NCBI GenBank assembly: GCA_965203975.1
Contig: CBDBDT010000001.1
Location: 564,466-628,465, forward strand
Direction of reading: 5' to 3'
Source of the DNA: Dehalococcoidia bacterium
Lineage (GTDB): Bacteria; Chloroflexota; Dehalococcoidia; Lucifugimonadales; UBA3495
Length of the DNA stretch: 64,000 nt
Shown here: one piece after another, positions 1 through 64,000 of the stretch
Layout of the letters: every line of letters begins with the position of its first letter
Numbering within the stretch: position 1 is the stretch's first letter
The notes under the pieces: generated by a model
Databases searched by the model: none
What the model was told of the DNA's origin: nothing
What the model saw: only the letters and a program-made list of their open reading frames with translations
Program-made: the position numbers and the translations under genes

Positions 1-117
1 CTTGAAAGGCGCGACCCGGAAACCGTCCTGCCTGAAGATGCGGCACAGGGCCGAGACTAGGACGCTCTTTCCGACGTGCGACGCGGTGCCCTGCACCATC
101 AGGACCCGGCCGGTCAT
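1..117 (-). CDS. cobQ: cobyric acid synthase CobQ/CbiP, N-terminal 39 codons only (gene runs off the window)
   Basis: Minus-strand ATG at 115-117 overlaps the cobC stop (ATGA). Translation [39 protein letters not shown] resembles the CobQ N-terminus. Absent from the ORF track because it is truncated. Confidence 0.6.
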
Positions 118-743
118 GGTGCAGCCCCGGCAACCGGAGCGTTCAGGTGCCCGGTGTCGTTGTACAGGTGGAGCACCGCGTTGTCGGAGTAGGTGTACAC
201 CACCGACAGGGCGCAGTTGTGCATCACGAACTTCCAGTTGGCTTCCAGGGGAAGGTCCATCAACGCCACGAACAGCGAGCGCAGTGATCCCCCGTGTCCT
301 ACCACCAGGACTGTGTCACCCAGATGCCGTTCCAGCAGCATCCGGGCGAATCCCGCCAGGCGGGCGCTGCACTCCCTGATGGACTCGCCGCCAGTGGGGG
401 CAAAATCAAGATCGTTGACCAGTGATGCTTCGTACTGCTCCGGGTACTGGCGGGCGTACTCGTGGACCGTCAGCCCCTCGAATACCCCTTTGTGGTATTC
501 TCGCAGCATGCGGGTGGTCTGGAGAGGCGGGCCGGAGTCCCCGAGGATGACCTCGGCCGTCTCCCGGGTGCGGCTCAGGTCACTGGAGTAGGCGGCGTCG
601 AAGACGCAATCCTGGAGACGCCGGGCCACCGTGCGGGCCTGCTCTCTCCCCCGGTCGGAAAGAGGAACGTCCGAGTGGCCCTGGATCCTGCCCTCGGCGT
701 TCCACTCGGTTTCCCCGTGGCGCACAATGTATAACCTTCCCAT
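114..743 (-). CDS. cobC: histidine phosphatase family protein, likely alpha-ribazole phosphatase CobC
   Basis: N-terminal RHGETEWN histidine-phosphatase motif. Last complete gene of a B12 operon. Confidence 0.7.
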
Positions 744-797
744 ATCGTCTAATCACCCCAGGCTGAAACCAGAGTCACTCGCATAACCGTCTTTTCC

Positions 798-830
798 GTC
801 ATTCCCGCGCAGGCGGGAATCCAGACCCCC
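798..830 (+). repeat. GC-hairpin REP-like repeat (family B)
   Basis: GTCATTCCCGCGCAGGCGGGAATCCAG; stem TTCCCGC/GCGGGAA. Related copies at 8504, 31397, 32750, 32822, 40665 and 50476. Confidence 0.7.
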
Positions 831-869
831 GTCCACTACGGGAGGGAATGTTAGTGCGAGAGCGTACAC

Positions 870-2027
870 CTATTCCGACACACTCTCTGATGGATTCCCG
901 CGCAACGCCGCCATGGCCTCGGCCAGCCTCAGGCAGTCTGGTTCCGGCCGGATCCCGATACGGATGTGGGCGGGAAGACCGAAGGACGCGCAGTCCCTGA
1001 CCACCAGCCCGGAACGCAGCAGTTGCTCCCGCATCATCCTACCATCACCGGCTTCCACCAGCAAAAAATTCGCGGGGGAAGGCAGCACTGGATAACCGCA
1101 CTCGGTGAGGCGGTTCGTCAACACCATCTTGCTTTGCTCGACGGCCTCCCTCGCCCGGGGCAGGTACGAATCGTCGTTCAGGGCGTGGAGTCCGGCGGCT
1201 TGGGCCAGGCTGTTGACGCTCCAGTCGGGCTGGAAAGCTGCCAGCCGTCCAATTACCTCCGGCGAAGCGACGGCATAACCGAGGCGCAGCCCGGTCAGCG
1301 CGTAGTCCTTGGTCATGGACCGGAGGACCACCACGGGCGAGCCGTCCACCAGGGGGAGCGAGTCCCATCTGGCGGCAGCGAAGTTGACATAAGCTTCGTC
1401 AAGCACCAGCAGTCCCCCCGCTTCGTCAGCGGCCTCGGCCAGGAGACGGATAGCGGGTTCGTCCAGGTAGACGCCGGTGGGGTTGTTCGGGTTGCACACG
1501 AAGGTCAAAGCCGCCCTTTGGGCAGCTATGTGTTCCGCCACGTCTTCCATGTCCCAGGAAAAGGGGCTGGCGGCTTCCGGGTGAAAATTGGCGTTGCAGT
1601 TGAAGATGCTGGCCCCGGCGAGACGGCAGGCGCCCAGGTACTCGCCGTAGGTGGGCGTCAGTAGCAGGGCGCTCTTCGCCATCTCCCCCACCGGAGGACT
1701 CAGGAACGCCCGGGCCAGCAGGTGAATAATCTCGGTGCTGCCGTTCCCCACGAGGATCGTCTCTGCCGACGTCCCCAATTGTCGGGACAGCTCTTCCCGC
1801 AGCGCCAGGTTCTCAGGGTCGGGATAGGTGGTCAAATCGACCTGTTGCAGGACATCCCAAAGGCCGGAAGGTGGGCCAAGAGGACTGATGCTCGCGCTGA
1901 AGTCCACCACTTGTGAAGGCTCCAGCCCCAGCGCGCGCAGCTCCGATGGGCGGATGCTGCCATGGACTGGCCGTCCAAAACCCTTTGCGCCAAGCGAAGC
2001 GGCGGCCTGCACAAAACGCTCTTCCAA
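870..2027 (-). CDS. cobD: threonine-phosphate decarboxylase (class I/II aminotransferase fold)
   Basis: VDFSASISPLGPP ... YPDPENLALREELS ... ILVGNGSTE pattern typical of CobD/HisC-like PLP enzymes. Operon context supports the call. Confidence 0.7.
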   Translation of the reverse strand: MEERFVQAAASLGAKGFGRPVHGSIRPSELRALGLEPSQVVDFSASISPLGPPSGLWDVLQQVDLTTYPDPENLALREELSRQLGTSAETILVGNGSTEIIHLLARAFLSPPVGEMAKSALLLTPTYGEYLGACRLAGASIFNCNANFHPEAASPFSWDMEDVAEHIAAQRAALTFVCNPNNPTGVYLDEPAIRLLAEAADEAGGLLVLDEAYVNFAAARWDSLPLVDGSPVVVLRSMTKDYALTGLRLGYAVASPEVIGRLAAFQPDWSVNSLAQAAGLHALNDDSYLPRAREAVEQSKMVLTNRLTECGYPVLPSPANFLLVEAGDGRMMREQLLRSGLVVRDCASFGLPAHIRIGIRPEPDCLRLAEAMAALRGNPSESVSE

Positions 2028-2072
2028 TCAGATGGTCTCCTCGTTAGATTACGCGGCCATACCGGATACCGA

Positions 2073-3032
2073 TTACCCCGGCCTGGGCAGGCCCGCCGCT
2101 CCAGCGAGGTAAATCAGGCCCGCTGAAATCACCACAGCTATGCCGGTCACCCAGTACATGCTCAGGACCGCCCGCGATATATCCTCGGGTTCGATTGCCC
2201 GGGTGGCATCCCCCAGCCGGTAGTGGCCGGTCTTCTCCAGCGCCACCCCCAGCGCCCCCGCCATTGCGCTCATCGTCCACCCTGCGTTGGGACTCTCGGT
2301 CCTGCCGTGGTCCCGCCACATAATCCGGCAGGCCCCCCCTGCGCCTTGCCCCGGAACTACCAGGCTGACCATCACCAGCAGCCCAGCGGTCACCCGGGCC
2401 GGAACCAGATTTACCAGGTCATCCAGGCGCGCCGCAGCCTTTCCCAGGTACTCGTAGCGCCCGTGATAGCCTATCATGCTGTCCAGGGTATTGACAGCCC
2501 GGTACGCCACTGCTCCCGGCAGCCCGAACAGCGCAAAGGCCAGCAGGGGCCCAACGATGCTGTCCGTCAGGTTCTCCGACACCGACTCCACCGCCGCCGC
2601 CGCCGCCTGGGCTGCGGTCAAACCTGACGGGTCCCGGCTCACCAGCGCGGGCATTCCTGCCCGGGCCGCTGCGATGTCGTCCCCGCGCAATGACGACCGC
2701 ACATCGGCTGCCGCCCGGTGCAGCATACGGACCGAGAAAGTCGTCTTCAGCAGCAGCGCCGCTCCCCCGACATAAGCCAACGGATGTAGCATCTGAAGCC
2801 CCTGCACCACCGCCCAGGAAGCACCTCCCCACGCTGCCGGTATCAGCAGCGCCACCGCTCCCCCATAGACCAGTTGCATCCCCGGGCTTTTCGGAGCCAC
2901 CCTCTCCGCCCAGCTAATCGTCTTGCCAATCCACACGGTGGGATGCAGCCGGTTGGGAGGCTCCCCCAGAGCCAGGTCCAGCGCCAGCGCCAGCCCCAGC
3001 ACAATGATCTCTACGAAAATGGGATCAGTCAT
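2073..3032 (-). CDS. cbiB: adenosylcobinamide-phosphate synthase CbiB
   Basis: Membrane protein with LGEPPNRLHPTVWIGK, the signature N-terminal region of the CbiB/CobD family. Confidence 0.85.
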   Translation of the reverse strand: MTDPIFVEIIVLGLALALDLALGEPPNRLHPTVWIGKTISWAERVAPKSPGMQLVYGGAVALLIPAAWGGASWAVVQGLQMLHPLAYVGGAALLLKTTFSVRMLHRAAADVRSSLRGDDIAAARAGMPALVSRDPSGLTAAQAAAAAVESVSENLTDSIVGPLLAFALFGLPGAVAYRAVNTLDSMIGYHGRYEYLGKAAARLDDLVNLVPARVTAGLLVMVSLVVPGQGAGGACRIMWRDHGRTESPNAGWTMSAMAGALGVALEKTGHYRLGDATRAIEPEDISRAVLSMYWVTGIAVVISAGLIYLAGAAGLPRPG

Positions 3033-3096
3033 GCCCGGCCTGGCAGCTCCCCCCAGGTTAGCGCTGACGATTGGGATGTCCCGCGCAAGTATCTCA

Positions 3097-3975
3097 TCAG
3101 GACGGCCCCCACCCCGACAGGAGCGGTAGGACCGGCAGTGGTTCCATTACTCCCAGCGGCAGCAGCCCGACCACTGCGATGATCGTCACAGCCTCGACAA
3201 TCTCGTTGGTCGCCCCATAGGTATCCCCGGTCAGACCCCCCAGCATCCTCGCTATACCCGCCCCCAGCAGCCAAGCCAGAAGCGAAGAACCGGCCAGCAG
3301 GATGGCCCCCCCAATCCCCCCGGCGGCCATGACGGATAAGACAGCCGCGGTCAACGCCGCCAGGACCGTGGGAATCCTCCCGCCCCCCTGGTGCAGCGGG
3401 CTCCCCAATCCGCTGCTCCTGGTGTACGGGAACGCCCCCAGTTGCAGCACCATTGCCCACCGGCCCAGGACCGGATACAGGACCAGCGCCCATGCCGGCT
3501 CCATCACATCCTGGGACAGCAGCGAAACCAGCGCCCCATACTTCAGCAGCAGCAGGCACAAAGCCCCCAGGACGGCGAAGGACCCGACATGGGAGTCCCG
3601 CATAATCTCCAGGCGGCGCTCCGGCGTGTACCCCCCGAACAGCCCGTCGCACACATCCATCAGCCCGTCCAGGTGAAGCCCCCGGGTCGCCGCCGCCGAG
3701 ACCGCCACCAGCAGCGCGGCGGTGAGGGCGGGTGGAAACACCAGGGACGCCGCCTTTTCCAGGGCGACCAGCACCACTCCCAGCACCAGACCCACCAGCG
3801 GATAAAACGCCCGCGCGTCGCTAATCTGCCGCTGCGTTGGGCTGCGGCTCCCAAGGGTCGGAAAAAGGGTCAGGAAACCCAGGGCCGCCCAGAAAGCTCC
3901 CAGCGTTACTCTCCCTCGCCGTCCTCCCGGTCGGACACCCCCGCTTCGGCGAAGGTCGCCATCTCCGCCAGGCAC
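3097..3975 (-). CDS. cobS: adenosylcobinamide-GDP ribazoletransferase (cobalamin synthase) CobS
   Basis: Polytopic membrane protein with the FLTLFP motif. The most upstream start is GTG and overlaps the cobT end by 70 nt, so the true start is uncertain. Confidence 0.8.
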   Translation of the reverse strand: MPGGDGDLRRSGGVRPGGRRGRVTLGAFWAALGFLTLFPTLGSRSPTQRQISDARAFYPLVGLVLGVVLVALEKAASLVFPPALTAALLVAVSAAATRGLHLDGLMDVCDGLFGGYTPERRLEIMRDSHVGSFAVLGALCLLLLKYGALVSLLSQDVMEPAWALVLYPVLGRWAMVLQLGAFPYTRSSGLGSPLHQGGGRIPTVLAALTAAVLSVMAAGGIGGAILLAGSSLLAWLLGAGIARMLGGLTGDTYGATNEIVEAVTIIAVVGLLPLGVMEPLPVLPLLSGWGPS

Positions 3976-4985
3976 TTGGCCGCCGCCTCCACGATATGCA
4001 TGGCCAGGGCCGCCCCCGTGCCCTCTCCCAGCCGCATGTTCATCGACAGCAGTGGCTCCAGCCCGATTGCCTCCAGGCCCACCCGGTGGCCCGGCTCAAC
4101 GGATTGGTGGGTGGCGATGAAATACTCCGACGCCTGCGGAGACAACCGCCACGCGATCAGCGCGGCCGCGCCGGAGATGAAGCCGTCGATCAGGACCGGA
4201 CGCCGCCCCGCCGCCGTTCCCAGCATCCCTCCCGCCAGCACCCCTATCTCGAACCCGCCCACCTTGGTCAGCACGTCCAGCCCATCGGATGGATCGGGCG
4301 AATTAACCGCGATGGAGCGGCGCACGACTTCCACCTTGTGCGCCAGCCCCGGATCGTCCAAGCCGGTGCCCCTCCCGGTGGTCACCTCCGGGTCGGCCCC
4401 GGTTATTACGGCGGTAATCGCGCTGGAAGGAGTGGTATTCCCGATGCCCATGTCCCCGAAAGCCAGCAGGTCAGCCCCTGCGGCTATCTGCTCCTGGGCG
4501 GCGCTGATGCCGGTTTCCAAGCACTGGACCGCCTGTTCCCGCGTCATTGCCGGACCAATCGCCATGTTGTCCGTTCCCCGTCCTGCTTTGGCCGAACGCA
4601 CCAGCGGGTTGGCCTCCAGGTCTCCGGCCACCCCCGCGTCGATGATTGCGATCTCAGCCCCGGCATGGCGTGCCAGGACGTTGATTCCGGCGCCTCCCCG
4701 CAGGAAATTCAGCACCATTTGCGGGGTGACTTCCTGGGGATAAGGGCTGACTCCCTCGGCGACCACGCCATGATCGCCGGCCGCCAGGATCACCGCCTTG
4801 CGCCGGATTTGAGGGATTGCCTCGCCCAGCATTCCCGCCAGGGCAATCGACAGTTCCTCCAGCCTCCCCAGGCTGCCGGGGGGCTTGGTCAGAGTGTCCT
4901 GCCGGGCTCTGGCCGCCGCCATTGCCCCTTCGTTCAGGGGCTCGATGGCTTCCAGCGTCGAATCCACCAGGGTTGATATGGCCAT
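3906..4985 (-). CDS. cobT: nicotinate-nucleotide--dimethylbenzimidazole phosphoribosyltransferase CobT
   Basis: QDTLTKPPGSLGRLEEL and GDMGIGNTT motifs typical of CobT. Confidence 0.9.
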   Translation of the reverse strand: MAISTLVDSTLEAIEPLNEGAMAAARARQDTLTKPPGSLGRLEELSIALAGMLGEAIPQIRRKAVILAAGDHGVVAEGVSPYPQEVTPQMVLNFLRGGAGINVLARHAGAEIAIIDAGVAGDLEANPLVRSAKAGRGTDNMAIGPAMTREQAVQCLETGISAAQEQIAAGADLLAFGDMGIGNTTPSSAITAVITGADPEVTTGRGTGLDDPGLAHKVEVVRRSIAVNSPDPSDGLDVLTKVGGFEIGVLAGGMLGTAAGRRPVLIDGFISGAAALIAWRLSPQASEYFIATHQSVEPGHRVGLEAIGLEPLLSMNMRLGEGTGAALAMHIVEAAAKCLAEMATFAEAGVSDREDGEGE

Positions 4986-5068
4986 GCCGGCTCCTTCCTG
5001 TCTCGGCTATAAACGGGAGTGCTGCTGCGGAACTGCGCCGCGGCTGTTCTGATTCGGATGACGAGAAG

Positions 5069-5644
5069 CTAAAATTCGATCCCGGGTTGCGCCTTGATTC
5101 CGCTGTGATAGGGGTGCTTGACCACGCTCATTTCGGTAACCAGGTCCGCGAACTCCACCAGGCCCTCGGGAGCGTGGCGGCCGGTTATGATGACGTGCAG
5201 CATGTCGGGCCGGTTCCTCAACACCTCTACCACGTCCTCCACGGGAATCCAGCCGTAGTGCATCGGGTAGGTGAACTCGTCCAGGATAACGACGTCGTAG
5301 CCGCCCGTGGCGATGATTTCCTTGGCGTCCTCCCAGAGAGCCCTGGCCAGGTCCGCGCTCTGCTCCAGGTCTTGGGACCTCCAGGTGAATCCGTCGCCCA
5401 TCGCCCGCACCGTCACCCCGATCTTCTGGGCGGCCCGCTGTTCTCCGAAGTTGGCCGTCGTGTGCTTGATGAACTGGAGCATCGTGACCTTCATGTCCCG
5501 GCCCCACGCCCGGAACAGCACTCCCATGGCGGCGGTGGTCTTGCCCTTGCCGTTGCCCGTATTGACTATCACCAGTCCCTTGTTGATTCGCGGCCCCTTC
5601 ACCGATTGGGGCCCGGGTTCGGGCGCGGATTGCTGGGTGCTCAT
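5069..5644 (-). CDS. cobO: cob(I)yrinic acid a,c-diamide adenosyltransferase (CobO/BtuR type)
   Basis: [20 protein letters not shown]-loop and DEFTY motif. Confidence 0.9.
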
Positions 5645-5710
5645 GCTTCGGCTCCTTGTCTCGGCGTCTTGGTTCAGCGTCTTGGTTCGATGTATGGCGT
5701 CCGGCCCGGC

Positions 5711-7096
5711 CTATCCGTCCCTGGAGCATACCTCCACGAACCGGCGGGCCAGTGATGGCTTGCTCCCCAGGTGGACATGAATGTAGGAGGCCCAGACGTT
5801 GCCGGCCCGAAACCCTTCGGGACGGCCATCCTGGTCCAGGACCTTGTACACGGACTGGCCCGGGTCCGGCGGTTGCTCCAGCACCGACCAGTGGAATTCA
5901 TGGCCCCGTGCCTGCTCGCCCCGCCGTAGCAGCGGACTGTCATCCTGTGATTCAATCTCCCGGTAGCCCAGGTGAAGGCGGCGCCCATCCATCGTTGAAA
6001 CAACCGGAATCGCGCCAACCATGGGAAACTGCACCCCTTCCAGGTCGGACAGGCTCTTTCCCAGGTACATCAGGCCGCCGCATTCGGCGTAAACTGGAAT
6101 GTCTCGGTCAACGGCGTCCCTCATCGCCCCGATCATGGCCCGGTTCTCCGACAGCTCCCGGGCAAACATTTCCGGGAACCCTCCCCCAATATACACTCCG
6201 GTGGTTCCCGCCGGCAGGCCGGGGTCGGCCAGGGGACTGAACGGGGCCAGCTCCGCCCCCCACGCTTCCAGCAGGTCCAGCGAGTCCTGGTAGTAGAAGC
6301 TGAAAGCCTGGTCCTGGGCCACCGCAATCCTGGCTCGCTTCGGCTGGAGTTCATCCGGGAATACTGGCGTGACTTCCCCGCCAAGACCTGGAACCGCCTC
6401 TTCCGGCCGGGCGGTGCGGGCCAGCTTCAGGACCCGGTCCAGGTCGATGGTCTCGTTAACCTGCCGGATTATCGCGTCGTACCACTCGTCCACCACCGTT
6501 CCCTCGACGGTGGGGATCAGGCCCAGGTGCCGTTCCGGCTGCACGAACTCTTCCCGCCGGGGCAGGTAGCCCACCACCGGTATCCCGGTGGTCGCCTCGA
6601 TTTGAGGCTGGCAGAACTCCAGGTGCCGGGGGCCTCCCACTCCGTTGAGGATTACCCCGGCGATTCTCAGGTCGGGGTCGAACCTCTGGTAGCCCAGGAC
6701 TTCCGCAGCCACGCTCCGGGCCACCTTGGAGGCGTCCGCGACCAGGATGACCGGGGCACCCAGCAGTTTCGCCAGTTGCGCCGTGGATCCCTCTTCATCC
6801 AGGCTGGAATGTCCGTCGAATACCCCCATGACTCCTTCGATGATGGAAATGTCGCCTTGGGAACTTGCCCGCTGGAACAATTCGGACACCGTGGCATGGG
6901 GCAGCATCCATGTGTCCAGATTACGCGAGGGTGTCCCGCAGGCCAGCGTGTGATACGACGGGTCGATGTAGTCCGGCCCCGACTTGAAAGGCTGCACCCG
7001 GTGTCCGAGCCGGGTCAGCGCCCCCATGATGCCGGTGGCGATCGTCGTCTTGCCGACGCCGCTCCGCACCCCGGCGACAACCACCGCCGCCGTCAT
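5711..7096 (-). CDS. cbiA: cobyrinate a,c-diamide synthase CbiA/CobB
   Basis: SGVGKTT...VQPFKSGPDYIDPSYH N-terminal ATPase domain plus a C-terminal glutamine amidotransferase region (YAECGGLMYL). Confidence 0.85.
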   Translation of the reverse strand: MTAAVVVAGVRSGVGKTTIATGIMGALTRLGHRVQPFKSGPDYIDPSYHTLACGTPSRNLDTWMLPHATVSELFQRASSQGDISIIEGVMGVFDGHSSLDEEGSTAQLAKLLGAPVILVADASKVARSVAAEVLGYQRFDPDLRIAGVILNGVGGPRHLEFCQPQIEATTGIPVVGYLPRREEFVQPERHLGLIPTVEGTVVDEWYDAIIRQVNETIDLDRVLKLARTARPEEAVPGLGGEVTPVFPDELQPKRARIAVAQDQAFSFYYQDSLDLLEAWGAELAPFSPLADPGLPAGTTGVYIGGGFPEMFARELSENRAMIGAMRDAVDRDIPVYAECGGLMYLGKSLSDLEGVQFPMVGAIPVVSTMDGRRLHLGYREIESQDDSPLLRRGEQARGHEFHWSVLEQPPDPGQSVYKVLDQDGRPEGFRAGNVWASYIHVHLGSKPSLARRFVEVCSRDG

Positions 7097-7123
7097 GGGG
7101 CAGCCTCCCCCGACAGGACCAGC

Positions 7124-7522
7124 CTATCCATTGACCTGCACCTTGTTCCCGTACTTTTCCAGCAGGTGCATGAAAAGGTCGTGCCGGGGCTGGTTGGTCT
7201 CGTCGTTGTCCGACTTCCGCAGGTAGATCCGGAAGACGGTCTCCAGCTCCGCATCCCTAAACCACACCGAGTAGCTGGGCAGGTTGCGCTCGTTCATCTG
7301 GTGAAGGAACTCAACCTCCCGAACCTTATCCAGGTTGAGATGCAGGTGGGTGCCGTCGGCGTCCATGAACGTGACGATGTCTTCCTTTTCGGTGAAGCGC
7401 AGGTCGTCCATCATCATGTAGACTTCGGCGGTGCTGGCCGTGTTTGTAACCATCAACACGACCTCATTGAACCCGACGCCTTTGGTCCCCTTCTGGCATT
7501 CTTCCAGCATTTGCCGAAGCAT
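7124..7522 (-). CDS. hypothetical protein, possibly a ChuX/HutX-like tetrapyrrole carrier
   Basis: ATG at 7520-7522 is preceded by GGGAGG 8 nt upstream; the longer track ORF (to 7603) has a low-complexity N-terminus. The family assignment rests on weak remembered similarity only. Confidence 0.4.
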   Translation of the reverse strand: MLRQMLEECQKGTKGVGFNEVVLMVTNTASTAEVYMMMDDLRFTEKEDIVTFMDADGTHLHLNLDKVREVEFLHQMNERNLPSYSVWFRDAELETVFRIYLRKSDNDETNQPRHDLFMHLLEKYGNKVQVNG

Positions 7523-7615
7523 CAATAGGCCTCCCTGAGTTGATTGTTGGGGTGACCGTGGAGTTGACTGTGCGACTGATTGTTTCCCTATTATGCGGCC
7601 CAAGACGGCTTAACG

Positions 7616-7963
7616 CTACTCCGTTCCCAGGTTATCCCGGAGCAGTCGCGTCAAATCAGGAGGAATCCGCCGGAAGTCGACGGTCCCTCTTCGGGAAATC
7701 GTGGCCTTCCCTTCCGTGGAACCGTAGAGGACCTTGTCCCCGCCGGTTCTGCTGACCACGTCCAGCCTGGGGCCGTAGGTACAGCCAAAGATGCACCGGC
7801 AGGGAGTAACCTGTACTTTGTCGGCCCAGCCGTGGTCGTCTACGGTCTGCTGCAGCCCTTTCAACAACTCAGGGCCGTTGCGTCCCATGTCGTCCGGTAC
7901 GTGGCCGCACCGTCGGGGATCAACGCACACTATGATGTTCAGTTCCTGCTTGTGTCCGGGCAA
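7616..7963 (-). CDS. thioredoxin-like [2Fe-2S] ferredoxin-domain protein
   Basis: TTG start with the strong SD GGAGAGGAGG upstream. Cys pattern IIVCVDPRRC ... TPCRCIFGCTYGPRL resembles thioredoxin-like ferredoxins. First gene after the riboswitch. Confidence 0.55.
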   Translation of the reverse strand: MPGHKQELNIIVCVDPRRCGHVPDDMGRNGPELLKGLQQTVDDHGWADKVQVTPCRCIFGCTYGPRLDVVSRTGGDKVLYGSTEGKATISRRGTVDFRRIPPDLTRLLRDNLGTE

Positions 7964-8020
7964 GGGTCCTCCTCTCCGGGGACTGTATATTATCCACGCT
8001 CCTGCTCCTCTTTCCCTTCA

Positions 8021-8053
8021 GGGAGCCTGGGGCCAATGCCGAGGAGGGGGTTC
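8021..8053 (-). other. perfect 11-bp-stem hairpin in the operon leader with a CCCUCCU (anti-SD-like) loop
   Basis: GGCCAATGCCG / CGGCATTGGCC arms. The minus-strand loop AACCCCCUCCU is complementary to the SD of the first CDS. Confidence 0.5.
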
Positions 8054-8133
8054 GGCATTGGCCCGCAGGGTTCATTGGCCGTTCCTGCTGTCGGCTGCTC
8101 CCCGGCTGCCCGGGGAGGCTGCAGCGAAACCGC

Positions 8134-8166
8134 CAAATAAAAAAACCCGATCCTTCGATCGGGCTG
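8134..8166 (-). terminator. intrinsic terminator (riboswitch expression platform)
   Basis: Minus strand reads CCCGATCGAAGGATCGGG followed by TTTTTTTATTT, directly downstream of the B12 aptamer. Confidence 0.65.
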
Positions 8167-8221
8167 GGGTGTGTCTGCTGGGAGAGGCAGGTCGAATGCA
8201 CCCTCTTTCCGCGAAGGGTTC

Positions 8222-8412
8222 AGTTTCATGCCTGCGGGCAGGTCTCCTGGCTTCTGGCTATTTTCGAGCGGCCCCAGTCTTCCCAGTCGGTTGCGACCAG
8301 TGACCCGGGTTAATCCCGATGGGGTACTCTCGCCAGTTACAGTGGCGGGTCCGCGCCGGATTTTCACCGGCTTCCCTTTTCAGCCCCTTGACGGGGCCAC
8401 CTGCAGGACAAC
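8222..8412 (-). promoter_or_regulatory. cobalamin (AdoCbl) riboswitch aptamer
   Basis: Minus strand contains AAAAGGGAAGCCGGTGAAAATCCGGCGCGGACCCGCCACTGTAAC. It also has the B12 box AGCCAGGAGACCTGCC, the reverse complement of 8237-8252. Confidence 0.9.
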
Positions 8413-8447
8413 TTTGCTTTTTAAGGTGCCTCGGCTAACTCGGATCT

Positions 8448-8476
8448 AGGATACAATCGCACGGCACCCGAGTCAA
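8448..8476 (-). promoter_or_regulatory. putative sigma70-type promoter of the B12 operon
   Basis: Minus strand TTGACT (8476-8471), 17-nt spacer, TATCCT (8453-8448), about 35 nt upstream of the aptamer. Confidence 0.45.
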
Positions 8477-8503
8477 GACTTTGGGATGAATGCAAACCCC
8501 CCC

Positions 8504-8535
8504 GTCGTCCCTGCGGAGGCAGGGACCCAGACCCC
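8504..8535 (+). repeat. GC-hairpin REP-like repeat (family B)
   Basis: GTCGTCCCTGCGGAGGCAGGGACCCAGACCCC. Confidence 0.65.
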
Positions 8536-8608
8536 GGTATTCCCTTCCGGGGCCTGCCTTCCCTGAGGGCAACTTTGCAATCCTCCCGACCGCCAACCCA
8601 CCGCGAAA

Positions 8609-8641
8609 ATACCAACATGCAGATGCCGCAGCTTGCCATAT
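8609..8641 (+). repeat. conserved 33-36 nt upstream motif (family D)
   Basis: ATACCAACATGCAGATGCCGCAGCTTGCCATAT. Related to 54061-54096 and the reverse complement of 32599-32634. Confidence 0.6.
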
Positions 8642-8772
8642 ACACATATCACGCGCAACCATTGCTTAACACCAGCGTCTTCTCCTGGCGGCTTCCTTGA
8701 CACCCCAAAAGGCGGGGGATACCGTTAACCGACTAATCGACCCGATAGGAAAACCGCTTTCAGGAGAGATTC

Positions 8773-9180
8773 ATGCCCACCTACACCTACGACCACATCC
8801 ACGTCAGGACCAAGGATCCCGAGGAGATGGCCAGCTTTTTCGAGGCCATGTTCGGGGCCAAGGTGCTCCACCTCATTCAGAGCGATGGCGCGCCCCGGGT
8901 GGACCTCGACGTGAACGGCCTCGCCATCTTTATCGCCACCGTCCCTCCCGAAGAGCACATGGACTCCAACCCGCGAGACCCTCACCTGGGGCTGGACCAC
9001 TTCGGCTTCCGGGTCGATGACATCGACGGGGCCGTGGCGGACCTCAAGAGCAAGGGGGCCGACATCTGTGTCGAACCCCGCACCATCCGCCCTGGCGTCC
9101 GCATCGCCTTCGTTCGCGGGCCCGATGACGTCCGAATAGAGATCTTGCAGCGCGACGGCTCCGGTCTCATGGAGCATTAG
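8773..9180 (+). CDS. VOC family (glyoxalase/bleomycin resistance/dioxygenase) protein
   Basis: Size and the HIHVRT ... GLDHFGFRVDDID ... pattern are typical of VOC metalloenzymes. Confidence 0.8.
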   Translation: MPTYTYDHIHVRTKDPEEMASFFEAMFGAKVLHLIQSDGAPRVDLDVNGLAIFIATVPPEEHMDSNPRDPHLGLDHFGFRVDDIDGAVADLKSKGADICVEPRTIRPGVRIAFVRGPDDVRIEILQRDGSGLMEH

Positions 9181-9194
9181 CCGGCCGTAAGGGG

Positions 9195-10472
9195 TTATTC
9201 GAGAAAGCGGGTAAACACCTGGTTAGCAACAAGATACGCTTTGGGAGCCATCCGCAGGTTGGAATCCCCCCTTTCCAGCAGGCCCAGGTCTACCAGGTCG
9301 CCAATTTCCGTCCCGTATCGTTTGGCCAGGTCGGCCCCGGCGCGGGCCGAAGCCTCTCCCAGGTCCATGCCGTCCAGCAGGCGCAGGCCCAGGAACATGG
9401 TCTCGGCGCAGTTCAGGGCCGGGGCGATGTACTCGCTGCCCCCGACGGTCGGAATACGCCTTAGGAACGCTTCCCCTTCGGGCGAATCAAGCTGTGCCGC
9501 GCCCGGGAACGCCCCCGCCTCTTTCCACTGCCGCGCCCGGTCAATGTAGCCCCGGGGAGAATTCACCGTCCAGAATCGGTGGCTTCCCAGCTTGGAATGG
9601 GCGCCGGGACCCACTCCCAGGTACGGGCGGTTGAGCCAGTAGGCCAGGTTGTGCCGCGACTCCCGCCCCGGCAGCGCCCAGTTCGAAATCTCGTAATGGT
9701 GGTACCCCGCCTCCGCCAGCACTTCCCGCGCTAATTCATACATATCGGCGGCCAGATCCGGATCGGGCTCCGGCAACTCCCCATTCCGTACCCACACCTG
9801 CATGGGAGTTCCACCTTCCAAAGTGAGGCAGTACAGGGAAATGTGAGAAGGCCCGAGGCTGGCGACGCCCTCCACCGAGCGGCACCATTGTTCCATTGTC
9901 TGTCCCGGCAAGCCATAAATCAGGTCGAGGTTGGCGTTGCCGAACCCGCAGGATGTAGCGGTGGCAAAGGCGTCAGCCGCCTGTTGGGCGGAATGGCGTC
10001 GGCCCAGCATCTCCAGCAAGTTGTCGTCCAGGCTCTGGACGCCGAAGCTGATCCGGTTTATCCCTGCCCCGAGAAGGCTATGGCAAAGGGACGCCGACAG
10101 GTCGCCGGGGTTGGCTTCTATGGTGACTTCTGCGCCTTCGTCCAGGGGGAAAGCCTCCCCGACTCGGTCCATCAGCTGGACAATGGAACCTTCGGGAAGG
10201 TAGGAAGGGGTGCCGCCTCCGAAGAAAACCGTGTTTATCGCAGGGTTTCCCAAGGTTTTCCCCCACAGGTCAACCTCGGTTGACAGGGCTTCTAGGTAGG
10301 GGTGGAAGAGGCTTTCAATGCCTTGGTAGGTGTTGAAGTCGCAATAGGGGCACTTGGTCTGGCAGAAGGGGACGTGAACGTATAGGGAAATACCCTGCCC
10401 GGCTATGGAGGCGGGTGACCCCACGGGCTGTTTTCCTTCCTGCGATGACGCGGTATTGCCCGCTGCTGTCAA
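9195..10472 (-). CDS. hemW: radical SAM heme chaperone HemW / oxygen-independent coproporphyrinogen oxidase-like protein
   Basis: YVHVPFCQTKCPYCDFNTY (CxxxCxxC) and the HemN-like C-terminal domain. TTG start in the track; the start is uncertain. Confidence 0.85.
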   Translation of the reverse strand: MTAAGNTASSQEGKQPVGSPASIAGQGISLYVHVPFCQTKCPYCDFNTYQGIESLFHPYLEALSTEVDLWGKTLGNPAINTVFFGGGTPSYLPEGSIVQLMDRVGEAFPLDEGAEVTIEANPGDLSASLCHSLLGAGINRISFGVQSLDDNLLEMLGRRHSAQQAADAFATATSCGFGNANLDLIYGLPGQTMEQWCRSVEGVASLGPSHISLYCLTLEGGTPMQVWVRNGELPEPDPDLAADMYELAREVLAEAGYHHYEISNWALPGRESRHNLAYWLNRPYLGVGPGAHSKLGSHRFWTVNSPRGYIDRARQWKEAGAFPGAAQLDSPEGEAFLRRIPTVGGSEYIAPALNCAETMFLGLRLLDGMDLGEASARAGADLAKRYGTEIGDLVDLGLLERGDSNLRMAPKAYLVANQVFTRFLE

Positions 10473-10517
10473 GGATCCGGCTCTGCGGTTACGGTGCTTA
10501 CGGTCAGCGCGGCCCGT

Positions 10518-10886
10518 CTAATCGTCAATAGGACGCGACTGGCCGTCCACCACGTTGTCCGGGTCATCCCCCGCGTGGTCCCTGGGCGGATTTCCCAGGT
10601 GCTGGTCGACCACGTGCTGGGGGGACAGTCTGAACAGGAACAACAGGGCGACTCCGAACACGATAATGTCGTCGAACCGGCCAATGATGGGTATCCTGTC
10701 CTTCACGAGGTCCGTCGGAAGGAGAACGTACAGCAACGCGGCCGGAACCAGGGCCCGCAGAACGATGTTGACGCGAGGGTCGAAGGTCAACCGCCACACC
10801 GCCAGAGCATACTTCAATATGCGCGGCAGGAATCGGGGTAGGAGCATCATCAGCAACGGGTAAGCCAGTCGATGCACGGCGTTCAC
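10518..10886 (-). CDS. DUF1232 (YkvA-like) membrane protein
   Basis: LLYVLLPTDLVKDRIPIIGRFDDIIV motif. GTG start; TATAAT and AGGAG lie upstream. Confidence 0.65.
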   Translation of the reverse strand: MNAVHRLAYPLLMMLLPRFLPRILKYALAVWRLTFDPRVNIVLRALVPAALLYVLLPTDLVKDRIPIIGRFDDIIVFGVALLFLFRLSPQHVVDQHLGNPPRDHAGDDPDNVVDGQSRPIDD

Positions 10887-11160
10887 GGCTCCTGTTGGTT
10901 CCTGCCATTATAACCCAAAGGAAGCTACCAGCGTCAGGGCAATGGCATTTGGGTTTCTGAAGACCCCGGACGCTCACGATACAGTCACACACACCCTCAC
11001 ACAACCACCGGCCGAACAAAGCAGGGGAGGGGCAGCTACTAACTTACCGAAGGCAACAGCCGATAAGGGGACGTGTGGGCACCGAGGAGCGGCTCCCGAA
11101 TGGCGGTATCTCTCAAGTGCGCCAACCCTGATGGTGGGAGTGCTGGGACAAAGGTGAATG

Positions 11161-11190
11161 TGTCCCATTTTGTCCGATTCTGTCCCATTG
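11161..11190 (+). repeat. three tandem 10-bp direct repeats (TGTCCCATTT TGTCCGATTC TGTCCCATTG)
   Basis: Read directly from the sequence. A solitary fourth unit, TGTCCCATTT, lies at 11223-11232. Confidence 0.8.
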
Positions 11191-11307
11191 GGGAGGGCGA
11201 AAATTTTGGCTTGTGTTTCAAATGTCCCATTTCAAGGGATTTGAGCACGGAATCGCGGGGACCGGGGCGCCAAAGGGTGAGATTTTTGGGGGAAAGTGTC
11301 GCGCAGT

Positions 11308-11359
11308 TGTGCCATGATTGTCGCATTTTGTCGCACGATTGTGCCATTTTGTGTCATAC
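11308..11359 (+). repeat. five tandem 10-11 bp direct repeats of the same motif family
   Basis: TGTGCCATGAT TGTCGCATTT TGTCGCACGAT TGTGCCATTT TGTGTCATAC. Confidence 0.75.
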
Positions 11360-11414
11360 GGTCCGAGGTCAGCGGAAGTCGTGGGACCGGGCGGGAGCGG
11401 GGCAAAAAATTCTA

Positions 11415-11441
11415 GCCACATTTTGCTACATTCTGTCGCAT
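11415..11441 (+). repeat. 27-bp unit (three motif-like decamers), identical copy at 29511-29537
   Basis: GCCACATTTTGCTACATTCTGTCGCAT occurs identically at both loci in the same orientation. Confidence 0.85.
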
Positions 11442-11733
11442 CGGGCAGGGCGGGAAGGTTGCGATAGCTCGGCTATTCCCTGATTTTCCGGGTGGACGTC
11501 CGGTGAGGGACTGGATGATGGAGTGTTCACCCTTCGATGGTACGCGGGGAAAGCGATTGGGTGCAAGGGGGCCAGCGTCAGTAATCGGCACCGCCTAATT
11601 TGGAACGCCGCCCCCGCTAGGAGTCCAACCAGAACGTCCGAACGCTCCGTGCTATACTGGGTTGCCCCAAATCGGCTGGCACTGGCGCTGATTGCGACCG
11701 TAATACTTCAACCATTCCTGCGGAGCTTGAAAG

Positions 11734-13134
11734 ATGGCTGTTGCACCAGGCATTACCACCTTGGGAGAACTTCGGGAAAGCGGTTATCGAACGCTTCCGG
11801 TGAGGGAAGAGATCCGGCGGAACCTCATGGAGAAAATAAGGGCGGAGGAGGTGGTTTTCCCGGGGATTGTCGGCTTCGATAACACGGTGATTCCGCAACT
11901 GGAAAACGCCATTCTCGCCGGTCAGGACGTAATCCTGCTGGGGGAACGCGGTCAGGCCAAGTCCCGGTTAATCCGCAGCATGGTCAATCTCCTCGACGAC
12001 TATATTCCAAAACCGGAAGGCTGCGAAATCAACGACGATCCCTACCGTCCCATTTGCCTTACATGCCGGGAAAAGGTGGCGGAACTGGGGGATGATTTCC
12101 CCATCGAATGGATTTCGAGGGACGAACGGTATTCGGAGAAACTGGCAACCCCGGACATATCCATTGCTGATCTCATCGGTGAAATCGACCCGATCAAGGT
12201 TGCAGAGGGGCGCTACCTTTCGGATGAACTGGCCATCCACTACGGGCTGGTTCCGAGGACCAACCGGGGAATATTCTGCATCAACGAACTTCCCGACCTC
12301 GCCGAGCGCATCCAGGTGGGACTGTTCAACCTCATGGAGGAGCGTGACGTCCAGATCAAGGGCTACCGGATTCGGCTGCCCCTGGACGTCTACGTAGTGG
12401 CGACGGCGAATCCGGAGGACTACACCAACCGGGGGCGGATCGTCACTCCCCTCAAGGACCGGTACGGGGCCCAGATTCACACTCACTATCCCCGGGCCAT
12501 AGCCGAGGAAATTTCCATTATGGACCAGGAACGGTCCGCGTTCCCGGATGAAGCCAATCTGGTCGTGCCCCAGTTCATGAAGGAAATCCTGGCCGAGGTA
12601 ACGGCCCAGGCCCGTACCAGCAGCGAGATCAACCAGCGGTCGGGAGTCAGCGTCCGGGTGTCGATTTCCAACTACGAGACGCTGTTGAGCAACGCGGTCC
12701 GGCGCTCCATCCGACATGGAGACGACATCGCCTGTCCCAGGATCAGCGACCTGCCCTACATCGCGGCTTCCTTCGGCGGAAAGATCGAGTTGGAGACGTT
12801 TGAGGAAGGGCGGGAAGGCCGGGTCATGGAAGACCTGATCAAGCGAGCGGAGCTGAGGGTCTTCGGGTCCTATTTCGACGTGGCGGAACTGGAAGACACC
12901 GTGACGTCATTCGATTTGGGGAACTCGGCAGAAACGGGAAGCGAACTCCGGTCCTCCCAGTACCAGAGCTTGCTGCAACGCCTGGATGGGCTGGAAAGCG
13001 CGGTATCCAAGCTGACCCAAGACACGCGACCGGAAGTGGTAGCATCGGCAGTGGAGTTCGTTCTCGAGGGGCTTCACCTCAACCGCAAGATCAACTGCGA
13101 CCGCACCACTACCGGATACCTCTACAACCGCTGA
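11734..13134 (+). CDS. AAA+ ATPase of the Mg-chelatase ChlI/BchI-like family
   Basis: Walker A LLGERGQAKS, Walker B FCINELPD, and the VVATANPEDYTNRGRIVTPLKDR sensor region. Confidence 0.75.
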   Translation: MAVAPGITTLGELRESGYRTLPVREEIRRNLMEKIRAEEVVFPGIVGFDNTVIPQLENAILAGQDVILLGERGQAKSRLIRSMVNLLDDYIPKPEGCEINDDPYRPICLTCREKVAELGDDFPIEWISRDERYSEKLATPDISIADLIGEIDPIKVAEGRYLSDELAIHYGLVPRTNRGIFCINELPDLAERIQVGLFNLMEERDVQIKGYRIRLPLDVYVVATANPEDYTNRGRIVTPLKDRYGAQIHTHYPRAIAEEISIMDQERSAFPDEANLVVPQFMKEILAEVTAQARTSSEINQRSGVSVRVSISNYETLLSNAVRRSIRHGDDIACPRISDLPYIAASFGGKIELETFEEGREGRVMEDLIKRAELRVFGSYFDVAELEDTVTSFDLGNSAETGSELRSSQYQSLLQRLDGLESAVSKLTQDTRPEVVASAVEFVLEGLHLNRKINCDRTTTGYLYNR

Positions 13135-13174
13135 TGCCCTGGCTACTGCTAAGGGGGTGTGACGATTGAGGTTT

Positions 13175-13254
13175 TCACCCCCATCCTAACCCCCGCCTAC
13201 GCGGGGGCAGGCTCTTCGGCCATCAAGGGGGAAGGGACTTTTAAGTTAGTTTCT
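13175..13254 (+). repeat. family A repeat, long variant (right half of the MITE-like element with an extra CCCCCGC/GCGGGGG hairpin)
   Basis: TCACCCCCATCCTAACCC...ATCAAGGGGGAAGGGACTTTTAAGTTAGTTTCT. Confidence 0.75.
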
Positions 13255-13396
13255 AGATGCTTTCGCCGCGTGGTCCCGCTTCGCTGACAGTTGCCTCTTG
13301 ACTGCTTCACTCCCAAAGGGTAGATTGCGAACGTAAGTTCGATACCGGGGGGTGACATCGGCTGGGGAATTTCCCGGCCGCCGTTGTCCCTGACAC

Positions 13397-14317
13397 ATGG
13401 GAGGGCGAATGGCTGAGGCCGAGGTCCAGGAAATTCACTGCAAGACTCTTCTTAACCGGATCGACGTCCCTGACTTCCCTTTCCGTTGGACCCTGAACCC
13501 GTACCGGGGGTGCCGACACGCCTGCCGGTACTGCTACGCCCGGTCCACCCATGAGTTCTGGGGAATGAACTCAGGAGCCGATTTCGACCAGCGGGTCTTC
13601 GCCAAGGTGAACGCACCGGATGTCCTTCGCCGGGAACTGAGCCGCCCCAAGTGGCGGGGTGAACCGATTGCAGTCGGCACGGCTTCCGACCCCTACGAGC
13701 CGGCCGAGGGACAGTACCGCCTGACCAGGCGAGTGATCATGGTGGCTGCGGAGTTCCACAATCCCCTGTCCATTACCACCAAGGGAGTGCTGGTCCGCCG
13801 AGACGCCGACGTTTTGAAGGAGTTGTACGAAACTGCCGATGTGCAGGTGAATTTCAGCGTGGGCAGCATTGATCCAGAGGTCTGGAAGCGGACAGAGCCG
13901 GGAACACCGAATCCCTTGGCCCGACTGGAGGCCATGCAATTCCTGGTGGAAGAAGGGATACCGGCCGGCGTGATGATGGCCCCGATGCTGCCCGGGATAT
14001 CCGATACCTGGGAGAGCATCAACGCGGTTGCGGAGGCTGCCGCGGTCCACAAGGCAGGCTATCTGGGGGGCAACCTGTTGTTCCTGCGGCCGGGGAGCAA
14101 GGAGTGGTTCATGCCCATGTTGCGAGAAGCGTATCCTCGTCTGACTCCGGCCTACGAGCGGTTGTACCGGGGGAATGGCTATGCTCCCGGAGGCTACGCG
14201 CGGAGCGTGTCGGCCCTGGTTGACGACGCCCGGTCCCGTTGGGAGCTTCCCAAGAGGGTCCAGGCCCGCCGACTGCGGAGCCCGCAGGGGCAATTGGAAC
14301 TGGCTTTGCTTACCTGA
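13397..14317 (+). CDS. radical SAM protein (SplB/Rv2578c-like, COG1533 type)
   Basis: NPYRGCRHACRYCYA cluster motif. Confidence 0.8.
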   Translation: MGGRMAEAEVQEIHCKTLLNRIDVPDFPFRWTLNPYRGCRHACRYCYARSTHEFWGMNSGADFDQRVFAKVNAPDVLRRELSRPKWRGEPIAVGTASDPYEPAEGQYRLTRRVIMVAAEFHNPLSITTKGVLVRRDADVLKELYETADVQVNFSVGSIDPEVWKRTEPGTPNPLARLEAMQFLVEEGIPAGVMMAPMLPGISDTWESINAVAEAAAVHKAGYLGGNLLFLRPGSKEWFMPMLREAYPRLTPAYERLYRGNGYAPGGYARSVSALVDDARSRWELPKRVQARRLRSPQGQLELALLT

Positions 14318-14377
14318 CCTAGGAAGGGTCTGGTGAGAGGGATGTTCTTCGGCCAATTGATTCGCTAGCCTTGACTT

Positions 14378-14424
14378 TCACCCCCATCCTAACCTTCCCC
14401 CGTCGAGGGGGAAGGGATTTCCTA
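14378..14424 (+). repeat. family A repeat (hairpin core) between convergent genes
   Basis: TCACCCCCATCCTAACCTTCCCCCGTCGAGGGGGAAGGGATTTCCTAG; stem CCTTCCCCC/GGGGGAAGG. Confidence 0.75.
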
Positions 14425-14907
14425 GACTTGGGTCCAGAACGGCGGACGCTGCCTTTGCGGCTCGAGCAGAGTTTCGTTCAAGGGCTGGTATGCGTACTCG
14501 GAGGAGTCGGGGCGATGGTGCCCCACCATTTCCAGCACGCCGGGGTTGGTGTAATAGCCGTTGTAGCACTGGCGGACCAGCAGATCGAAGAAGACCGGAT
14601 CCTGCTCCTCGACTTCCCGCAAGATGGCGTCCTGCACGTCTCCATCCAACTGCTCAAACCTCCCACTGGTCTTGCGGGAAGCGGCCAATGCGATCCGGGA
14701 CAGCCCATCGTTCAGAAGACGCCGGCGGTCGGGGGTCCGGCCAGCGACGTTCTCCAGGAACACGCTCAACCCCAACGCCCCGGCCCCTGGCAGATTGCCC
14801 TGGGGCGGCACGACGCGGTCCAAGACCGCGCCCAGGAGTTCCCTTTGAGTGGCCGTGAGGAAAGGACGCTCTATCGAACTGTTACCGGAAGGGACATAAG
14901 TTGCCAT
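14422..14907 (-). CDS. gluconate 2-dehydrogenase subunit 3 family protein
   Basis: LTATQRELLGAVLDRVVP ... FFDLLVRQCYNGYYTNP is typical of this small-subunit family. Confidence 0.6.
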   Translation of the reverse strand: MATYVPSGNSSIERPFLTATQRELLGAVLDRVVPPQGNLPGAGALGLSVFLENVAGRTPDRRRLLNDGLSRIALAASRKTSGRFEQLDGDVQDAILREVEEQDPVFFDLLVRQCYNGYYTNPGVLEMVGHHRPDSSEYAYQPLNETLLEPQRQRPPFWTQV

Positions 14908-14969
14908 GTTCGTTTGTTCCTGGTTGTGGAATGGTGATGGGGGGCGGCGTCCTGAACAGGGCCTGGGAC

Positions 14970-16730
14970 CTACCTGGGAATGACGGGGAGAATCACTCGC
15001 GACGGGAAAATTGCCGAGTGATGGATGGTCTGCTGGGCGGACTCCAGGCGAGAGTCCACCCCCAGCGGGGCGCCGGTGTTCGGGTTCCGGTCGAACCTAG
15101 GGAAGTTGCTGCTGGAAACGTCGACGCGGATCCGGTGGCCCGCCTTGATGACGTGGCTGGTGGACCCCAGGTCGATGGTGTAACGGTAAACCCGGCCGGG
15201 TTCGATAAACGACGGCTGGGCGGCGGAAGTGCGGTAGCGGGCGCGGATGATTCCATCCTGCAGGTTGTGGGCGTATCCATCAGGGCGGACATCCACCAAC
15301 TTGGCGGTGAAGTCCGTGTCCACGGAGCTGCTGGAGGCGTACAACTCCATCTTTAACGGCCCGGTTATTTCCAGGTCGTGCTCCAATGGGCCGGAGTCGT
15401 AGACGAGGACGTCGCTCCGGTCTTCGATGAAACCCTGGTCCGCCACGCCATAGTCGATAATCAGTGTGTTTCCGCCGGCGGTGGGGACGGGGTCCTCCGG
15501 GTTGTACACGAACTGGTCGGCAGGCTGCTCGCCGGGAGGAACGGTGGACAGTGAGCCATCTCCGCTCCGGGTGTTGGCGGATCCCTGGGAGTGGAGGTAG
15601 AAGGCCGTGTAGTTGGTGCGGGCCAAGGGCCACTCGCTCTCTTCCCGCCAGCGATTCTCTCCCATCACGAAGATGTACACCGGTGGGTCAGTGGTGATCC
15701 CGGAGTCGATGTCCTGGAGCCAATGGTCAAACCAGCGCAGCAGGTAATGGTGCAGCTCGATGCGGGCGTTATCGCCGAAGTCGATGTCTCCGCAGCCGCC
15801 GGAGGTGGGTTCGGTGTAGGGACGGATGTGCGCCCACGGGCCGATGAGCAGCTTCTGGTTCCTGCGTGCCAGTTCGGTTGCGCCCCTTGCCCGGATAGCC
15901 TGGAATGAGTTGAGAGCTCCTTCCAGAAAGATGTCGTACCAGGAACTGACATGGAACATGGGAATCGTGATTCCGCCCAGGTTTCTAAGCAGGTTGGCCC
16001 GCCACCAGTAGGGGCCGTCCAGCTCCTCGTCGAAGTATTCGTGGAAATAGGGAGCCGTTTCCTTGAGCCGGTCAATCCAATCCCGGAGGGGAAGGTGGCG
16101 ATACCATTGATCGGTCAACGGCTGGGCGAAGTTGCCGGGGGGCAGCACGTATTCGTCCATCCGAGCCAGCAAGTCCTGACGTCCAACGCGCTCCAGGGTG
16201 TTGCGTCCCTTGAATATGGCGTAAGGGACCATCCAGCCCCACTCCATGGCACCGCCGGTATGGTAGACCCAGCTTTGATGGAAGTCGGACGAGGCCGAGA
16301 CCGGGGCCATGGTCTTGAGGTGCGGGGGGAGGGGATTGGTCCCGGCCAGGGTGTACTGGGTGGCGCCCAGGTAGGACTGGCCAGTGGTGCCGACCCTTCC
16401 TGTGGACCAGGGCTGGCGGGCCGCCCATTCCACCGTGTCCCACCCGTCTTGGGCCTCCTGGAAGACCGGGTCGTACCAGTCTCCTTCGGAATCGAACCGG
16501 GCGCGGCAGTCCTGGCTGACGAAGACATAGCCATTCTTGGGGAAAAACCACATGGAGTGGTTGGGCTGGTCCAGGTAACCCTCCTTGCCGTATGGGCCGC
16601 GGTTCACCAGGACCGGAAAACGTCCGGGGGCGTCGGGCCGGAAGATGTCGGTGGCCAACCGGGTCCCGTCCCGCATCGGAACCATGACGTTGCGTTCCCG
16701 GATGACCTTGTATTCCCTTCTGCTTGCCAT
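14970..16730 (-). CDS. CocE/NonD family hydrolase (S15 X-Pro dipeptidyl-peptidase fold)
   Basis: VPMRDGTRLATDIFRP N-terminus, GQSYLG nucleophile elbow, and a C-terminal beta-sandwich domain. Confidence 0.85.
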   Translation of the reverse strand: MASRREYKVIRERNVMVPMRDGTRLATDIFRPDAPGRFPVLVNRGPYGKEGYLDQPNHSMWFFPKNGYVFVSQDCRARFDSEGDWYDPVFQEAQDGWDTVEWAARQPWSTGRVGTTGQSYLGATQYTLAGTNPLPPHLKTMAPVSASSDFHQSWVYHTGGAMEWGWMVPYAIFKGRNTLERVGRQDLLARMDEYVLPPGNFAQPLTDQWYRHLPLRDWIDRLKETAPYFHEYFDEELDGPYWWRANLLRNLGGITIPMFHVSSWYDIFLEGALNSFQAIRARGATELARRNQKLLIGPWAHIRPYTEPTSGGCGDIDFGDNARIELHHYLLRWFDHWLQDIDSGITTDPPVYIFVMGENRWREESEWPLARTNYTAFYLHSQGSANTRSGDGSLSTVPPGEQPADQFVYNPEDPVPTAGGNTLIIDYGVADQGFIEDRSDVLVYDSGPLEHDLEITGPLKMELYASSSSVDTDFTAKLVDVRPDGYAHNLQDGIIRARYRTSAAQPSFIEPGRVYRYTIDLGSTSHVIKAGHRIRVDVSSSNFPRFDRNPNTGAPLGVDSRLESAQQTIHHSAIFPSRVILPVIPR

Positions 16731-16909
16731 GAGTTTACCGCCCCAAGTCAGTTTTCAGTTGGGATGGGAGGGCTGCCAGGAGGCGGCCCAATCATACCCC
16801 GCGCCAAAAATGGGAGTCAATGAAGAAAATAAAGGGACTTGTTCCTCCAAGAGGGCCTTATGACCGGGCATCGGTTTGCGGCGTCCAGGACCGACGAAGG
16901 GTCTTTTTG

Positions 16910-17533
16910 CTAAGCCCCGGATAACTCGGCGAAAACCTCGTGCCAGACTTCCGGGCTGCCCTTGCCCATGCCGGCACGGTGGATGATGGTCCCGTGGCGG
17001 TTGATGGCAATCTTGGTGGACTGGATGGTGACGAAAAGGTCCTCGAGCAGCGGGCCTTCCGGGATAGCTACCGGCCAGGGGTAACCCCTCTTCTCGGCGA
17101 ATTCGACGAAGGGGTCTACGCTGTCGTGGGGGAAGACCCCCACAGCGTAGAAGTCCACGTCCTCAGCGTACTGGGGGTAAATGTCCTTGAGCCGCCGCAA
17201 CTCGGCGGTACAGACCCCTCAAGTTGTTGCCCAGAAGAAGAGGAAGGTTGGTCTACCGGAATCCATCAGTTGGGTCAGGGTCAGGGTCGTGTCATCGGCC
17301 AAGCGCAGAGTAAACTCCGGGGACTGCTGGCCCAACTCATAACCCTCCACCGGACCCTGGACCGGAAGGTCGTGGATCACGTCGACGGTGGCGCTGCCCT
17401 TGGGCGCGGATTCCGTGGCGCAGGCTGGCGCCAGTCCTACCACGAGGGCGACCAACAGTCTGGTCAACAAGGACGGAACAATCCCGAAGTGGTTCGGACT
17501 CATTGGCCGTAGTCCATGGAGACCGTTACCCAC
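16910..17533 (-). CDS. TlpA/ResA-like thioredoxin-fold thiol:disulfide oxidoreductase, predicted selenoprotein (TGA 17219-17221 read as Sec)
   Basis: Track ORFs 17219-17533 and 16910-17200 are in the same frame (624 nt). The joined product reads FLFFWATT-U-GVC-TAELRRLKDIY, so Sec replaces the first Cys of WCxxC. The N-terminus is signal or lipoprotein-like. The start is uncertain (GTG 17533 or ATG 17503). Confidence 0.7.
17192..17208 (-). promoter_or_regulatory. candidate bacterial SECIS hairpin
   Basis: CCGCCG-AGUUG-CGGCGG, beginning 10 nt after the UGA. Confidence 0.55.
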
Positions 17534-18599
17534 GGAACAGCCCAGTCACTGGTTGGTGGCCCGCGTTTTCGGCGTAGGGCTCCTCACGGTACAGGGCCAT
17601 GTCCTTCAATACCGGGATGTCCTGGATGGAGAACAGGACGGCTTCCTGCCCGGTGGGGTTGGCGTGCTCGTGCCAGGCCCAGGGGGGAACGACGAAGAAG
17701 TCTCCTTCGTTCCATTCGAACTTCTGTCCGTTGATGACGCTGTATCCTTCTCCTCGGAAGACTTGGTAAACGGCGCAACTGGTCTGGCGGTGGGCCCGGG
17801 TGGCAACGCCGGGACGGATGAGCTGGGCCCAGCATGTCATGGTCCGCAGGACCGGGCCTCCGGTGGCCGGGTCGCTGAACTCCATGGCGACGTCGTCGAA
17901 GGGGCTGGCGTCGATTTCCGCCAGACTGTGGAGGGCTTCCTCCGTCTTGGACCACTTGTAGTGCCACAGAGGGGAATACGGGGCTTGATGGTCTTCCCAG
18001 GCCGGACGCAGGGAGCCGGACGCGAATCTCTTCTCCGACTCTGCGACCCCAACGATGGGCTGCTGGTCTTCGGGGTATGGTTCGTAGAAGTTGGCCCGCA
18101 AGTACCGGACCAGCGGCACGTCGAGACCGTCCAGCCAGATCATTGGCTCGCTGCCCTCGTTGTTGTGGTCGTGCCAAGTCCAAGATGGGGTGAGGATCAG
18201 GTCCCCAGGCTCCATCCAGCACTTGTCTCCCTCGACGGTTGTGTAGGCACCCTCTCCCTTGAGCACCCAGCGGATGGCGGTGGGAGTGTGCCGGTGAGCC
18301 GGAGCGCACTCCCCGGGGAGCAGCAGTTGCAGGGCTGCCGTGATGGTGTGGGTGGTGCCCCGGTCCAGTCCCGGAGTGGCCAGGCGCAGGGTACGGCGTT
18401 CCACATCGCGGTCCGGCGTAACCAGTTCTCCGCTCTTCAGAACCAGGGGTTCGACCTCCTGCCACCGCCACAGGAAAGGTTCGATGGTCGGCATCGGCTG
18501 GCCTTCACCCTGCATCCAACCAGGCTTGAGCCGGATCCGATCGGTTGTGTCGTAATACTGGCGGTCTTCCTCGGTCCGGATTTGCCCGCGGGTGGTCAT
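17526..18599 (-). CDS. gentisate 1,2-dioxygenase (bicupin)
   Basis: WMEPGDLILTPSWTWHDHNNEGSEPMIWLDGLDVPLV and a second cupin, FFVVPPWAWHEHAN. AGGAGG SD upstream. Confidence 0.8.
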   Translation of the reverse strand: MTTRGQIRTEEDRQYYDTTDRIRLKPGWMQGEGQPMPTIEPFLWRWQEVEPLVLKSGELVTPDRDVERRTLRLATPGLDRGTTHTITAALQLLLPGECAPAHRHTPTAIRWVLKGEGAYTTVEGDKCWMEPGDLILTPSWTWHDHNNEGSEPMIWLDGLDVPLVRYLRANFYEPYPEDQQPIVGVAESEKRFASGSLRPAWEDHQAPYSPLWHYKWSKTEEALHSLAEIDASPFDDVAMEFSDPATGGPVLRTMTCWAQLIRPGVATRAHRQTSCAVYQVFRGEGYSVINGQKFEWNEGDFFVVPPWAWHEHANPTGQEAVLFSIQDIPVLKDMALYREEPYAENAGHQPVTGLFRG

Positions 18600-18764
18600 G
18601 GGACCCTCCTTTCGGAGTCAAAACGTATTGGTTGGGGGAATTTTAGCAGATTCGGTTAGGGGCTGGGTTGAGAAGTCAATTCCCGACTGTTCAGTAGAAA
18701 CGGGAATAACCCGCCCCCGACTGAGCGAAGTCAGGATTTAGAATGACATTCGCATGAATGCGAC

Positions 18765-18790
18765 ACGCCCTAGAAGCGCTTCTAGGGCGT
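18765..18790. other. 26-bp perfect palindrome (operator or terminator candidate)
   Basis: ACGCCCTAGAAGC|GCTTCTAGGGCGT, preceded by a second palindrome TCGCAT-GA-ATGCGA at 18749-18762. Confidence 0.6.
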
Positions 18791-18859
18791 CGCTCTTGCC
18801 GGTAGCTCTTTAGTCGGCATCTGGGGCTCAACGGCCATGGGTCATCGGCCACGATGTTT

Positions 18860-19102
18860 CTACCGCTTGTTGTAGATGGAGTTTTCATCGCTGGTTTCCC
18901 AGGCCCCATGCACAGCCGCCATAACCTCTTCGATTTGGTCCGGGCGGACTTCCAGGGCTTTGGCAAGCTTATTACCGGTGATTTGGGACGGGAGGGTTTC
19001 TCCCCCTTCGATGGCGGTGATGGTCTTGACTGGGACCCGGGCCATTTCGCTCAGTCCCTCGATGGTCAGCGATTTCTCCTCGCGCAGTTCTTGCAGTTTC
19101 AT
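18860..19102 (-). CDS. XRE-family helix-turn-helix protein
   Basis: LREEKSLTIEGLSEMARVPVKTITAIEGGE is a typical HTH_3/Cro-C1 pattern. AGGAGG SD upstream. Confidence 0.75.
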   Translation of the reverse strand: MKLQELREEKSLTIEGLSEMARVPVKTITAIEGGETLPSQITGNKLAKALEVRPDQIEEVMAAVHGAWETSDENSIYNKR

Positions 19103-19297
19103 GTCCCTACACCTCCTTTTTCATATTACGATTCTAACGCTAAATCCAAGGATAGTGTAGGGGTTTCAGCGATAATCCGAAAACCGAAAGTGCATGTTGG
19201 TATAGATGCAGAATTCATTGCGTATTTTCCGACGATACCACGGCTGCTCTGCATATCTACGGCATGGAAAACGCTCCGCCGTGCAGTGCCCAACCAA

Positions 19298-19564
19298 TCA
19301 ACGGTAGACTTGGCCCCGGTGCCCCGCTTCCAATACCAGGACGCGAAGGACTTCATCCTGAATGTCACAGACGATACGGTAATTCCCCACCCGGTAACTC
19401 CAGAGGCCAGCCAAATCCCCGGTCAGCGCGTGTCCCAGCGCTCGCGGGTTGGGCGAGAGCGCAACCCGGTTTTCCAAATAGCCGGTAATCCGTTGGGATA
19501 CTTGGCGGTCCAGTCTGGCGAGCTGCCGGTTGGCTCTATTGGAGTATTCAACTTTCCATGCCAA
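19298..19564 (-). CDS. RelE/ParE family type II toxin
   Basis: 88 aa with the ...WSYRVGNYRIVCDIQDEVLRVLVLEAGHRGQVYR C-terminal signature. Confidence 0.8.
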   Translation of the reverse strand: MAWKVEYSNRANRQLARLDRQVSQRITGYLENRVALSPNPRALGHALTGDLAGLWSYRVGNYRIVCDIQDEVLRVLVLEAGHRGQVYR

Positions 19565-20243
19565 GGTGGGCCCTTACTTCTTCCGAAGAGTATGTGCGTT
19601 CCTTACCCTGCCGGATGCGCTCCGCAATCTCGGCCGCACCGCTGAAGTACTCTGCCTCCTGACGGGCCATCTCGGCAAGGATGGCCGCCACCGTTGGGGC
19701 CAGGCGGTCGTAGGTTACCGGCGAAGCGAGTTTCTTCAGGGGATTCAAGCTGATGGTTTTCTGTGCCCCGTGCCGCCTCGTCAACAGGTACTCCGGCACC
19801 ACGAAAAACTGCCACTGGTCGGCGCGTCGGTGGTCGGCGGCTTGGGGGTTGGTCTCCGGGTGCCAGGCGAAGATGTAGATGTCGGCGGGGCGGATGAGTC
19901 CGTTCTCGGTCAGGTCGGTAGCGTCAATCCATATTGCGTCATAGTCGCTAGCGTCCCAGTAGCCTGTGCCGGGAGCGATGTCGAAGGACGGCGAGCCTTT
20001 TCCGCGGGGCTCCTCAGTGTGCCAGGACTGACAGGCCACCGCCTGCTTCACTTCCAGCCGCACGTGCGCATCGTTCTCCAGGTCCCAGCTACTCCAATCG
20101 GGCACCAGTCTCCACGGCGGCCCCAGAATGGCCAGCACCAACCCTTCCACGTAATCGGCGCGCCGAATATTGGCGATCCGCTGGGAAGAGTAGAACTTCT
20201 CGACCAGGGCCTTTACCGCTTGCTGGTGCAGGGCGTCTTGCAT
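19548..20243 (-). CDS. hypothetical protein with a PD-(D/E)XK-like N-terminal domain and an antitoxin-like C-terminal tail
   Basis: ATG at 20241-20243 with GGGAGG upstream; the track ORF is extended artefactually across the tRNA. Contains a WDLEND...LEVKQ (D...ExK) motif. The C-terminus, AEIAERIRQGKERTYSSEEVRAHLG, overlaps the toxin start by 17 nt. Confidence 0.5.
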   Translation of the reverse strand: MQDALHQQAVKALVEKFYSSQRIANIRRADYVEGLVLAILGPPWRLVPDWSSWDLENDAHVRLEVKQAVACQSWHTEEPRGKGSPSFDIAPGTGYWDASDYDAIWIDATDLTENGLIRPADIYIFAWHPETNPQAADHRRADQWQFFVVPEYLLTRRHGAQKTISLNPLKKLASPVTYDRLAPTVAAILAEMARQEAEYFSGAAEIAERIRQGKERTYSSEEVRAHLGMES

Positions 20244-20309
20244 TTCGGCTAGGCCTCCCAAGTGCAAGGCCCCGGATGAAATCCGGGGCCTTGAAGGTTT
20301 CGGTGTTGT

Positions 20310-20384
20310 TGGTAGCGGGGGTTGGATTCGAACCAACGACCTTCGGGTTATGAGCCCGACGAGCTGCCACTGCTCCACCCCGCG
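20310..20384 (-). tRNA. initiator tRNA-Met (CAU)
   Basis: Full cloverleaf parsed by hand: CGCGGGG acceptor with a C1xU72 mismatch, A11:U24, three G:C pairs closing the CTCATAA anticodon loop, TTCGAAT T-loop, encoded CCA. Confidence 0.9.
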
Positions 20385-20488
20385 ACGGTGGCGCCGGCTA
20401 TTGAGCCGGCATTGAAGGGAACAAGAAGTCTGGTTCCTGATTTCGTCCAAGCGGTGATTCTTTCAAGAAGTTTGAAGTTCTTAGCGTG

Positions 20489-23548
<3,060 letters not shown>

Positions 23549-23919
23549 CACGCTAGGAACTCCAAACTTTCTCGGCTTGGACTTTTCCAGGATCAATTAG
23601 ACTTCTTATTCTCTTTTTAAGGTGCCGCACAAGAGAAACGGCGGTTGGGTCACCCCAAGCCGCCGGCCAAGGTATACCCTTCCGTTGTATGGTGGTCAGG
23701 TGATCCGCATCTGGTTGATTGGAACCCCTTCTCCTTGCGTTTCTTCAGTGCCAGACAGATTATAGGGATAGTCTCCCCTCCCGTCAAGGGGTGTATTGGG
23801 GAACTTTCTCAATGCAGAACAGGTTTCCGGGGACGGGTCTATGGGGACGGGTCTCTTCAGGCGGGACCATCCCAGCCGCTTGTGGGCCATCATCGGGGCC
23901 CCCTGTCCACTTTCCGTGG

Positions 23920-25206
23920 TCAACTACGGCGCAGTTTCGGCGCCAAAACCGCCAGGATGGCGACCAAGACCGTTCCCAGGATAGCGTTCATCTGCGCTGC
24001 GGCGGGAGCCCCCAGCAGCCCAGCCACCGCTCCCGAGTTGATGCTGCCGAAGGTGTGGGCCGAAATCGCCAGGACCCGCAGCCCCATTATCCGCCCCCGG
24101 ACGTCGGGCCGGGCTATGCGCAGCATGACCGAGACTATCAAAACCAGGGACGCCGAATAAGCCGCCCCGGTAAACACCAGGATGATCAACGCCGGCATGG
24201 TTGAACCGACAAAGGAAAAGGCGGCGATGCTGCCGTGCCAGACAACCACCGCTCCAATGAGGAACCAGCCGGCCCGGCGGACGCCGGGCGTGACCGCCAG
24301 GACCAGTGAGCCTAGGAGGGCTCCGACGCCGAAAGCGGACATCAGCAGGCCGAGTCCGACGGAACCGAGGCCGAGGACGTCACGGGCGAATACCGGAAGG
24401 AGAGTGGTGTGGAAGGGAAAGCCGCTGATGTTAATGATAACGGCCACCATCAGGGCGGCCCAAATGGGTTGGCTCCCCTTGACGTACTTCAACCCGTCCA
24501 GGATTGCCCGCAGAACGGGAACCCCCGCCGCCGCGGGGCTGCCCCTGGGTACCCGGACCATCAAGGCGCAGGCGGCTCCGGCAAGGTGCAAAGCGACCAT
24601 GGCGCCGTAGGCCCCCTGAGGCCCGGTCAAATCGAACAGCCATCCGCCGACCAGGGGGCCGGCGATGAGGGTGAAATTCATCCCGGTGGTGGTCAAAGCA
24701 ACACTGTTCCCGATGCGGTCCTGGGAGACCGAATCGGCCGCGAGGGACTGCACAGCCGGCATCTGGAATATCCGGGCCAGGCCTCCAGCGAGAGTTATGG
24801 CGAAGACTTGCCAGATCTGCAGCCAGCCTCCGACGATGAGGGCGGCCATGGTCAGCCCAAGGCAGGCGGTGGTGACTTCGACGGAAGCCAGCACGAGATG
24901 GCGGGGCAACCGGTCCACCACCGCTCCCGCCAGGAGAGCGACCGGATTGAGTCCGAGACGGGCCGCGGTGACGAGCCCAACGTATAAAGGGGAGTCGGTG
25001 AGGTTCAGGACCAGCCAACCGAGGACCAGCACTTCCATCTGGTTGCCCATGGCCCCCAGCATGTTGGACGACCAGACCAGGGCGAAATTCCGCTGGCCTA
25101 GGATCGCTACAGGGTAGACGGCCCGAGTCAAAGCGCTGGTTAATTTCCGTTGGGATGTCAATGTTTGAAGATGACCAGGGTTGGCGCAAGATTCAAGAAA
25201 AGCCAA
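23920..25206 (-). CDS. MFS transporter
   Basis: About 12 predicted hydrophobic segments. N-terminal RNFALVWSSNMLGAMG motif typical of this MFS subgroup. The start is uncertain. Confidence 0.8.
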   Translation of the reverse strand: MAFLESCANPGHLQTLTSQRKLTSALTRAVYPVAILGQRNFALVWSSNMLGAMGNQMEVLVLGWLVLNLTDSPLYVGLVTAARLGLNPVALLAGAVVDRLPRHLVLASVEVTTACLGLTMAALIVGGWLQIWQVFAITLAGGLARIFQMPAVQSLAADSVSQDRIGNSVALTTTGMNFTLIAGPLVGGWLFDLTGPQGAYGAMVALHLAGAACALMVRVPRGSPAAAGVPVLRAILDGLKYVKGSQPIWAALMVAVIINISGFPFHTTLLPVFARDVLGLGSVGLGLLMSAFGVGALLGSLVLAVTPGVRRAGWFLIGAVVVWHGSIAAFSFVGSTMPALIILVFTGAAYSASLVLIVSVMLRIARPDVRGRIMGLRVLAISAHTFGSINSGAVAGLLGAPAAAQMNAILGTVLVAILAVLAPKLRRS

Positions 25207-25304
25207 TGTTAACCCCGGCGCACAGGCAGCGCCGGGGTCTGGAGGGATGCTGGTTCTTCAGCTCTGGAAGTCTTGAGGCGAAGTTGGAGGAGGGGTTCCC
25301 GGGG

Positions 25305-25793
25305 TTAGCCGGCTTCGTTAAGGCATTGCTCAAGCAGATTGAATGCTGCCCGGGCGAAGACCCACATGTTGCCTTCCCGGTCGCTGTCGCCGGTCTCGAC
25401 GGTGATGGCCTTCTCCACCGGGCCGGAGACGGCGATGCAGGCGTGCCCGGCGGAGTCGCCGTAGCGGTTCCCGGTGGGGCCGCTGGCCCCGGTCTCGCTC
25501 AGGGCCCAGGTGGTGCCCAACGAGTCCCGGATCGTCCGGGCGTTGAGCAGGGCGTAGGCCTCGGTGCTGGCCCGAATGTCGGCCATTGCTTCGTCCGGGA
25601 CCTGGAGCAGTCCCCGCTGGGCTATGCGGGTGTAGACCACGGACCCGCCGACGTAGTAAGCCGAGGCGCCGGGGATGGATACCAGACAGGCGGAAAGCAG
25701 GCCGCCGCAGGATGACTCGGAAACCGAGAGGGTCTGCTGGCGTTCCTTGAGGGCCGCACCCACCGATGCGGCGGTGTCTTGAAGTTCGGGCAT
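25305..25793 (-). CDS. CinA-family nicotinamide-nucleotide amidohydrolase (PncC-like) domain protein
   Basis: TLSVSESSCGGLLSACL and YVGGSVVYT motifs. Confidence 0.8.
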   Translation of the reverse strand: MPELQDTAASVGAALKERQQTLSVSESSCGGLLSACLVSIPGASAYYVGGSVVYTRIAQRGLLQVPDEAMADIRASTEAYALLNARTIRDSLGTTWALSETGASGPTGNRYGDSAGHACIAVSGPVEKAITVETGDSDREGNMWVFARAAFNLLEQCLNEAG

Positions 25794-25845
25794 TATTGAC
25801 TCCTTGGTTGGGTCGGGATTGTCGGCACCGCTCGATGTAAGGCGG

Positions 25846-26691
25846 TTAGCGGCCCTTGAAGTCCGGGCGGCGTTTTTCGAGGAAGGCTTGCACGGCCTCC
25901 TTGTGGTCCTCGGTCTGCCGGGCGTGCTCCTGGGCTACCCGGGCTAGTTCCAGGTGGTCGGACAGGCTGCTGTCCATGGCCTGGTGGACGAGATATTTGA
26001 TCAAGGAATAGGACTGGGTTGGGCCGTGGGCCAGCCGGGATGCCAACTGTTGCGCTTCTTCCAGCAACTGCCCGTCCGGGAAAACCTTGCTGGCCAGGCC
26101 CAGCCGAAAAGCCTCGTTGCCGTCAACCCGGTCCCCGGTGTACTGGAGCAGCAGGGTGTTGCTGAGGCCGATGAGCCGGGGAAGCTGCCAGCAGCTACCG
26201 TCGGCAGGGATTAGTCCCCGCAGGACAAAGGCCTCGGAGAACACGGCTTTCTCGGCGGCGACGCGGATGTCGCAGGCGAGGGCGAGACCCATTCCGACAC
26301 CCACGGCGTGACCGTTGACGGCGGCGACGGAGGGTTTCTGGAGCTGGTGAATCCGGTAGACGACCTGGGGAGCGTCGTAACGGGACGACTGGGAGTTCCG
26401 GGCGAACCGGGCTTCCATCTTCCCCCAGGGCAGAGATTCCGGCTCCTCGGACCGGGCCTCCCGGTCCTGGATGCGCCGGCTGAACCCCCGGACGTTGGCG
26501 CCGGAGCAGAAGGACGGCTCGGTGCCGGTGAGGAGCAGAACGCGCTCGTCGGGATCGGCCTCGAACTGGTCTATCCGGTCCACCATCTCCCGCGCCATGT
26601 CCGGCCCCAGGGCGTTGCGGGTGGGAGGATCGTGCATGGTGATGGTTAGTACGCCTTCGGTCACGTCGGTCTGGATGAACTCGCTGCCCAT
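25846..26691 (-). CDS. enoyl-CoA hydratase/isomerase (crotonase) family protein
   Basis: FCSGANV ... AAVNGHAVGVGMGLALACDIRVA oxyanion-hole motifs. Confidence 0.85.
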   Translation of the reverse strand: MGSEFIQTDVTEGVLTITMHDPPTRNALGPDMAREMVDRIDQFEADPDERVLLLTGTEPSFCSGANVRGFSRRIQDREARSEEPESLPWGKMEARFARNSQSSRYDAPQVVYRIHQLQKPSVAAVNGHAVGVGMGLALACDIRVAAEKAVFSEAFVLRGLIPADGSCWQLPRLIGLSNTLLLQYTGDRVDGNEAFRLGLASKVFPDGQLLEEAQQLASRLAHGPTQSYSLIKYLVHQAMDSSLSDHLELARVAQEHARQTEDHKEAVQAFLEKRRPDFKGR

Positions 26692-26884
26692 GCGGCCCCC
26701 AATTTACCCGGGGTTGTCCCGGGGGATAGCTCTGAGCATTCTACCCAACCGAGGCGGCGCTGTCATTGGGGATGGTTGGACGGGGCAGGCCCCGGTGGTA
26801 TCCCCGGGCCGGCGGGCTTATAATCTCCTCAAAACAAGTCGGCCCGGGCCTACCGCCTGTCGCCGCTACTGAGGAGGTAAGGGA

Positions 26885-27313
26885 ATGCAGCAGGGAACGA
26901 TCACCGCTTTGCACATCGCCCGGGTCAAGGGGACGCCTTCCGACCCGGTCCAGGAGGCGCGGGCCCTGTCGGGGCAGGGCATCGAGGGAGACCGCAGCTG
27001 CAGCGTGGACAACACTCGCCAGGTGCTAGTGATGGACCAAGAAACCCTGGACAGGCTGGATGTGAAACCGGGCCAGGTCAAGGAGAACATTACCACCGTC
27101 GGATTGGACCTGGAGAACGCGCAGGCCGGCCAAGTGCTGTTCGTCGGGGACGATGTGACCCTGGAGTTCGTGGGGCCCTGCGTGGCCTGCGGCAAGATGA
27201 ACAACATCCGTCCCGGCCTGCTGGAGGAGATCCAGGGTCGGCGGGGGATGCTGGCGGTTGTGATTAACGGCGGCGAATTCAAGGTGGGGGACACGGTTCG
27301 GCTGGAGCCGTAG
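26885..27313 (+). CDS. MOSC domain-containing protein
   Basis: Size and the GPCVACGKM / GMLAVVINGG pattern. GAGGAGG SD upstream. Confidence 0.75.
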   Translation: MQQGTITALHIARVKGTPSDPVQEARALSGQGIEGDRSCSVDNTRQVLVMDQETLDRLDVKPGQVKENITTVGLDLENAQAGQVLFVGDDVTLEFVGPCVACGKMNNIRPGLLEEIQGRRGMLAVVINGGEFKVGDTVRLEP

Positions 27314-27389
27314 GCGGCCCCTCAACCGGGGCGAGACTTGGACTAAGGCCGGGGCGATTAATCCGCGCCCCGGCTCTTTTGTGCGGGGT

Positions 27390-27968
27390 TCAAGGGGCGC
27401 GGCCGGTGAGGCCGAGGAGCAGGTCGCGGCTGCCAGCGGTTGGAGGCACCACCACCGGAGGGGCGAACATTCCCATTTCCCGGCCTATCTCCATTTCGGG
27501 TCCCAGGATCTGGAAAGCCGTCTCTGCCAGGGAATCGTCAATGGAGACGTCCTGGCCGGTGGCCCGGGCCAGGTCCCAGCCGTGAATCACTGCCTCGGCC
27601 AGCATGAAGAGGGCAAATTTGGCCACGGTTACCTGGGTTGGCCCCAGGTCAAGGGGCTTTTCCAGCGCGCCGGGAACCTTCAGGGCCTCAGCCAAGCGGG
27701 CTGAGGCAGCGGCGAAAGCCTCCTCCGCGCCCTCCGGGGGTAGCGGGCCACTGACGTCCATGGGGTCGATACCGGGGCCGCCGGTAATGATGTCGTGAGC
27801 GCCGATGGCTCCGCGGATGATGTGGTGGAGCAACTGCCCGACGTTCCAGTCGGCGCAGGGGGTGGGGAGTTCCAACTGTTCCGGGCCGACCCCCACCAAA
27901 ATGGGACGGATGGAGGCTGCGGCGGCCTGGAAGAGTTCAACCGGGTCGGGGTTGCCGGGTTGGGTCAT
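27390..27968 (-). CDS. DinB-superfamily protein (TIGR03086 / maleylpyruvate isomerase N-terminal-like)
   Basis: ATG at 27966-27968. PTPCADWNVGQLLHHI motif. The 407-aa track ORF has an R/P/G-rich artefactual extension. Confidence 0.7.
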   Translation of the reverse strand: MTQPGNPDPVELFQAAAASIRPILVGVGPEQLELPTPCADWNVGQLLHHIIRGAIGAHDIITGGPGIDPMDVSGPLPPEGAEEAFAAASARLAEALKVPGALEKPLDLGPTQVTVAKFALFMLAEAVIHGWDLARATGQDVSIDDSLAETAFQILGPEMEIGREMGMFAPPVVVPPTAGSRDLLLGLTGRAP

Positions 27969-28051
27969 GTCGGTGTCTCCAAAGTCGTGGCGGGGAAAGT
28001 TACAGGGGCGCACAACCGTGCGCCCCTGTGTTTTACCGGGGGTAGATCCAG

Positions 28052-29413
28052 CTAGCGCACTAGCGTCCGTTGGATGGTTTCGGCCAGGTCGGCGACCTGG
28101 GTGATGTCGGTCCAGGTGTCGATGGTGTCGTCGACCCGATCCTGGGGGAGGGCCAGGCCGGCGTTGACCTGGAACTTGCTCTTGATGTTGTCGAAGCCCC
28201 AGGGATTCCCCTGCGCTCCTAGGATGTTGGCCCGGGCGGTGCGGTGCTCGACGACGCGGCCGTCCTTGAGCTTGATGCGGATGGGCAGGCCGGCGGCGTG
28301 GTCGGTGAGACCCTCCTCGGCCTTGGCCATGACCCGGTTGCGTACCTTGCCCATAGCCTCCTGGATCTGGGGGTCTTTGATTTTTTCCTGGCTGAAGGTT
28401 GGGATGGAGACCTCGCCGTCCACCAGGGCGGCGGCGACGTTGTACTTGGCGCTGAACTTGCCCTTGAGCTCGTCGTCGGGTTCCTCGTAGAGCATGACGA
28501 TGGAGAGGAAGGACTGGTCCACCTCGGCTTCCTCCACGTCGTCGTAGGTGAAGTTGTGCTCGCGCATGAGGCTGAAGAGGCTGTCCAGCATGGCGTGGTT
28601 GCCGCCGCAGCAAGGGTACTTCTTAATCATGAGGGCGTCCTGGATCCGGAAGGGCTTGCCCATGTTCTCGGCCATGTCGTTGAGGTCGTAGATGCCCTCG
28701 CCGAGGACGGTGCTAGTGTAGCCCAGGGGGTGCTCCAGGACCTGCTGGCCGGAGGTCAGTCCGCGCTGGGCGAGCTGGGCGGCGGTGACGCCGTCGCGGC
28801 AGACCAGGCCGGCGTGGAGGGGCTTGGTCATGGTGCCGAAGTTGTGGATGACGCCGCTGGCCATGGAGCCGGCGATGCCCAGGGCTGTGACGGTCTGGTC
28901 ATGGTCCAGGCCGAGGAGCTTGCAGCAGGCCGCGGTGCAGGCCATCCGCCCGATGACGGCGGTGGCGTGGAAGCCCTTGGCCATCTGGTTGTACTTGGTG
29001 GTGTGCTGGAGCGCCAAGCCAAGCTCGCAGCCGATGACGTAGGCTTCCAGCAGGTCGCGGCCGGTGGAGCCCAGCTTTTCTCCCAGGGCCAGCAGGGCGG
29101 GGAAGATGGCTACGGTGGGATGGCCAAAGCCACCGAAGTCATCATAGTCCAGGGCGTGGCCCATGGTGCCGTTGGCCAGGGCGGCGTTGGGCAGGGACGT
29201 CTTGCCGCCGGTGGACAGGACGGTGGCCTCGGGGCTGCCGCCCAGGTCGTTGACGTAGTTTTGGATGATGTCGCCGACGGGCTGGACGGAGCCGGCCAGG
29301 ATTACGCCGAGCAGGTCGAAGCAGGACTCGTTGGCGACGCGGATGGCGTCGGGGGGAATGTCCTCGTAGGTGGTGTCAACTATCCATTGGGCAATGGTCT
29401 CGGTTGCGCCCAT
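28052..29413 (-). CDS. MmgE/PrpD family protein (2-methylcitrate dehydratase-like)
   Basis: GHALDYDDFGGFGHPT motif. ATG at 29411-29413 lies 5 nt after GGGAGG. Confidence 0.85.
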   Translation of the reverse strand: MGATETIAQWIVDTTYEDIPPDAIRVANESCFDLLGVILAGSVQPVGDIIQNYVNDLGGSPEATVLSTGGKTSLPNAALANGTMGHALDYDDFGGFGHPTVAIFPALLALGEKLGSTGRDLLEAYVIGCELGLALQHTTKYNQMAKGFHATAVIGRMACTAACCKLLGLDHDQTVTALGIAGSMASGVIHNFGTMTKPLHAGLVCRDGVTAAQLAQRGLTSGQQVLEHPLGYTSTVLGEGIYDLNDMAENMGKPFRIQDALMIKKYPCCGGNHAMLDSLFSLMREHNFTYDDVEEAEVDQSFLSIVMLYEEPDDELKGKFSAKYNVAAALVDGEVSIPTFSQEKIKDPQIQEAMGKVRNRVMAKAEEGLTDHAAGLPIRIKLKDGRVVEHRTARANILGAQGNPWGFDNIKSKFQVNAGLALPQDRVDDTIDTWTDITQVADLAETIQRTLVR

Positions 29414-29510
29414 TGTGACCTCCCATTTCGGCAAATTTGTGCGGGGCCATTATATAACAGGAGGCGGGCCGGGGAAATTTGCCGGGTGGGGGACCCAAGT
29501 TATTATATCT

Positions 29511-29537
29511 GCCACATTTTGCTACATTCTGTCGCAT
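29511..29537 (+). repeat. second copy of the 27-bp decamer-triplet unit
   Basis: Identical to 11415-11441. A shared AAGGGGGCCAGCGTCAG follows about 90-130 nt downstream at both loci. Confidence 0.85.
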
Positions 29538-29869
29538 TTCGGTGGTGGGACCGATCTGGGCACAAGCGTTGTCCGAGATTCACAGCCATAATTCCATGAT
29601 AGATGCTGGACGCCGCTACGGGGAAGGGGGCCAGCGTCAGCAAAATGGGGGCAAGTTGGTGTGCGGGGAAGGCCCACAAACAGAAACGCTTGTTGTGGGT
29701 CTATATTAGTAGCAAGCAAGGTATTGACAGATTTCTTCGCAATATCGGATGAATTGTGCCTATTTCCGAAGTAAACGAAAGAAATCACCAAGCAAATTGG
29801 GGGTGCGATACGCACGGGGAATGACGCTGTCCGAGTGCCACAAATGCAACACCGGACTACCATCGCTGT

Positions 29870-30307
29870 TCAGCACGACCAAAAATGCCAAAAGTCGTCC
29901 TCGCCATACATGGCAATTGATGGTTGATTTTCCTGTCCTAATGACATCCATAGACGATTTTCACCCGTGGTGTCATTCATAAATAGGTGTGGCCTGCCGT
30001 CCGGGAATATGTGTATCTCGAACCGGTTTTCGCCGTTCGAGTCTCTCATAGATAGGTGTGGCCTGCCGTCCGGGAATATGCGTATCCCGAACCGGTTTTC
30101 GCCGTTCGAGTCTCTCATAGCCAAAGACGCTCCTCCACCGTCTAGCAACCTAAGCGACAATTGGGGTTCACCATTTTGGCTGTACATAACGAGACCTGGT
30201 TCGTCGTCAAAGAGATCCAAAACAGCTCTCACCTCGCCATCATTGCCCATCAGTTCAAAGGACTTGGCTTGTATTACGTCTGGGATATGATTCCTTCTAG
30301 TGGACAT
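29870..30307 (-). CDS. hypothetical protein built from ~23-aa repeats
   Basis: ATG with AGGAGG 8 nt upstream. Contains MRDSNGENRFGIRIFPDGRPHLS / MRDSNGENRFEIHIFPDGRPHLF plus degenerate flanking repeats. The local DNA is visibly more AT-rich. Confidence 0.55.
   Translation of the reverse strand: MSTRRNHIPDVIQAKSFELMGNDGEVRAVLDLFDDEPGLVMYSQNGEPQLSLRLLDGGGASLAMRDSNGENRFGIRIFPDGRPHLSMRDSNGENRFEIHIFPDGRPHLFMNDTTGENRLWMSLGQENQPSIAMYGEDDFWHFWSC
29983..30120. repeat. 2 x 69-bp near-identical tandem repeat (coding, in frame)
   Basis: Units start at 29983 and 30052 and differ at two positions. Confidence 0.9.
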
Positions 30308-30357
30308 GAGAAGTCCTCCTTTGGCGCAAAGTGGGTCAATAGGATAGGAGTGGCAAA

Positions 30358-31296
30358 TCAGGCTGAGGGTAGCTTATCCAGTCCTCGGCGGCCGGTGTTG
30401 GAGGCGCGGAGGAGGTGGCCATCGGAGGTGGTGACGTAGAGGTCGGTCAGATCGGGGCCGCCGAAGGCGCAGTTGGTGGGTTCCGCCGGGGCAGAGTGGG
30501 TTTCCAGGACCTGACCGGCGGGGGAGAAGACGTAGACCATGGGGCCGGGTCCGCTCCGGTCGGAGCCGGCGCAGGCGATGATGTTGCCATCGGAGTCGAG
30601 GCACATTCCGGAGACGCCGCGGTGGACGCCCCGGTAGTCGGAGCCGAAGGTGTGGAGGACGGCGCACTGGCCCAGGTAGCCGTCGGCGTTGATGGGGTAG
30701 GCGCGGAGCTCGCGCTTGCCAGCCGGGTCGTCGTCGCTTTCGGATACGTAGAGGACATCCTCGTCCGGGGAGAGGGCGACGGCCAGGGGAACATGGGTGT
30801 CCCGGGTCATGCGAGTTATGGGGGCGTCGCTGCTGGCGTGCTCCAGCCGCAGTACAGAGCGGTAGTCGATGGAGTAGGGTTCCAGCTCGTGGTTGCGCAG
30901 GCCACCCTGGACCGGAGGGCCCCAGACCGGGTCGGCGAACCAGATGCGGCCGCGGCGGTCGACGGCCAGGTCCTTGGGCTGGTTGTGGAACTTTCCGTCC
31001 ACCCGGTAGGCCAGGGGGGAGGTGGAGCCGTCGCTGTTGAATCGGACGAGACGGCGGGCCCCGCTCTGGCATCCGTAGAGAAGGCCCTCTTGGGATATGG
31101 CCAGTCCGACGACCCGGTTGGTCCAGCGCCGGAAGTCGGTGACTTCCCCGGTGCCGGGGTCGTAGCGGAGGATGCGGTTGTGGATGGTGCCGGCGGGCAC
31201 GGGGATGGAGGTGAAGAGCATAGCTTCGCCGTCCCACACCGGGCCGTCGGTGGGGCTGCCATAGGGACCGGCGACGGTCTCAAATTCCCAGGTCAT
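30358..31296 (-). CDS. SMP-30/gluconolactonase/LRE family protein
   Basis: Six-bladed propeller pattern: GPVWDG..., NQPKDLAVDRRGRIWFADP, CAFGGPDLTDLYVTT. Confidence 0.8.
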   Translation of the reverse strand: MTWEFETVAGPYGSPTDGPVWDGEAMLFTSIPVPAGTIHNRILRYDPGTGEVTDFRRWTNRVVGLAISQEGLLYGCQSGARRLVRFNSDGSTSPLAYRVDGKFHNQPKDLAVDRRGRIWFADPVWGPPVQGGLRNHELEPYSIDYRSVLRLEHASSDAPITRMTRDTHVPLAVALSPDEDVLYVSESDDDPAGKRELRAYPINADGYLGQCAVLHTFGSDYRGVHRGVSGMCLDSDGNIIACAGSDRSGPGPMVYVFSPAGQVLETHSAPAEPTNCAFGGPDLTDLYVTTSDGHLLRASNTGRRGLDKLPSA

Positions 31297-31396
31297 GGAT
31301 GTCTCCTGTGGGGGTAGTTTCCTGTCGGGTCGGGGGACTATCTGAAAGCGTACTTTCCGAGGGCCGAAACCCTCGAAATTGGGACGACCGGGGTAT

Positions 31397-31423
31397 GGAT
31401 TCCCGCCTGCGCGGGAATGGCGG
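31397..31423 (-). repeat. GC-hairpin REP-like repeat (family B)
   Basis: GGATTCCCGCCTGCGCGGGAATGGCGG, in the opposite orientation to the copy at 798. Confidence 0.65.
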
Positions 31424-31432
31424 GAAAGGGGG

Positions 31433-32335
31433 CTAGGGGATGGGATAGGTTGGAAGGCCGGGGATTTCCACTCTTATCCGGTAGATGGTGCTGCGGGCGG
31501 TGAAGTAGATGGTCCGGTAGTCGCTGTCCCCGAAGGCAAAGTTGGCGCAGTGCTCGGGGATGAGGATGCGTCCGAGGTTGTTGCCCTGGGGGTCGGTGAC
31601 CCAGACGCCGCCGGGGCCGGTGCAGTAGACGTTGCCCTCGACGTCCACCTTGATGCCGTCGGGGGCGCCGTGGTCGTCGTGGAACAGCTCGGCAAAGAGG
31701 CGTCCGTTGCCGATGGTGCCGTCGGGGAGGACGTCGAAGACGCGGATGTGGAGCCTGGGGGTGTCGTTGATGTAGAGGAGGGACTCGTCCGGGGAGAAGC
31801 ACAGGCCGTTGGGATTGATGAAGTCGTCCACCAGCAGGGTCAGGCTGCCGTCGGAGAGGTCGAGCTTGTAGACGGCCTCATAGTCGACGTACTTCTGGAT
31901 GTCCTCGCACTCCATGGCGACGTTGCGGATGCCGTTGGAGGGGTCGGTGAAGTAGACGGTGCCGTCGGACTTCATGACGATGTCGTTGGGGGTGTTGAGC
32001 TTCTTGCCGTCGACGTGGGAAGCGAGGACGGTGGTGGAGCCGTCGTGCTCCCAGCGCCAGACGGTGCGGCTGCTCCAACCGGCGGCGATGAGGCGGCCGT
32101 CGTGGTCGTAGGTCATGCCGTCGGCCTTGCCGGAGGGCTGCATGATGATGCTGGTGCCCTGGCCGGGTATCCACTTCCAGATCTTGTCGTCAATGATGTC
32201 GGTCCAGACGAGGAAATTTTTCTCACCGTTCCAGACCGGGCCCTCGGTGAAGATGTGGCCGGTGGATATTTTCTCGAGGGAGGCGTGGGGGTTGACGATC
32301 CGGCGGAAGCCGGGGAGGAACATCTCGCTGGACAT
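31433..32335 (-). CDS. SMP-30/gluconolactonase/LRE family protein
   Basis: FTEGPVWNGE..., LNTPNDIVMKSDGTVYFTDP, ANFAFGDSDYRTIYFTA. Confidence 0.85.
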   Translation of the reverse strand: MSSEMFLPGFRRIVNPHASLEKISTGHIFTEGPVWNGEKNFLVWTDIIDDKIWKWIPGQGTSIIMQPSGKADGMTYDHDGRLIAAGWSSRTVWRWEHDGSTTVLASHVDGKKLNTPNDIVMKSDGTVYFTDPSNGIRNVAMECEDIQKYVDYEAVYKLDLSDGSLTLLVDDFINPNGLCFSPDESLLYINDTPRLHIRVFDVLPDGTIGNGRLFAELFHDDHGAPDGIKVDVEGNVYCTGPGGVWVTDPQGNNLGRILIPEHCANFAFGDSDYRTIYFTARSTIYRIRVEIPGLPTYPIP

Positions 32336-32598
32336 CCGATTCTCCTTGGGTGGGCGGCGGCAATGGAATGGGGCAGGGTTGACGGCTCTGTCTGTTCGGT
32401 GAGCCCGTTCCCACGGGCCCGGAATTGGCCCACCGGATTTTAGGAAGGGAGCGAATTGGTGTCAAGGAAAATGCGAATGCGGACTGGGCTACCGCATTTG
32501 AAGTTTTGAGTCCCATTAACGGCCCCAATACAGCCGCCAATTGAAGAAGCCGAGGGGCTGCTGAAATCTTGTAATGTTGCAATAGTTGTAAAGTGGGG

Positions 32599-32634
32599 AT
32601 ATGGGTGTCGGTTTGCGGCATCTGCATGGTGGTA
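32599..32634 (-). repeat. conserved upstream motif (family D)
   Basis: The reverse complement, TACCACCATGCAGATGCCGCAAACCGACACCCATAT, points toward the gene starting at 32335. Confidence 0.6.
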
Positions 32635-32749
32635 CATTCCCAATGTGGTGGTCTAGGGGTGGTGGTCAGGGAGAGGAAATGAGTGCCAGTTTGGATAAGC
32701 GTCGAGTGGACCATCAAGACGATACTGGGGGAACAGACGAGCGGGGTGT

Positions 32750-32779
32750 GGGTTCCCGCCTGTGCGGGGGTGACGATGG
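32750..32779 (-). repeat. GC-hairpin REP-like repeat (family B)
   Basis: GGGTTCCCGCCTGTGCGGGGGTGACGATGG. Confidence 0.6.
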
Positions 32780-32821
32780 GGGGTGATTGCTCCGGTTATG
32801 CGGCGAGCAGGGGAGGGTGAT

Positions 32822-32848
32822 GGGTTCCTGCCTCCGCAGGAACGACGG
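32822..32848 (-). repeat. GC-hairpin REP-like repeat (family B)
   Basis: GGGTTCCTGCCTCCGCAGGAACGACG, identical to 40665-40690. Confidence 0.75.
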
Positions 32849-32933
32849 GGGGTGGCCTGGGCACTTGGCAATCTGCTGCTGGTGGCCGCTCCGGGTTGTG
32901 CCGGGGTTGGGTTGGGCCTATACTGGCGGCGTT

Positions 32934-33620
32934 ATGGAGGAATCGAGAGACATTCCCCGGGACGATTTGTCAGAATTGCCCCTGTTTCCCCTGAACGACG
33001 TGGTGTTGTTTCCGGGGATGCGGCTGCCGCTGCACATTTTCGAGGAGCGGTACAAGGAGATGATCGGCCGCTGCTCGGAGGAGGAGATTCCCTTCGGGGT
33101 GCTGCTCATCAAGGAGGGGCAGGAAGTGGGGGATCCGGCCGAACCGGTTTCCATCGGGACCACGGCGCGGATCGAGCAGGTTGTGGAACTTTCGGAAGGG
33201 CGGCTGAACATAGTCACGCGGGCGGAACGACGCTTCCGGGTGGTGGAGATTATCCAGCAGCTGCCCTACCTGGTGGGGCTGGTGCAGTACCTGGAGGACG
33301 AGCCGGGGGACATCACGGAGGTCCTGGTGGAGCAAATCAGGAAGGAGTTCGTTGATTTCCTGACTCTCCAGGCGACCATCGCCGGGGGGTGGAACAGCAA
33401 CGTCAACGTGACGGAGGAGCCGGCGCAGCTTTTCAACGACGTGATGACCAGCGTGTCAGCCAGCGTGAGCCTTCCGAAGGAATTGCGGCAGCGGATGCTG
33501 GAGTCGACGGACACCCAGCAGAGGCTGGAGACGCTGCTGCCGGTGCTGAGCCGGTGCGTTCAGCTGATGCAGGAGCAGGCGGACAAGAACAATCCCTTCC
33601 GGGGGGCGCGGTTGAACTAG
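32934..33620 (+). CDS. LON N-terminal (substrate-binding) domain protein
   Basis: ATG at 32934. LPLFPLNDVVLFPGMRLPLHIFEERYKEMI motif. The upstream part of the track ORF lies in repeat DNA. Confidence 0.75.
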   Translation: MEESRDIPRDDLSELPLFPLNDVVLFPGMRLPLHIFEERYKEMIGRCSEEEIPFGVLLIKEGQEVGDPAEPVSIGTTARIEQVVELSEGRLNIVTRAERRFRVVEIIQQLPYLVGLVQYLEDEPGDITEVLVEQIRKEFVDFLTLQATIAGGWNSNVNVTEEPAQLFNDVMTSVSASVSLPKELRQRMLESTDTQQRLETLLPVLSRCVQLMQEQADKNNPFRGARLN

Positions 33621-33661
33621 GAAACTATCTCAGGACCAGCATTGGCTACCTGCACTAGCAT

Positions 33662-33720
33662 TCACCCCCATCCTAACCTTCCCCCCTTCCCCCCTTGACG
33701 GGGGAAGGGATTTTTTGAGG
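33662..33720 (+). repeat. family A repeat (hairpin core)
   Basis: TCACCCCCATCCTAACCTTCCCCCC...TTGACGGGGGAAGGGATTTTTTGAGG. Confidence 0.7.
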
Positions 33721-33774
33721 GCTGGCACTGAACACGCCAGCCCTCTGGTTTTGGTTCGCCCGGGAGGCGGGGGG

Positions 33775-34710
33775 TCAGGCGGCGGGGTTGGTGTACACGC
33801 GGAGGGCGCCGGCTTCGGGGATCATGCCTGAGAAGAGCTCGGGGTGGAGCATTTCGGCGATGATTTCCAATCCGTCCACGAGCCGAGGGCCGGAACGGCT
33901 GGTGTAGGCGCTGGCGTCGATGGCGTAGACCCGGTTGTTCTGCACGGCGGGCATGGACTCCCAACCCTCCTTACTGGAGAGGATGGGGACGTCCTCCAGC
34001 GCGCGTTTCACCTCGAAGCCGCAGGGCATGAAGATGATGACCTCGGGACGGCTGGCGACGACGTCCTCCCAGTCAATCTGGAAGGAGCCGGTCTCCTTGT
34101 CTCCGAAGCAGTTTTCTCCGCCCGCCATTTCGACCATCTCCGGGACCCAGTGCCCCCCGCACATGAGGGGGTCAACCCATTCCAGGTGGAGGGTGCGAGG
34201 GTGGGTGTCGGCCAGGGCGGAGCGGGCGGCGACGGCGTCGATGCGGGACTGCATCCGGGAGACGACTTCCTCGGCCTTCTGGTCCTGACCGGTCGCCTGT
34301 CCGACACGGCGAATGTCGTCGAGGATGTCGCCCACGTACTGGGGGTCGAGGGACATGACCTCGGGCTGCTGGTCGAGGATGGCGGTGGTCTCGGCGACCT
34401 GCCGAGAGGAGACGGCTCAAACCTCGCAGATGGCCTGGGTGAGGATGAGGTCGGGGTTGGCTTCCTTGAGGATGTCCTCGTCAATCTGGTAGATGCCGAG
34501 GCCCTGCTCCAGCCTTTCGGAGATGACCCGGCTGATTTCGCCGCTGGTGGGCTGGGGGTCCATGCCCTCGAAGACGCTGCGTACGACCCAGGGTTTCTCC
34601 TTGGCGGCGGCGGGGAAGTCGCATTCGTGGGTGACACCGTGGAGCTGGTCCTCGATGCCGAGGGCGTAGACGATCTCGGTGGCGCTGGGTAGGAATGAAC
34701 AAACGCGCAT
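33775..34710 (-). CDS. BtuF/TroA-like (Peripla_BP_2 fold) binding protein without a signal peptide, predicted selenoprotein (TGA 34417-34419 read as Sec)
   Basis: Track ORFs 34417-34854 and 33775-34356 share a frame. ATG at 34708-34710 lies 6 nt after GGGAGG. The joined product reads MRVCSFLPSATEIVYALGIEDQLHGVTHECDFP...LILTQAICEV-U-AVSSRQV...HLEWVDPLMCGGHWVPE, giving a C-x-x-U motif. Confidence 0.65.
34389..34407 (-). promoter_or_regulatory. candidate bacterial SECIS hairpin
   Basis: U-CUCGGC-AGGUC-GCCGAG-A. The stem starts 9-10 nt after the UGA. The GCAGGUC apex resembles the E. coli fdhF SECIS apex as remembered. Confidence 0.55.
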
Positions 34711-34819
34711 GGTAGCCTCCCTGAGAACCGGCGTGTCCGGCGGAAGTTTTCTGGGCAACATGATAACACCCGGAGGGGTGGTGCGGGTAAAGAGGGTGTT
34801 CTGGCAGGGGCGGGGCGGT

Positions 34820-36658
34820 TTAGTCTTCGTCTGATTCCGGGCTGCGGGGGTCATCCAGGCCGAGGAAGGTGCGGCTGAAGGAACTCTCCAGGACGCCGTG
34901 GAGATGAAAGCCGATGAAACCGAGAGCGGCGGCGGCGGCGGCCATGAGAGCCAGGGCGATGGGCAAGGAAACGGTGCCCAGCGTGACCAGGCGGGACAAG
35001 AGGGGCAGCCCCCAGACCGCCGGCAGGAGGAGAAGGAACAACAGGAAGCTGTCCCGCAGAACCACGCGCATGTTGCGGGCCAAGGCGGTGTTGGGAGTCG
35101 ACGACCCGGGGGCGATGACTTCGGTTAACTCATCGGCCAGGGTCCGCAGTGAATGCCAGATGGCTACGGCCGAAGGGATGCAGAACCCCACCGCTCCGGC
35201 AGCGACGATCCATCCCCACAGGCTTTCCTGGAGGTGGGCCAGTTTATCCAACTGGCCGGTGAACTGGAGGATGCCGGTGCCGACGGCGATGATAAAGACT
35301 ATTATCACCAGATTGAGGGCGACGACCTGGACCGACCTCTGAATCCGGCGGGCGCGGAAGCTACTGAGGCGGAAGGCGCTGCGCAGGATGGTCAGGCCGA
35401 GATACAGGTATTCGGCGTATTCCTTCAGCAATCCAGGAGACCTGCGCTGGAACCAGTCGGCGGTGGCGCCAGCGCCGCGGAAGATCCAGGGATAGAACAG
35501 GGCGGTGATGGCGGTGCACATGGTAATGACCGGGTAGACGAAGGCGCCCACGGTGCCGTGAAGGGCGCCGACCCGGGTGATGGCCAGCGAGAATTCTCCC
35601 ATCTGGGTCATGCCCATCCCCACCGAGAGGGAGGTGCGGCCGTCGTACCCGGCCAGGAAACTGCCAAGGGTGTCGGCGATAATCTTGCCGACGACGAATA
35701 CGGCGCTGACGACCAGGGCCGGGATGATGAATTCCGGGAACAGCCGCAGGTCCAGCAACATTCCGATGGATACGAAGAAGAGGGCGGCGAACATATCCTT
35801 GACCGGGTTCATCACCCGGGCGATTGCCTCGTTGTGCTCGGTGTCGCCGAGGACGGTGCCAATGAGGAAGGCGCCGGCGGCGGCGGAAAGGCCAAGGAGC
35901 TGTCCGGCCAGGGCCAGGCCGAAGCAGAGGGCCAGGCTGGTGATCAGCAGGGCCTCGTCGGACTCGTAGCGGGCGACGAAGTGGACCAGGCGGGGAGCGA
36001 AGAGGGCGCCAAACACCAGGGAAGCGATGCCGAAGATAACGAGTTTACCCGCAAGAAGCAGGACCGAGCCGGCATCGGTGCCTCCGGTCTGGGCCGCGCC
36101 GGCCAGGACGGTGAGCAGGATCACCGCCGCGAAGTCTTCGACCACGAGAATGCCGACCATGAGGCGGCCCCGGGTGGTGAAGAGGCTGCCGGTGTCGCGG
36201 AGCATCTTGACGAGAATGGCGGAGCTGCTGATGCTCACCGCGGCTCCCAGAAACACGCTTTCGAGCAGGGACCATCCCAGGAGGTATCCGGTCTCGAAGC
36301 CGATGGCGAACATGATGGTCATCTCGACGAAGGCGATGACCATTACCCGGGTGCCAACCTGCCGGATGCGCTGCCAACCCAGTTCGAGGCCGATGCCGAA
36401 GAGGAGCAGCACCAGGCCCAGGTCGGCCAGCAGGCGAATCACGTCCAGGTCGCGGACCAGGGGCGTGGGGAGGGTGAAGGGGCCGATGATGACCCCGGCC
36501 ACCAGGTATCCGAGGACCGGAGGCTGCTTGACGAGGCGAAAGAGGATTAGCGCCGCGCCGGCTACGGCGAGCGTAATGGCAAAGTCGCGGACCAGGGCGA
36601 ACTCGTCGCCGGCCCCGATGAGCGGCAGGGCAAGGATGACAGGGTCGATCTTGGACAC
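34820..36658 (-). CDS. cation:proton antiporter (CPA2/Kef-type Na+/H+ exchanger family) with an extra C-terminal membrane domain
   Basis: QPPVLGYLVAGVIIGP and LLFGIGLE motifs; many hydrophobic segments. Confidence 0.85.
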   Translation of the reverse strand: MSKIDPVILALPLIGAGDEFALVRDFAITLAVAGAALILFRLVKQPPVLGYLVAGVIIGPFTLPTPLVRDLDVIRLLADLGLVLLLFGIGLELGWQRIRQVGTRVMVIAFVEMTIMFAIGFETGYLLGWSLLESVFLGAAVSISSSAILVKMLRDTGSLFTTRGRLMVGILVVEDFAAVILLTVLAGAAQTGGTDAGSVLLLAGKLVIFGIASLVFGALFAPRLVHFVARYESDEALLITSLALCFGLALAGQLLGLSAAAGAFLIGTVLGDTEHNEAIARVMNPVKDMFAALFFVSIGMLLDLRLFPEFIIPALVVSAVFVVGKIIADTLGSFLAGYDGRTSLSVGMGMTQMGEFSLAITRVGALHGTVGAFVYPVITMCTAITALFYPWIFRGAGATADWFQRRSPGLLKEYAEYLYLGLTILRSAFRLSSFRARRIQRSVQVVALNLVIIVFIIAVGTGILQFTGQLDKLAHLQESLWGWIVAAGAVGFCIPSAVAIWHSLRTLADELTEVIAPGSSTPNTALARNMRVVLRDSFLLFLLLLPAVWGLPLLSRLVTLGTVSLPIALALMAAAAAALGFIGFHLHGVLESSFSRTFLGLDDPRSPESDED

Positions 36659-36794
36659 CCTCCCGGTTATTCGCTGACTATATATATCTTATCGCATCGG
36701 GTTGGGGGTTCCTTCGGAAGGGTCGAGCGGATTGCGGGGAAAGGGCGTATTGAAGTCAGAGTTATGCCCACCCGGGGCGTTGTCGTGGGGGAAT

Positions 36795-36836
36795 CGTAGA
36801 AAAGGAAAGGGCCGGGGCCTCATTGAGGCGCCGGCC
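36795..36836 (-). terminator. putative intrinsic terminator downstream of the OsmC-like gene
   Basis: Minus-strand hairpin GGCCGGCGCCTC-AAT-GAGGCCCCGGCC followed by CTTTCCTTTTCT. Confidence 0.45.
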
Positions 36837-36963
36837 GTGATGTCCGGGTGAGCGCGGGAGCGAGGATGCCGCGAGAAGGTCAGGTGCGGGAGTGGGCTCC
36901 GGCGTGAATCTCGACGGTGACGCTGGTAGCAGGGGTCGCCACGGCGACCGAACCATAGAGGGG

Positions 36964-37320
36964 TCAACGCTGCTTCCAGGTTTCGACCAGTTGGTGTCCC
37001 TGGTCGTCGTCCACGCCCCACATCTGGAAGTGAACGCGGACGTCGTCGTAAAGGGTGAGATCGGCAGGGGGCTTTTCGGACTCGCGGTAGCCCTCCACGG
37101 AAACGTCCATCCAGTCCAGGGGAATTTCGCCCTGGTGGGCCAGGCGCTGGACCATGTTGACGGCACAGGCGGTGATGCCGGAGAAAAAAAGCTCGCCGGC
37201 GCCCACCTGCTCGCCACCGGCATCGTCGGCAACCCAGTGGTGGTTGCGGGCGTTGCAGATGGCCCGTCCCAACGTGCCGGTGCTGTAACTTCTAACCTTG
37301 TACGCCAATTCCAAAGCCAT
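36964..37320 (-). CDS. OsmC family protein
   Basis: ATG at 37318-37320 after AGGAGG. GAGELFFSGITACAV motif. Confidence 0.8.
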   Translation of the reverse strand: MALELAYKVRSYSTGTLGRAICNARNHHWVADDAGGEQVGAGELFFSGITACAVNMVQRLAHQGEIPLDWMDVSVEGYRESEKPPADLTLYDDVRVHFQMWGVDDDQGHQLVETWKQR

Positions 37321-37519
37321 TGGGCTGCCTCCTGTCGGTGGATTTGCCTTTGCTGTGAACCGGGATTGCCGGGCCCCATGATGATTGTTACAGGGACCCT
37401 CGCCAAGAGTATAGCACCCGAGAGGGAGGGCGGAGGCGTTCATCAGGACGTTAAGAAACTAGCTCAAAACCGGCAGCGAAGATTATGGTTGCACGCAAAG
37501 GTGCCATCGCATTACTTGT

Positions 37520-37604
37520 TACCCCCATCCTAACCCACGCCCCCGCCTACGCGGGGGCAGGCTCTTCCCCCATCAAGGGGGAAGGGACTTTTGAGATAGT
37601 TTCT
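37520..37604 (+). repeat. family A repeat, long variant, abutting the stop codon of the minus-strand gene
   Basis: ACCCCCATCCTAACCC...CCCCCGCCTACGCGGGGGC...ATCAAGGGGGAAGGGACTTTTGAGATAGTTTCT. Confidence 0.75.
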
Positions 37605-38121
37605 AAGGCAGGACCTTGTAGGCGATACACTCGACGATTTCGATGAGCAAGGGGGGTTCGGCCAGTCCGGTAGTGCCGATGACGGCGCGGCAGGGCGGGT
37701 TGGGGATGAACTCCCGGTAGACCTGGTTGAAGAGGGGCCATTTCCGCATATCGGTGAGGAACACCACGAGGGTGACGACGCGCTCATAGCTGGTTTCAGC
37801 GGCTTCGAGGGTGGTCTGGACGTGCTGGAGGGTTGCGCGGTACTGGGATTCCTCGTCGTCGCCGACGATGACGCCGTCGAACCCGGAGGCGGTGGTGCCG
37901 CGGCAGAGGACCTTGACGGCCCGGACCTTCAACATGCGGACGAGGTCTTCCTCGAAATAGTCGCAGTAAAGGCCGATGCGGTGGGAAACGGCATCGGTGG
38001 ACTGGTGCCGTCCGTCAGCGATGATGAGGTCGAGGAGACGGTCGCGTTCATGGAAGGAGAGGGCGTGGGCGTCGGCGATGGACATGGCGTCGAGGTCGGC
38101 GAGAGTGTATTCCATGTTCAA
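37603..38121 (-). CDS. RidA/YjgF/L-PSP family protein with a divergent N-terminal extension
   Basis: C-terminal ...VVTLVVFLTDMRKWPLFNQVYREFIPNPPCRAVIGTTGLAEPPLLIEIVECIA. Confidence 0.7.
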   Translation of the reverse strand: MNMEYTLADLDAMSIADAHALSFHERDRLLDLIIADGRHQSTDAVSHRIGLYCDYFEEDLVRMLKVRAVKVLCRGTTASGFDGVIVGDDEESQYRATLQHVQTTLEAAETSYERVVTLVVFLTDMRKWPLFNQVYREFIPNPPCRAVIGTTGLAEPPLLIEIVECIAYKVLP

Positions 38122-38313
38122 AAACTGTCCTTACAGCGGCGGAAGGTGGGGGTCAAGGGGCTGACGGACGATGTGTCCGGCAGCACCCGTATGGTAATGG
38201 GTGGTGCGGCTGGGGACAACCGGGGGAGAGAACCGATGAACAAGACATCAGTGCAGCAGCGACGGTCTTGATTCAGGAATGAAACGCCAGAGTTCAGGGT
38301 ATAAGGGTGCACA

Positions 38314-38356
38314 TCACCCCCATCCTAACCTTCCCCCGTCGAGGGGGAAGGGATTT
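38314..38356 (+). repeat. family A repeat (hairpin core)
   Basis: TCACCCCCATCCTAACCTTCCCCCGTCGAGGGGGAAGGGATTT. Confidence 0.75.
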
Positions 38357-38424
38357 GCTCGGAGGTTCCCCAAGTGCAAGGCTGCTCGAGCAATCGCGGG
38401 AAAAGTCACGGCAACCCAAGCGGG

Positions 38425-40452
38425 TCAGAGGTTCAGTTGGTGCCTCTGCCCGGCGACGTGGAACTTCAGCTTGCTGCTTGGTTTCATCGACGGTATGGGG
38501 TTGAACCGGAGTTTGAAGTTCGCCGGTGACACCTGGAGATTGAAGTAGTGGGCGACCATCAGCACGTTGACGGCCAACTGCAACTCCATCCAGCGGGAGC
38601 CGAGACAGGTGTGGGTGCCCAGGCCGTAAGGCGCGTACCCGGGACTGAGGTGCTCATTGCGGGGAGGCAGGTAGCGGTCGATGTCGAACTTGAAGGGGTC
38701 CGGGAAAACTTCCTCCATGTAATGTGTGGCGGTCTGGGCGATGAAGACCCGGGATCCCAAGGGCAATTCGCAGTCCTCGACGACGCAGGAATTCATCACA
38801 TTCCGGATGGACATGGGAACGATGGGGTATACGCGGTGGCACTCCATAATGAAGCGGTGGGTAACATCGATAGTGGACGGGTTAAATTCGTCGGGATCCG
38901 GATCACCGTTGGCGAACAGGGTGTCGGCTTCGGCCTGGATTCTGGCGCAGAGCTCCGGCTGGGACGCCATAGCGTACAGGGCGAAGCTCAAGGCATCACC
39001 GAGGTAGGCGCTGGCTACCAACGCAGCGGTAAAGGCGAATCGGAGGTTGGATTCGGGTATGAACTGGGGGTCGCTGGCGTGGAGGCTCAGGTAGTCGTCG
39101 ACCAGATTCCGGTGTTGCCCGGCCCGCTGGGCAGGAGTGTGTACGCTCTGGACCCGTTCGACTAACATCGAGATGAATTTCGCTCGACGCCTCATGCCGG
39201 GAGTATTCAGCATGAACTTGGGCAGGATTTTTACGATGTGAACGCTCAGAGCCCGTTCCTTGAATTTCAGGAGGTCGTCGATGATGTCCTGAGTTTCAAC
39301 CCCGACCATGAGGGGGGAAATTTGAGCGTTGATCATCCGACGGCTCATGCCCGTCGCTGGGTAGGTGTCCCCGACCTTCCACTGGGCCATGTGCTTTCGG
39401 ACATGCCCGTAGAGTTCGTCCATCTGTCCGGCCAGCCGGTTGCGGGAATAGGCTGCCGACAAGGACTTGCGCAGCCGGAAATGATCGGCGCCATCAAGGG
39501 AAGGCAAAACTCCCGACGCACCATAGACATTCTCGAAGTCGACGAAATAGTCCCTGGCCCGGAGGTACATTCGGCCCCGACGATGGACCCAGCGATTCGT
39601 TTCGGCGCCGGCCAGGAAGATGAGAGGCTTGGCAAACGGCGGGCGAATCTGAAACACCGGGCCATATTCGCGCGCCAGGTCGGCAAAGAGAGCTGGGACG
39701 TTGCCCTGACGTAGGTTGGAGTTGAACAGCGTCCTGCGGAGGGACACGGTGGGGATTCTCCTGGTCAGGGCCGAACGCCGAAGCATGGGCCCGGCCAGGT
39801 TGTGGGCCACCGCTTCGCCTATGGCGCGGCCGATCAGCTCCAACCGGCAGACAGCCTGAATGCGCTCCTCCTGCTCCTCATCAATCTGGAATATGAACCG
39901 CAGGACATCGCAGGTATTAAGCAGGGAAATGATGACGGCGTCTCTCGGGGAGGGGATCTCGTTATTGAAGATGACGTTGGTGATGCGGGATTCGACAAAC
40001 TCGACGGCGGTGCCTTCACTGTTGGCCGCGCCGGTTCCCCGCCAGGCCATGTTTTGTGAAAGGGTCCAGAACTCGCCGTCGTGGTGCTGCAGGATATTCA
40101 GGTCGACTAGGCGGTCCAGGCTCAAGTCGATGACCGACTCGGCGCGAGAGGCGTGCCGCTCGATCCAGTACTGGGCGTTTCGTCGCGCCGGTTCCTCCGC
40201 GATCTCCTTCAGAACCGGGTCAAGGATGGGGCTGCCAACTTCCGCCCGGTCCAGAAGGATGAGGGACTCCATATCCGTGTCGATGCGGTGTATGAGGGAC
40301 AGTTCCGCGAGAACCGCACCGATGACCGCACAGTTCAGGTCCCAGCCCGGCACCTGGTGAAAGTAGCCGGTTTCCTGGTTCAGGAGCATCAGAATGAGTT
40401 CCTCGGGCAGGCTCAGTTGTTGCGTTGCCGAACCGTCTGTTACCGAAGTCAT
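38425..40452 (-). CDS. cytochrome P450 with an N-terminal GPP34/GOLPH3-like domain (fusion)
   Basis: The N-terminal ~220 aa (LPEELILMLLNQETGYFHQV...AVIGAVLAELSL) look GPP34-like. The C-terminal part has ExxR (ECHRVYP) and the heme-thiolate loop YGLGTHTCLGSRW. Confidence 0.8.
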   Translation of the reverse strand: MTSVTDGSATQQLSLPEELILMLLNQETGYFHQVPGWDLNCAVIGAVLAELSLIHRIDTDMESLILLDRAEVGSPILDPVLKEIAEEPARRNAQYWIERHASRAESVIDLSLDRLVDLNILQHHDGEFWTLSQNMAWRGTGAANSEGTAVEFVESRITNVIFNNEIPSPRDAVIISLLNTCDVLRFIFQIDEEQEERIQAVCRLELIGRAIGEAVAHNLAGPMLRRSALTRRIPTVSLRRTLFNSNLRQGNVPALFADLAREYGPVFQIRPPFAKPLIFLAGAETNRWVHRRGRMYLRARDYFVDFENVYGASGVLPSLDGADHFRLRKSLSAAYSRNRLAGQMDELYGHVRKHMAQWKVGDTYPATGMSRRMINAQISPLMVGVETQDIIDDLLKFKERALSVHIVKILPKFMLNTPGMRRRAKFISMLVERVQSVHTPAQRAGQHRNLVDDYLSLHASDPQFIPESNLRFAFTAALVASAYLGDALSFALYAMASQPELCARIQAEADTLFANGDPDPDEFNPSTIDVTHRFIMECHRVYPIVPMSIRNVMNSCVVEDCELPLGSRVFIAQTATHYMEEVFPDPFKFDIDRYLPPRNEHLSPGYAPYGLGTHTCLGSRWMELQLAVNVLMVAHYFNLQVSPANFKLRFNPIPSMKPSSKLKFHVAGQRHQLNL

Positions 40453-40561
40453 CAGTCCTGGTCTCCCCGCGGCATGGCGGCATCTGCGATGTGGTTCGAG
40501 TTCTCGGAACCCATTTTGAGTATATCATTGGCCCCTGGGAGAGCGGCGTGGGGCAGCATTT

Positions 40562-40609
40562 AGAAACTTCCTCAAAACCAAACCTTGAATTTCGGAGGCG
40601 CGTGGCGCG
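40562..40609 (+). repeat. solo left half of the MITE-like element
   Basis: AGAAACTTCCTCAAAACCAAACCTTGAATTTCGGAGGCGCGTGGCGCG. Confidence 0.7.
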
Positions 40610-40664
40610 GGAATGACGGGAGATATGGAGGGTGTAATCTGGAAGTGCTGCGGGGCGAACTGAT

Positions 40665-40690
40665 GGGTTCCTGCCTCCGCAGGAACGACG
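40665..40690 (-). repeat. GC-hairpin REP-like repeat (family B)
   Basis: GGGTTCCTGCCTCCGCAGGAACGACG; stem TTCCTGC/GCAGGAA. Confidence 0.75.
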
Positions 40691-40733
40691 AGAGAGGCGG
40701 GGACGAAACCACCTAAATTGCAACTCTGCCGGG

Positions 40734-41513
40734 TTAGAATTCGGGCTGGCGTTTTTCCTTGAAGGCCTGGATTCCCTGGCGGGGATGGGGGGATGTGGTG
40801 AAGTATTGGACGAAGGCGGAGCTTTCGAGGGCAACGCCGTCGCGGATGGGGAGATGGCGGCCGGCCTGGGTCACGGACTTAATCCAGCCGAGGCCGGTGC
40901 GGCTCTTGGTGCGGAGGGGCGCGACGAGATTTTCCAGCTCCTCGTCGAGCTGGCCGCTGGGGACGGAGCGGAGGGCAAGACCCCACTCAACGGCTTCCTG
41001 GCCGGTGAGCCAGCGCCCGGTGGTGAGAAGCTCCATGGCGCGCTGCATTCCGACGCGGCGGGGGAGACGCTGGGTGGAGCCTCCGCCGGGCATGAGTCCG
41101 AAGTTGGCGTGCTGGTCGCCGAGGCGGGCGTCATCGGCGGCGATGACCATGTCGCAGGCGAGAGTGAGCTCCAGTCCTCCGGCGAGGGCGTATCCCTGGA
41201 CGACGGCGATGACGGGGATGGGCAGTTCCTCAAGCTGGAGGAAGCAGCGGTTGAGGACCTCGACGTAGCGGTTGAAGAGGACGGGCTCGTCAAAGGCGGC
41301 GTCGAAGTGGAGGAGGTCGGCCCCGGCGCAGAAAGCCCGCCCCTCGCCACGGACGGCGAGGACCTTGATGGTCTCGTCTCCGGCCAGGCCGTCGACGGCG
41401 CAGGAAAATTCTTCCAGCAGTTCGAGGCTGAGGGCGTTGAGGGCGTCGGGACGGTTGAGGGTGATGGTGGCGACGGCGTTGCCGCGGTCCAGGCGGATGT
41501 TGCTATACTCCAA
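40734..41513 (-). CDS. enoyl-CoA hydratase/isomerase (crotonase) family protein
   Basis: FCAGADL ... AVVQGYALAGGLELTLACDMVIA. Confidence 0.85.
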   Translation of the reverse strand: MEYSNIRLDRGNAVATITLNRPDALNALSLELLEEFSCAVDGLAGDETIKVLAVRGEGRAFCAGADLLHFDAAFDEPVLFNRYVEVLNRCFLQLEELPIPVIAVVQGYALAGGLELTLACDMVIAADDARLGDQHANFGLMPGGGSTQRLPRRVGMQRAMELLTTGRWLTGQEAVEWGLALRSVPSGQLDEELENLVAPLRTKSRTGLGWIKSVTQAGRHLPIRDGVALESSAFVQYFTTSPHPRQGIQAFKEKRQPEF

Positions 41514-41719
41514 GAAAGGCCTCCGATGGTCAGTCCGGGGTTAATCCGGCAAGTACAGAATGGCGGATTCCAATATAACAAATGGGTGGAGAAATGCGGG
41601 CGGGCAGGGACAGCGGATAGCGCCCTGTAAGTGCCGCCCGTATAATGGGGCCAACCTTGGGGGGACCGTCCCCGGACTACGCTTCAATCCACCCCGACGG
41701 AGTTGGACGAGTGGCTTAC

Positions 41720-42154
41720 ATGAACTTCAGCTGGATCCTGGAGGGGTCGCTGGCCGGCGCCCAGGGTCCCACGAACAACCGGGACATCACCTTCCTGAAG
41801 CTGCAGGATATACAGGCGGTGGTGAGGATGGAGGAGAACACCATCTCGACGGAGCCGTGGGGGATGAAGGAACTGTACGAGCCGGTGCGGGACTTTTCTG
41901 CTCCGTCCATGGAGCAGATACACCGGATAGTTACCTTCGTGGAAGAGGAGATGGAGACGTGGGAGCGGCCGGTGGTGGTGACCTGCGCCGCCGGGATAGG
42001 CAGGACCGGCACGATCCTGGCGTGCTACTTCGTGAAGGTGGGCTACCAACCGCAGGAGGCGATAGACTGGGTGCGTCAGCTGAGGCCGGGGTCGATCCAG
42101 ACGCGGGGGCAGGAGGAGGCGGTGCGGCAGTATTTCGAATATCTGCGGGGATAG
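41720..42154 (+). CDS. dual-specificity / Cys-based protein phosphatase
   Basis: CX5R loop VVVTCAAGIGRTGT. ATG 41720 (MNFSWILEGSLAG) is preferred over the upstream track start at 41645. Confidence 0.65.
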   Translation: MNFSWILEGSLAGAQGPTNNRDITFLKLQDIQAVVRMEENTISTEPWGMKELYEPVRDFSAPSMEQIHRIVTFVEEEMETWERPVVVTCAAGIGRTGTILACYFVKVGYQPQEAIDWVRQLRPGSIQTRGQEEAVRQYFEYLRG

Positions 42155-42270
42155 CGTCCGGGGAATCCATATCCCGCCGCTTTCGCCGCTGACTGGGGTA
42201 ACTTGTCTAAGACGGCTGGGCGGCGGGTCCAGAAGCCATCCCCGCTTGGGAGGAAAGGGACGGAATTGGT

Positions 42271-42558
42271 TCAGGCGGCCTTGCGTTCGGCCTCCGACTG
42301 CATCAGCAGCAGCCACGGGTCATGGCTGGCTTCCACATCGTAGTAGATGCGAGCGCACTGGAGGCACTTGGCGAAGACCAGTTCGTGGTCCCGCTCCAGA
42401 TACAGGTCTCCCTGGCAACGGGGGCATGACTTGAGGTTGAACTGGGGCCATGCCTCCGACGTACCGGTTGACCTGACGGCAACTTCTTCCCGGACACGTT
42501 CTGCCACCACGGCTGTCACCCCTACCCTTGGGAACGGGCCGGGTGAGTTTCGGCCCAT
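42271..42558 (-). CDS. hypothetical zinc-ribbon protein
   Basis: CPRC...(17)...CLQC four-Cys motif. No family recognised. Confidence 0.4.
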   Translation of the reverse strand: MGRNSPGPFPRVGVTAVVAERVREEVAVRSTGTSEAWPQFNLKSCPRCQGDLYLERDHELVFAKCLQCARIYYDVEASHDPWLLLMQSEAERKAA

Positions 42559-42697
42559 CCCAGATTTTTGAAGTCCTATGCCGGGAGTACGGGGCAGGGA
42601 AGGGTTTGGATTCGTACCCTGGATTCGTGATGAACATTATTCGGGAAAGCCGGTCCGGCCCTTCAAACCAGAACTTTTTTGCGAGGTAGTGGAGCAG

Positions 42698-43186
42698 ATG
42701 AGCAGCTTGCCCGTTCCCTTGGGTATTCCGAAGGAAATCCTGGAGGAGGTGTACCGGCAGGCCCGGGCGTCGTTCCCGGCAGAGTGCTGCGGATGGCTGG
42801 CGGGCCCGAGGGATGGAGAGTCGGTTTCAACGATCCGGCCGTGCGTGAACGACCAGTCATCGGGGAACCACCCGTCCAAGCCGGACCGGACGGCGGAGAC
42901 GGCGTATGTTTTCACGGCGGCGGACCTCATGGAATTGAACAACGGGCTGGACGGGGAAGAACCACCGCGAATCATCTACCATTCCCATCCCAACGGGCAG
43001 GCCTATTTGTCGGAGACGGACCGCAGTGTGGCGGCGAGCCCCTGGGGGGACGGGCCCGCGTATCCGGTGCAGCAGTTGGTGGTGGGCATTGACGGAGCAA
43101 GGGTGGTGGAGGCTGCCCTGTTCGACTGGAGCGATGAAAAGGGCGGGTTCGTGGAGATAGCGAGGTTCGAGGGGGCGGAGGTCTAA
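42698..43186 (+). CDS. JAB/MPN (JAMM) domain metalloprotease
   Basis: ECCGWLAG (catalytic Glu region) and HSHPNGQAYLSETD (HxHx7Sx2D). Confidence 0.7.
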   Translation: MSSLPVPLGIPKEILEEVYRQARASFPAECCGWLAGPRDGESVSTIRPCVNDQSSGNHPSKPDRTAETAYVFTAADLMELNNGLDGEEPPRIIYHSHPNGQAYLSETDRSVAASPWGDGPAYPVQQLVVGIDGARVVEAALFDWSDEKGGFVEIARFEGAEV

Positions 43187-43247
43187 TGTCCGCCCGGTCA
43201 TTTGGAGTGACGCAAGGTATCCATTACAAAGATGCTGAGGAGGCGAA

Positions 43248-43580
43248 ATGGCGATATACAGGGTATTTTCGGACGGGGACGGCGAGAGCCACTTCGAGGA
43301 CCTGAAGCTGGAGGAGCACCCGGAACTGGGAGCACTGGCGAATGTGTCCGAGGTTAAGGTGCAGGAGTTCGACGGGTCGCGTCACATGGACTTTCACCCG
43401 CTGCCCGAGCGCCGGTTGATTATTCACCTGTCCGGGGAGGTGGAGATCGGGACCAGCGACGGGGACAAGAGAGTGCTGCGGACCGGGGACATCCGGCTGA
43501 TGGAGGACGTCACCGGCAAGGGACACTCGCACAATGACCTCACGCCATCATCGGCGGTGTATGTCGTGCTGGAGGACTGA
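43248..43580 (+). CDS. small cupin-like hypothetical protein
   Basis: 110 aa with beta-rich pattern RLIIHLSGEVEI...GDIRLMED. GAGGAGG SD upstream. Confidence 0.5.
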   Translation: MAIYRVFSDGDGESHFEDLKLEEHPELGALANVSEVKVQEFDGSRHMDFHPLPERRLIIHLSGEVEIGTSDGDKRVLRTGDIRLMEDVTGKGHSHNDLTPSSAVYVVLED

Positions 43581-43882
43581 TCTAACTTATTGCCGGGAGT
43601 CGACCGCTGATCGGGGAATGGGAAGGGACTTCTTTCGCCGCAGACCCGGGTTTTCCTAGTGTTCGGGTGGCGACAGAGGTCTGGAGGCCCTCCTTCCGCA
43701 AGTGCGACGGGAGATGGTTCGGGGGATGATCATTAAATCCGGGGACTAGCCACCTGAATCGGAACGCTACCTGCCATTGGTCCCGTCTCATCGCTTGCCG
43801 GGGCTTTGTGGCAAACTATGAATATGAAAACACGATTCTTAAAACCTGAATTGCGATTCACGATAAAGGTCTCGGGAATCGG

Positions 43883-44200
43883 TTGACAGGCCTTACTGAC
43901 ATGGCGGAGTGGGACTTCATTACCAATCACGGCGGGGTGTTGCTCGCCGTGTTCCGGCAACCGAGGATCACCGCAAGGGAGATTTCGCAGCAACTGGGGA
44001 TCACCGAAAGGGCCGTGCTCAAGATCGTCGCCGACCTGGACGAAGCCGGGTATATAACCAGGACCCGACAAGGGCGAACCAATACCTATACGGTGAACCA
44101 GGACCTACCTCTCCATGGACCGATCCTGAAGGACATAGCCGTAGGAGATTTGCTGAATATCCTCAAGCCTGATTCCTCGGAGAGGGGAACAGACGGCTAA
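43883..44200 (+). CDS. winged helix-turn-helix (MarR/ArsR-like) transcriptional regulator
   Basis: ITAREISQQLGITERAVLKIVADLDEAGYITRTRQGR. Confidence 0.65.
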   Translation: MTGLTDMAEWDFITNHGGVLLAVFRQPRITAREISQQLGITERAVLKIVADLDEAGYITRTRQGRTNTYTVNQDLPLHGPILKDIAVGDLLNILKPDSSERGTDG

Positions 44201-44248
44201 TTTCGCCACGCCCGGAGGGTCCAAGAAGTTCGTAAAGGATGGTAGTCG

Positions 44249-44569
44249 ATGGGTTTAATGTTCTGGAAAGCTCCAAAGCCCCAGGCGGTGACGTCAGCAA
44301 TAAACCGGTACCTGGTCGCCGAGTTCGGTGTCGGACCCGAGCTATTGTCGAAACTCCGGGTGTTGGAAAAGGACGGGAAATTCTCCAATCGAAAGGTAAG
44401 GATGGTCCGGGTCTTCGACCCTGAACTTGTCACCGCTGGCGTCGGGTCCACGGTCAAATACGATGACCTGGGGGTGGCCGAGAACGGGAACGCCCTTCGC
44501 TTTGAAGGGCGCTTTGAAAAGGACGGGTCGCTCTACCTGGGGGACCGGAGGCCGAAGGAGGCCAGTTAA
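44249..44569 (+). CDS. hypothetical protein
   Basis: Complete ORF with plausible composition. No family recognised. Confidence 0.4.
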   Translation: MGLMFWKAPKPQAVTSAINRYLVAEFGVGPELLSKLRVLEKDGKFSNRKVRMVRVFDPELVTAGVGSTVKYDDLGVAENGNALRFEGRFEKDGSLYLGDRRPKEAS

Positions 44570-44808
44570 GCCGCCGATTCCCTTTAGATGGCTCCGCGGT
44601 GGTGAAAATAGTCCGACTGACTTTTCCGCCCGAGGTACTCCACTGCAAACGAAACGTTTGGAATGAAACGTTCCAGTCCACATCCTGCCGTTACTCCAGA
44701 GCAGTTGTTGGCCTAGCGGCGCTGCGAGGTTGGGCCAAGGCTTTGAAATGATCTCAAAGTCACCTGGAGTGACATCTCCACCGTCTATTCGACTTGAGCC
44801 GAAATAAA

Positions 44809-44839
44809 GGCCCTTCCCTCTCTTAATGGGGGAAGGGCC
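44809..44839. terminator. bidirectional hairpin terminator between convergent genes
   Basis: GGCCCTTCCC-loop-GGGAAGGGCC, flanked by T-rich tracts on both strands. Confidence 0.5.
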
Positions 44840-44946
44840 TTCGTTTGTGACGTTTTCTAATTTCAGGACAGGGGCAGGGACCGGAGGAGGGCTTCGTGCC
44901 CTCCGGCATCGGGGGTGACGTTCACGGCCGGAGGCTGCGGCGCGGG

Positions 44947-45993
44947 CTACGCCAGCAGGAAGACCAGGACGCTGGCGGCTATGTAGAGGCCGATCAGGAG
45001 CAGGGCCTCCCCGGTGAAGAACTTGTTGGGGCGTCTGCGGCCTCGGGTTATGACGGAGACGATGACCACCGCTGTCATCAGGATGGCTACCACCGCGGTC
45101 AACTGGTGGATCGCGGCCACGTGGCCGTGTCCCCAGAGGGGAGAGCCGACAAGGGCGACGTCGTCCATGAACAGGATGAAGCCCATGTTGAAGAGGTTGC
45201 TGCCCAGCACGCCGGTGATGGCCAGTTCCGTGGCCCTGATGCGGATGGCAGCGAAGGCAGCGGCCAGCTCGGGCAGGGAGGTGCTGAAAGCCAGGAACTG
45301 GGTGCCTACGAAGCTGGCCTCCCAGCCCATTTCCTCGGCGATCTTCTCGCCGGTGATGGAGAGCCAAATCGCCGCTCCGACAACGAAAGAGGCGGCCAGG
45401 GCGTAGACCACCGAATAACGGAGAAGACTCTTGTCAGCGTATTGCTCCTCATCCTCGTCGTCGGAAGAGTTGGCGGCCGCCGCATAGTCGCCGTCGTTGC
45501 GGTCCCGCCGTTCGAACTTGTAGATCAGGAACATGGCAACCAGGAAGACGCCGAGGGTGACAGCAGAAACCGGGCTGATGGGCCAACCCGACATGGCGTC
45601 GGTGTAGCTGTGGATCAGCATCCCGATGGTGGCCAGGGCGATGACTGCGATGCCCAGAGCGCCCACCATTACCGAGGCCATGCTGACGGTGGAGAGGATC
45701 GGCCCGTTGCGCCAGTAAAGGTCGAGGAGGCCGATTATCAGGAGGTTGAAGATGTTGCTGCCGAAGGCGTCGCCCACCGCGAGGTCCGGCTCGCCAACCA
45801 GGGCTATGGCGCTGACGCCGGTGCCCAGCTCGGGCAGGGAAGTTGCCGTGGCCAGGAGCAGGACGCCAATGAAGGCGCGGCCCAGCCCGGTCTTGAAGGC
45901 GATGACGTCGGCCGACCTCGCCAGGAAGTTGGAGGCTATCAGGATGACAGCCGCAGTTCCGGCTAGCTGGAGCCACAAGAGGGCTAGGTCCAT
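44947..45993 (-). CDS. sodium/calcium exchanger (CaCA, YrbG-like) membrane protein
   Basis: Two alpha-repeat motifs: TSLPELGTGVSA...GDAFGSNIFN and TSLPELAAAFAA...GVLGSNLFN. Confidence 0.85.
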   Translation of the reverse strand: MDLALLWLQLAGTAAVILIASNFLARSADVIAFKTGLGRAFIGVLLLATATSLPELGTGVSAIALVGEPDLAVGDAFGSNIFNLLIIGLLDLYWRNGPILSTVSMASVMVGALGIAVIALATIGMLIHSYTDAMSGWPISPVSAVTLGVFLVAMFLIYKFERRDRNDGDYAAAANSSDDEDEEQYADKSLLRYSVVYALAASFVVGAAIWLSITGEKIAEEMGWEASFVGTQFLAFSTSLPELAAAFAAIRIRATELAITGVLGSNLFNMGFILFMDDVALVGSPLWGHGHVAAIHQLTAVVAILMTAVVIVSVITRGRRRPNKFFTGEALLLIGLYIAASVLVFLLA

Positions 45994-46084
45994 TGCAATT
46001 CCTGCTTCAAAGGGCTAAGTAACTGTCTCAAAACAGACGGTGCACTTCCCGGATGTGCTTGTCCACTGACTCTGCACTACCTTT

Positions 46085-46127
46085 TCACCCCCACCCCCTC
46101 CTTCAAGGGGGAGGAGATTTTTGATGG
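46085..46127 (+). repeat. family A repeat (divergent), abutting the leuB stop
   Basis: TCACCCCCACCCCCTCCTTCAAGGGGGAGGAGATTTTTGATGG. Confidence 0.6.
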
Positions 46128-47225
46128 TTATGCCCCACCGCCTATAGCGGCTGTTATCCGGTTGCCCATCTCTCCAGTGCCGACGGAGGGGCCTCCGCCC
46201 GCGATGTCGGGGGTGGCAAGGCCGTCGGCGAGGGCGTCTTCCACGGCCTGCTCGATAGCGGCGGCTTCTTCGGTCAATCCAAGGGAGTAGCGGAGCATGA
46301 GGGCGGCGCTGAGGATGGAGCCGACGGGGTTGGCGATGCCCTGTCCGGCAATATCGGGGGCGGTGCCGTGGATGGGCTCGTAGAATCCCTGGGTGCGGCG
46401 TCCCGGGACGGGAACGTCGGCGAGGCTGGCGGAGGGGAGTAGTCCCATGGATGCGGCCAGGACGGCGGCTTCGTCGGTGAGGATGTCGCCGAAGGTGTTT
46501 TCGGCGACGATGACGTCGAAGCGGGCGGGCCGCTGGACAAGCTGCATGGCACAGGCGTCGACGAGGACATGCTCCAGCTCAACGTCGGGGTATTCGGGTC
46601 CAAGACGGGTGGCGACCTGGCGCCAGAGGCGGGAGCATTCCAAGACGTTGGCCTTGTCTATGGAAGCCAGTTTCTTGCGGCGTCCCTGGGCGAGGGCGAA
46701 TCCGACGCGGAGGATGCGATCGATTTCGGCCTCGGTGTAGTACATGGTGTCGACGCTGGTCCAGCCGTCGGGGGTTTCGGTGCGTCCCTTGGGCTCGCCG
46801 TAGTAGAGGCCACCGGTGAGTTCGCGGACGACGACCATGTCCACACCGTCGAGGACCTCGGGCTTTAGGACGCTGGACTCGACGAGGTTTTCGTAGATGC
46901 GGACCGGGCGGATGTTGGCGAAGACTCCAAGCTGGGCCCGGAGTTCCAACAAGCCGTCCTCGGGACGCATGGAAGCGGCGGGGTCATCCCACTTGGGGCC
47001 CCCGACGGCGCCGAAGAGGACGGCGTCTGAAGTGCCGGCGAGGTCGCGGACTTCCTCAAGGAGGGGTGTGCCGTGCTTGTCGATGGATATTCCGCCGACG
47101 TCACCGTAGTGGAGGTTGAAGGTGTGGCCGAAGGATTGTTCCACCGCCTGGAGGACGTTGACGGCTTCGGCGGTGACCTCTGGGCCGATGCCGTCGCCGC
47201 CGAGGACGGCAATGTTGAATTCCAT
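46128..47225 (-). CDS. leuB: 3-isopropylmalate dehydrogenase
   Basis: IAVLGGDGIGPEV, RELTGGLYYG and NTFGDILTDEAAVLAASMGLLPSASL motifs. Confidence 0.9.
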   Translation of the reverse strand: MEFNIAVLGGDGIGPEVTAEAVNVLQAVEQSFGHTFNLHYGDVGGISIDKHGTPLLEEVRDLAGTSDAVLFGAVGGPKWDDPAASMRPEDGLLELRAQLGVFANIRPVRIYENLVESSVLKPEVLDGVDMVVVRELTGGLYYGEPKGRTETPDGWTSVDTMYYTEAEIDRILRVGFALAQGRRKKLASIDKANVLECSRLWRQVATRLGPEYPDVELEHVLVDACAMQLVQRPARFDVIVAENTFGDILTDEAAVLAASMGLLPSASLADVPVPGRRTQGFYEPIHGTAPDIAGQGIANPVGSILSAALMLRYSLGLTEEAAAIEQAVEDALADGLATPDIAGGGPSVGTGEMGNRITAAIGGGA

Positions 47226-47542
47226 AAGGTGATACTCCTGAAACGATGGGCCTGGCTACGGCGGCGGGAATCGCTGCGACAGCGTCCCACTGGGCCGACG
47301 GAGTGGGTTGTCCCCGGGGAGACGCACGATGGGCCAAAACAGGGGCAAGTATACAGTCCGTTGGGGGGAGCATCAAATTGGGGTCTGGCGGGAGGACGGC
47401 ACGGTCAGCAGGTGAAGATTTCGTGCCAATAGGAACTCCGGTGGCAATCCCTAGTATAATCGAGACTAATTAGGCCAAGAGTATCAAATTGCCGGGATGA
47501 CTCCGGGGTCATCGAAGAAACTTAGGTTAGGAGGCCACCAGA

Positions 47543-48124
47543 ATGCCTGGGAGACTGGAGATGGCTATTCTCCTGATACCTCTAGTGATCATAATCACGG
47601 GTGGCGTGGCCGTGTTTCTCGTCCGCTCCAGTGAAGCGGACCAGCCTGAAGTGGGGCTGACAGCCTCAGCCGATCTTGAGTCGCCGTCCGGGGACTTCAT
47701 GGGTACCGTTACGTTCCGGCAAGCAGCGACGGGAGTCCTCATCATGGCCGACCTGAAGGGACTAACGCCGGGCGGCCACTCTTTCATCATTCACGAAACC
47801 GGCACATGTACGCCGGATTTCAGCGCCGCCGGTGATCACTTCAACCCCAGTGATGCGGAACATGGCTTTATCCATCCGGCATGGAAGCGCGGCAAACCGG
47901 GCGGAGGGCACGGTGGAGACCTGCCCAACATCTACGCCGCCTCTGACGGTTCGGCACGCGCCGACTTCTTTACAGTTGGCATCACGCTGGACGCCGGCCC
48001 ACTCCATTCGATATTCGACGGTGACGGCTCCGCCATCATTGTGTATGAAAAGCCGGACGCCTACACAGAAGAAGAGTCGGACACCGGCGGACGCGTAGCC
48101 TGCGGGGTCATCAGGCCGATGTAG
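47543..48124 (+). CDS. Cu/Zn superoxide dismutase-like protein (SodC family) with an N-terminal membrane anchor; two Cu ligands substituted
   Basis: AGDHFNP...EHG...HGGDLPNI...GGRVACGVI are conserved. However, HGFHxHE reads HSFIIHE and the IH of the last Cu ligand reads VY. Confidence 0.8.
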   Translation: MPGRLEMAILLIPLVIIITGGVAVFLVRSSEADQPEVGLTASADLESPSGDFMGTVTFRQAATGVLIMADLKGLTPGGHSFIIHETGTCTPDFSAAGDHFNPSDAEHGFIHPAWKRGKPGGGHGGDLPNIYAASDGSARADFFTVGITLDAGPLHSIFDGDGSAIIVYEKPDAYTEEESDTGGRVACGVIRPM

Positions 48125-48263
48125 GGATTGCGCCTCGCTTAGGCGGCACACCCCTGAGTGAGGCAATTAACGCGCTCCAAACGCCTTCGGATTGAACTCG
48201 GCCGCGCAGGGATCAGGACTCGAGGCTTGGTTGAAGGCGCGTTCCGGGGTGTGCTAGGCTGGG

Positions 48264-49334
48264 TTGCGCATGAGTGAACGAGTTGTGGCCGCGATGAGCG
48301 GCGGAGTTGATTCCTCGGTGGCGGCGCTGCTGCTGCAGCAGCAGGGGTATGACGTCATCGGGGTGACGATGAAGCTGTACAGCCTGGACCACGCCGACCT
48401 GCCGGACTACTATCGGGGATGCTGCACGGTGGACGACGTGGAGGACGCGCGGCGGGTATGCCAGCGGCTGGGCGTCCCGCATTACGTGCTGAACGTGCAG
48501 CAGGAGTTCGAGTCTTTCGTCATCGACTATTTCTGCTCGGAGTACCAGAAGGGTCGGACCCCGCATCCGTGCATCGCGTGCAATGACAAGATCAAGTTCA
48601 ATTTTCTGTCGCACCGGGCGCAGGCGTTGGGTGCGTCCTACGTGGCGACGGGCCATTACGCGCGAATCGAGGGAGATGGAGAGAAGGGCTTCTCGCTGTG
48701 GAAGGGCCTGGATGAATCCAAGGACCAGTCGTATGTGCTGTACGGGATGGGGCAGGAGGAACTGGGGCACACGCTGATGCCGGTGGGGGCGCACTCGAAG
48801 GATGACATTCGTGGGATGGCCCAGGACGCGGGGTTTCCCAACGCGGCCAAGCCGGACAGCCAGGACATCTGCTTCATTCCCTTCGGCGATTACAAGGCGT
48901 TCCTGAAGGAGCGGATTGAGGCAACTCCCGGGGAGATCGTGGATACGGACGGTACGGTGCTGGGTCGGCACGAGGGCATCGAGATGTTCACGGTGGGGCA
49001 GCGTCGAGGGTTGGGCCTGGTAACCGGGGAGCCGCGGTATGTGGTCCGGTTGGAGCCGGAGAGGAACCGGGTGGTTGTCGGGAGTCAGGAGGAGCTGTAC
49101 CGGCGGGAGTTTGCGGTGTCGCGGACCAACTTTGTTTCAGGCAAGGCCCCGGAAGGGCCGGTGCCGGTGTCGGTGAAGATACGGTACAAGTTCCAGGAGG
49201 CTCCGGCGGTACTGGAAGCAACGGGAGACGGGGCTTTGGTGGTCTTCGATGAGCCTCAGCGGGCAATAACGCCGGGACAGGCGGCGGTCTTCTACGAAGG
49301 CGACCGGGTGCTGGGGGGCGGGGTTATTTCCTGA
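48264..49334 (+). CDS. mnmA: tRNA 2-thiouridine(34) synthase MnmA
   Basis: VVAAMSGGVDSSVAA PP-loop and TPHPCIACN motif. Confidence 0.9.
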   Translation: MRMSERVVAAMSGGVDSSVAALLLQQQGYDVIGVTMKLYSLDHADLPDYYRGCCTVDDVEDARRVCQRLGVPHYVLNVQQEFESFVIDYFCSEYQKGRTPHPCIACNDKIKFNFLSHRAQALGASYVATGHYARIEGDGEKGFSLWKGLDESKDQSYVLYGMGQEELGHTLMPVGAHSKDDIRGMAQDAGFPNAAKPDSQDICFIPFGDYKAFLKERIEATPGEIVDTDGTVLGRHEGIEMFTVGQRRGLGLVTGEPRYVVRLEPERNRVVVGSQEELYRREFAVSRTNFVSGKAPEGPVPVSVKIRYKFQEAPAVLEATGDGALVVFDEPQRAITPGQAAVFYEGDRVLGGGVIS

Positions 49335-49391
49335 ATAGACAGCCCACCGTGAAGTATGGAAGACGGGAAACGGGCATGAAGGCGGCGGGTC

Positions 49392-50045
49392 ATGCCGGGG
49401 CTTGAGCTGGAACGGTTGGCGCACCTGCGGGGAAGCACGCTGGTCGCCGGGGTGGATGAGGCGGGGCGCGGCCCGCTGGCGGGGCCGGTGATGGCGGCGG
49501 CGGTGATTCTTCCATCCGAGCTTTCCGGCGCTGAATCGTGGCTGGCGGCGATTGACGACAGCAAGCGGCTTTCTGAAAAGCGGCGGGAGGAAGCGCTGGA
49601 GGTAATCCGGCGGCACGCGCTGGCGGTGGCGGTGGCGCAGCAGGATGCGGACGACATTGACGCCCTGGGAATCCTGCCGGCGACGATCCAGGCGATGACC
49701 AACGCGCTGCACAGCCTGCGGGTGGAGCCGGAGTATGTCCTCTTCGATTACCTTCCGCTGAAGGCATGTCCCTTTCCGCACCAGACGGTGGTGAAGGGGG
49801 ACAGCATCAGCTACTCCATCGCCGCGGCTTCCATCGTGGCCAAGGTGACCCGGGACCGGTGGATGCGGCGGGCGGAACGGCAGTATCCCGGGTACGGGTT
49901 CGCCCAGCACAAAGGGTATCCGACCAGGAAACACATCGAGCGGATGCAGGTGTTGGGACCGTGCTCGATCCACCGGCGGAGCTACCGGCCGGTGAGGGCC
50001 TGCGGCGGTAGCGGAGCATCCGGCGGCGTTGGCAGGAGCGGCTGA
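49392..50045 (+). CDS. rnhB: ribonuclease HII
   Basis: VAGVDEAGRGPLAGPV and DDSKRLS motifs. Confidence 0.9.
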   Translation: MPGLELERLAHLRGSTLVAGVDEAGRGPLAGPVMAAAVILPSELSGAESWLAAIDDSKRLSEKRREEALEVIRRHALAVAVAQQDADDIDALGILPATIQAMTNALHSLRVEPEYVLFDYLPLKACPFPHQTVVKGDSISYSIAAASIVAKVTRDRWMRRAERQYPGYGFAQHKGYPTRKHIERMQVLGPCSIHRRSYRPVRACGGSGASGGVGRSG

Positions 50046-50410
50046 TGCCGCGGAGCCGGGCCGGTCTGGGCAACCGGGGAGAGGAGTTGGCGCGGCGGTT
50101 CCTGGCGGACAAGGGGTATGCCGTACTGGAAGTCAACTATCTCTGCCGGCGGGGCGAGGTGGATATCGTGGCGCGTTCGGGGGATGAGCTGGTGTTCGTG
50201 GAGGTGAGGACGCGCTCCGGGAATGCCTTCGGGTCTCCCGAGGAGTCGATAACGGAGGGGAAGGCGCGGCGCCTGGCGGAGGCGGCGCAGACGTTCCTTC
50301 AAGAACGGGGGATGGAGGAGGCTGCGTGGCGGATTGACCTGGTTGCGGTGCGGGTGGATTCACGAGGGAACGCGGAGATCAGTCACCTGGAGAACGCGGT
50401 GGAGGGGTAG
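50045..50410 (+). CDS. yraN: YraN family (UPF0102) endonuclease-like protein
   Basis: GEELARRFLADKGYAVLEVNY..RGEVDIVA...LVFVEVRTR. The start overlaps the rnhB stop by 1 nt. Confidence 0.85.
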   Translation: MPRSRAGLGNRGEELARRFLADKGYAVLEVNYLCRRGEVDIVARSGDELVFVEVRTRSGNAFGSPEESITEGKARRLAEAAQTFLQERGMEEAAWRIDLVAVRVDSRGNAEISHLENAVEG

Positions 50411-50475
50411 GGGCAGACGGATATCTCCGCAGCGCTGGTCCGGGGCTATCGGTCCCTTGGGATGGACAGGAGTCT

Positions 50476-50502
50476 GGGTCCCTGCCTGCGCAGGCACGAC
50501 GG
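50476..50502 (-). repeat. GC-hairpin REP-like repeat (family B)
   Basis: GGGTCCCTGCCTGCGCAGGCACGACGG. Confidence 0.6.
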
Positions 50503-50741
50503 GGTGGGGATGGAAGCTGGGACTGGCTAGAATCCCAGTCCGGTGATGCGGCAGACGACGATAGAGAGAAGGAGGAGGGTCGCCAACAATATGCCCACTA
50601 TAAGGCAGGTGTTGGCGGCGCAGGAGTTGTTTCTCAAGCCTGACCTCGACTGTGGGAATGGTGGACGGGCCGGAACAATTCTATATCATCCAGGAGTTCC
50701 CGTTCTCCAAAACAACCCTTCCAGCTTGAGGCGGTGATGCA

Positions 50742-51887
50742 ATGACGATTCCAACCAACTCTCCGGGAAGTTCACTACCCGACGCAATTGTGGTGGGCGG
50801 CGGGATTGCCGGGTGCCTGACGGCGCTGCTTCTGGCCCGGTCAGGGATGAAGGTGACGGTGCTGGAGGCGGACTCGGTGGGGAGCCACGCATCTGGGTTT
50901 GCCTTCGGGGGCCTGGGGCCGCTGGACGGCAGCGGCATTCCCAATCCACTTCTGGATTTCAGCGTCTGGTGCTTCAACCGGCACCATTCCATCCACCAAG
51001 AGCTAAAGGAAGAGACGGGGATAGACACGCAATTCCACCTGCGGGACCGGCTCAACCTGGCCTTCACCGGGGACGAGGCCAAAAACCTTCAGGCCGACCT
51101 GGAATGGCAGTCCAAGGTGCCGGGTTTCAAGGTGGAATGGCTGGAAGCGGCCGAGGCGGTGAAGGCGGAGCCGAGGACCAATCCCGACTGCGCGGGAGCG
51201 GCCTGCGCCCAGGGGACGGGTGCGGTGGAGGCCTACCGTTACAACCTGGCGGCGGCCCAGGCGGCGGAGAAACATGGGGCCGTGATGTTGCAGCGCCGGG
51301 TGACCGGGCTGCTGGGGGAGGGCGGCAGGTGCCGGGGAGTCAAGCTGGAGACCGGGGAACTGGAGGCCGGCGTGGTGGTCCTGGCCGGTGGGCCTTGGGT
51401 TGGGGGAATGTCGGAATGGTGCGGGGCGGAGATTCCGATCAGGCCATTGAAGGGGCAGATTATCCGGCTGCAACTGCGGGAAAATCCGATGGTGGCTTCC
51501 CTGAACTACCGGGGCAGCTACGCCGCATCCAAGCCCGACGGCCTGATATGGGCGGGCACCACGGAAGAGGAGGCTGGGTTCGACGAGGAAACGACCGGCG
51601 CGGGACGGGACAAGGTGATGGGCGACCTGTTGATGATGGCCCCCTCGCTGGCTGAGGCGGAACTGGTGCAGCAGACGGCCTGCCTCCGGCCCCTGTCGGC
51701 CGACGGGATGCCGGTGGTGGGGAAGGTTCCAGGGTGGGACAACCTCTACGTTGTGACCGGCGGGGGACGGAAGGGGATTCTGTGGAGCACGGGGATGTGT
51801 ACCGGAGCGGCGGAGTTGATCCTGAAGGGGAAATCCGGGGTGCCCGGGTTGGAGCATCTGGCGGTGGAGAGGTTTGGAGCGAAGTAA
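50742..51887 (+). CDS. FAD-dependent oxidoreductase (DAO/glycine oxidase-like)
   Basis: DAIVVGGGIAGCLTALLLARSG dinucleotide-binding motif; length typical of the DAO family. Confidence 0.8.
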   Translation: MTIPTNSPGSSLPDAIVVGGGIAGCLTALLLARSGMKVTVLEADSVGSHASGFAFGGLGPLDGSGIPNPLLDFSVWCFNRHHSIHQELKEETGIDTQFHLRDRLNLAFTGDEAKNLQADLEWQSKVPGFKVEWLEAAEAVKAEPRTNPDCAGAACAQGTGAVEAYRYNLAAAQAAEKHGAVMLQRRVTGLLGEGGRCRGVKLETGELEAGVVVLAGGPWVGGMSEWCGAEIPIRPLKGQIIRLQLRENPMVASLNYRGSYAASKPDGLIWAGTTEEEAGFDEETTGAGRDKVMGDLLMMAPSLAEAELVQQTACLRPLSADGMPVVGKVPGWDNLYVVTGGGRKGILWSTGMCTGAAELILKGKSGVPGLEHLAVERFGAK

Positions 51888-51925
51888 ATGGGAGGACGTT
51901 GGGGATGTATCCCCCAAACCCCCTT

Positions 51926-52048
51926 AGAAACTTTCTTAAAACCAGCCTTGAATTTTGCGGTGGCCTGCCACGGCCACACTGAACTAACCTGTCACCCCCA
52001 TCCTGACCTTCCCCCTCGACGGGGGAAGGGACTTTTGAGATAGTTTCT
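51926..52048 (+). mobile_element. complete MITE-like element (123 bp) with 16-bp terminal inverted repeats (14/16 match)
   Basis: AGAAACTTTCTTAAAA ... TTTTGAGATAGTTTCT. Carries the internal CCTTCCCCC/GGGGGAAGG hairpin and has no coding capacity. Confidence 0.55.
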
Positions 52049-52051
52049 CAG

Positions 52052-52741
52052 TCATGGGGTGTATTTGCGGGCGACGGGGAGGCCGTTTTCGCGGGTGACC
52101 TTCATGGCGAAGGGGTACTTGCTAATCTGCAATGCCAGCTCCACGTCCTGGGGGTGGTACTGGGGCTGAGTCTCGTCGAAGAACTTGGGGGTGTCGTTGC
52201 CGGTGAGCACGAGGGAGCGGACGGCCTCGGGATCTGGCCGGCGCCCCTGGAGCAGGTTGCGGAGATAGAGGGCGCACTGTTCATCCTCATCGGAGCGGAA
52301 GCGGCCCCGGTCTCCCATGGCGATGATTGAGACGGAGGGCGGGCCGTCGGCAAGGACGGCGTTGACGGTGGCCTGGGCGACGGCCAGCGATCCCAGATAG
52401 ATGGCGGCGGCGTTGGCGGCGGCGGCGACTCCGACGGTGCCGGCGCGGGTGGACTGGACGATGTGCTGCCCGGTAAAGTCCACCTGGGAGACCTCGTAGG
52501 GAGAATTGCCGTAGTCGAACCCGTCGGGACGCTTTCCGTCCACCTCGCCCATGAGGATGTCGCCAATGCCCCGGCTTCGCAGTTCGAGGGCTTCCTCGAC
52601 CTCGGCGACCAGGGTTATGTGGGATGCGCCGTGGTCGAAGGCGATGGCGGCGGTGGTGAAGGCGCGGAATACGTCGATGATGATAGCGGCGCCGGTGGCT
52701 TCCCGGGCGTCCCTGACCAGGCTGCCTACGGTGATTTCCAT
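52052..52741 (-). CDS. 2-phosphosulfolactate phosphatase (ComB) family protein
   Basis: AIIIDVFRAFTTAAIAFDHGA motif. Confidence 0.75.
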   Translation of the reverse strand: MEITVGSLVRDAREATGAAIIIDVFRAFTTAAIAFDHGASHITLVAEVEEALELRSRGIGDILMGEVDGKRPDGFDYGNSPYEVSQVDFTGQHIVQSTRAGTVGVAAAANAAAIYLGSLAVAQATVNAVLADGPPSVSIIAMGDRGRFRSDEDEQCALYLRNLLQGRRPDPEAVRSLVLTGNDTPKFFDETQPQYHPQDVELALQISKYPFAMKVTRENGLPVARKYTP

Positions 52742-52830
52742 GTTCTTCCTTCTCCGGGCGGGGTGCAGCTGCCAGGCTGCGCGAAGCTGCTGAGGCAGCT
52801 CCGGGTAGCCTGGGGTGTCTGGGTCTGGTT

Positions 52831-52954
52831 AGAAACTATCTCAAAACCAAACCTTGAATTTCGGGGTTGCGTGGCGCGACGATACTGCACCAGCCCGTCA
52901 CCCCCATCCTAACCTTCCCCCGTCAAGGGGGAAGGGACTTTTGAGATAGTTTCT
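52831..52954 (+). mobile_element. complete MITE-like element (124 bp) with perfect 16-bp terminal inverted repeats
   Basis: AGAAACTATCTCAAAA (52831-52846) against TTTTGAGATAGTTTCT (52939-52954). The interior is homologous to 51926-52048. Confidence 0.6.
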
Positions 52955-53902
52955 TTAGCCCTTCTTGACGAGCTTCTGGAGGGTGCGGGGGTCGTCGGGC
53001 GGGTTGGAGTAGCTGCGGGTGTGGGTCCAGGAGACCTCGCCAACGTAGATGTCGGCGCGGGAGTCGATGCAGACGCCGTGGGGGGCGACGAACTTGCCGG
53101 TCTCGAATCCCTCGCCCTGGTTGCCCAGGCGGGCGATGACGTTGCCGGAGGTGTCGTAGATGCTGATGCGGGGGCCCAATCCGGTGGCGGCCAGGTTGGC
53201 GCCGATGGCAGCGCCAAGTTCGCCGACGTAGACCAGCCCGGTTTCCTGGTTGATGTAGAGGCCGCAGGGACGGGCCATGTTGGTCCACTGGGTCTCGAAC
53301 TTACCGTTGGAGTCGAAGATCTGGACGCGGTGGTTTTCCCGGTCGGCGACGTAGACCCAGCCGTCCTTGTCGGTGCAGACGTTGTGGGCGATGTTGAACT
53401 CGCCCGGGCCGGTGCCGGACTCGCCCCAGGAAAAGAGATGGTTCCCGTCCGGGGAATACTTGTGGACCCGGGCGTTGCCGTATCCGTCGGTGACGTAGAA
53501 GTCGCCGTTGCGCGGGTCGACGGCGACGTGGGTGCAGCGGTTGAAGGGGTCGCCGCTCATGAAGGGAGCGGGCTGTCCGCTGATGCCCAGGGTGAAGAGA
53601 ACCTTTCCGTCCAGGGTGCACTTGCGGACGGTATGGTCGCCGTCGTCGGTGCAGAACATGGTGTCGTCCGGGTTCATGGTGATGCCGTGGGCCCGGGGGA
53701 ATATGCCCTCACCCCAGGAACGAAGGAAGTTGCCGTTCTTGTCGAAGACAATCATGGGGTGTTCGCCGCGATTGAAGGCGTAGACGTTGTCGTTGGCGTC
53801 AACTCCGACGGCGGCGACTTCCTTGAATTTCCAGCCGTCGGGCAGGTTTCCCCATCCTTCGGCAATCTCGTAGGTGTATTGCTCGGCGCCCAGTTGGACC
53901 AT
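52955..53902 (-). CDS. NHL-repeat six-bladed beta-propeller protein (peptidyl-alpha-hydroxyglycine lyase-like)
   Basis: Repeated ...D..GN.YV.D..NHR... blades, for example WVYVADRENHRVQIFDSNGK. Confidence 0.75.
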   Translation of the reverse strand: MVQLGAEQYTYEIAEGWGNLPDGWKFKEVAAVGVDANDNVYAFNRGEHPMIVFDKNGNFLRSWGEGIFPRAHGITMNPDDTMFCTDDGDHTVRKCTLDGKVLFTLGISGQPAPFMSGDPFNRCTHVAVDPRNGDFYVTDGYGNARVHKYSPDGNHLFSWGESGTGPGEFNIAHNVCTDKDGWVYVADRENHRVQIFDSNGKFETQWTNMARPCGLYINQETGLVYVGELGAAIGANLAATGLGPRISIYDTSGNVIARLGNQGEGFETGKFVAPHGVCIDSRADIYVGEVSWTHTRSYSNPPDDPRTLQKLVKKG

Positions 53903-54060
53903 GACGTCACCTCGCTTGATGTATCAGGGTAGCGGTTGGGAGGAATATAACCCCTGTCGGCGTCTGCTCCGCGTCGCAGGATCCCGGAGGGATTGTATCA
54001 GTAAAGTGGGTTATTGCAATTGGGATGAGTTGAGTCCCCGGCGCTATCGCACTCGCAGGA

Positions 54061-54096
54061 TACCACCATGCAGATGCCGCAACCCGACACCCATAT
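54061..54096 (+). repeat. conserved upstream motif (family D)
   Basis: TACCACCATGCAGATGCCGCAACCCGACACCCATAT, about 145 nt upstream of hemQ. Confidence 0.6.
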
Positions 54097-54239
54097 TTAT
54101 CGTCGGCAATGGTTGAGGTGATTTATGATCACCCTCGGCCGGACCAGGATTTGGCCGGTTGGCGTAGCTAGCAGTCGGTTGGTATGATTTCCCCCGGAAC
54201 CGCCGGTACAGAGCTACTACCGGTGGCAGAGAGGCGAGT

Positions 54240-54938
54240 ATGACGCAGGAAGGGCGACGGGACTTTGTGAAGTACACTTTCTACAAGGTGGCGCCGGAAT
54301 GGCGGGGGTTGACCGAGGAGCGCCGGGAGAGGAGCAAGGCCCAGTTCGCCGAGGTGCTGGAGGAGTTCGCGCCGCGGGTGGATGTTTCCAGCTACAGCCT
54401 GGTGGGCACGCGGGGCGACGCGGACCTGCTGCTCTGGAAGGTGAGCCCGACGGTGGAGGCGGTGAACGAGCTGAGCGCCCGGATCAACCGGACGGAGCTG
54501 GGAAAGTACCTGCGAACTCCCCATTCCTACCTGGCGATGACGCGGCGGTCGGCCTACATCGACCACCACCAGCACGAGGGGCAGGAAGGGACGGGCAACG
54601 CGACGATGCGGATGGTGGGGCGGAAGTACCTGTTTGTGTACCCCTTCGTGAAGACCAACGAGTGGTACCAACTGCCGATGGAAGAGCGGCAGGCGCTGAT
54701 GAACGAGCACTTCGTCATAGGGCACAAGTACCCGCAGGTGAAAATCAGCACGTCCTACTCCTTCGGGCTGGACGACCAGGAGTTCGTGCTGGGGTTCGAG
54801 ACGGACGATCCAGGGGTATTCCTGGACCTGGTGATGGAGCTACGGGAATCGAAGGTGCGCCCCTACACCCTGCGGGACACGCCCATCTTCACCTGCATCA
54901 ACAAGCCGCTGGACGAGTGCCTGGACGACTTGGGGTGA
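54240..54938 (+). CDS. hemQ: coproheme decarboxylase HemQ/ChdC (chlorite dismutase family)
   Basis: KYLFVYPFVKTNEWYQLPMEERQALMNEH and SYSFGLDDQEFVLGFETDD motifs. Confidence 0.85.
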   Translation: MTQEGRRDFVKYTFYKVAPEWRGLTEERRERSKAQFAEVLEEFAPRVDVSSYSLVGTRGDADLLLWKVSPTVEAVNELSARINRTELGKYLRTPHSYLAMTRRSAYIDHHQHEGQEGTGNATMRMVGRKYLFVYPFVKTNEWYQLPMEERQALMNEHFVIGHKYPQVKISTSYSFGLDDQEFVLGFETDDPGVFLDLVMELRESKVRPYTLRDTPIFTCINKPLDECLDDLG

Positions 54939-55037
54939 TGAGCCGGAGGGGACATGACGGCCGGCCGATCAGGGGCAAGAAAAACCCTCGGAGGATGAAC
55001 TCCGAGGGTCTGCTTTTGCGGGGGGAGTTGAGCTGGA

Positions 55038-55307
55038 CTACTTGCGCTGCAAGGTGGAGGGGTCGTTGTCCTTGAAGTAGTCGTAGTTCATGGCGATGTA
55101 ATTGTTCCAAGTCTCGGGCACGGCATCTTCGGCGAAGATGGCGGTTACGGGGCAGACCGGTTCGCAGGCGGCACAGTCGATGCACTCGTCGGGGTTGATA
55201 TAGTACATGTCGTCGGCGTCCCGGGTGTAGATGCAGTCCACCGGGCAGACGTCCACGCAGGCGGCATCCTTAACACCGACGCAAGGCTCGGTAATTATAT
55301 AGGTCAT
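55038..55307 (-). CDS. ferredoxin (FdxA-type, two Fe-S cluster motifs)
   Basis: CVDVCPVDC and CIDCAACEPVCP. Confidence 0.85.
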   Translation of the reverse strand: MTYIITEPCVGVKDAACVDVCPVDCIYTRDADDMYYINPDECIDCAACEPVCPVTAIFAEDAVPETWNNYIAMNYDYFKDNDPSTLQRK

Positions 55308-55543
55308 TCGTAGTTGCTCCTCTGGAATTTTCCTGGTCGCCGCACTTATCCGCTGACCGGCGGAGGCAGGGATATTGGCGACATAATTATAAACTCAGGA
55401 AAATAGCGTTGCAAGAATAGGGGAACGGGTATACGAGGGTTTCAAAGGGCCACAGGGAAGGGGCGGCGGTTCAGAAAAGAGGCCCGGCCGCGCGATGGAT
55501 CGAGCCTGCTGGGCATCCGCCGTGTTGTCCGATTATTGTCCAA

Positions 55544-55984
55544 TTAAAGGACCAGGCCGGAGGTGCGCTTCTTGATGGACAGGTTGACGAAGGTCTCGGT
55601 GCGCTGGACTCCGTCGATAATACCGATCTTGGTGCGAAGGAACTGTCCCAATCCCTCGGCAGACTCCAAGCCAGCCCAGACGAAGACGTCGTAAGCGCCG
55701 GTGGTGACGGCGACGTAGTGGGATTCCTGGAGGGTGGCGATGGCTTCGGCGACGGCGTCAGACTTTCCGGGTCCGGTCTGGAGGCCGATCAGAGCGGTGG
55801 TGGCATATCCCAGCTTTTCGAGGTTGGGAACGGCGACGACGTTGACCACGTCGTCCTGGATAAGGCGGCGGAGACGGCGCCTCACGGTGCCCTCGCTGAC
55901 TCCGACCTCACGGGCGATCTTGGCGTTGGATGCCCGCCCGTCCATTTGCAGCAGGGCAATGATTTTGCGGTCTAGTTCGTCCAT
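55544..55984 (-). CDS. Lrp/AsnC family transcriptional regulator
   Basis: ATG at 55982-55984. MDELDRKIIALLQMDGRASNAKIAREVGVSEGTVRRRLRRL HTH plus a RAM domain. Confidence 0.8.
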   Translation of the reverse strand: MDELDRKIIALLQMDGRASNAKIAREVGVSEGTVRRRLRRLIQDDVVNVVAVPNLEKLGYATTALIGLQTGPGKSDAVAEAIATLQESHYVAVTTGAYDVFVWAGLESAEGLGQFLRTKIGIIDGVQRTETFVNLSIKKRTSGLVL

Positions 55985-56474
55985 TGTTGACGCTCTCCGT
56001 CGTTTTTTTGTCGATTCCCGACTCATAATAGGCAAGCGGGAATTTTCTGTCAACCCGCCGGAAAGAACGGATATTAGCAAAGAATGATTCCGAATCTGGA
56101 TTGTCTGAAATGGTGGGCGCCCCAAGCTGTGACTAAATTCGTCGAATATTATAGATATAGCGGCGCCCGCAACCCAAGCGCGGGCAAGATGGGAGGGCGC
56201 GGACGGTTACGACATTCGCAGGAGCTTAGACCAAAACCACAACGGCGGCCCGGAAACCCGGGCCGCGTCTGCGCTCAGCGTAACCCACTGCGAACAAGGC
56301 GGCTCCATGAGAAAGGGGACGGGAGTTCGGGCAGGGAGTCCGAAAAGGGGGAGATTCGGGTGAGGCCGACTGAAACCGCGTCCCCGCTTGCACGGGGAAC
56401 CGGGCCCGGGCTCTCCCGCTTTCCGAAGATACTTGGGGCTCTGAAGGCGGCTGCCGGGAGCGGGAGCCGGCACG

Positions 56475-56777
56475 TCAGGGGTCGGATTTGAGGAGGGCGG
56501 GACGGATCCTGGTGTTCCAGTAGTCGCTTTCGCCCGCCTGGCGCAATTCCTCGACAAGCCGGGCGGTCTCCGGTCCCACGGCCTGGGTCAACTGAGAGGT
56601 TGTGCGGTCTCCGGCCAACTCGGTGACCGCGGTGCGGAGTTTCATCACGTACTCGGCGACCTCGATGGCGGCCTGGTCGGAGGCGGACCGGGACTGCAGG
56701 GCTTCGAGCTTCTCGAGCCATTCCAGACCCCTTTCGGCGTCTTCGAACCTGTCACCCAGCGCATTGGTAGTAGTCAT
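56475..56777 (-). CDS. hypothetical protein
   Basis: 100-aa helical-looking ORF. No family recognised. Confidence 0.4.
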   Translation of the reverse strand: MTTTNALGDRFEDAERGLEWLEKLEALQSRSASDQAAIEVAEYVMKLRTAVTELAGDRTTSQLTQAVGPETARLVEELRQAGESDYWNTRIRPALLKSDP

Positions 56778-56918
56778 CGGGGATCCTCCACTCTCTCACC
56801 AGTTCCGGCACGTTTCAGGGTAAGCCAACGGTCAGTCCACATAACAGCCTATATCATACCGGTTGTGGACGCATGTTGCACCGACCCCAACTGTCCGGTA
56901 ACGTATCCCCGGCGGATT

Positions 56919-58277
56919 TTACTTGACCGCCAGGATGTCGTAAGCCAGCGCCAGCATGATCCGAGAACCGCTGATCAGGCTGCGGATGCCCACCGATTCG
57001 TCCGTTCCATGCACGTTCAGAAGCATGGGGTCATCGTCGGGGTGGGACCCGACCATGCCGTAGGTGGTGGTGCCCAGGTTCCGCGTGAACCGGGAGTCGG
57101 TGAACCCGGTACTCAACGACGGGACCCACTGGATGTCGTCCCGGTCCAGGGCCCGGGCGGTGCTAATCTGGATGCGCTGGGCGAAATCCGTCTCAAAGGG
57201 AGAATCGTTGGGGACCGACATATAGTCGATGTCAATCTCCACATTCGGAATCCCGTCCAGTATCTTCCCCAACTCCTGCCGGACATAGGCTTCGTCCTGG
57301 TGGGGCAGCGTGCGCACATCGCAGGTCAGGCGGACCGATTCGGGAACGCTATTGGACTTGATGCCGCCCTGGATCATGGTGGGCGTGATGGTCATCCGGG
57401 ACAGTGCCCTCATAATCGAGGCGAACCGGGGGTTCGTCTCCTGGGTATCCGCGACAATCTGGTCGATGTTTGCTGCCGACGGCCGGTCTTCGATGGCGAA
57501 AACCGACAGGTGGCGGAACAAGCTGGTGGAGGTGTCCCGCTCCGGTTCGTATGCTTCAATCCGCTTCACCACCTCCGAAAGCCCGAACAGGGCGTTTGAC
57601 CCCTGCCACGGAGTTGACGCGTGGGCGCTCGCGCCCCGGACCGTGATCTCCAGCTGCAGCCGGCCCTTCTCCCCCACTCCGAGCAGATAGGTCAAGTTCC
57701 CCGCCGCCTCGATGGGGACGCCGCCGCCTTCGTTCACCGCAAGGGGAGCCGCCAGCTTCTCAGGGTGGTTCTCCGCCATCCAGCCAAACCCGTACCGGCC
57801 GCCGTGCTCCTCGTCGGCGCAGGAAGCCAGGATCAGGCTGTCGTTGAGCGGAACCCCGTTCCGCTTGAGGATCCTCAGGGCGATCAACTGGCAGGTGAGC
57901 AGCCCCTTGCAGTCCGATGCTCCCCGCCCGTAGACCCGGCCATCCGCCACCGTGGCGCTGAAAGGCGGAAACCTCCACTTCTCCTCCTCTTCCACCGGTA
58001 CCACGTCCAGATGGGACATGAACATCAGCCCCGCCTTGCCGGAACTGCCCTCCAGCCGCGTGATGAGGTTGCCCCTTCCCGGCGCGGACTCGATGATCTC
58101 GCAGGGCACGCCGTCCTCGGCCAGCCACCTTTCGATGTAGCGGCATAGCTCAGTCTCGTTGCCGGTGGGCATGAATCCGGTGTTGACCGTGGGAATGCGG
58201 ACCATGTCCTGCTCCAGCGCGAGAATCTCATCGCGCATTTCATCAACCTGGTCCAGCAAGTCGTTCAGATCAGGCAT
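56919..58277 (-). CDS. M20 family metallopeptidase (ArgE/DapE/CPG2-like)
   Basis: MFMSHLDVVP, GRGASDCKG and ADEEHGG metal-ligand motifs. Confidence 0.85.
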   Translation of the reverse strand: MPDLNDLLDQVDEMRDEILALEQDMVRIPTVNTGFMPTGNETELCRYIERWLAEDGVPCEIIESAPGRGNLITRLEGSSGKAGLMFMSHLDVVPVEEEEKWRFPPFSATVADGRVYGRGASDCKGLLTCQLIALRILKRNGVPLNDSLILASCADEEHGGRYGFGWMAENHPEKLAAPLAVNEGGGVPIEAAGNLTYLLGVGEKGRLQLEITVRGASAHASTPWQGSNALFGLSEVVKRIEAYEPERDTSTSLFRHLSVFAIEDRPSAANIDQIVADTQETNPRFASIMRALSRMTITPTMIQGGIKSNSVPESVRLTCDVRTLPHQDEAYVRQELGKILDGIPNVEIDIDYMSVPNDSPFETDFAQRIQISTARALDRDDIQWVPSLSTGFTDSRFTRNLGTTTYGMVGSHPDDDPMLLNVHGTDESVGIRSLISGSRIMLALAYDILAVK

Positions 58278-58516
58278 CTCTTGTCCTCCAATAATTGTCG
58301 GCGACAGTCACCATTGTAATGTCTTCGCCAGGATTCTACTCTTCGCCGGACCATTCAGCGGGAGGGAACGGTCTTTCTTCCCACTCTCTTTTTTTGAGGG
58401 CTGCCCGTCCGCCTACATCCAGGATTCGCAGACTGGCCGCGCTCTGAAACCACCCGCCCTTGGATGACGTAACCCTGATTGTAACCTCGATTGAAACTTC
58501 CACCCAGAAAAGCTAG

Positions 58517-59557
58517 ATGGCATATCCCTGGGCCAACGTCTTCATCCTCATCTTGGGGGGCATCTCCTTGGTGAGCGGCATCCTGGGCCTCATTGGAGGC
58601 TCGCCTAATTGGGCGCTTGCCCTGGATGTGCATCGAATCTCCGGGTTCGCCCTCGTAGCGCTGCTTCTTTGGAAGGCCCGCAACGTGCTGGCGCCGCTGA
58701 CTAACACGGGGTTATGGAAGCGCCGCCCCACCCTGCTTATCGGCTCCCTGGGCTTGTTCCTGTTGCTCCTCGCGGCCCTTATCCTGGGAATAGTCTGGAG
58801 CCACGCCGGTTACTTCGCCTACCTGGGATTCAGCGGGGTGAGCTGGCACATATACCTGTCGCTGTTGCTGGCCCCCTTCGTGGCCTGGCACGCCCTAACC
58901 CATTCCTGGACCCTCCATACCCGTTTCTGGGCGCAACGACGGTCCTTCCTGAGACTGGCCGGTCTCGGCGTTGCCGGGCTCGCGCTGTGGCGCGCGGGAG
59001 AACTGGCCGCCGATGTCCTGGCGCTGCCCGGGGAAGACCGGCGGTTCACCGGGTCCTACGAGCGGAGCAGTTTCTCCGGCAACGCCTTCCCGACCACGTC
59101 CTGGTTGAACGATAACCCGGACCCGGTCGACGGGGACAAATGGCGGTTGAACGTTACGGGCCTCGTCCAACATGACCTCGCCCTTAGGTTGGATGACCTG
59201 GCCCGCAGCCGTGAAAACACAACGGCCGTCCTGGACTGCACGGGGGGTTGGCACTCCACCCAGGAATGGGAGGGGATTCCCCTGAAGGATGTCTTGGAAT
59301 CGGCTGGGGTGGAGCCCGGGGCGGGCAGTATAACCGTCCGCTCCGTCACGGGTTACCAGCGAAGGTTCTCGCTGGGAGAAGCGGGCGGATACCTGCTGGC
59401 CACCCACGTTGGAGGTGAGCCGATTTCCCACGGACACGGGTTTCCGGTGCGGTTGGTAGCCCCGGGCAAGCGCGGCTTTGAATGGGTCAAGTGGGTCGAT
59501 TCCATTCACGTGAACGACACTGGGAAGTGGTGGCAGTCACCCTTCCCATTGACCTGA
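58517..59557 (+). CDS. membrane-anchored molybdopterin-dependent oxidoreductase (sulfite oxidase/YedY-like Mo-binding domain)
   Basis: N-terminal 4-5 hydrophobic helices, then LDCTGGWHSTQEWEGIPL and GFPVRLVAPGKRGFEWVKWV. Confidence 0.75.
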   Translation: MAYPWANVFILILGGISLVSGILGLIGGSPNWALALDVHRISGFALVALLLWKARNVLAPLTNTGLWKRRPTLLIGSLGLFLLLLAALILGIVWSHAGYFAYLGFSGVSWHIYLSLLLAPFVAWHALTHSWTLHTRFWAQRRSFLRLAGLGVAGLALWRAGELAADVLALPGEDRRFTGSYERSSFSGNAFPTTSWLNDNPDPVDGDKWRLNVTGLVQHDLALRLDDLARSRENTTAVLDCTGGWHSTQEWEGIPLKDVLESAGVEPGAGSITVRSVTGYQRRFSLGEAGGYLLATHVGGEPISHGHGFPVRLVAPGKRGFEWVKWVDSIHVNDTGKWWQSPFPLT

Positions 59558-59789
59558 CCTGGCGCAGTGCTGTGCTCCGGGCTGGTCACCTGGCCTGGTC
59601 ATTTCCATGCTCGAACAAGGAGGAATCTGGTCGAGAGGACGGGAACCAAACAGTGGGTTTCGAGGGTAACTGTTGGGGACAGGCGCAGTATGATGGGGCT
59701 GGGCGGGTAACCGACGGTCTTCCTCGCCAACGCCAAGGGACTTGCCGCCGAAACCTAGCGGGCTATCAAGCAGGGGTGCGTCCCCCGGG

Positions 59790-59990
59790 CCCAGAAGCGC
59801 CCAGGCCGTCAAGGAGCGCCGTCGTCCCGCCGTCCCCACCTTCGCCGAGGCTGCCGAGCGGGTCATCGAGATGCGCCGCCCCACCTGAACCCGAGAACTG
59901 GTGTCCACATAGTGTTCGATGGGACGCTGCGGGCGTTCGGACTAGGGAAGTGTCTCGGCACCGGGTTTATCGGGAGGCGTCTGGCCTATG
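59790..59990 (+). pseudogene. degraded N-terminal fragment of a P4-type tyrosine integrase
   Basis: The frame from 59832 reads VPTFAEAAERVIEMRRPT then stops. A shifted frame continues NPRTGVHIVFDGTLRAFGLG. No catalytic domain follows. Confidence 0.35.
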
Positions 59991-60025
59991 GCTTTTCCCG
60001 TTCAGGCTCCCGTTGATTCCTCCGG

Positions 60026-61564
60026 CTAACCCCCGGTCACCCAGTCGGCGACGCGCTCGCCGATCATGATGGCGGTGGCGTTGGTGTTGGCGCGGGTTAC
60101 CTGAGGCATGATGGAGGAGTCGGCGACCCACAGGCCGTTGACTCCACGCACACGGCACTGCTGGTCGGTAACGGCCATTGCGTCGCCGTCGGGGCCGATG
60201 CGGCAGGTGCCCGAGACGTGGCGGGAGCTGCCAAGAGTCTGGCGAATCCAGGCGTCCAGATCGTCGTCGCTGGTGAGGGTGTCGTCATCGGGCGCGACGC
60301 GCCCCTCGGATATGCCCCGGTATGCGTCGGACTCCAGGATGCTGCAGGCCAACCGCACGGCGTCGCGCATCCGGCGCATATCGTTCTCGTTGTGCAGGTA
60401 GCGGTAGTTGATGGAAGGCTGCACCGTGGGATCGCCCGACTGGAGGCGCACCCAGCCGGAGCCGTCGGGAAGCTCCAGGGCGCAGGCGATGCGGGCGGTG
60501 CCCGAGGGCACCATCTCGCCGGTCATCACGTTCCAGATGGCAAGGGTGTGCAGCATCACGTCGTTGGGGTGGGACGGCGGCTCGGACGTTACCCGCAGGC
60601 CAAAGCGCAGGGCTTCGGCGTTGGCCGTGAGCCTGACGTCTTCATTGACCCGGAAAGTGACCGACCCCATGGGGTGGTTGAACAGGTTCTGCCCGACGCC
60701 GGGAGAGTCCACCAGTACCGGGACGTTGTTCTGCTCCAACTGGTCGCGGGGGCCGATGCCGGACAGCATCAGGATGTGGGGTGATTTGAGTGCCCCAGCG
60801 CACAGCACCACGCGATCACCGTGGACGGTGAAACTCTCTTCGCCGCTTTCGACCTCGACGCCGGTGACCTGGCCATCCTGGATTACCACGCGCCGGACGA
60901 ACACGTTGCCGCGTACGGTGAGATTGAGGCGGTGGCGGGCAGGCGTGAGGTGGGTGACGTTGGTGCTCATGCGCCAGCCGTTGCGGTTGTTCATGGGGAT
61001 GGCGCCGATGCCGCCGGACTCGGGTCCGTTGAGGTCATGGTTGGGTGGGTAGCCCGACTCCATGCAGGCGTCGTAGAAGGCCTTCTGCACCGCCGGCCAC
61101 TCCTCGCCCTCGCGGCGGACGATGGGGATGGGGCCTTCGGAGCCGTGGAAGTCGTCCTGGATGTCCAGGTCGGTTTCGGCCCGGCGGTAGTAGGGCAGGA
61201 CTTTAAGGTAGCCCCATTCCTGGTTGCCGAAGTAGGACTCCCAACGCTCGAAGTCCTCGGGCAGGCCGCGCAGGTAGACCTGGCCGTTGATGGAGCCGGA
61301 GCCGCCGATGACCTTGCCCTGGGCGATGTTTATCTCGCCCTGCTGGTCGTTGATGACGCCGCGCAGGTTCCAGGAAACCGCCGAGCCGATAGCTTCGCCC
61401 TCCGACGAGTGGCCGTTGCGGACCGGCTCCGGGAGCTGCTCCGGATCGGCGTAGTCCTGCCCCGCTTCCAGCAGCAACACCGAGCGATCGGGGTCTTCCG
61501 ACAGCCGGCTGGCCACCACGGAACCGGCGGACCCGCCGCCGACAACAATAACGTCGTATTTCAT
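60026..61564 (-). CDS. GMC family oxidoreductase (choline dehydrogenase-like)
   Basis: YDVIVVGGGSAGSVVASRLSED and C-terminal HVSGTCRIG / LWVADSSIMP motifs. Confidence 0.9.
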   Translation of the reverse strand: MKYDVIVVGGGSAGSVVASRLSEDPDRSVLLLEAGQDYADPEQLPEPVRNGHSSEGEAIGSAVSWNLRGVINDQQGEINIAQGKVIGGSGSINGQVYLRGLPEDFERWESYFGNQEWGYLKVLPYYRRAETDLDIQDDFHGSEGPIPIVRREGEEWPAVQKAFYDACMESGYPPNHDLNGPESGGIGAIPMNNRNGWRMSTNVTHLTPARHRLNLTVRGNVFVRRVVIQDGQVTGVEVESGEESFTVHGDRVVLCAGALKSPHILMLSGIGPRDQLEQNNVPVLVDSPGVGQNLFNHPMGSVTFRVNEDVRLTANAEALRFGLRVTSEPPSHPNDVMLHTLAIWNVMTGEMVPSGTARIACALELPDGSGWVRLQSGDPTVQPSINYRYLHNENDMRRMRDAVRLACSILESDAYRGISEGRVAPDDDTLTSDDDLDAWIRQTLGSSRHVSGTCRIGPDGDAMAVTDQQCRVRGVNGLWVADSSIMPQVTRANTNATAIMIGERVADWVTGG

Positions 61565-61662
61565 AACCGTTCCTCGGCTTTTTCCGCAATTCCGCGAAAT
61601 CCAGGAGGGCTGAATTGGGAGAGTGCCCGGCAGCGGGCAAAGATGTGGAGGCGGGCAGGCCC

Positions 61663-62661
61663 CTACAGGTTTATCGAGGGTTCGTCGTATTCTTTCAGCT
61701 TGTTGTAGATTTGGAGCCGGTGATTATAGGACTCCAAGACTACGATCCGGTCGGCGGCGTCAACGTTGACGGCCACCGGCCGGCGGAACCGCCATTCAGG
61801 CTGCAGGTCTGTCCGCCGCCTGGCTTTGACGATATCGGGATTGGCGTCAATGTAGGTCTGGGCCCACGGCGAGGGCTCCTGGGCGTCACCAACCAGCGCC
61901 GTAATATACTGGCCGTCGGGAGTATAGATCTGGACCCGGTGGTTCCCCCAATCGGTTACGTACACATCCCCGTCTGAGTCCACGGCCACGCCGGACGGCC
62001 CTTTAAGGTCCCCGACCCCGGTGCTGGAGCTTTCGAACTTGACCAGCAACTCTCCGGTGGGGGCGAATTTCTGCACCCGGTTGTTGCCCCAATCCGCCAC
62101 GTAGACGTTGTCCTCACCGTCAATGCAGATACCCCACGGCATCTCCAGGTCCCCGTCGCCGCCGCCCTGCTTCCCGAATGCGGACTGGAACTCGCCGATC
62201 TGGTTGAAACTCTGCACCCGGTGGTTCTGGCTGTCCACCACCCAGAGGATTCCCCGGGAATCGAAAGCAATTCCTGACGGTCCGTTCAGCTGCCCGTCTC
62301 CGCTGCCCGGCCTGCCCCAGTGATACCGGTAACCGCCCTCTTCATCGTATATGGTTATCCGGTTGAGATACTCGTCCGAAACGAACACTCGCCCGTAACG
62401 GTCCAGATCAATCGACCGGGCCCAGACGAAGCGCCCGTCTTCCTCGCCGACGGAGCCGAACTGTCCCTGAAAATCGTGGTCAAAGGTAACCTTGGTGACC
62501 CGCTGGCCCAACTGTTCCACGCCGCGGCTCAACACATAGATGCGCCCGTTCGGTCCCAGGACGAAATCTTGGGGAGCCCAGAATCCCCGGCCTGCCTGGC
62601 TGTACATGCCAATGCAGTAGCTGTAGTCATACACCCGCCCGGCGGCGACGGTGGTCAGCAT
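61663..62661 (-). CDS. NHL repeat-containing beta-propeller protein
   Basis: Repeated YV.D..N.R.Q.. blades. Confidence 0.8.
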   Translation of the reverse strand: MLTTVAAGRVYDYSYCIGMYSQAGRGFWAPQDFVLGPNGRIYVLSRGVEQLGQRVTKVTFDHDFQGQFGSVGEEDGRFVWARSIDLDRYGRVFVSDEYLNRITIYDEEGGYRYHWGRPGSGDGQLNGPSGIAFDSRGILWVVDSQNHRVQSFNQIGEFQSAFGKQGGGDGDLEMPWGICIDGEDNVYVADWGNNRVQKFAPTGELLVKFESSSTGVGDLKGPSGVAVDSDGDVYVTDWGNHRVQIYTPDGQYITALVGDAQEPSPWAQTYIDANPDIVKARRRTDLQPEWRFRRPVAVNVDAADRIVVLESYNHRLQIYNKLKEYDEPSINL

Positions 62662-62697
62662 ATCCCCTCTCCCGCGAACTGTTTTGGGGTCCTGGAG

Positions 62698-63834
62698 CTA
62701 CACGAAGGAAAGTTGCTCGAAGTGTCCGCCGACGATGGGCACCGGGTCGAGCCCCAGCCACTTTTCCGCCAACGTGGAGTAGAAGCCGCGGAAATCGTAG
62801 TCGGGCGCCAGGTCTCCCTGGGTAAGGTCCTCCGGTTTCAACGACGGATAGGCCCCGTACATGCCGCCGTTCACCCGGTCGCCAATGGCGAACGCTACCC
62901 CGGCTGCTCCGTGGTCGGTGCCAGTGCCGTTGTCGCGGACGCGGCGTCCAAACTCGCTGAACAGCATGACGACCACCTCTTCTGCCGCGTCGTGCTCGCG
63001 CAGGTCGTCGAAGAAGTCGCGTATGGCAACGGAAATTTCCGTCCAGAGCTTTTCGTGTGGTCCCAGCTGGTCATAGTGGGTGTCGAAGGGCCCGTGGGCC
63101 GTGTAAAACACCTGGGTGCCCAGGCCGGCCAGGTGTACCTGGGCCACGTCTCTGAAGCGCCTGGCGATGGGAGTATTGGCGTACTCCACGGTCGAGGAAT
63201 AGGTTTCGGGAGCAACCCGGATGATGTCCGCCCCTTTCAACGCATCCCGCCCTGCCTGTCCCAGGTAGTCCATGGTCGGCCCGGTGCCGATGGTGGGGGA
63301 GTACATGCGGGCAAAACTCTGCAGTAACTGGTTCCGCTCTTGCTCGGACGTGATCCCCGGGTTGGATGACAGCACACCGTACGAAGGAAGGTGGTTGACG
63401 GAAGTGACCGGGACCCCCTTCATGGCCAGTGCCCGGGGCAGGCCCTGGCCCAGGCTCACGCCCTTCAGCACGTTCTCGCCCTCCGGGTCCAGGTCCCGGA
63501 TGACCTTGGCAAGCCAGCCGTTGATCCCGATGGAATCCGGCTCGCAGGTATGCCAGATGTCCATGGCGCGAAAGTGCGAACGGGGTGAATTTTCAAATCC
63601 GATTCCGTGGATGATTGCCATGTTGCCCTTGTCGTAGATTTCCTTCAAGGGCCCCATGTCAGACCGGAATGCCAGTTGGTCATCGATGGGCAGCAATTCG
63701 CTTTCAGGGATACGGACCTTGGGCCGGTTGTCCCAATACAGAGGATTGGCATAAGGAACAATCGTATTGAGGTAGTCGTTGGCCCCGGTCAGCTCCAGCA
63801 CGACCAGCACGGGGTCCTTATGGGTTGATGTCAT
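62698..63834 (-). CDS. DUF1501 domain-containing (sulfatase-fold) protein
   Basis: VVLELTGANDYLN, RSHFRAMDIWHT and TDHGAAG motifs. Confidence 0.85.
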   Translation of the reverse strand: MTSTHKDPVLVVLELTGANDYLNTIVPYANPLYWDNRPKVRIPESELLPIDDQLAFRSDMGPLKEIYDKGNMAIIHGIGFENSPRSHFRAMDIWHTCEPDSIGINGWLAKVIRDLDPEGENVLKGVSLGQGLPRALAMKGVPVTSVNHLPSYGVLSSNPGITSEQERNQLLQSFARMYSPTIGTGPTMDYLGQAGRDALKGADIIRVAPETYSSTVEYANTPIARRFRDVAQVHLAGLGTQVFYTAHGPFDTHYDQLGPHEKLWTEISVAIRDFFDDLREHDAAEEVVVMLFSEFGRRVRDNGTGTDHGAAGVAFAIGDRVNGGMYGAYPSLKPEDLTQGDLAPDYDFRGFYSTLAEKWLGLDPVPIVGGHFEQLSFV

Positions 63835-63869
63835 TTCCGTATCCCTCTACTTCAGAGTCAGGCCCTTGC

Positions 63870-64000
63870 CTAGGCAAACTGGTACTCTCGCGAGGCGGCG
63901 ATCAGCGTCAGGATCTTGCTCACGTTACGCAGCGTAGCCCTCAGTTCTTCGTTGGTGCCCAGGGACAGGTCGCCGCATTTCTCGGCATGGACCATCAATT
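63870..64000 (-). CDS. C-terminal end of a probable DUF1800 protein (partial, runs off the window)
   Basis: Minus-strand frame ends ...SKILTLIAASREYQFA-stop. The usual DUF1800-DUF1501 gene pairing supports the call. Only about 43 codons are visible. Confidence 0.35.
   Translation of the reverse strand, partial: LMVHAEKCGDLSLGTNEELRATLRNVSKILTLIAASREYQFA

Follow-up and report, generated by a model that had tools for sequence, protein, structure and literature searches.

Hairpins after two in-frame UGA codons in a Dehalococcoidia genome are probably bacterial SECIS elements

The window analysed here, a stretch of 64,000 nucleotides from a Dehalococcoidia bacterium, at positions 564466-628465 of contig C1 in genome G000, contains two minus-strand genes that are each interrupted by an in-frame TGA, and in each gene a short hairpin lies just past this codon. 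Hairpin positions are counted on the minus strand, with the U of the UGA as nt 1. The features of the two loci are:

33775..34710, minus strand: gene 1, coding sequence of a predicted BtuF-like (Peripla_BP_2) selenoprotein, with a likely start at MRVCSF and its own TGA stop at 33777-33775
34417..34419, minus strand: in-frame UGA of gene 1 (predicted Sec codon), codon 146 of the long frame, in the motif C-E-V-U
34389..34407, minus strand: putative SECIS minihelix of gene 1, composed of UCUCGGC (34407-34401), AGGUC (34400-34396) and GCCGAGA (34395-34389)
16910..17533, minus strand: gene 2, coding sequence of a predicted TlpA/ResA-like selenoprotein, with a GTG start as listed and a TAG stop at 16912-16910
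17219..17221, minus strand: in-frame UGA of gene 2 (predicted Sec codon), codon 105, in the motif W-A-T-T-U-G-V-C
17192..17208, minus strand: putative SECIS minihelix of gene 2, composed of CCGCCG (17208-17203), AGUUG (17202-17198) and CGGCGG (17197-17192)

In gene 1, the TGA is in frame and the two open frames on either side fuse into one protein. The Pfam model PF01497 matches this protein with 95.7 bits over residues 56-315, with the Sec codon inside the match, and NCBIfam yields BtuF-type matches that are weaker than the Pfam one. The N-termini of homologues align at M49, the likely start, and numbered from there the Sec would be residue 98. With its BtuF/Peripla_BP_2 fold, and with C-E-V-U where homologues have C-E-V-C, gene 1 falls within the definition of the BtuF-like CxxU proteins. 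Public protein collections hold many members of this family as C-terminal fragments of 199-220 residues that start just past the TGA, compared with about 311 residues for the full-length selenoprotein. In gene 2, the in-frame TGA likewise joins two open frames, here into a single thioredoxin-fold protein, and the Sec codon lies inside matches to AhpC-TSA and Redoxin of Pfam and to ResA/DsbE of NCBIfam. U105 occupies the first CxxC position (U-G-V-C, as against C-P-P-C in the homologue L089), which places gene 2 among the UxxC thioredoxin-fold proteins. Thus, when we looked for Cys-containing homologues, as the original prediction had suggested, Cys was found at the aligned position in homologues of both genes (L089 for gene 2).

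The genome encodes all four genes of the Sec machinery. A tRNA-Sec with anticodon UCA was located by ARAGORN at C1:942650-942746 (best match to Rfam RF01852, 67.4 bits), SelB is matched with 349.8 bits, covering positions 2-580 of a 581-position model, SelA with 561.6 bits, and SelD with 391.4 bits; SelD itself contains an in-frame TGA, at S-H-C-A-G-U-A-A-K. A lack of SelB or tRNA-Sec, which had been named in advance as grounds for giving up the SECIS reading, is therefore not what we find, as both are present together with SelA and SelD. TGA ends 314 of 828 open frames of at least 500 codons, and so is otherwise an ordinary stop codon; gene 1 itself terminates in TGA and gene 2 in TAG.

At the 34.4-kb site, the UGA and the sequence that follows read UGAGCCGUCUCC-U-CUCGGC-AGGUC-GCCGAG-A, where nt 13-19/25-31 form the stem and nt 20-24 the loop; the hairpin starts 9 nt past the UGA and has a 7-bp stem and a 5-nt loop. 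The 17.2-kb site reads UGAGGGGUCUGUA-CCGCCG-AGUUG-CGGCGG, with its stem at nt 14-19/25-30 and its loop again at nt 20-24, and this hairpin starts 10 nt past the UGA and has a 6-bp stem and a 5-nt loop. At both sites, the positions, stems, loops and shared spacing are exactly those originally predicted. The minimum free energy (MFE) of the 40-nt segments is -13.4 kcal/mol for gene 1 and -15.3 kcal/mol for gene 2, and that of the bare hairpins is -11.3 (z -3.6) and -10.4 kcal/mol (z -3.7), respectively.

The bSECIS model of Zhang and Gladyshev, as set out in the relevant part of a 2026 review (PMC13188914), calls for an apical loop 3-9 nt long on an upper stem of 4-16 bp, a G in the first two loop positions that is usually followed by G or U, a UGA-to-loop distance of 16-37 nt, and an MFE of at most -7.5 kcal/mol. 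Measured against this outline, both hairpins sit in the coding region directly 3' of an in-frame UGA, inside continuous frames, and both stay within the loop, stem and MFE limits, the second loop base being a G that precedes a G or U. The spacing is 16 nt (nt 4-19) in both hairpins, at the very lower limit, and we found no other difference from the model as outlined there. The claimed match to bacterial SECIS elements thus extends to all four published constraints in both hairpins. Another criterion of the model concerns relatives, and here the structure is kept in UGA orthologues and lost in Cys forms (one Cys form for gene 2); in addition, the loop bases G21 and U23 are invariant in the alignments of both genes. 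No SECIS family of Rfam was matched, either in the whole window at the gathering score or in 181-nt stretches at each site with E up to 10; both searches returned only chance-level unrelated matches, and both elements are therefore filed under no Rfam family. A lower helix in gene 1 (nt 4-9/33-38) belongs to the MFE fold and recurs in some close relatives, with 59% of cells paired across 38 sequences, and for this reason we do not claim it.

Viewed as single sequences, the two hairpins are not statistically unusual in a genome of 62% G+C. Across the whole genome, 139 of 103,905 TGAs (13.4 per 10,000) are followed by an uninterrupted stem of 6 bp or more whose 5-nt loop starts at nt 20, compared with 11.2-18.3 per 10,000 for nine other triplets, and this exact pattern is thus not enriched after TGA relative to those triplets. 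If the loop must also start with AG, the pattern follows 6 of the 103,905 TGAs, and the other triplets at 0-1.15 per 10,000. Four of the six AG-loop matches are in-frame TGAs, namely both window sites and one paralogue of each gene elsewhere. In a 40-nt context, folding z-scores against dinucleotide shuffles are weak and not significant (-0.9 for gene 1, -1.3 for gene 2). Among the 17 TGA triplets within both coding sequences, a hairpin occurs only at the two internal in-frame ones; none was found after the 14 out-of-frame TGAs or after the terminal TGA stop of gene 1. Because Sec codons number approximately 25 among some 104,000 TGA triplets, the pooled comparison is a poor test, and we rejected it as a test rather than counting it as evidence against the element. 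The argument that two such hairpins speak against coincidence is accordingly not borne out by single sequences, in either the pattern rate or the 40-nt z-scores, but it is borne out by comparison with relatives. We take these comparative data, rather than the single sequences, to be decisive.

Gene 2 with one in-frame TGA was present in 28 of 40 other related genomes searched, down to 28% identity, and in the loci that we fetched (L060-L088, G000 included) the TGA stands at the aligned codon in 29 of 29. These 29 loci and the G000 paralogue gave 30 ungapped sequences for covariation analysis. In all 30, loop bases G21, U22 and U23 are invariant, and the variants of the stem include CCGCCG/CGGCGG, CCGCUG/CAGCGG, GCGCUG/CAGCGC, GCGUUG/CAACGC, ACGCCG/CGGCGU and UUUCUG/CAGGAA. 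Changes on both sides occur at all six pairs, in 33 cells, and 91.7% of cells are paired. None of 500 shuffles reached any of these measures, and when the partners were slid by 1-3 columns, only 22-62% of cells were paired. The encoded peptide varies along with the stem (T/R, A/V, R/Q), and the constraint therefore appears to act on the RNA. No hairpin was found in L089 (WCPPC), the only Cys form of gene 2 examined.

For gene 1, 23 of 24 other genomes in the family have an orthologue whose aligned codon is TGA, and the one family genome without the TGA form is 90% complete and in 270 contigs. The TGA is also found in two genomes from other families of the order and in a second paralogue clade; in three homologues that are more distant, Cys takes its place. 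The stem of gene 1 hardly varies, with 94% of cells paired in 38 sequences, and changes on both sides affect 4 of 7 pairs, in only 9 cells, which come from a few divergent sequences. We therefore compared TGA and Cys forms, scoring a stem as kept when at least 5 of 6 core pairs were retained, and setting aside L043 (poor alignment) and L257 (Gly at the aligned codon). Among relatives, the stem is kept in 38/38 TGA forms and 0/7 Cys forms; in the genome_contigs set, in 33/35 and 0/45; and in metagenome contigs, in 23/25 and 0/54. Overall, this amounts to 94/98 TGA forms versus 0/106 Cys forms, where the three sets may overlap and the TGA forms comprise 84 distinct 42-mers. Related genomes are not independent, so that these counts overstate significance.

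The use of synonymous codons in gene 1 separates the demands of RNA and protein further. Across the 84 sequences, third-position entropy inside the stems is 0.69 bits at column 15, 0.09 at column 18, 0.31 at column 27 and 0.48 at column 30, as against 1.30-1.70 bits at third positions beyond the stems and 1.93 bits at the loop Val codon's wobble position (column 24); column 21, in the loop Gln codon CAG and constrained by Gln, has 0.09 bits. The synonymous stem sites of gene 1 are thus frozen. In the metagenome scan, the Cys form L211 encodes nearly the same peptide (C-E-V-C-A-I-S-S-R-Q-V-T-E) through different codons, with 1 of 6 pairs retained, and another Cys form, L208, keeps 4 of 6. Given how little the gene 1 stem varies, and given that the closest gene 1 Cys forms in the protein database retain the peptide SSRQVAE, part of the conservation could lie at the protein level.

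The original prediction also implied that other ORFs of this genome would be split by TGA, and indeed the genome holds at least 25 in-frame TGAs that are spanned by a protein family model. Codon-usage score alone was rejected as a way of finding them, as it did not distinguish Sec sites from antisense frames or from gene junctions in the same frame. When the frame also had to be the best of the six on both sides of the TGA, the screen gave 130 candidates, of which 35, picked by eye for Cys-rich motifs or a hairpin, were scanned with NCBIfam and 14 of those also with Pfam; because only these 35 hand-picked candidates were scanned, the inventory is a lower bound. Twenty-one were accepted, two look like broken genes, 11 were rejected or unsupported, and one (NMT1-like, L123) falls in none of these classes. 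In the accepted sites, the family model spans the TGA in 12 UGSC-family genes (NF041046 / PF24696), a second ResA-like gene, a Trx-NHL protein (C-U-I-N-C), two glutaredoxin-like proteins, a DsbA-like protein, an OsmC-related selenoprotein (NF041052), a second OsmC-like protein, a rhodanese with the TGA at the catalytic Cys position, and a DUF3179 protein. The total of at least 25 consists of these 21, the two window genes, a second BtuF-like gene and SelD. The two genes that look broken, pnkp and an N6-methylase, have a TGA inside the family match and no SECIS-like hairpin. The 11 rejected or unsupported candidates are gene junctions, have the TGA outside the matched domain, or have no family match; among them are a TPP enzyme whose end precedes an antitoxin-like gene, an MBL hydrolase ahead of a peptidase, CD225 ahead of DUF2752, and aspartate kinase, PAC2, GIY-YIG, DUF5615, an IstB fragment and an LRR protein.

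We then described the hairpin more loosely, in a Python scan, as a stem of 6 bp or more that contains no more than one G-U pair and carries a loop 3-7 nt long, beginning at nt 17-27. This descriptor is found at 19 of 23 family-validated Sec sites versus 5.75% of 103,877 TGAs (binomial 2e-20, or 7/9 and 7e-8 when counted by family, with the caveat that paralogues are not independent). The proposed scan of the genome against random TGAs therefore has two outcomes: the pooled rate of the exact pattern is similar after TGA and other triplets, which goes against the prediction, and the excess at validated sites goes in its favor. SelD, the Trx-NHL protein, one glutaredoxin-like gene and one UGSC gene fail the descriptor. 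A stem start at nt 13-17 together with a loop start at nt 20-25 is seen at 20 of the 23 sites, the outliers being SelD, Trx-NHL and one glutaredoxin-like gene. DUF3179 and the second OsmC-like gene, which lie outside the first 23, both have the hairpin, one of them having been chosen for it. Among the 130 candidates, the hairpin occurs at 18 of 21 listed validated sites versus 8 of 109 others. Thus, the hairpin geometry is common but not universal among the Sec sites.

These observations bear on what the two hairpins are. They could have arisen incidentally, because conserved peptides (S-R-Q-V-A-E and A-E-L-R-R) are encoded by GC-rich codons, and have no function as RNA, so that Sec insertion, if any, would rely on something else. 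Six-base-pair hairpins are common at 62% G+C, 5.75% of TGAs have one that is rightly placed, the 40-nt z-scores are weak, and the gene 1 stem is nearly invariant, with its peptide kept even in some database Cys forms. Against such an origin, the gene 2 peptide varies while double changes at all six pairs preserve pairing, the four-fold degenerate sites of gene 1 are frozen in the stems and free outside them, L211 has almost the same peptide in different codons and no hairpin, and the stem is kept in none of the 106 Cys forms. We consider this explanation very improbable and already largely refuted.

Alternatively, the UGAs might be read through in another way, by near-cognate insertion of Trp, Cys or Gly or by local reassignment, with the hairpins acting as general stimulators. 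Stop-codon read-through can be stimulated by downstream structures in other systems, which lends this idea some plausibility. It is nonetheless very hard to reconcile with the presence of the full Sec machinery, with the alignment of the UGA to the redox Cys of CxxC in homologues, with a loop motif and spacing that fit the SelB-dependent model, and with the frequent use of TGA as a true stop in this genome, and we give it very little weight. That the TGAs are nonsense mutations or assembly errors in broken genes has a precedent in the genome itself, where pnkp and the N6-methylase have in-frame TGAs that lack hairpins; yet the coding signal and the family models run on across the TGA in the window genes, and dozens of independent assemblies carry this TGA at the corresponding codon. 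This conservation, which also upholds the original argument against sequencing error, already refutes the broken-gene explanation, to which we assign a negligible probability.

We therefore favor the interpretation that both hairpins are working bacterial SECIS elements inside coding regions, and on the comparative sequence evidence we put its probability at roughly 93%. By analogy with the established E. coli mechanism, we infer that SelB binds these hairpins and that Sec is actually inserted. When the in-frame UGA reaches the ribosome, the GC-rich minihelix 9-10 nt downstream would still be folded, and the C-terminal domains of SelB would bind its apical loop, A-G-(G/U)-U-N. SelB-GTP would bring Sec-tRNA(Sec), made by SelA with selenophosphate from SelD, and deliver it to the A site, so that the UGA would be read as Sec and not as a stop. 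The predicted products are a BtuF-like binding protein with C-x-x-U and an exported TlpA/ResA-like oxidoreductase with U-x-x-C.

The SECIS of E. coli fdhF/fdnG is an experimentally defined SelB-binding element, a minihelix at a fixed short distance past the UGA in which SelB recognises a G and a U of the apical loop. The hairpins described here resemble it in having a minihelix shortly past the UGA with G and U in the apical loop. They differ in that there is no sequence similarity to fdhF/fdnG, and in that conservation does not extend to a lower helix containing the UGA, for which 59% of cells are paired here. The protein families have precedents as well. A 'Cobalamin-binding protein BtuF' selenoprotein family (cd01144, CxxU) is tabulated in two reviews (PMC9312934 and PMC13188914), and gene 1 has the same Peripla_BP_2/BtuF-type fold with Sec second in CxxU, with no difference from the tabulated entry. 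The words 'BtuF' and 'cobalamin' are absent from the main text of PMC5029168, the apparent reference behind the BtuF entry of these reviews. The same review tables list UxxC thioredoxin-fold selenoproteins (Prx-like thiol:disulfide oxidoreductase, Redoxin family; PMC9312934, PMC13188914), with which gene 2 shares the AhpC-TSA/Redoxin/ResA-like domain and Sec in place of the first CxxC Cys; the entries as tabulated contain nothing that differs with regard to the hairpin. BSepDB, in the portion of its description used here, reports two Dehalococcoidia genomes with 46 and 49 selenoproteins (PMC13326102). Judged by these tables and excerpts, the literature already covers this type of element, the two protein families and the abundance of selenoproteins in Dehalococcoidia.

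In two unrelated gene families, G21 and U23 never vary, and the spacing equals the published minimum. On this basis, one may speculate, with the odds in our view somewhat against it, that the SelB of this Dehalococcoidia lineage reads an unusually compact, fixed-register SECIS, in which a GC minihelix of 6-7 bp is capped by the pentaloop A-G-K-U-N at nt 20-24. The need for this RNA would then have frozen the codons and the peptide past the Sec (S-R-Q-V-A-E in gene 1; A-E-L-R/Q-R in gene 2), and a change from Sec to Cys would release them, as L208 and L211 may illustrate.

For the biology of Sec decoding, the two probable SECIS elements add nothing new, being a known mechanism in known protein families. 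Their value is practical: gene callers halt at these TGAs, and the register of the hairpin lets the split genes be joined correctly. If the compact, fixed-register element does prove to be what SelB reads in this lineage, it would supply a minimal rule, specific to the lineage, by which Sec genes can be found, and the TGA and Cys forms would offer a natural series in which to measure how strongly an RNA signal constrains protein sequence.

In-frame TGA codons extend well past the window: at least 25 TGAs in genome G000, to which the window belongs, are spanned by a family model. The UGSC family of (seleno)proteins accounts for 12 paralogues (loci L090-L101). Every one of them has an in-frame TGA together with a hairpin of 6-9 bp whose loop starts at nt 22-23, counting the U of UGA as nt 1; 4 of the 12 continue, as fusions, into a long C-terminal region. 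In a DUF3179 protein, the TGA lies within the motif A-Y-U-T-L-C-G-T-G, followed by a hairpin with the loop CGUGU starting at nt 24. The loci discussed here, on contigs C1 and C2 of G000, are as follows.

C2:45183-45749, UGSC paralogue (example)
C1:792489-793037, UGSC paralogue (example)
C2:2182698-2184350 (L112), DUF3179 protein (PF11376, 263.9 bits)
C1:497703-499505 (L115), pnkp (TIGR04075, 960.8 bits)
C2:374440-376242 (L114), N6 DNA methylase (PF02384; the MAD2 match is weak)

No SECIS-like hairpin was found at the in-frame TGA of either of the last two genes. In pnkp the TGA interrupts the phosphatase domain, and in the methylase it falls between the SAM-binding motif and the NPPY motif. 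The methylase gene has probably been broken, or else the assembly is in error here.

Forms of the BtuF-like binding protein also occur elsewhere. Public protein sets hold many entries of 199-220 residues, annotated as iron complex transport or cobalamin-binding proteins, that start directly past the Sec codon (P0030, P0036, P0092 and many more). These are C-terminal fragments of the binding protein, and they arise because gene callers end at the TGA. Two Sec forms, L153 and L155, carry the hairpin as in the window gene, and their record titles name a Gammaproteobacteria MAG and Candidatus Entotheonella palauensis; this points to horizontal transfer or, for the MAG, to a binning error. A TGA form from another clade of the family, on a metagenome contig (L276; motif N-Q-C-D-V-U-A-T-S-P), lacks the hairpin at nt 14-30 and has, judged by eye, a possible 7-bp stem farther downstream with the loop CGUGUU. 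It may represent an independent Cys-to-Sec change.

For the thioredoxin-like protein, the related genome G013 contains eight near-identical open frames of 114-121 residues, spread over several contigs, which align with the C-terminal two thirds of the protein and carry one TGA apiece. The pattern suggests either an element present in multiple copies or a fragment that has been repeated.

In the window, the BtuF-like gene has the following neighbours.

34820-36658, (-), Na+/H+ exchanger
32787-33620, (+), LON substrate-binding-domain protein

Elsewhere in the window, ~26 kb from the BtuF-like gene, lies a cobalamin riboswitch.

8220-8419, (-), cobalamin riboswitch (RF00174, 117 bits)

Because no ABC permease or ATPase gene adjoins the BtuF-like gene, and no signal peptide is obvious at the start of its homologues, the BtuF-like protein may be something other than a classical transporter subunit.
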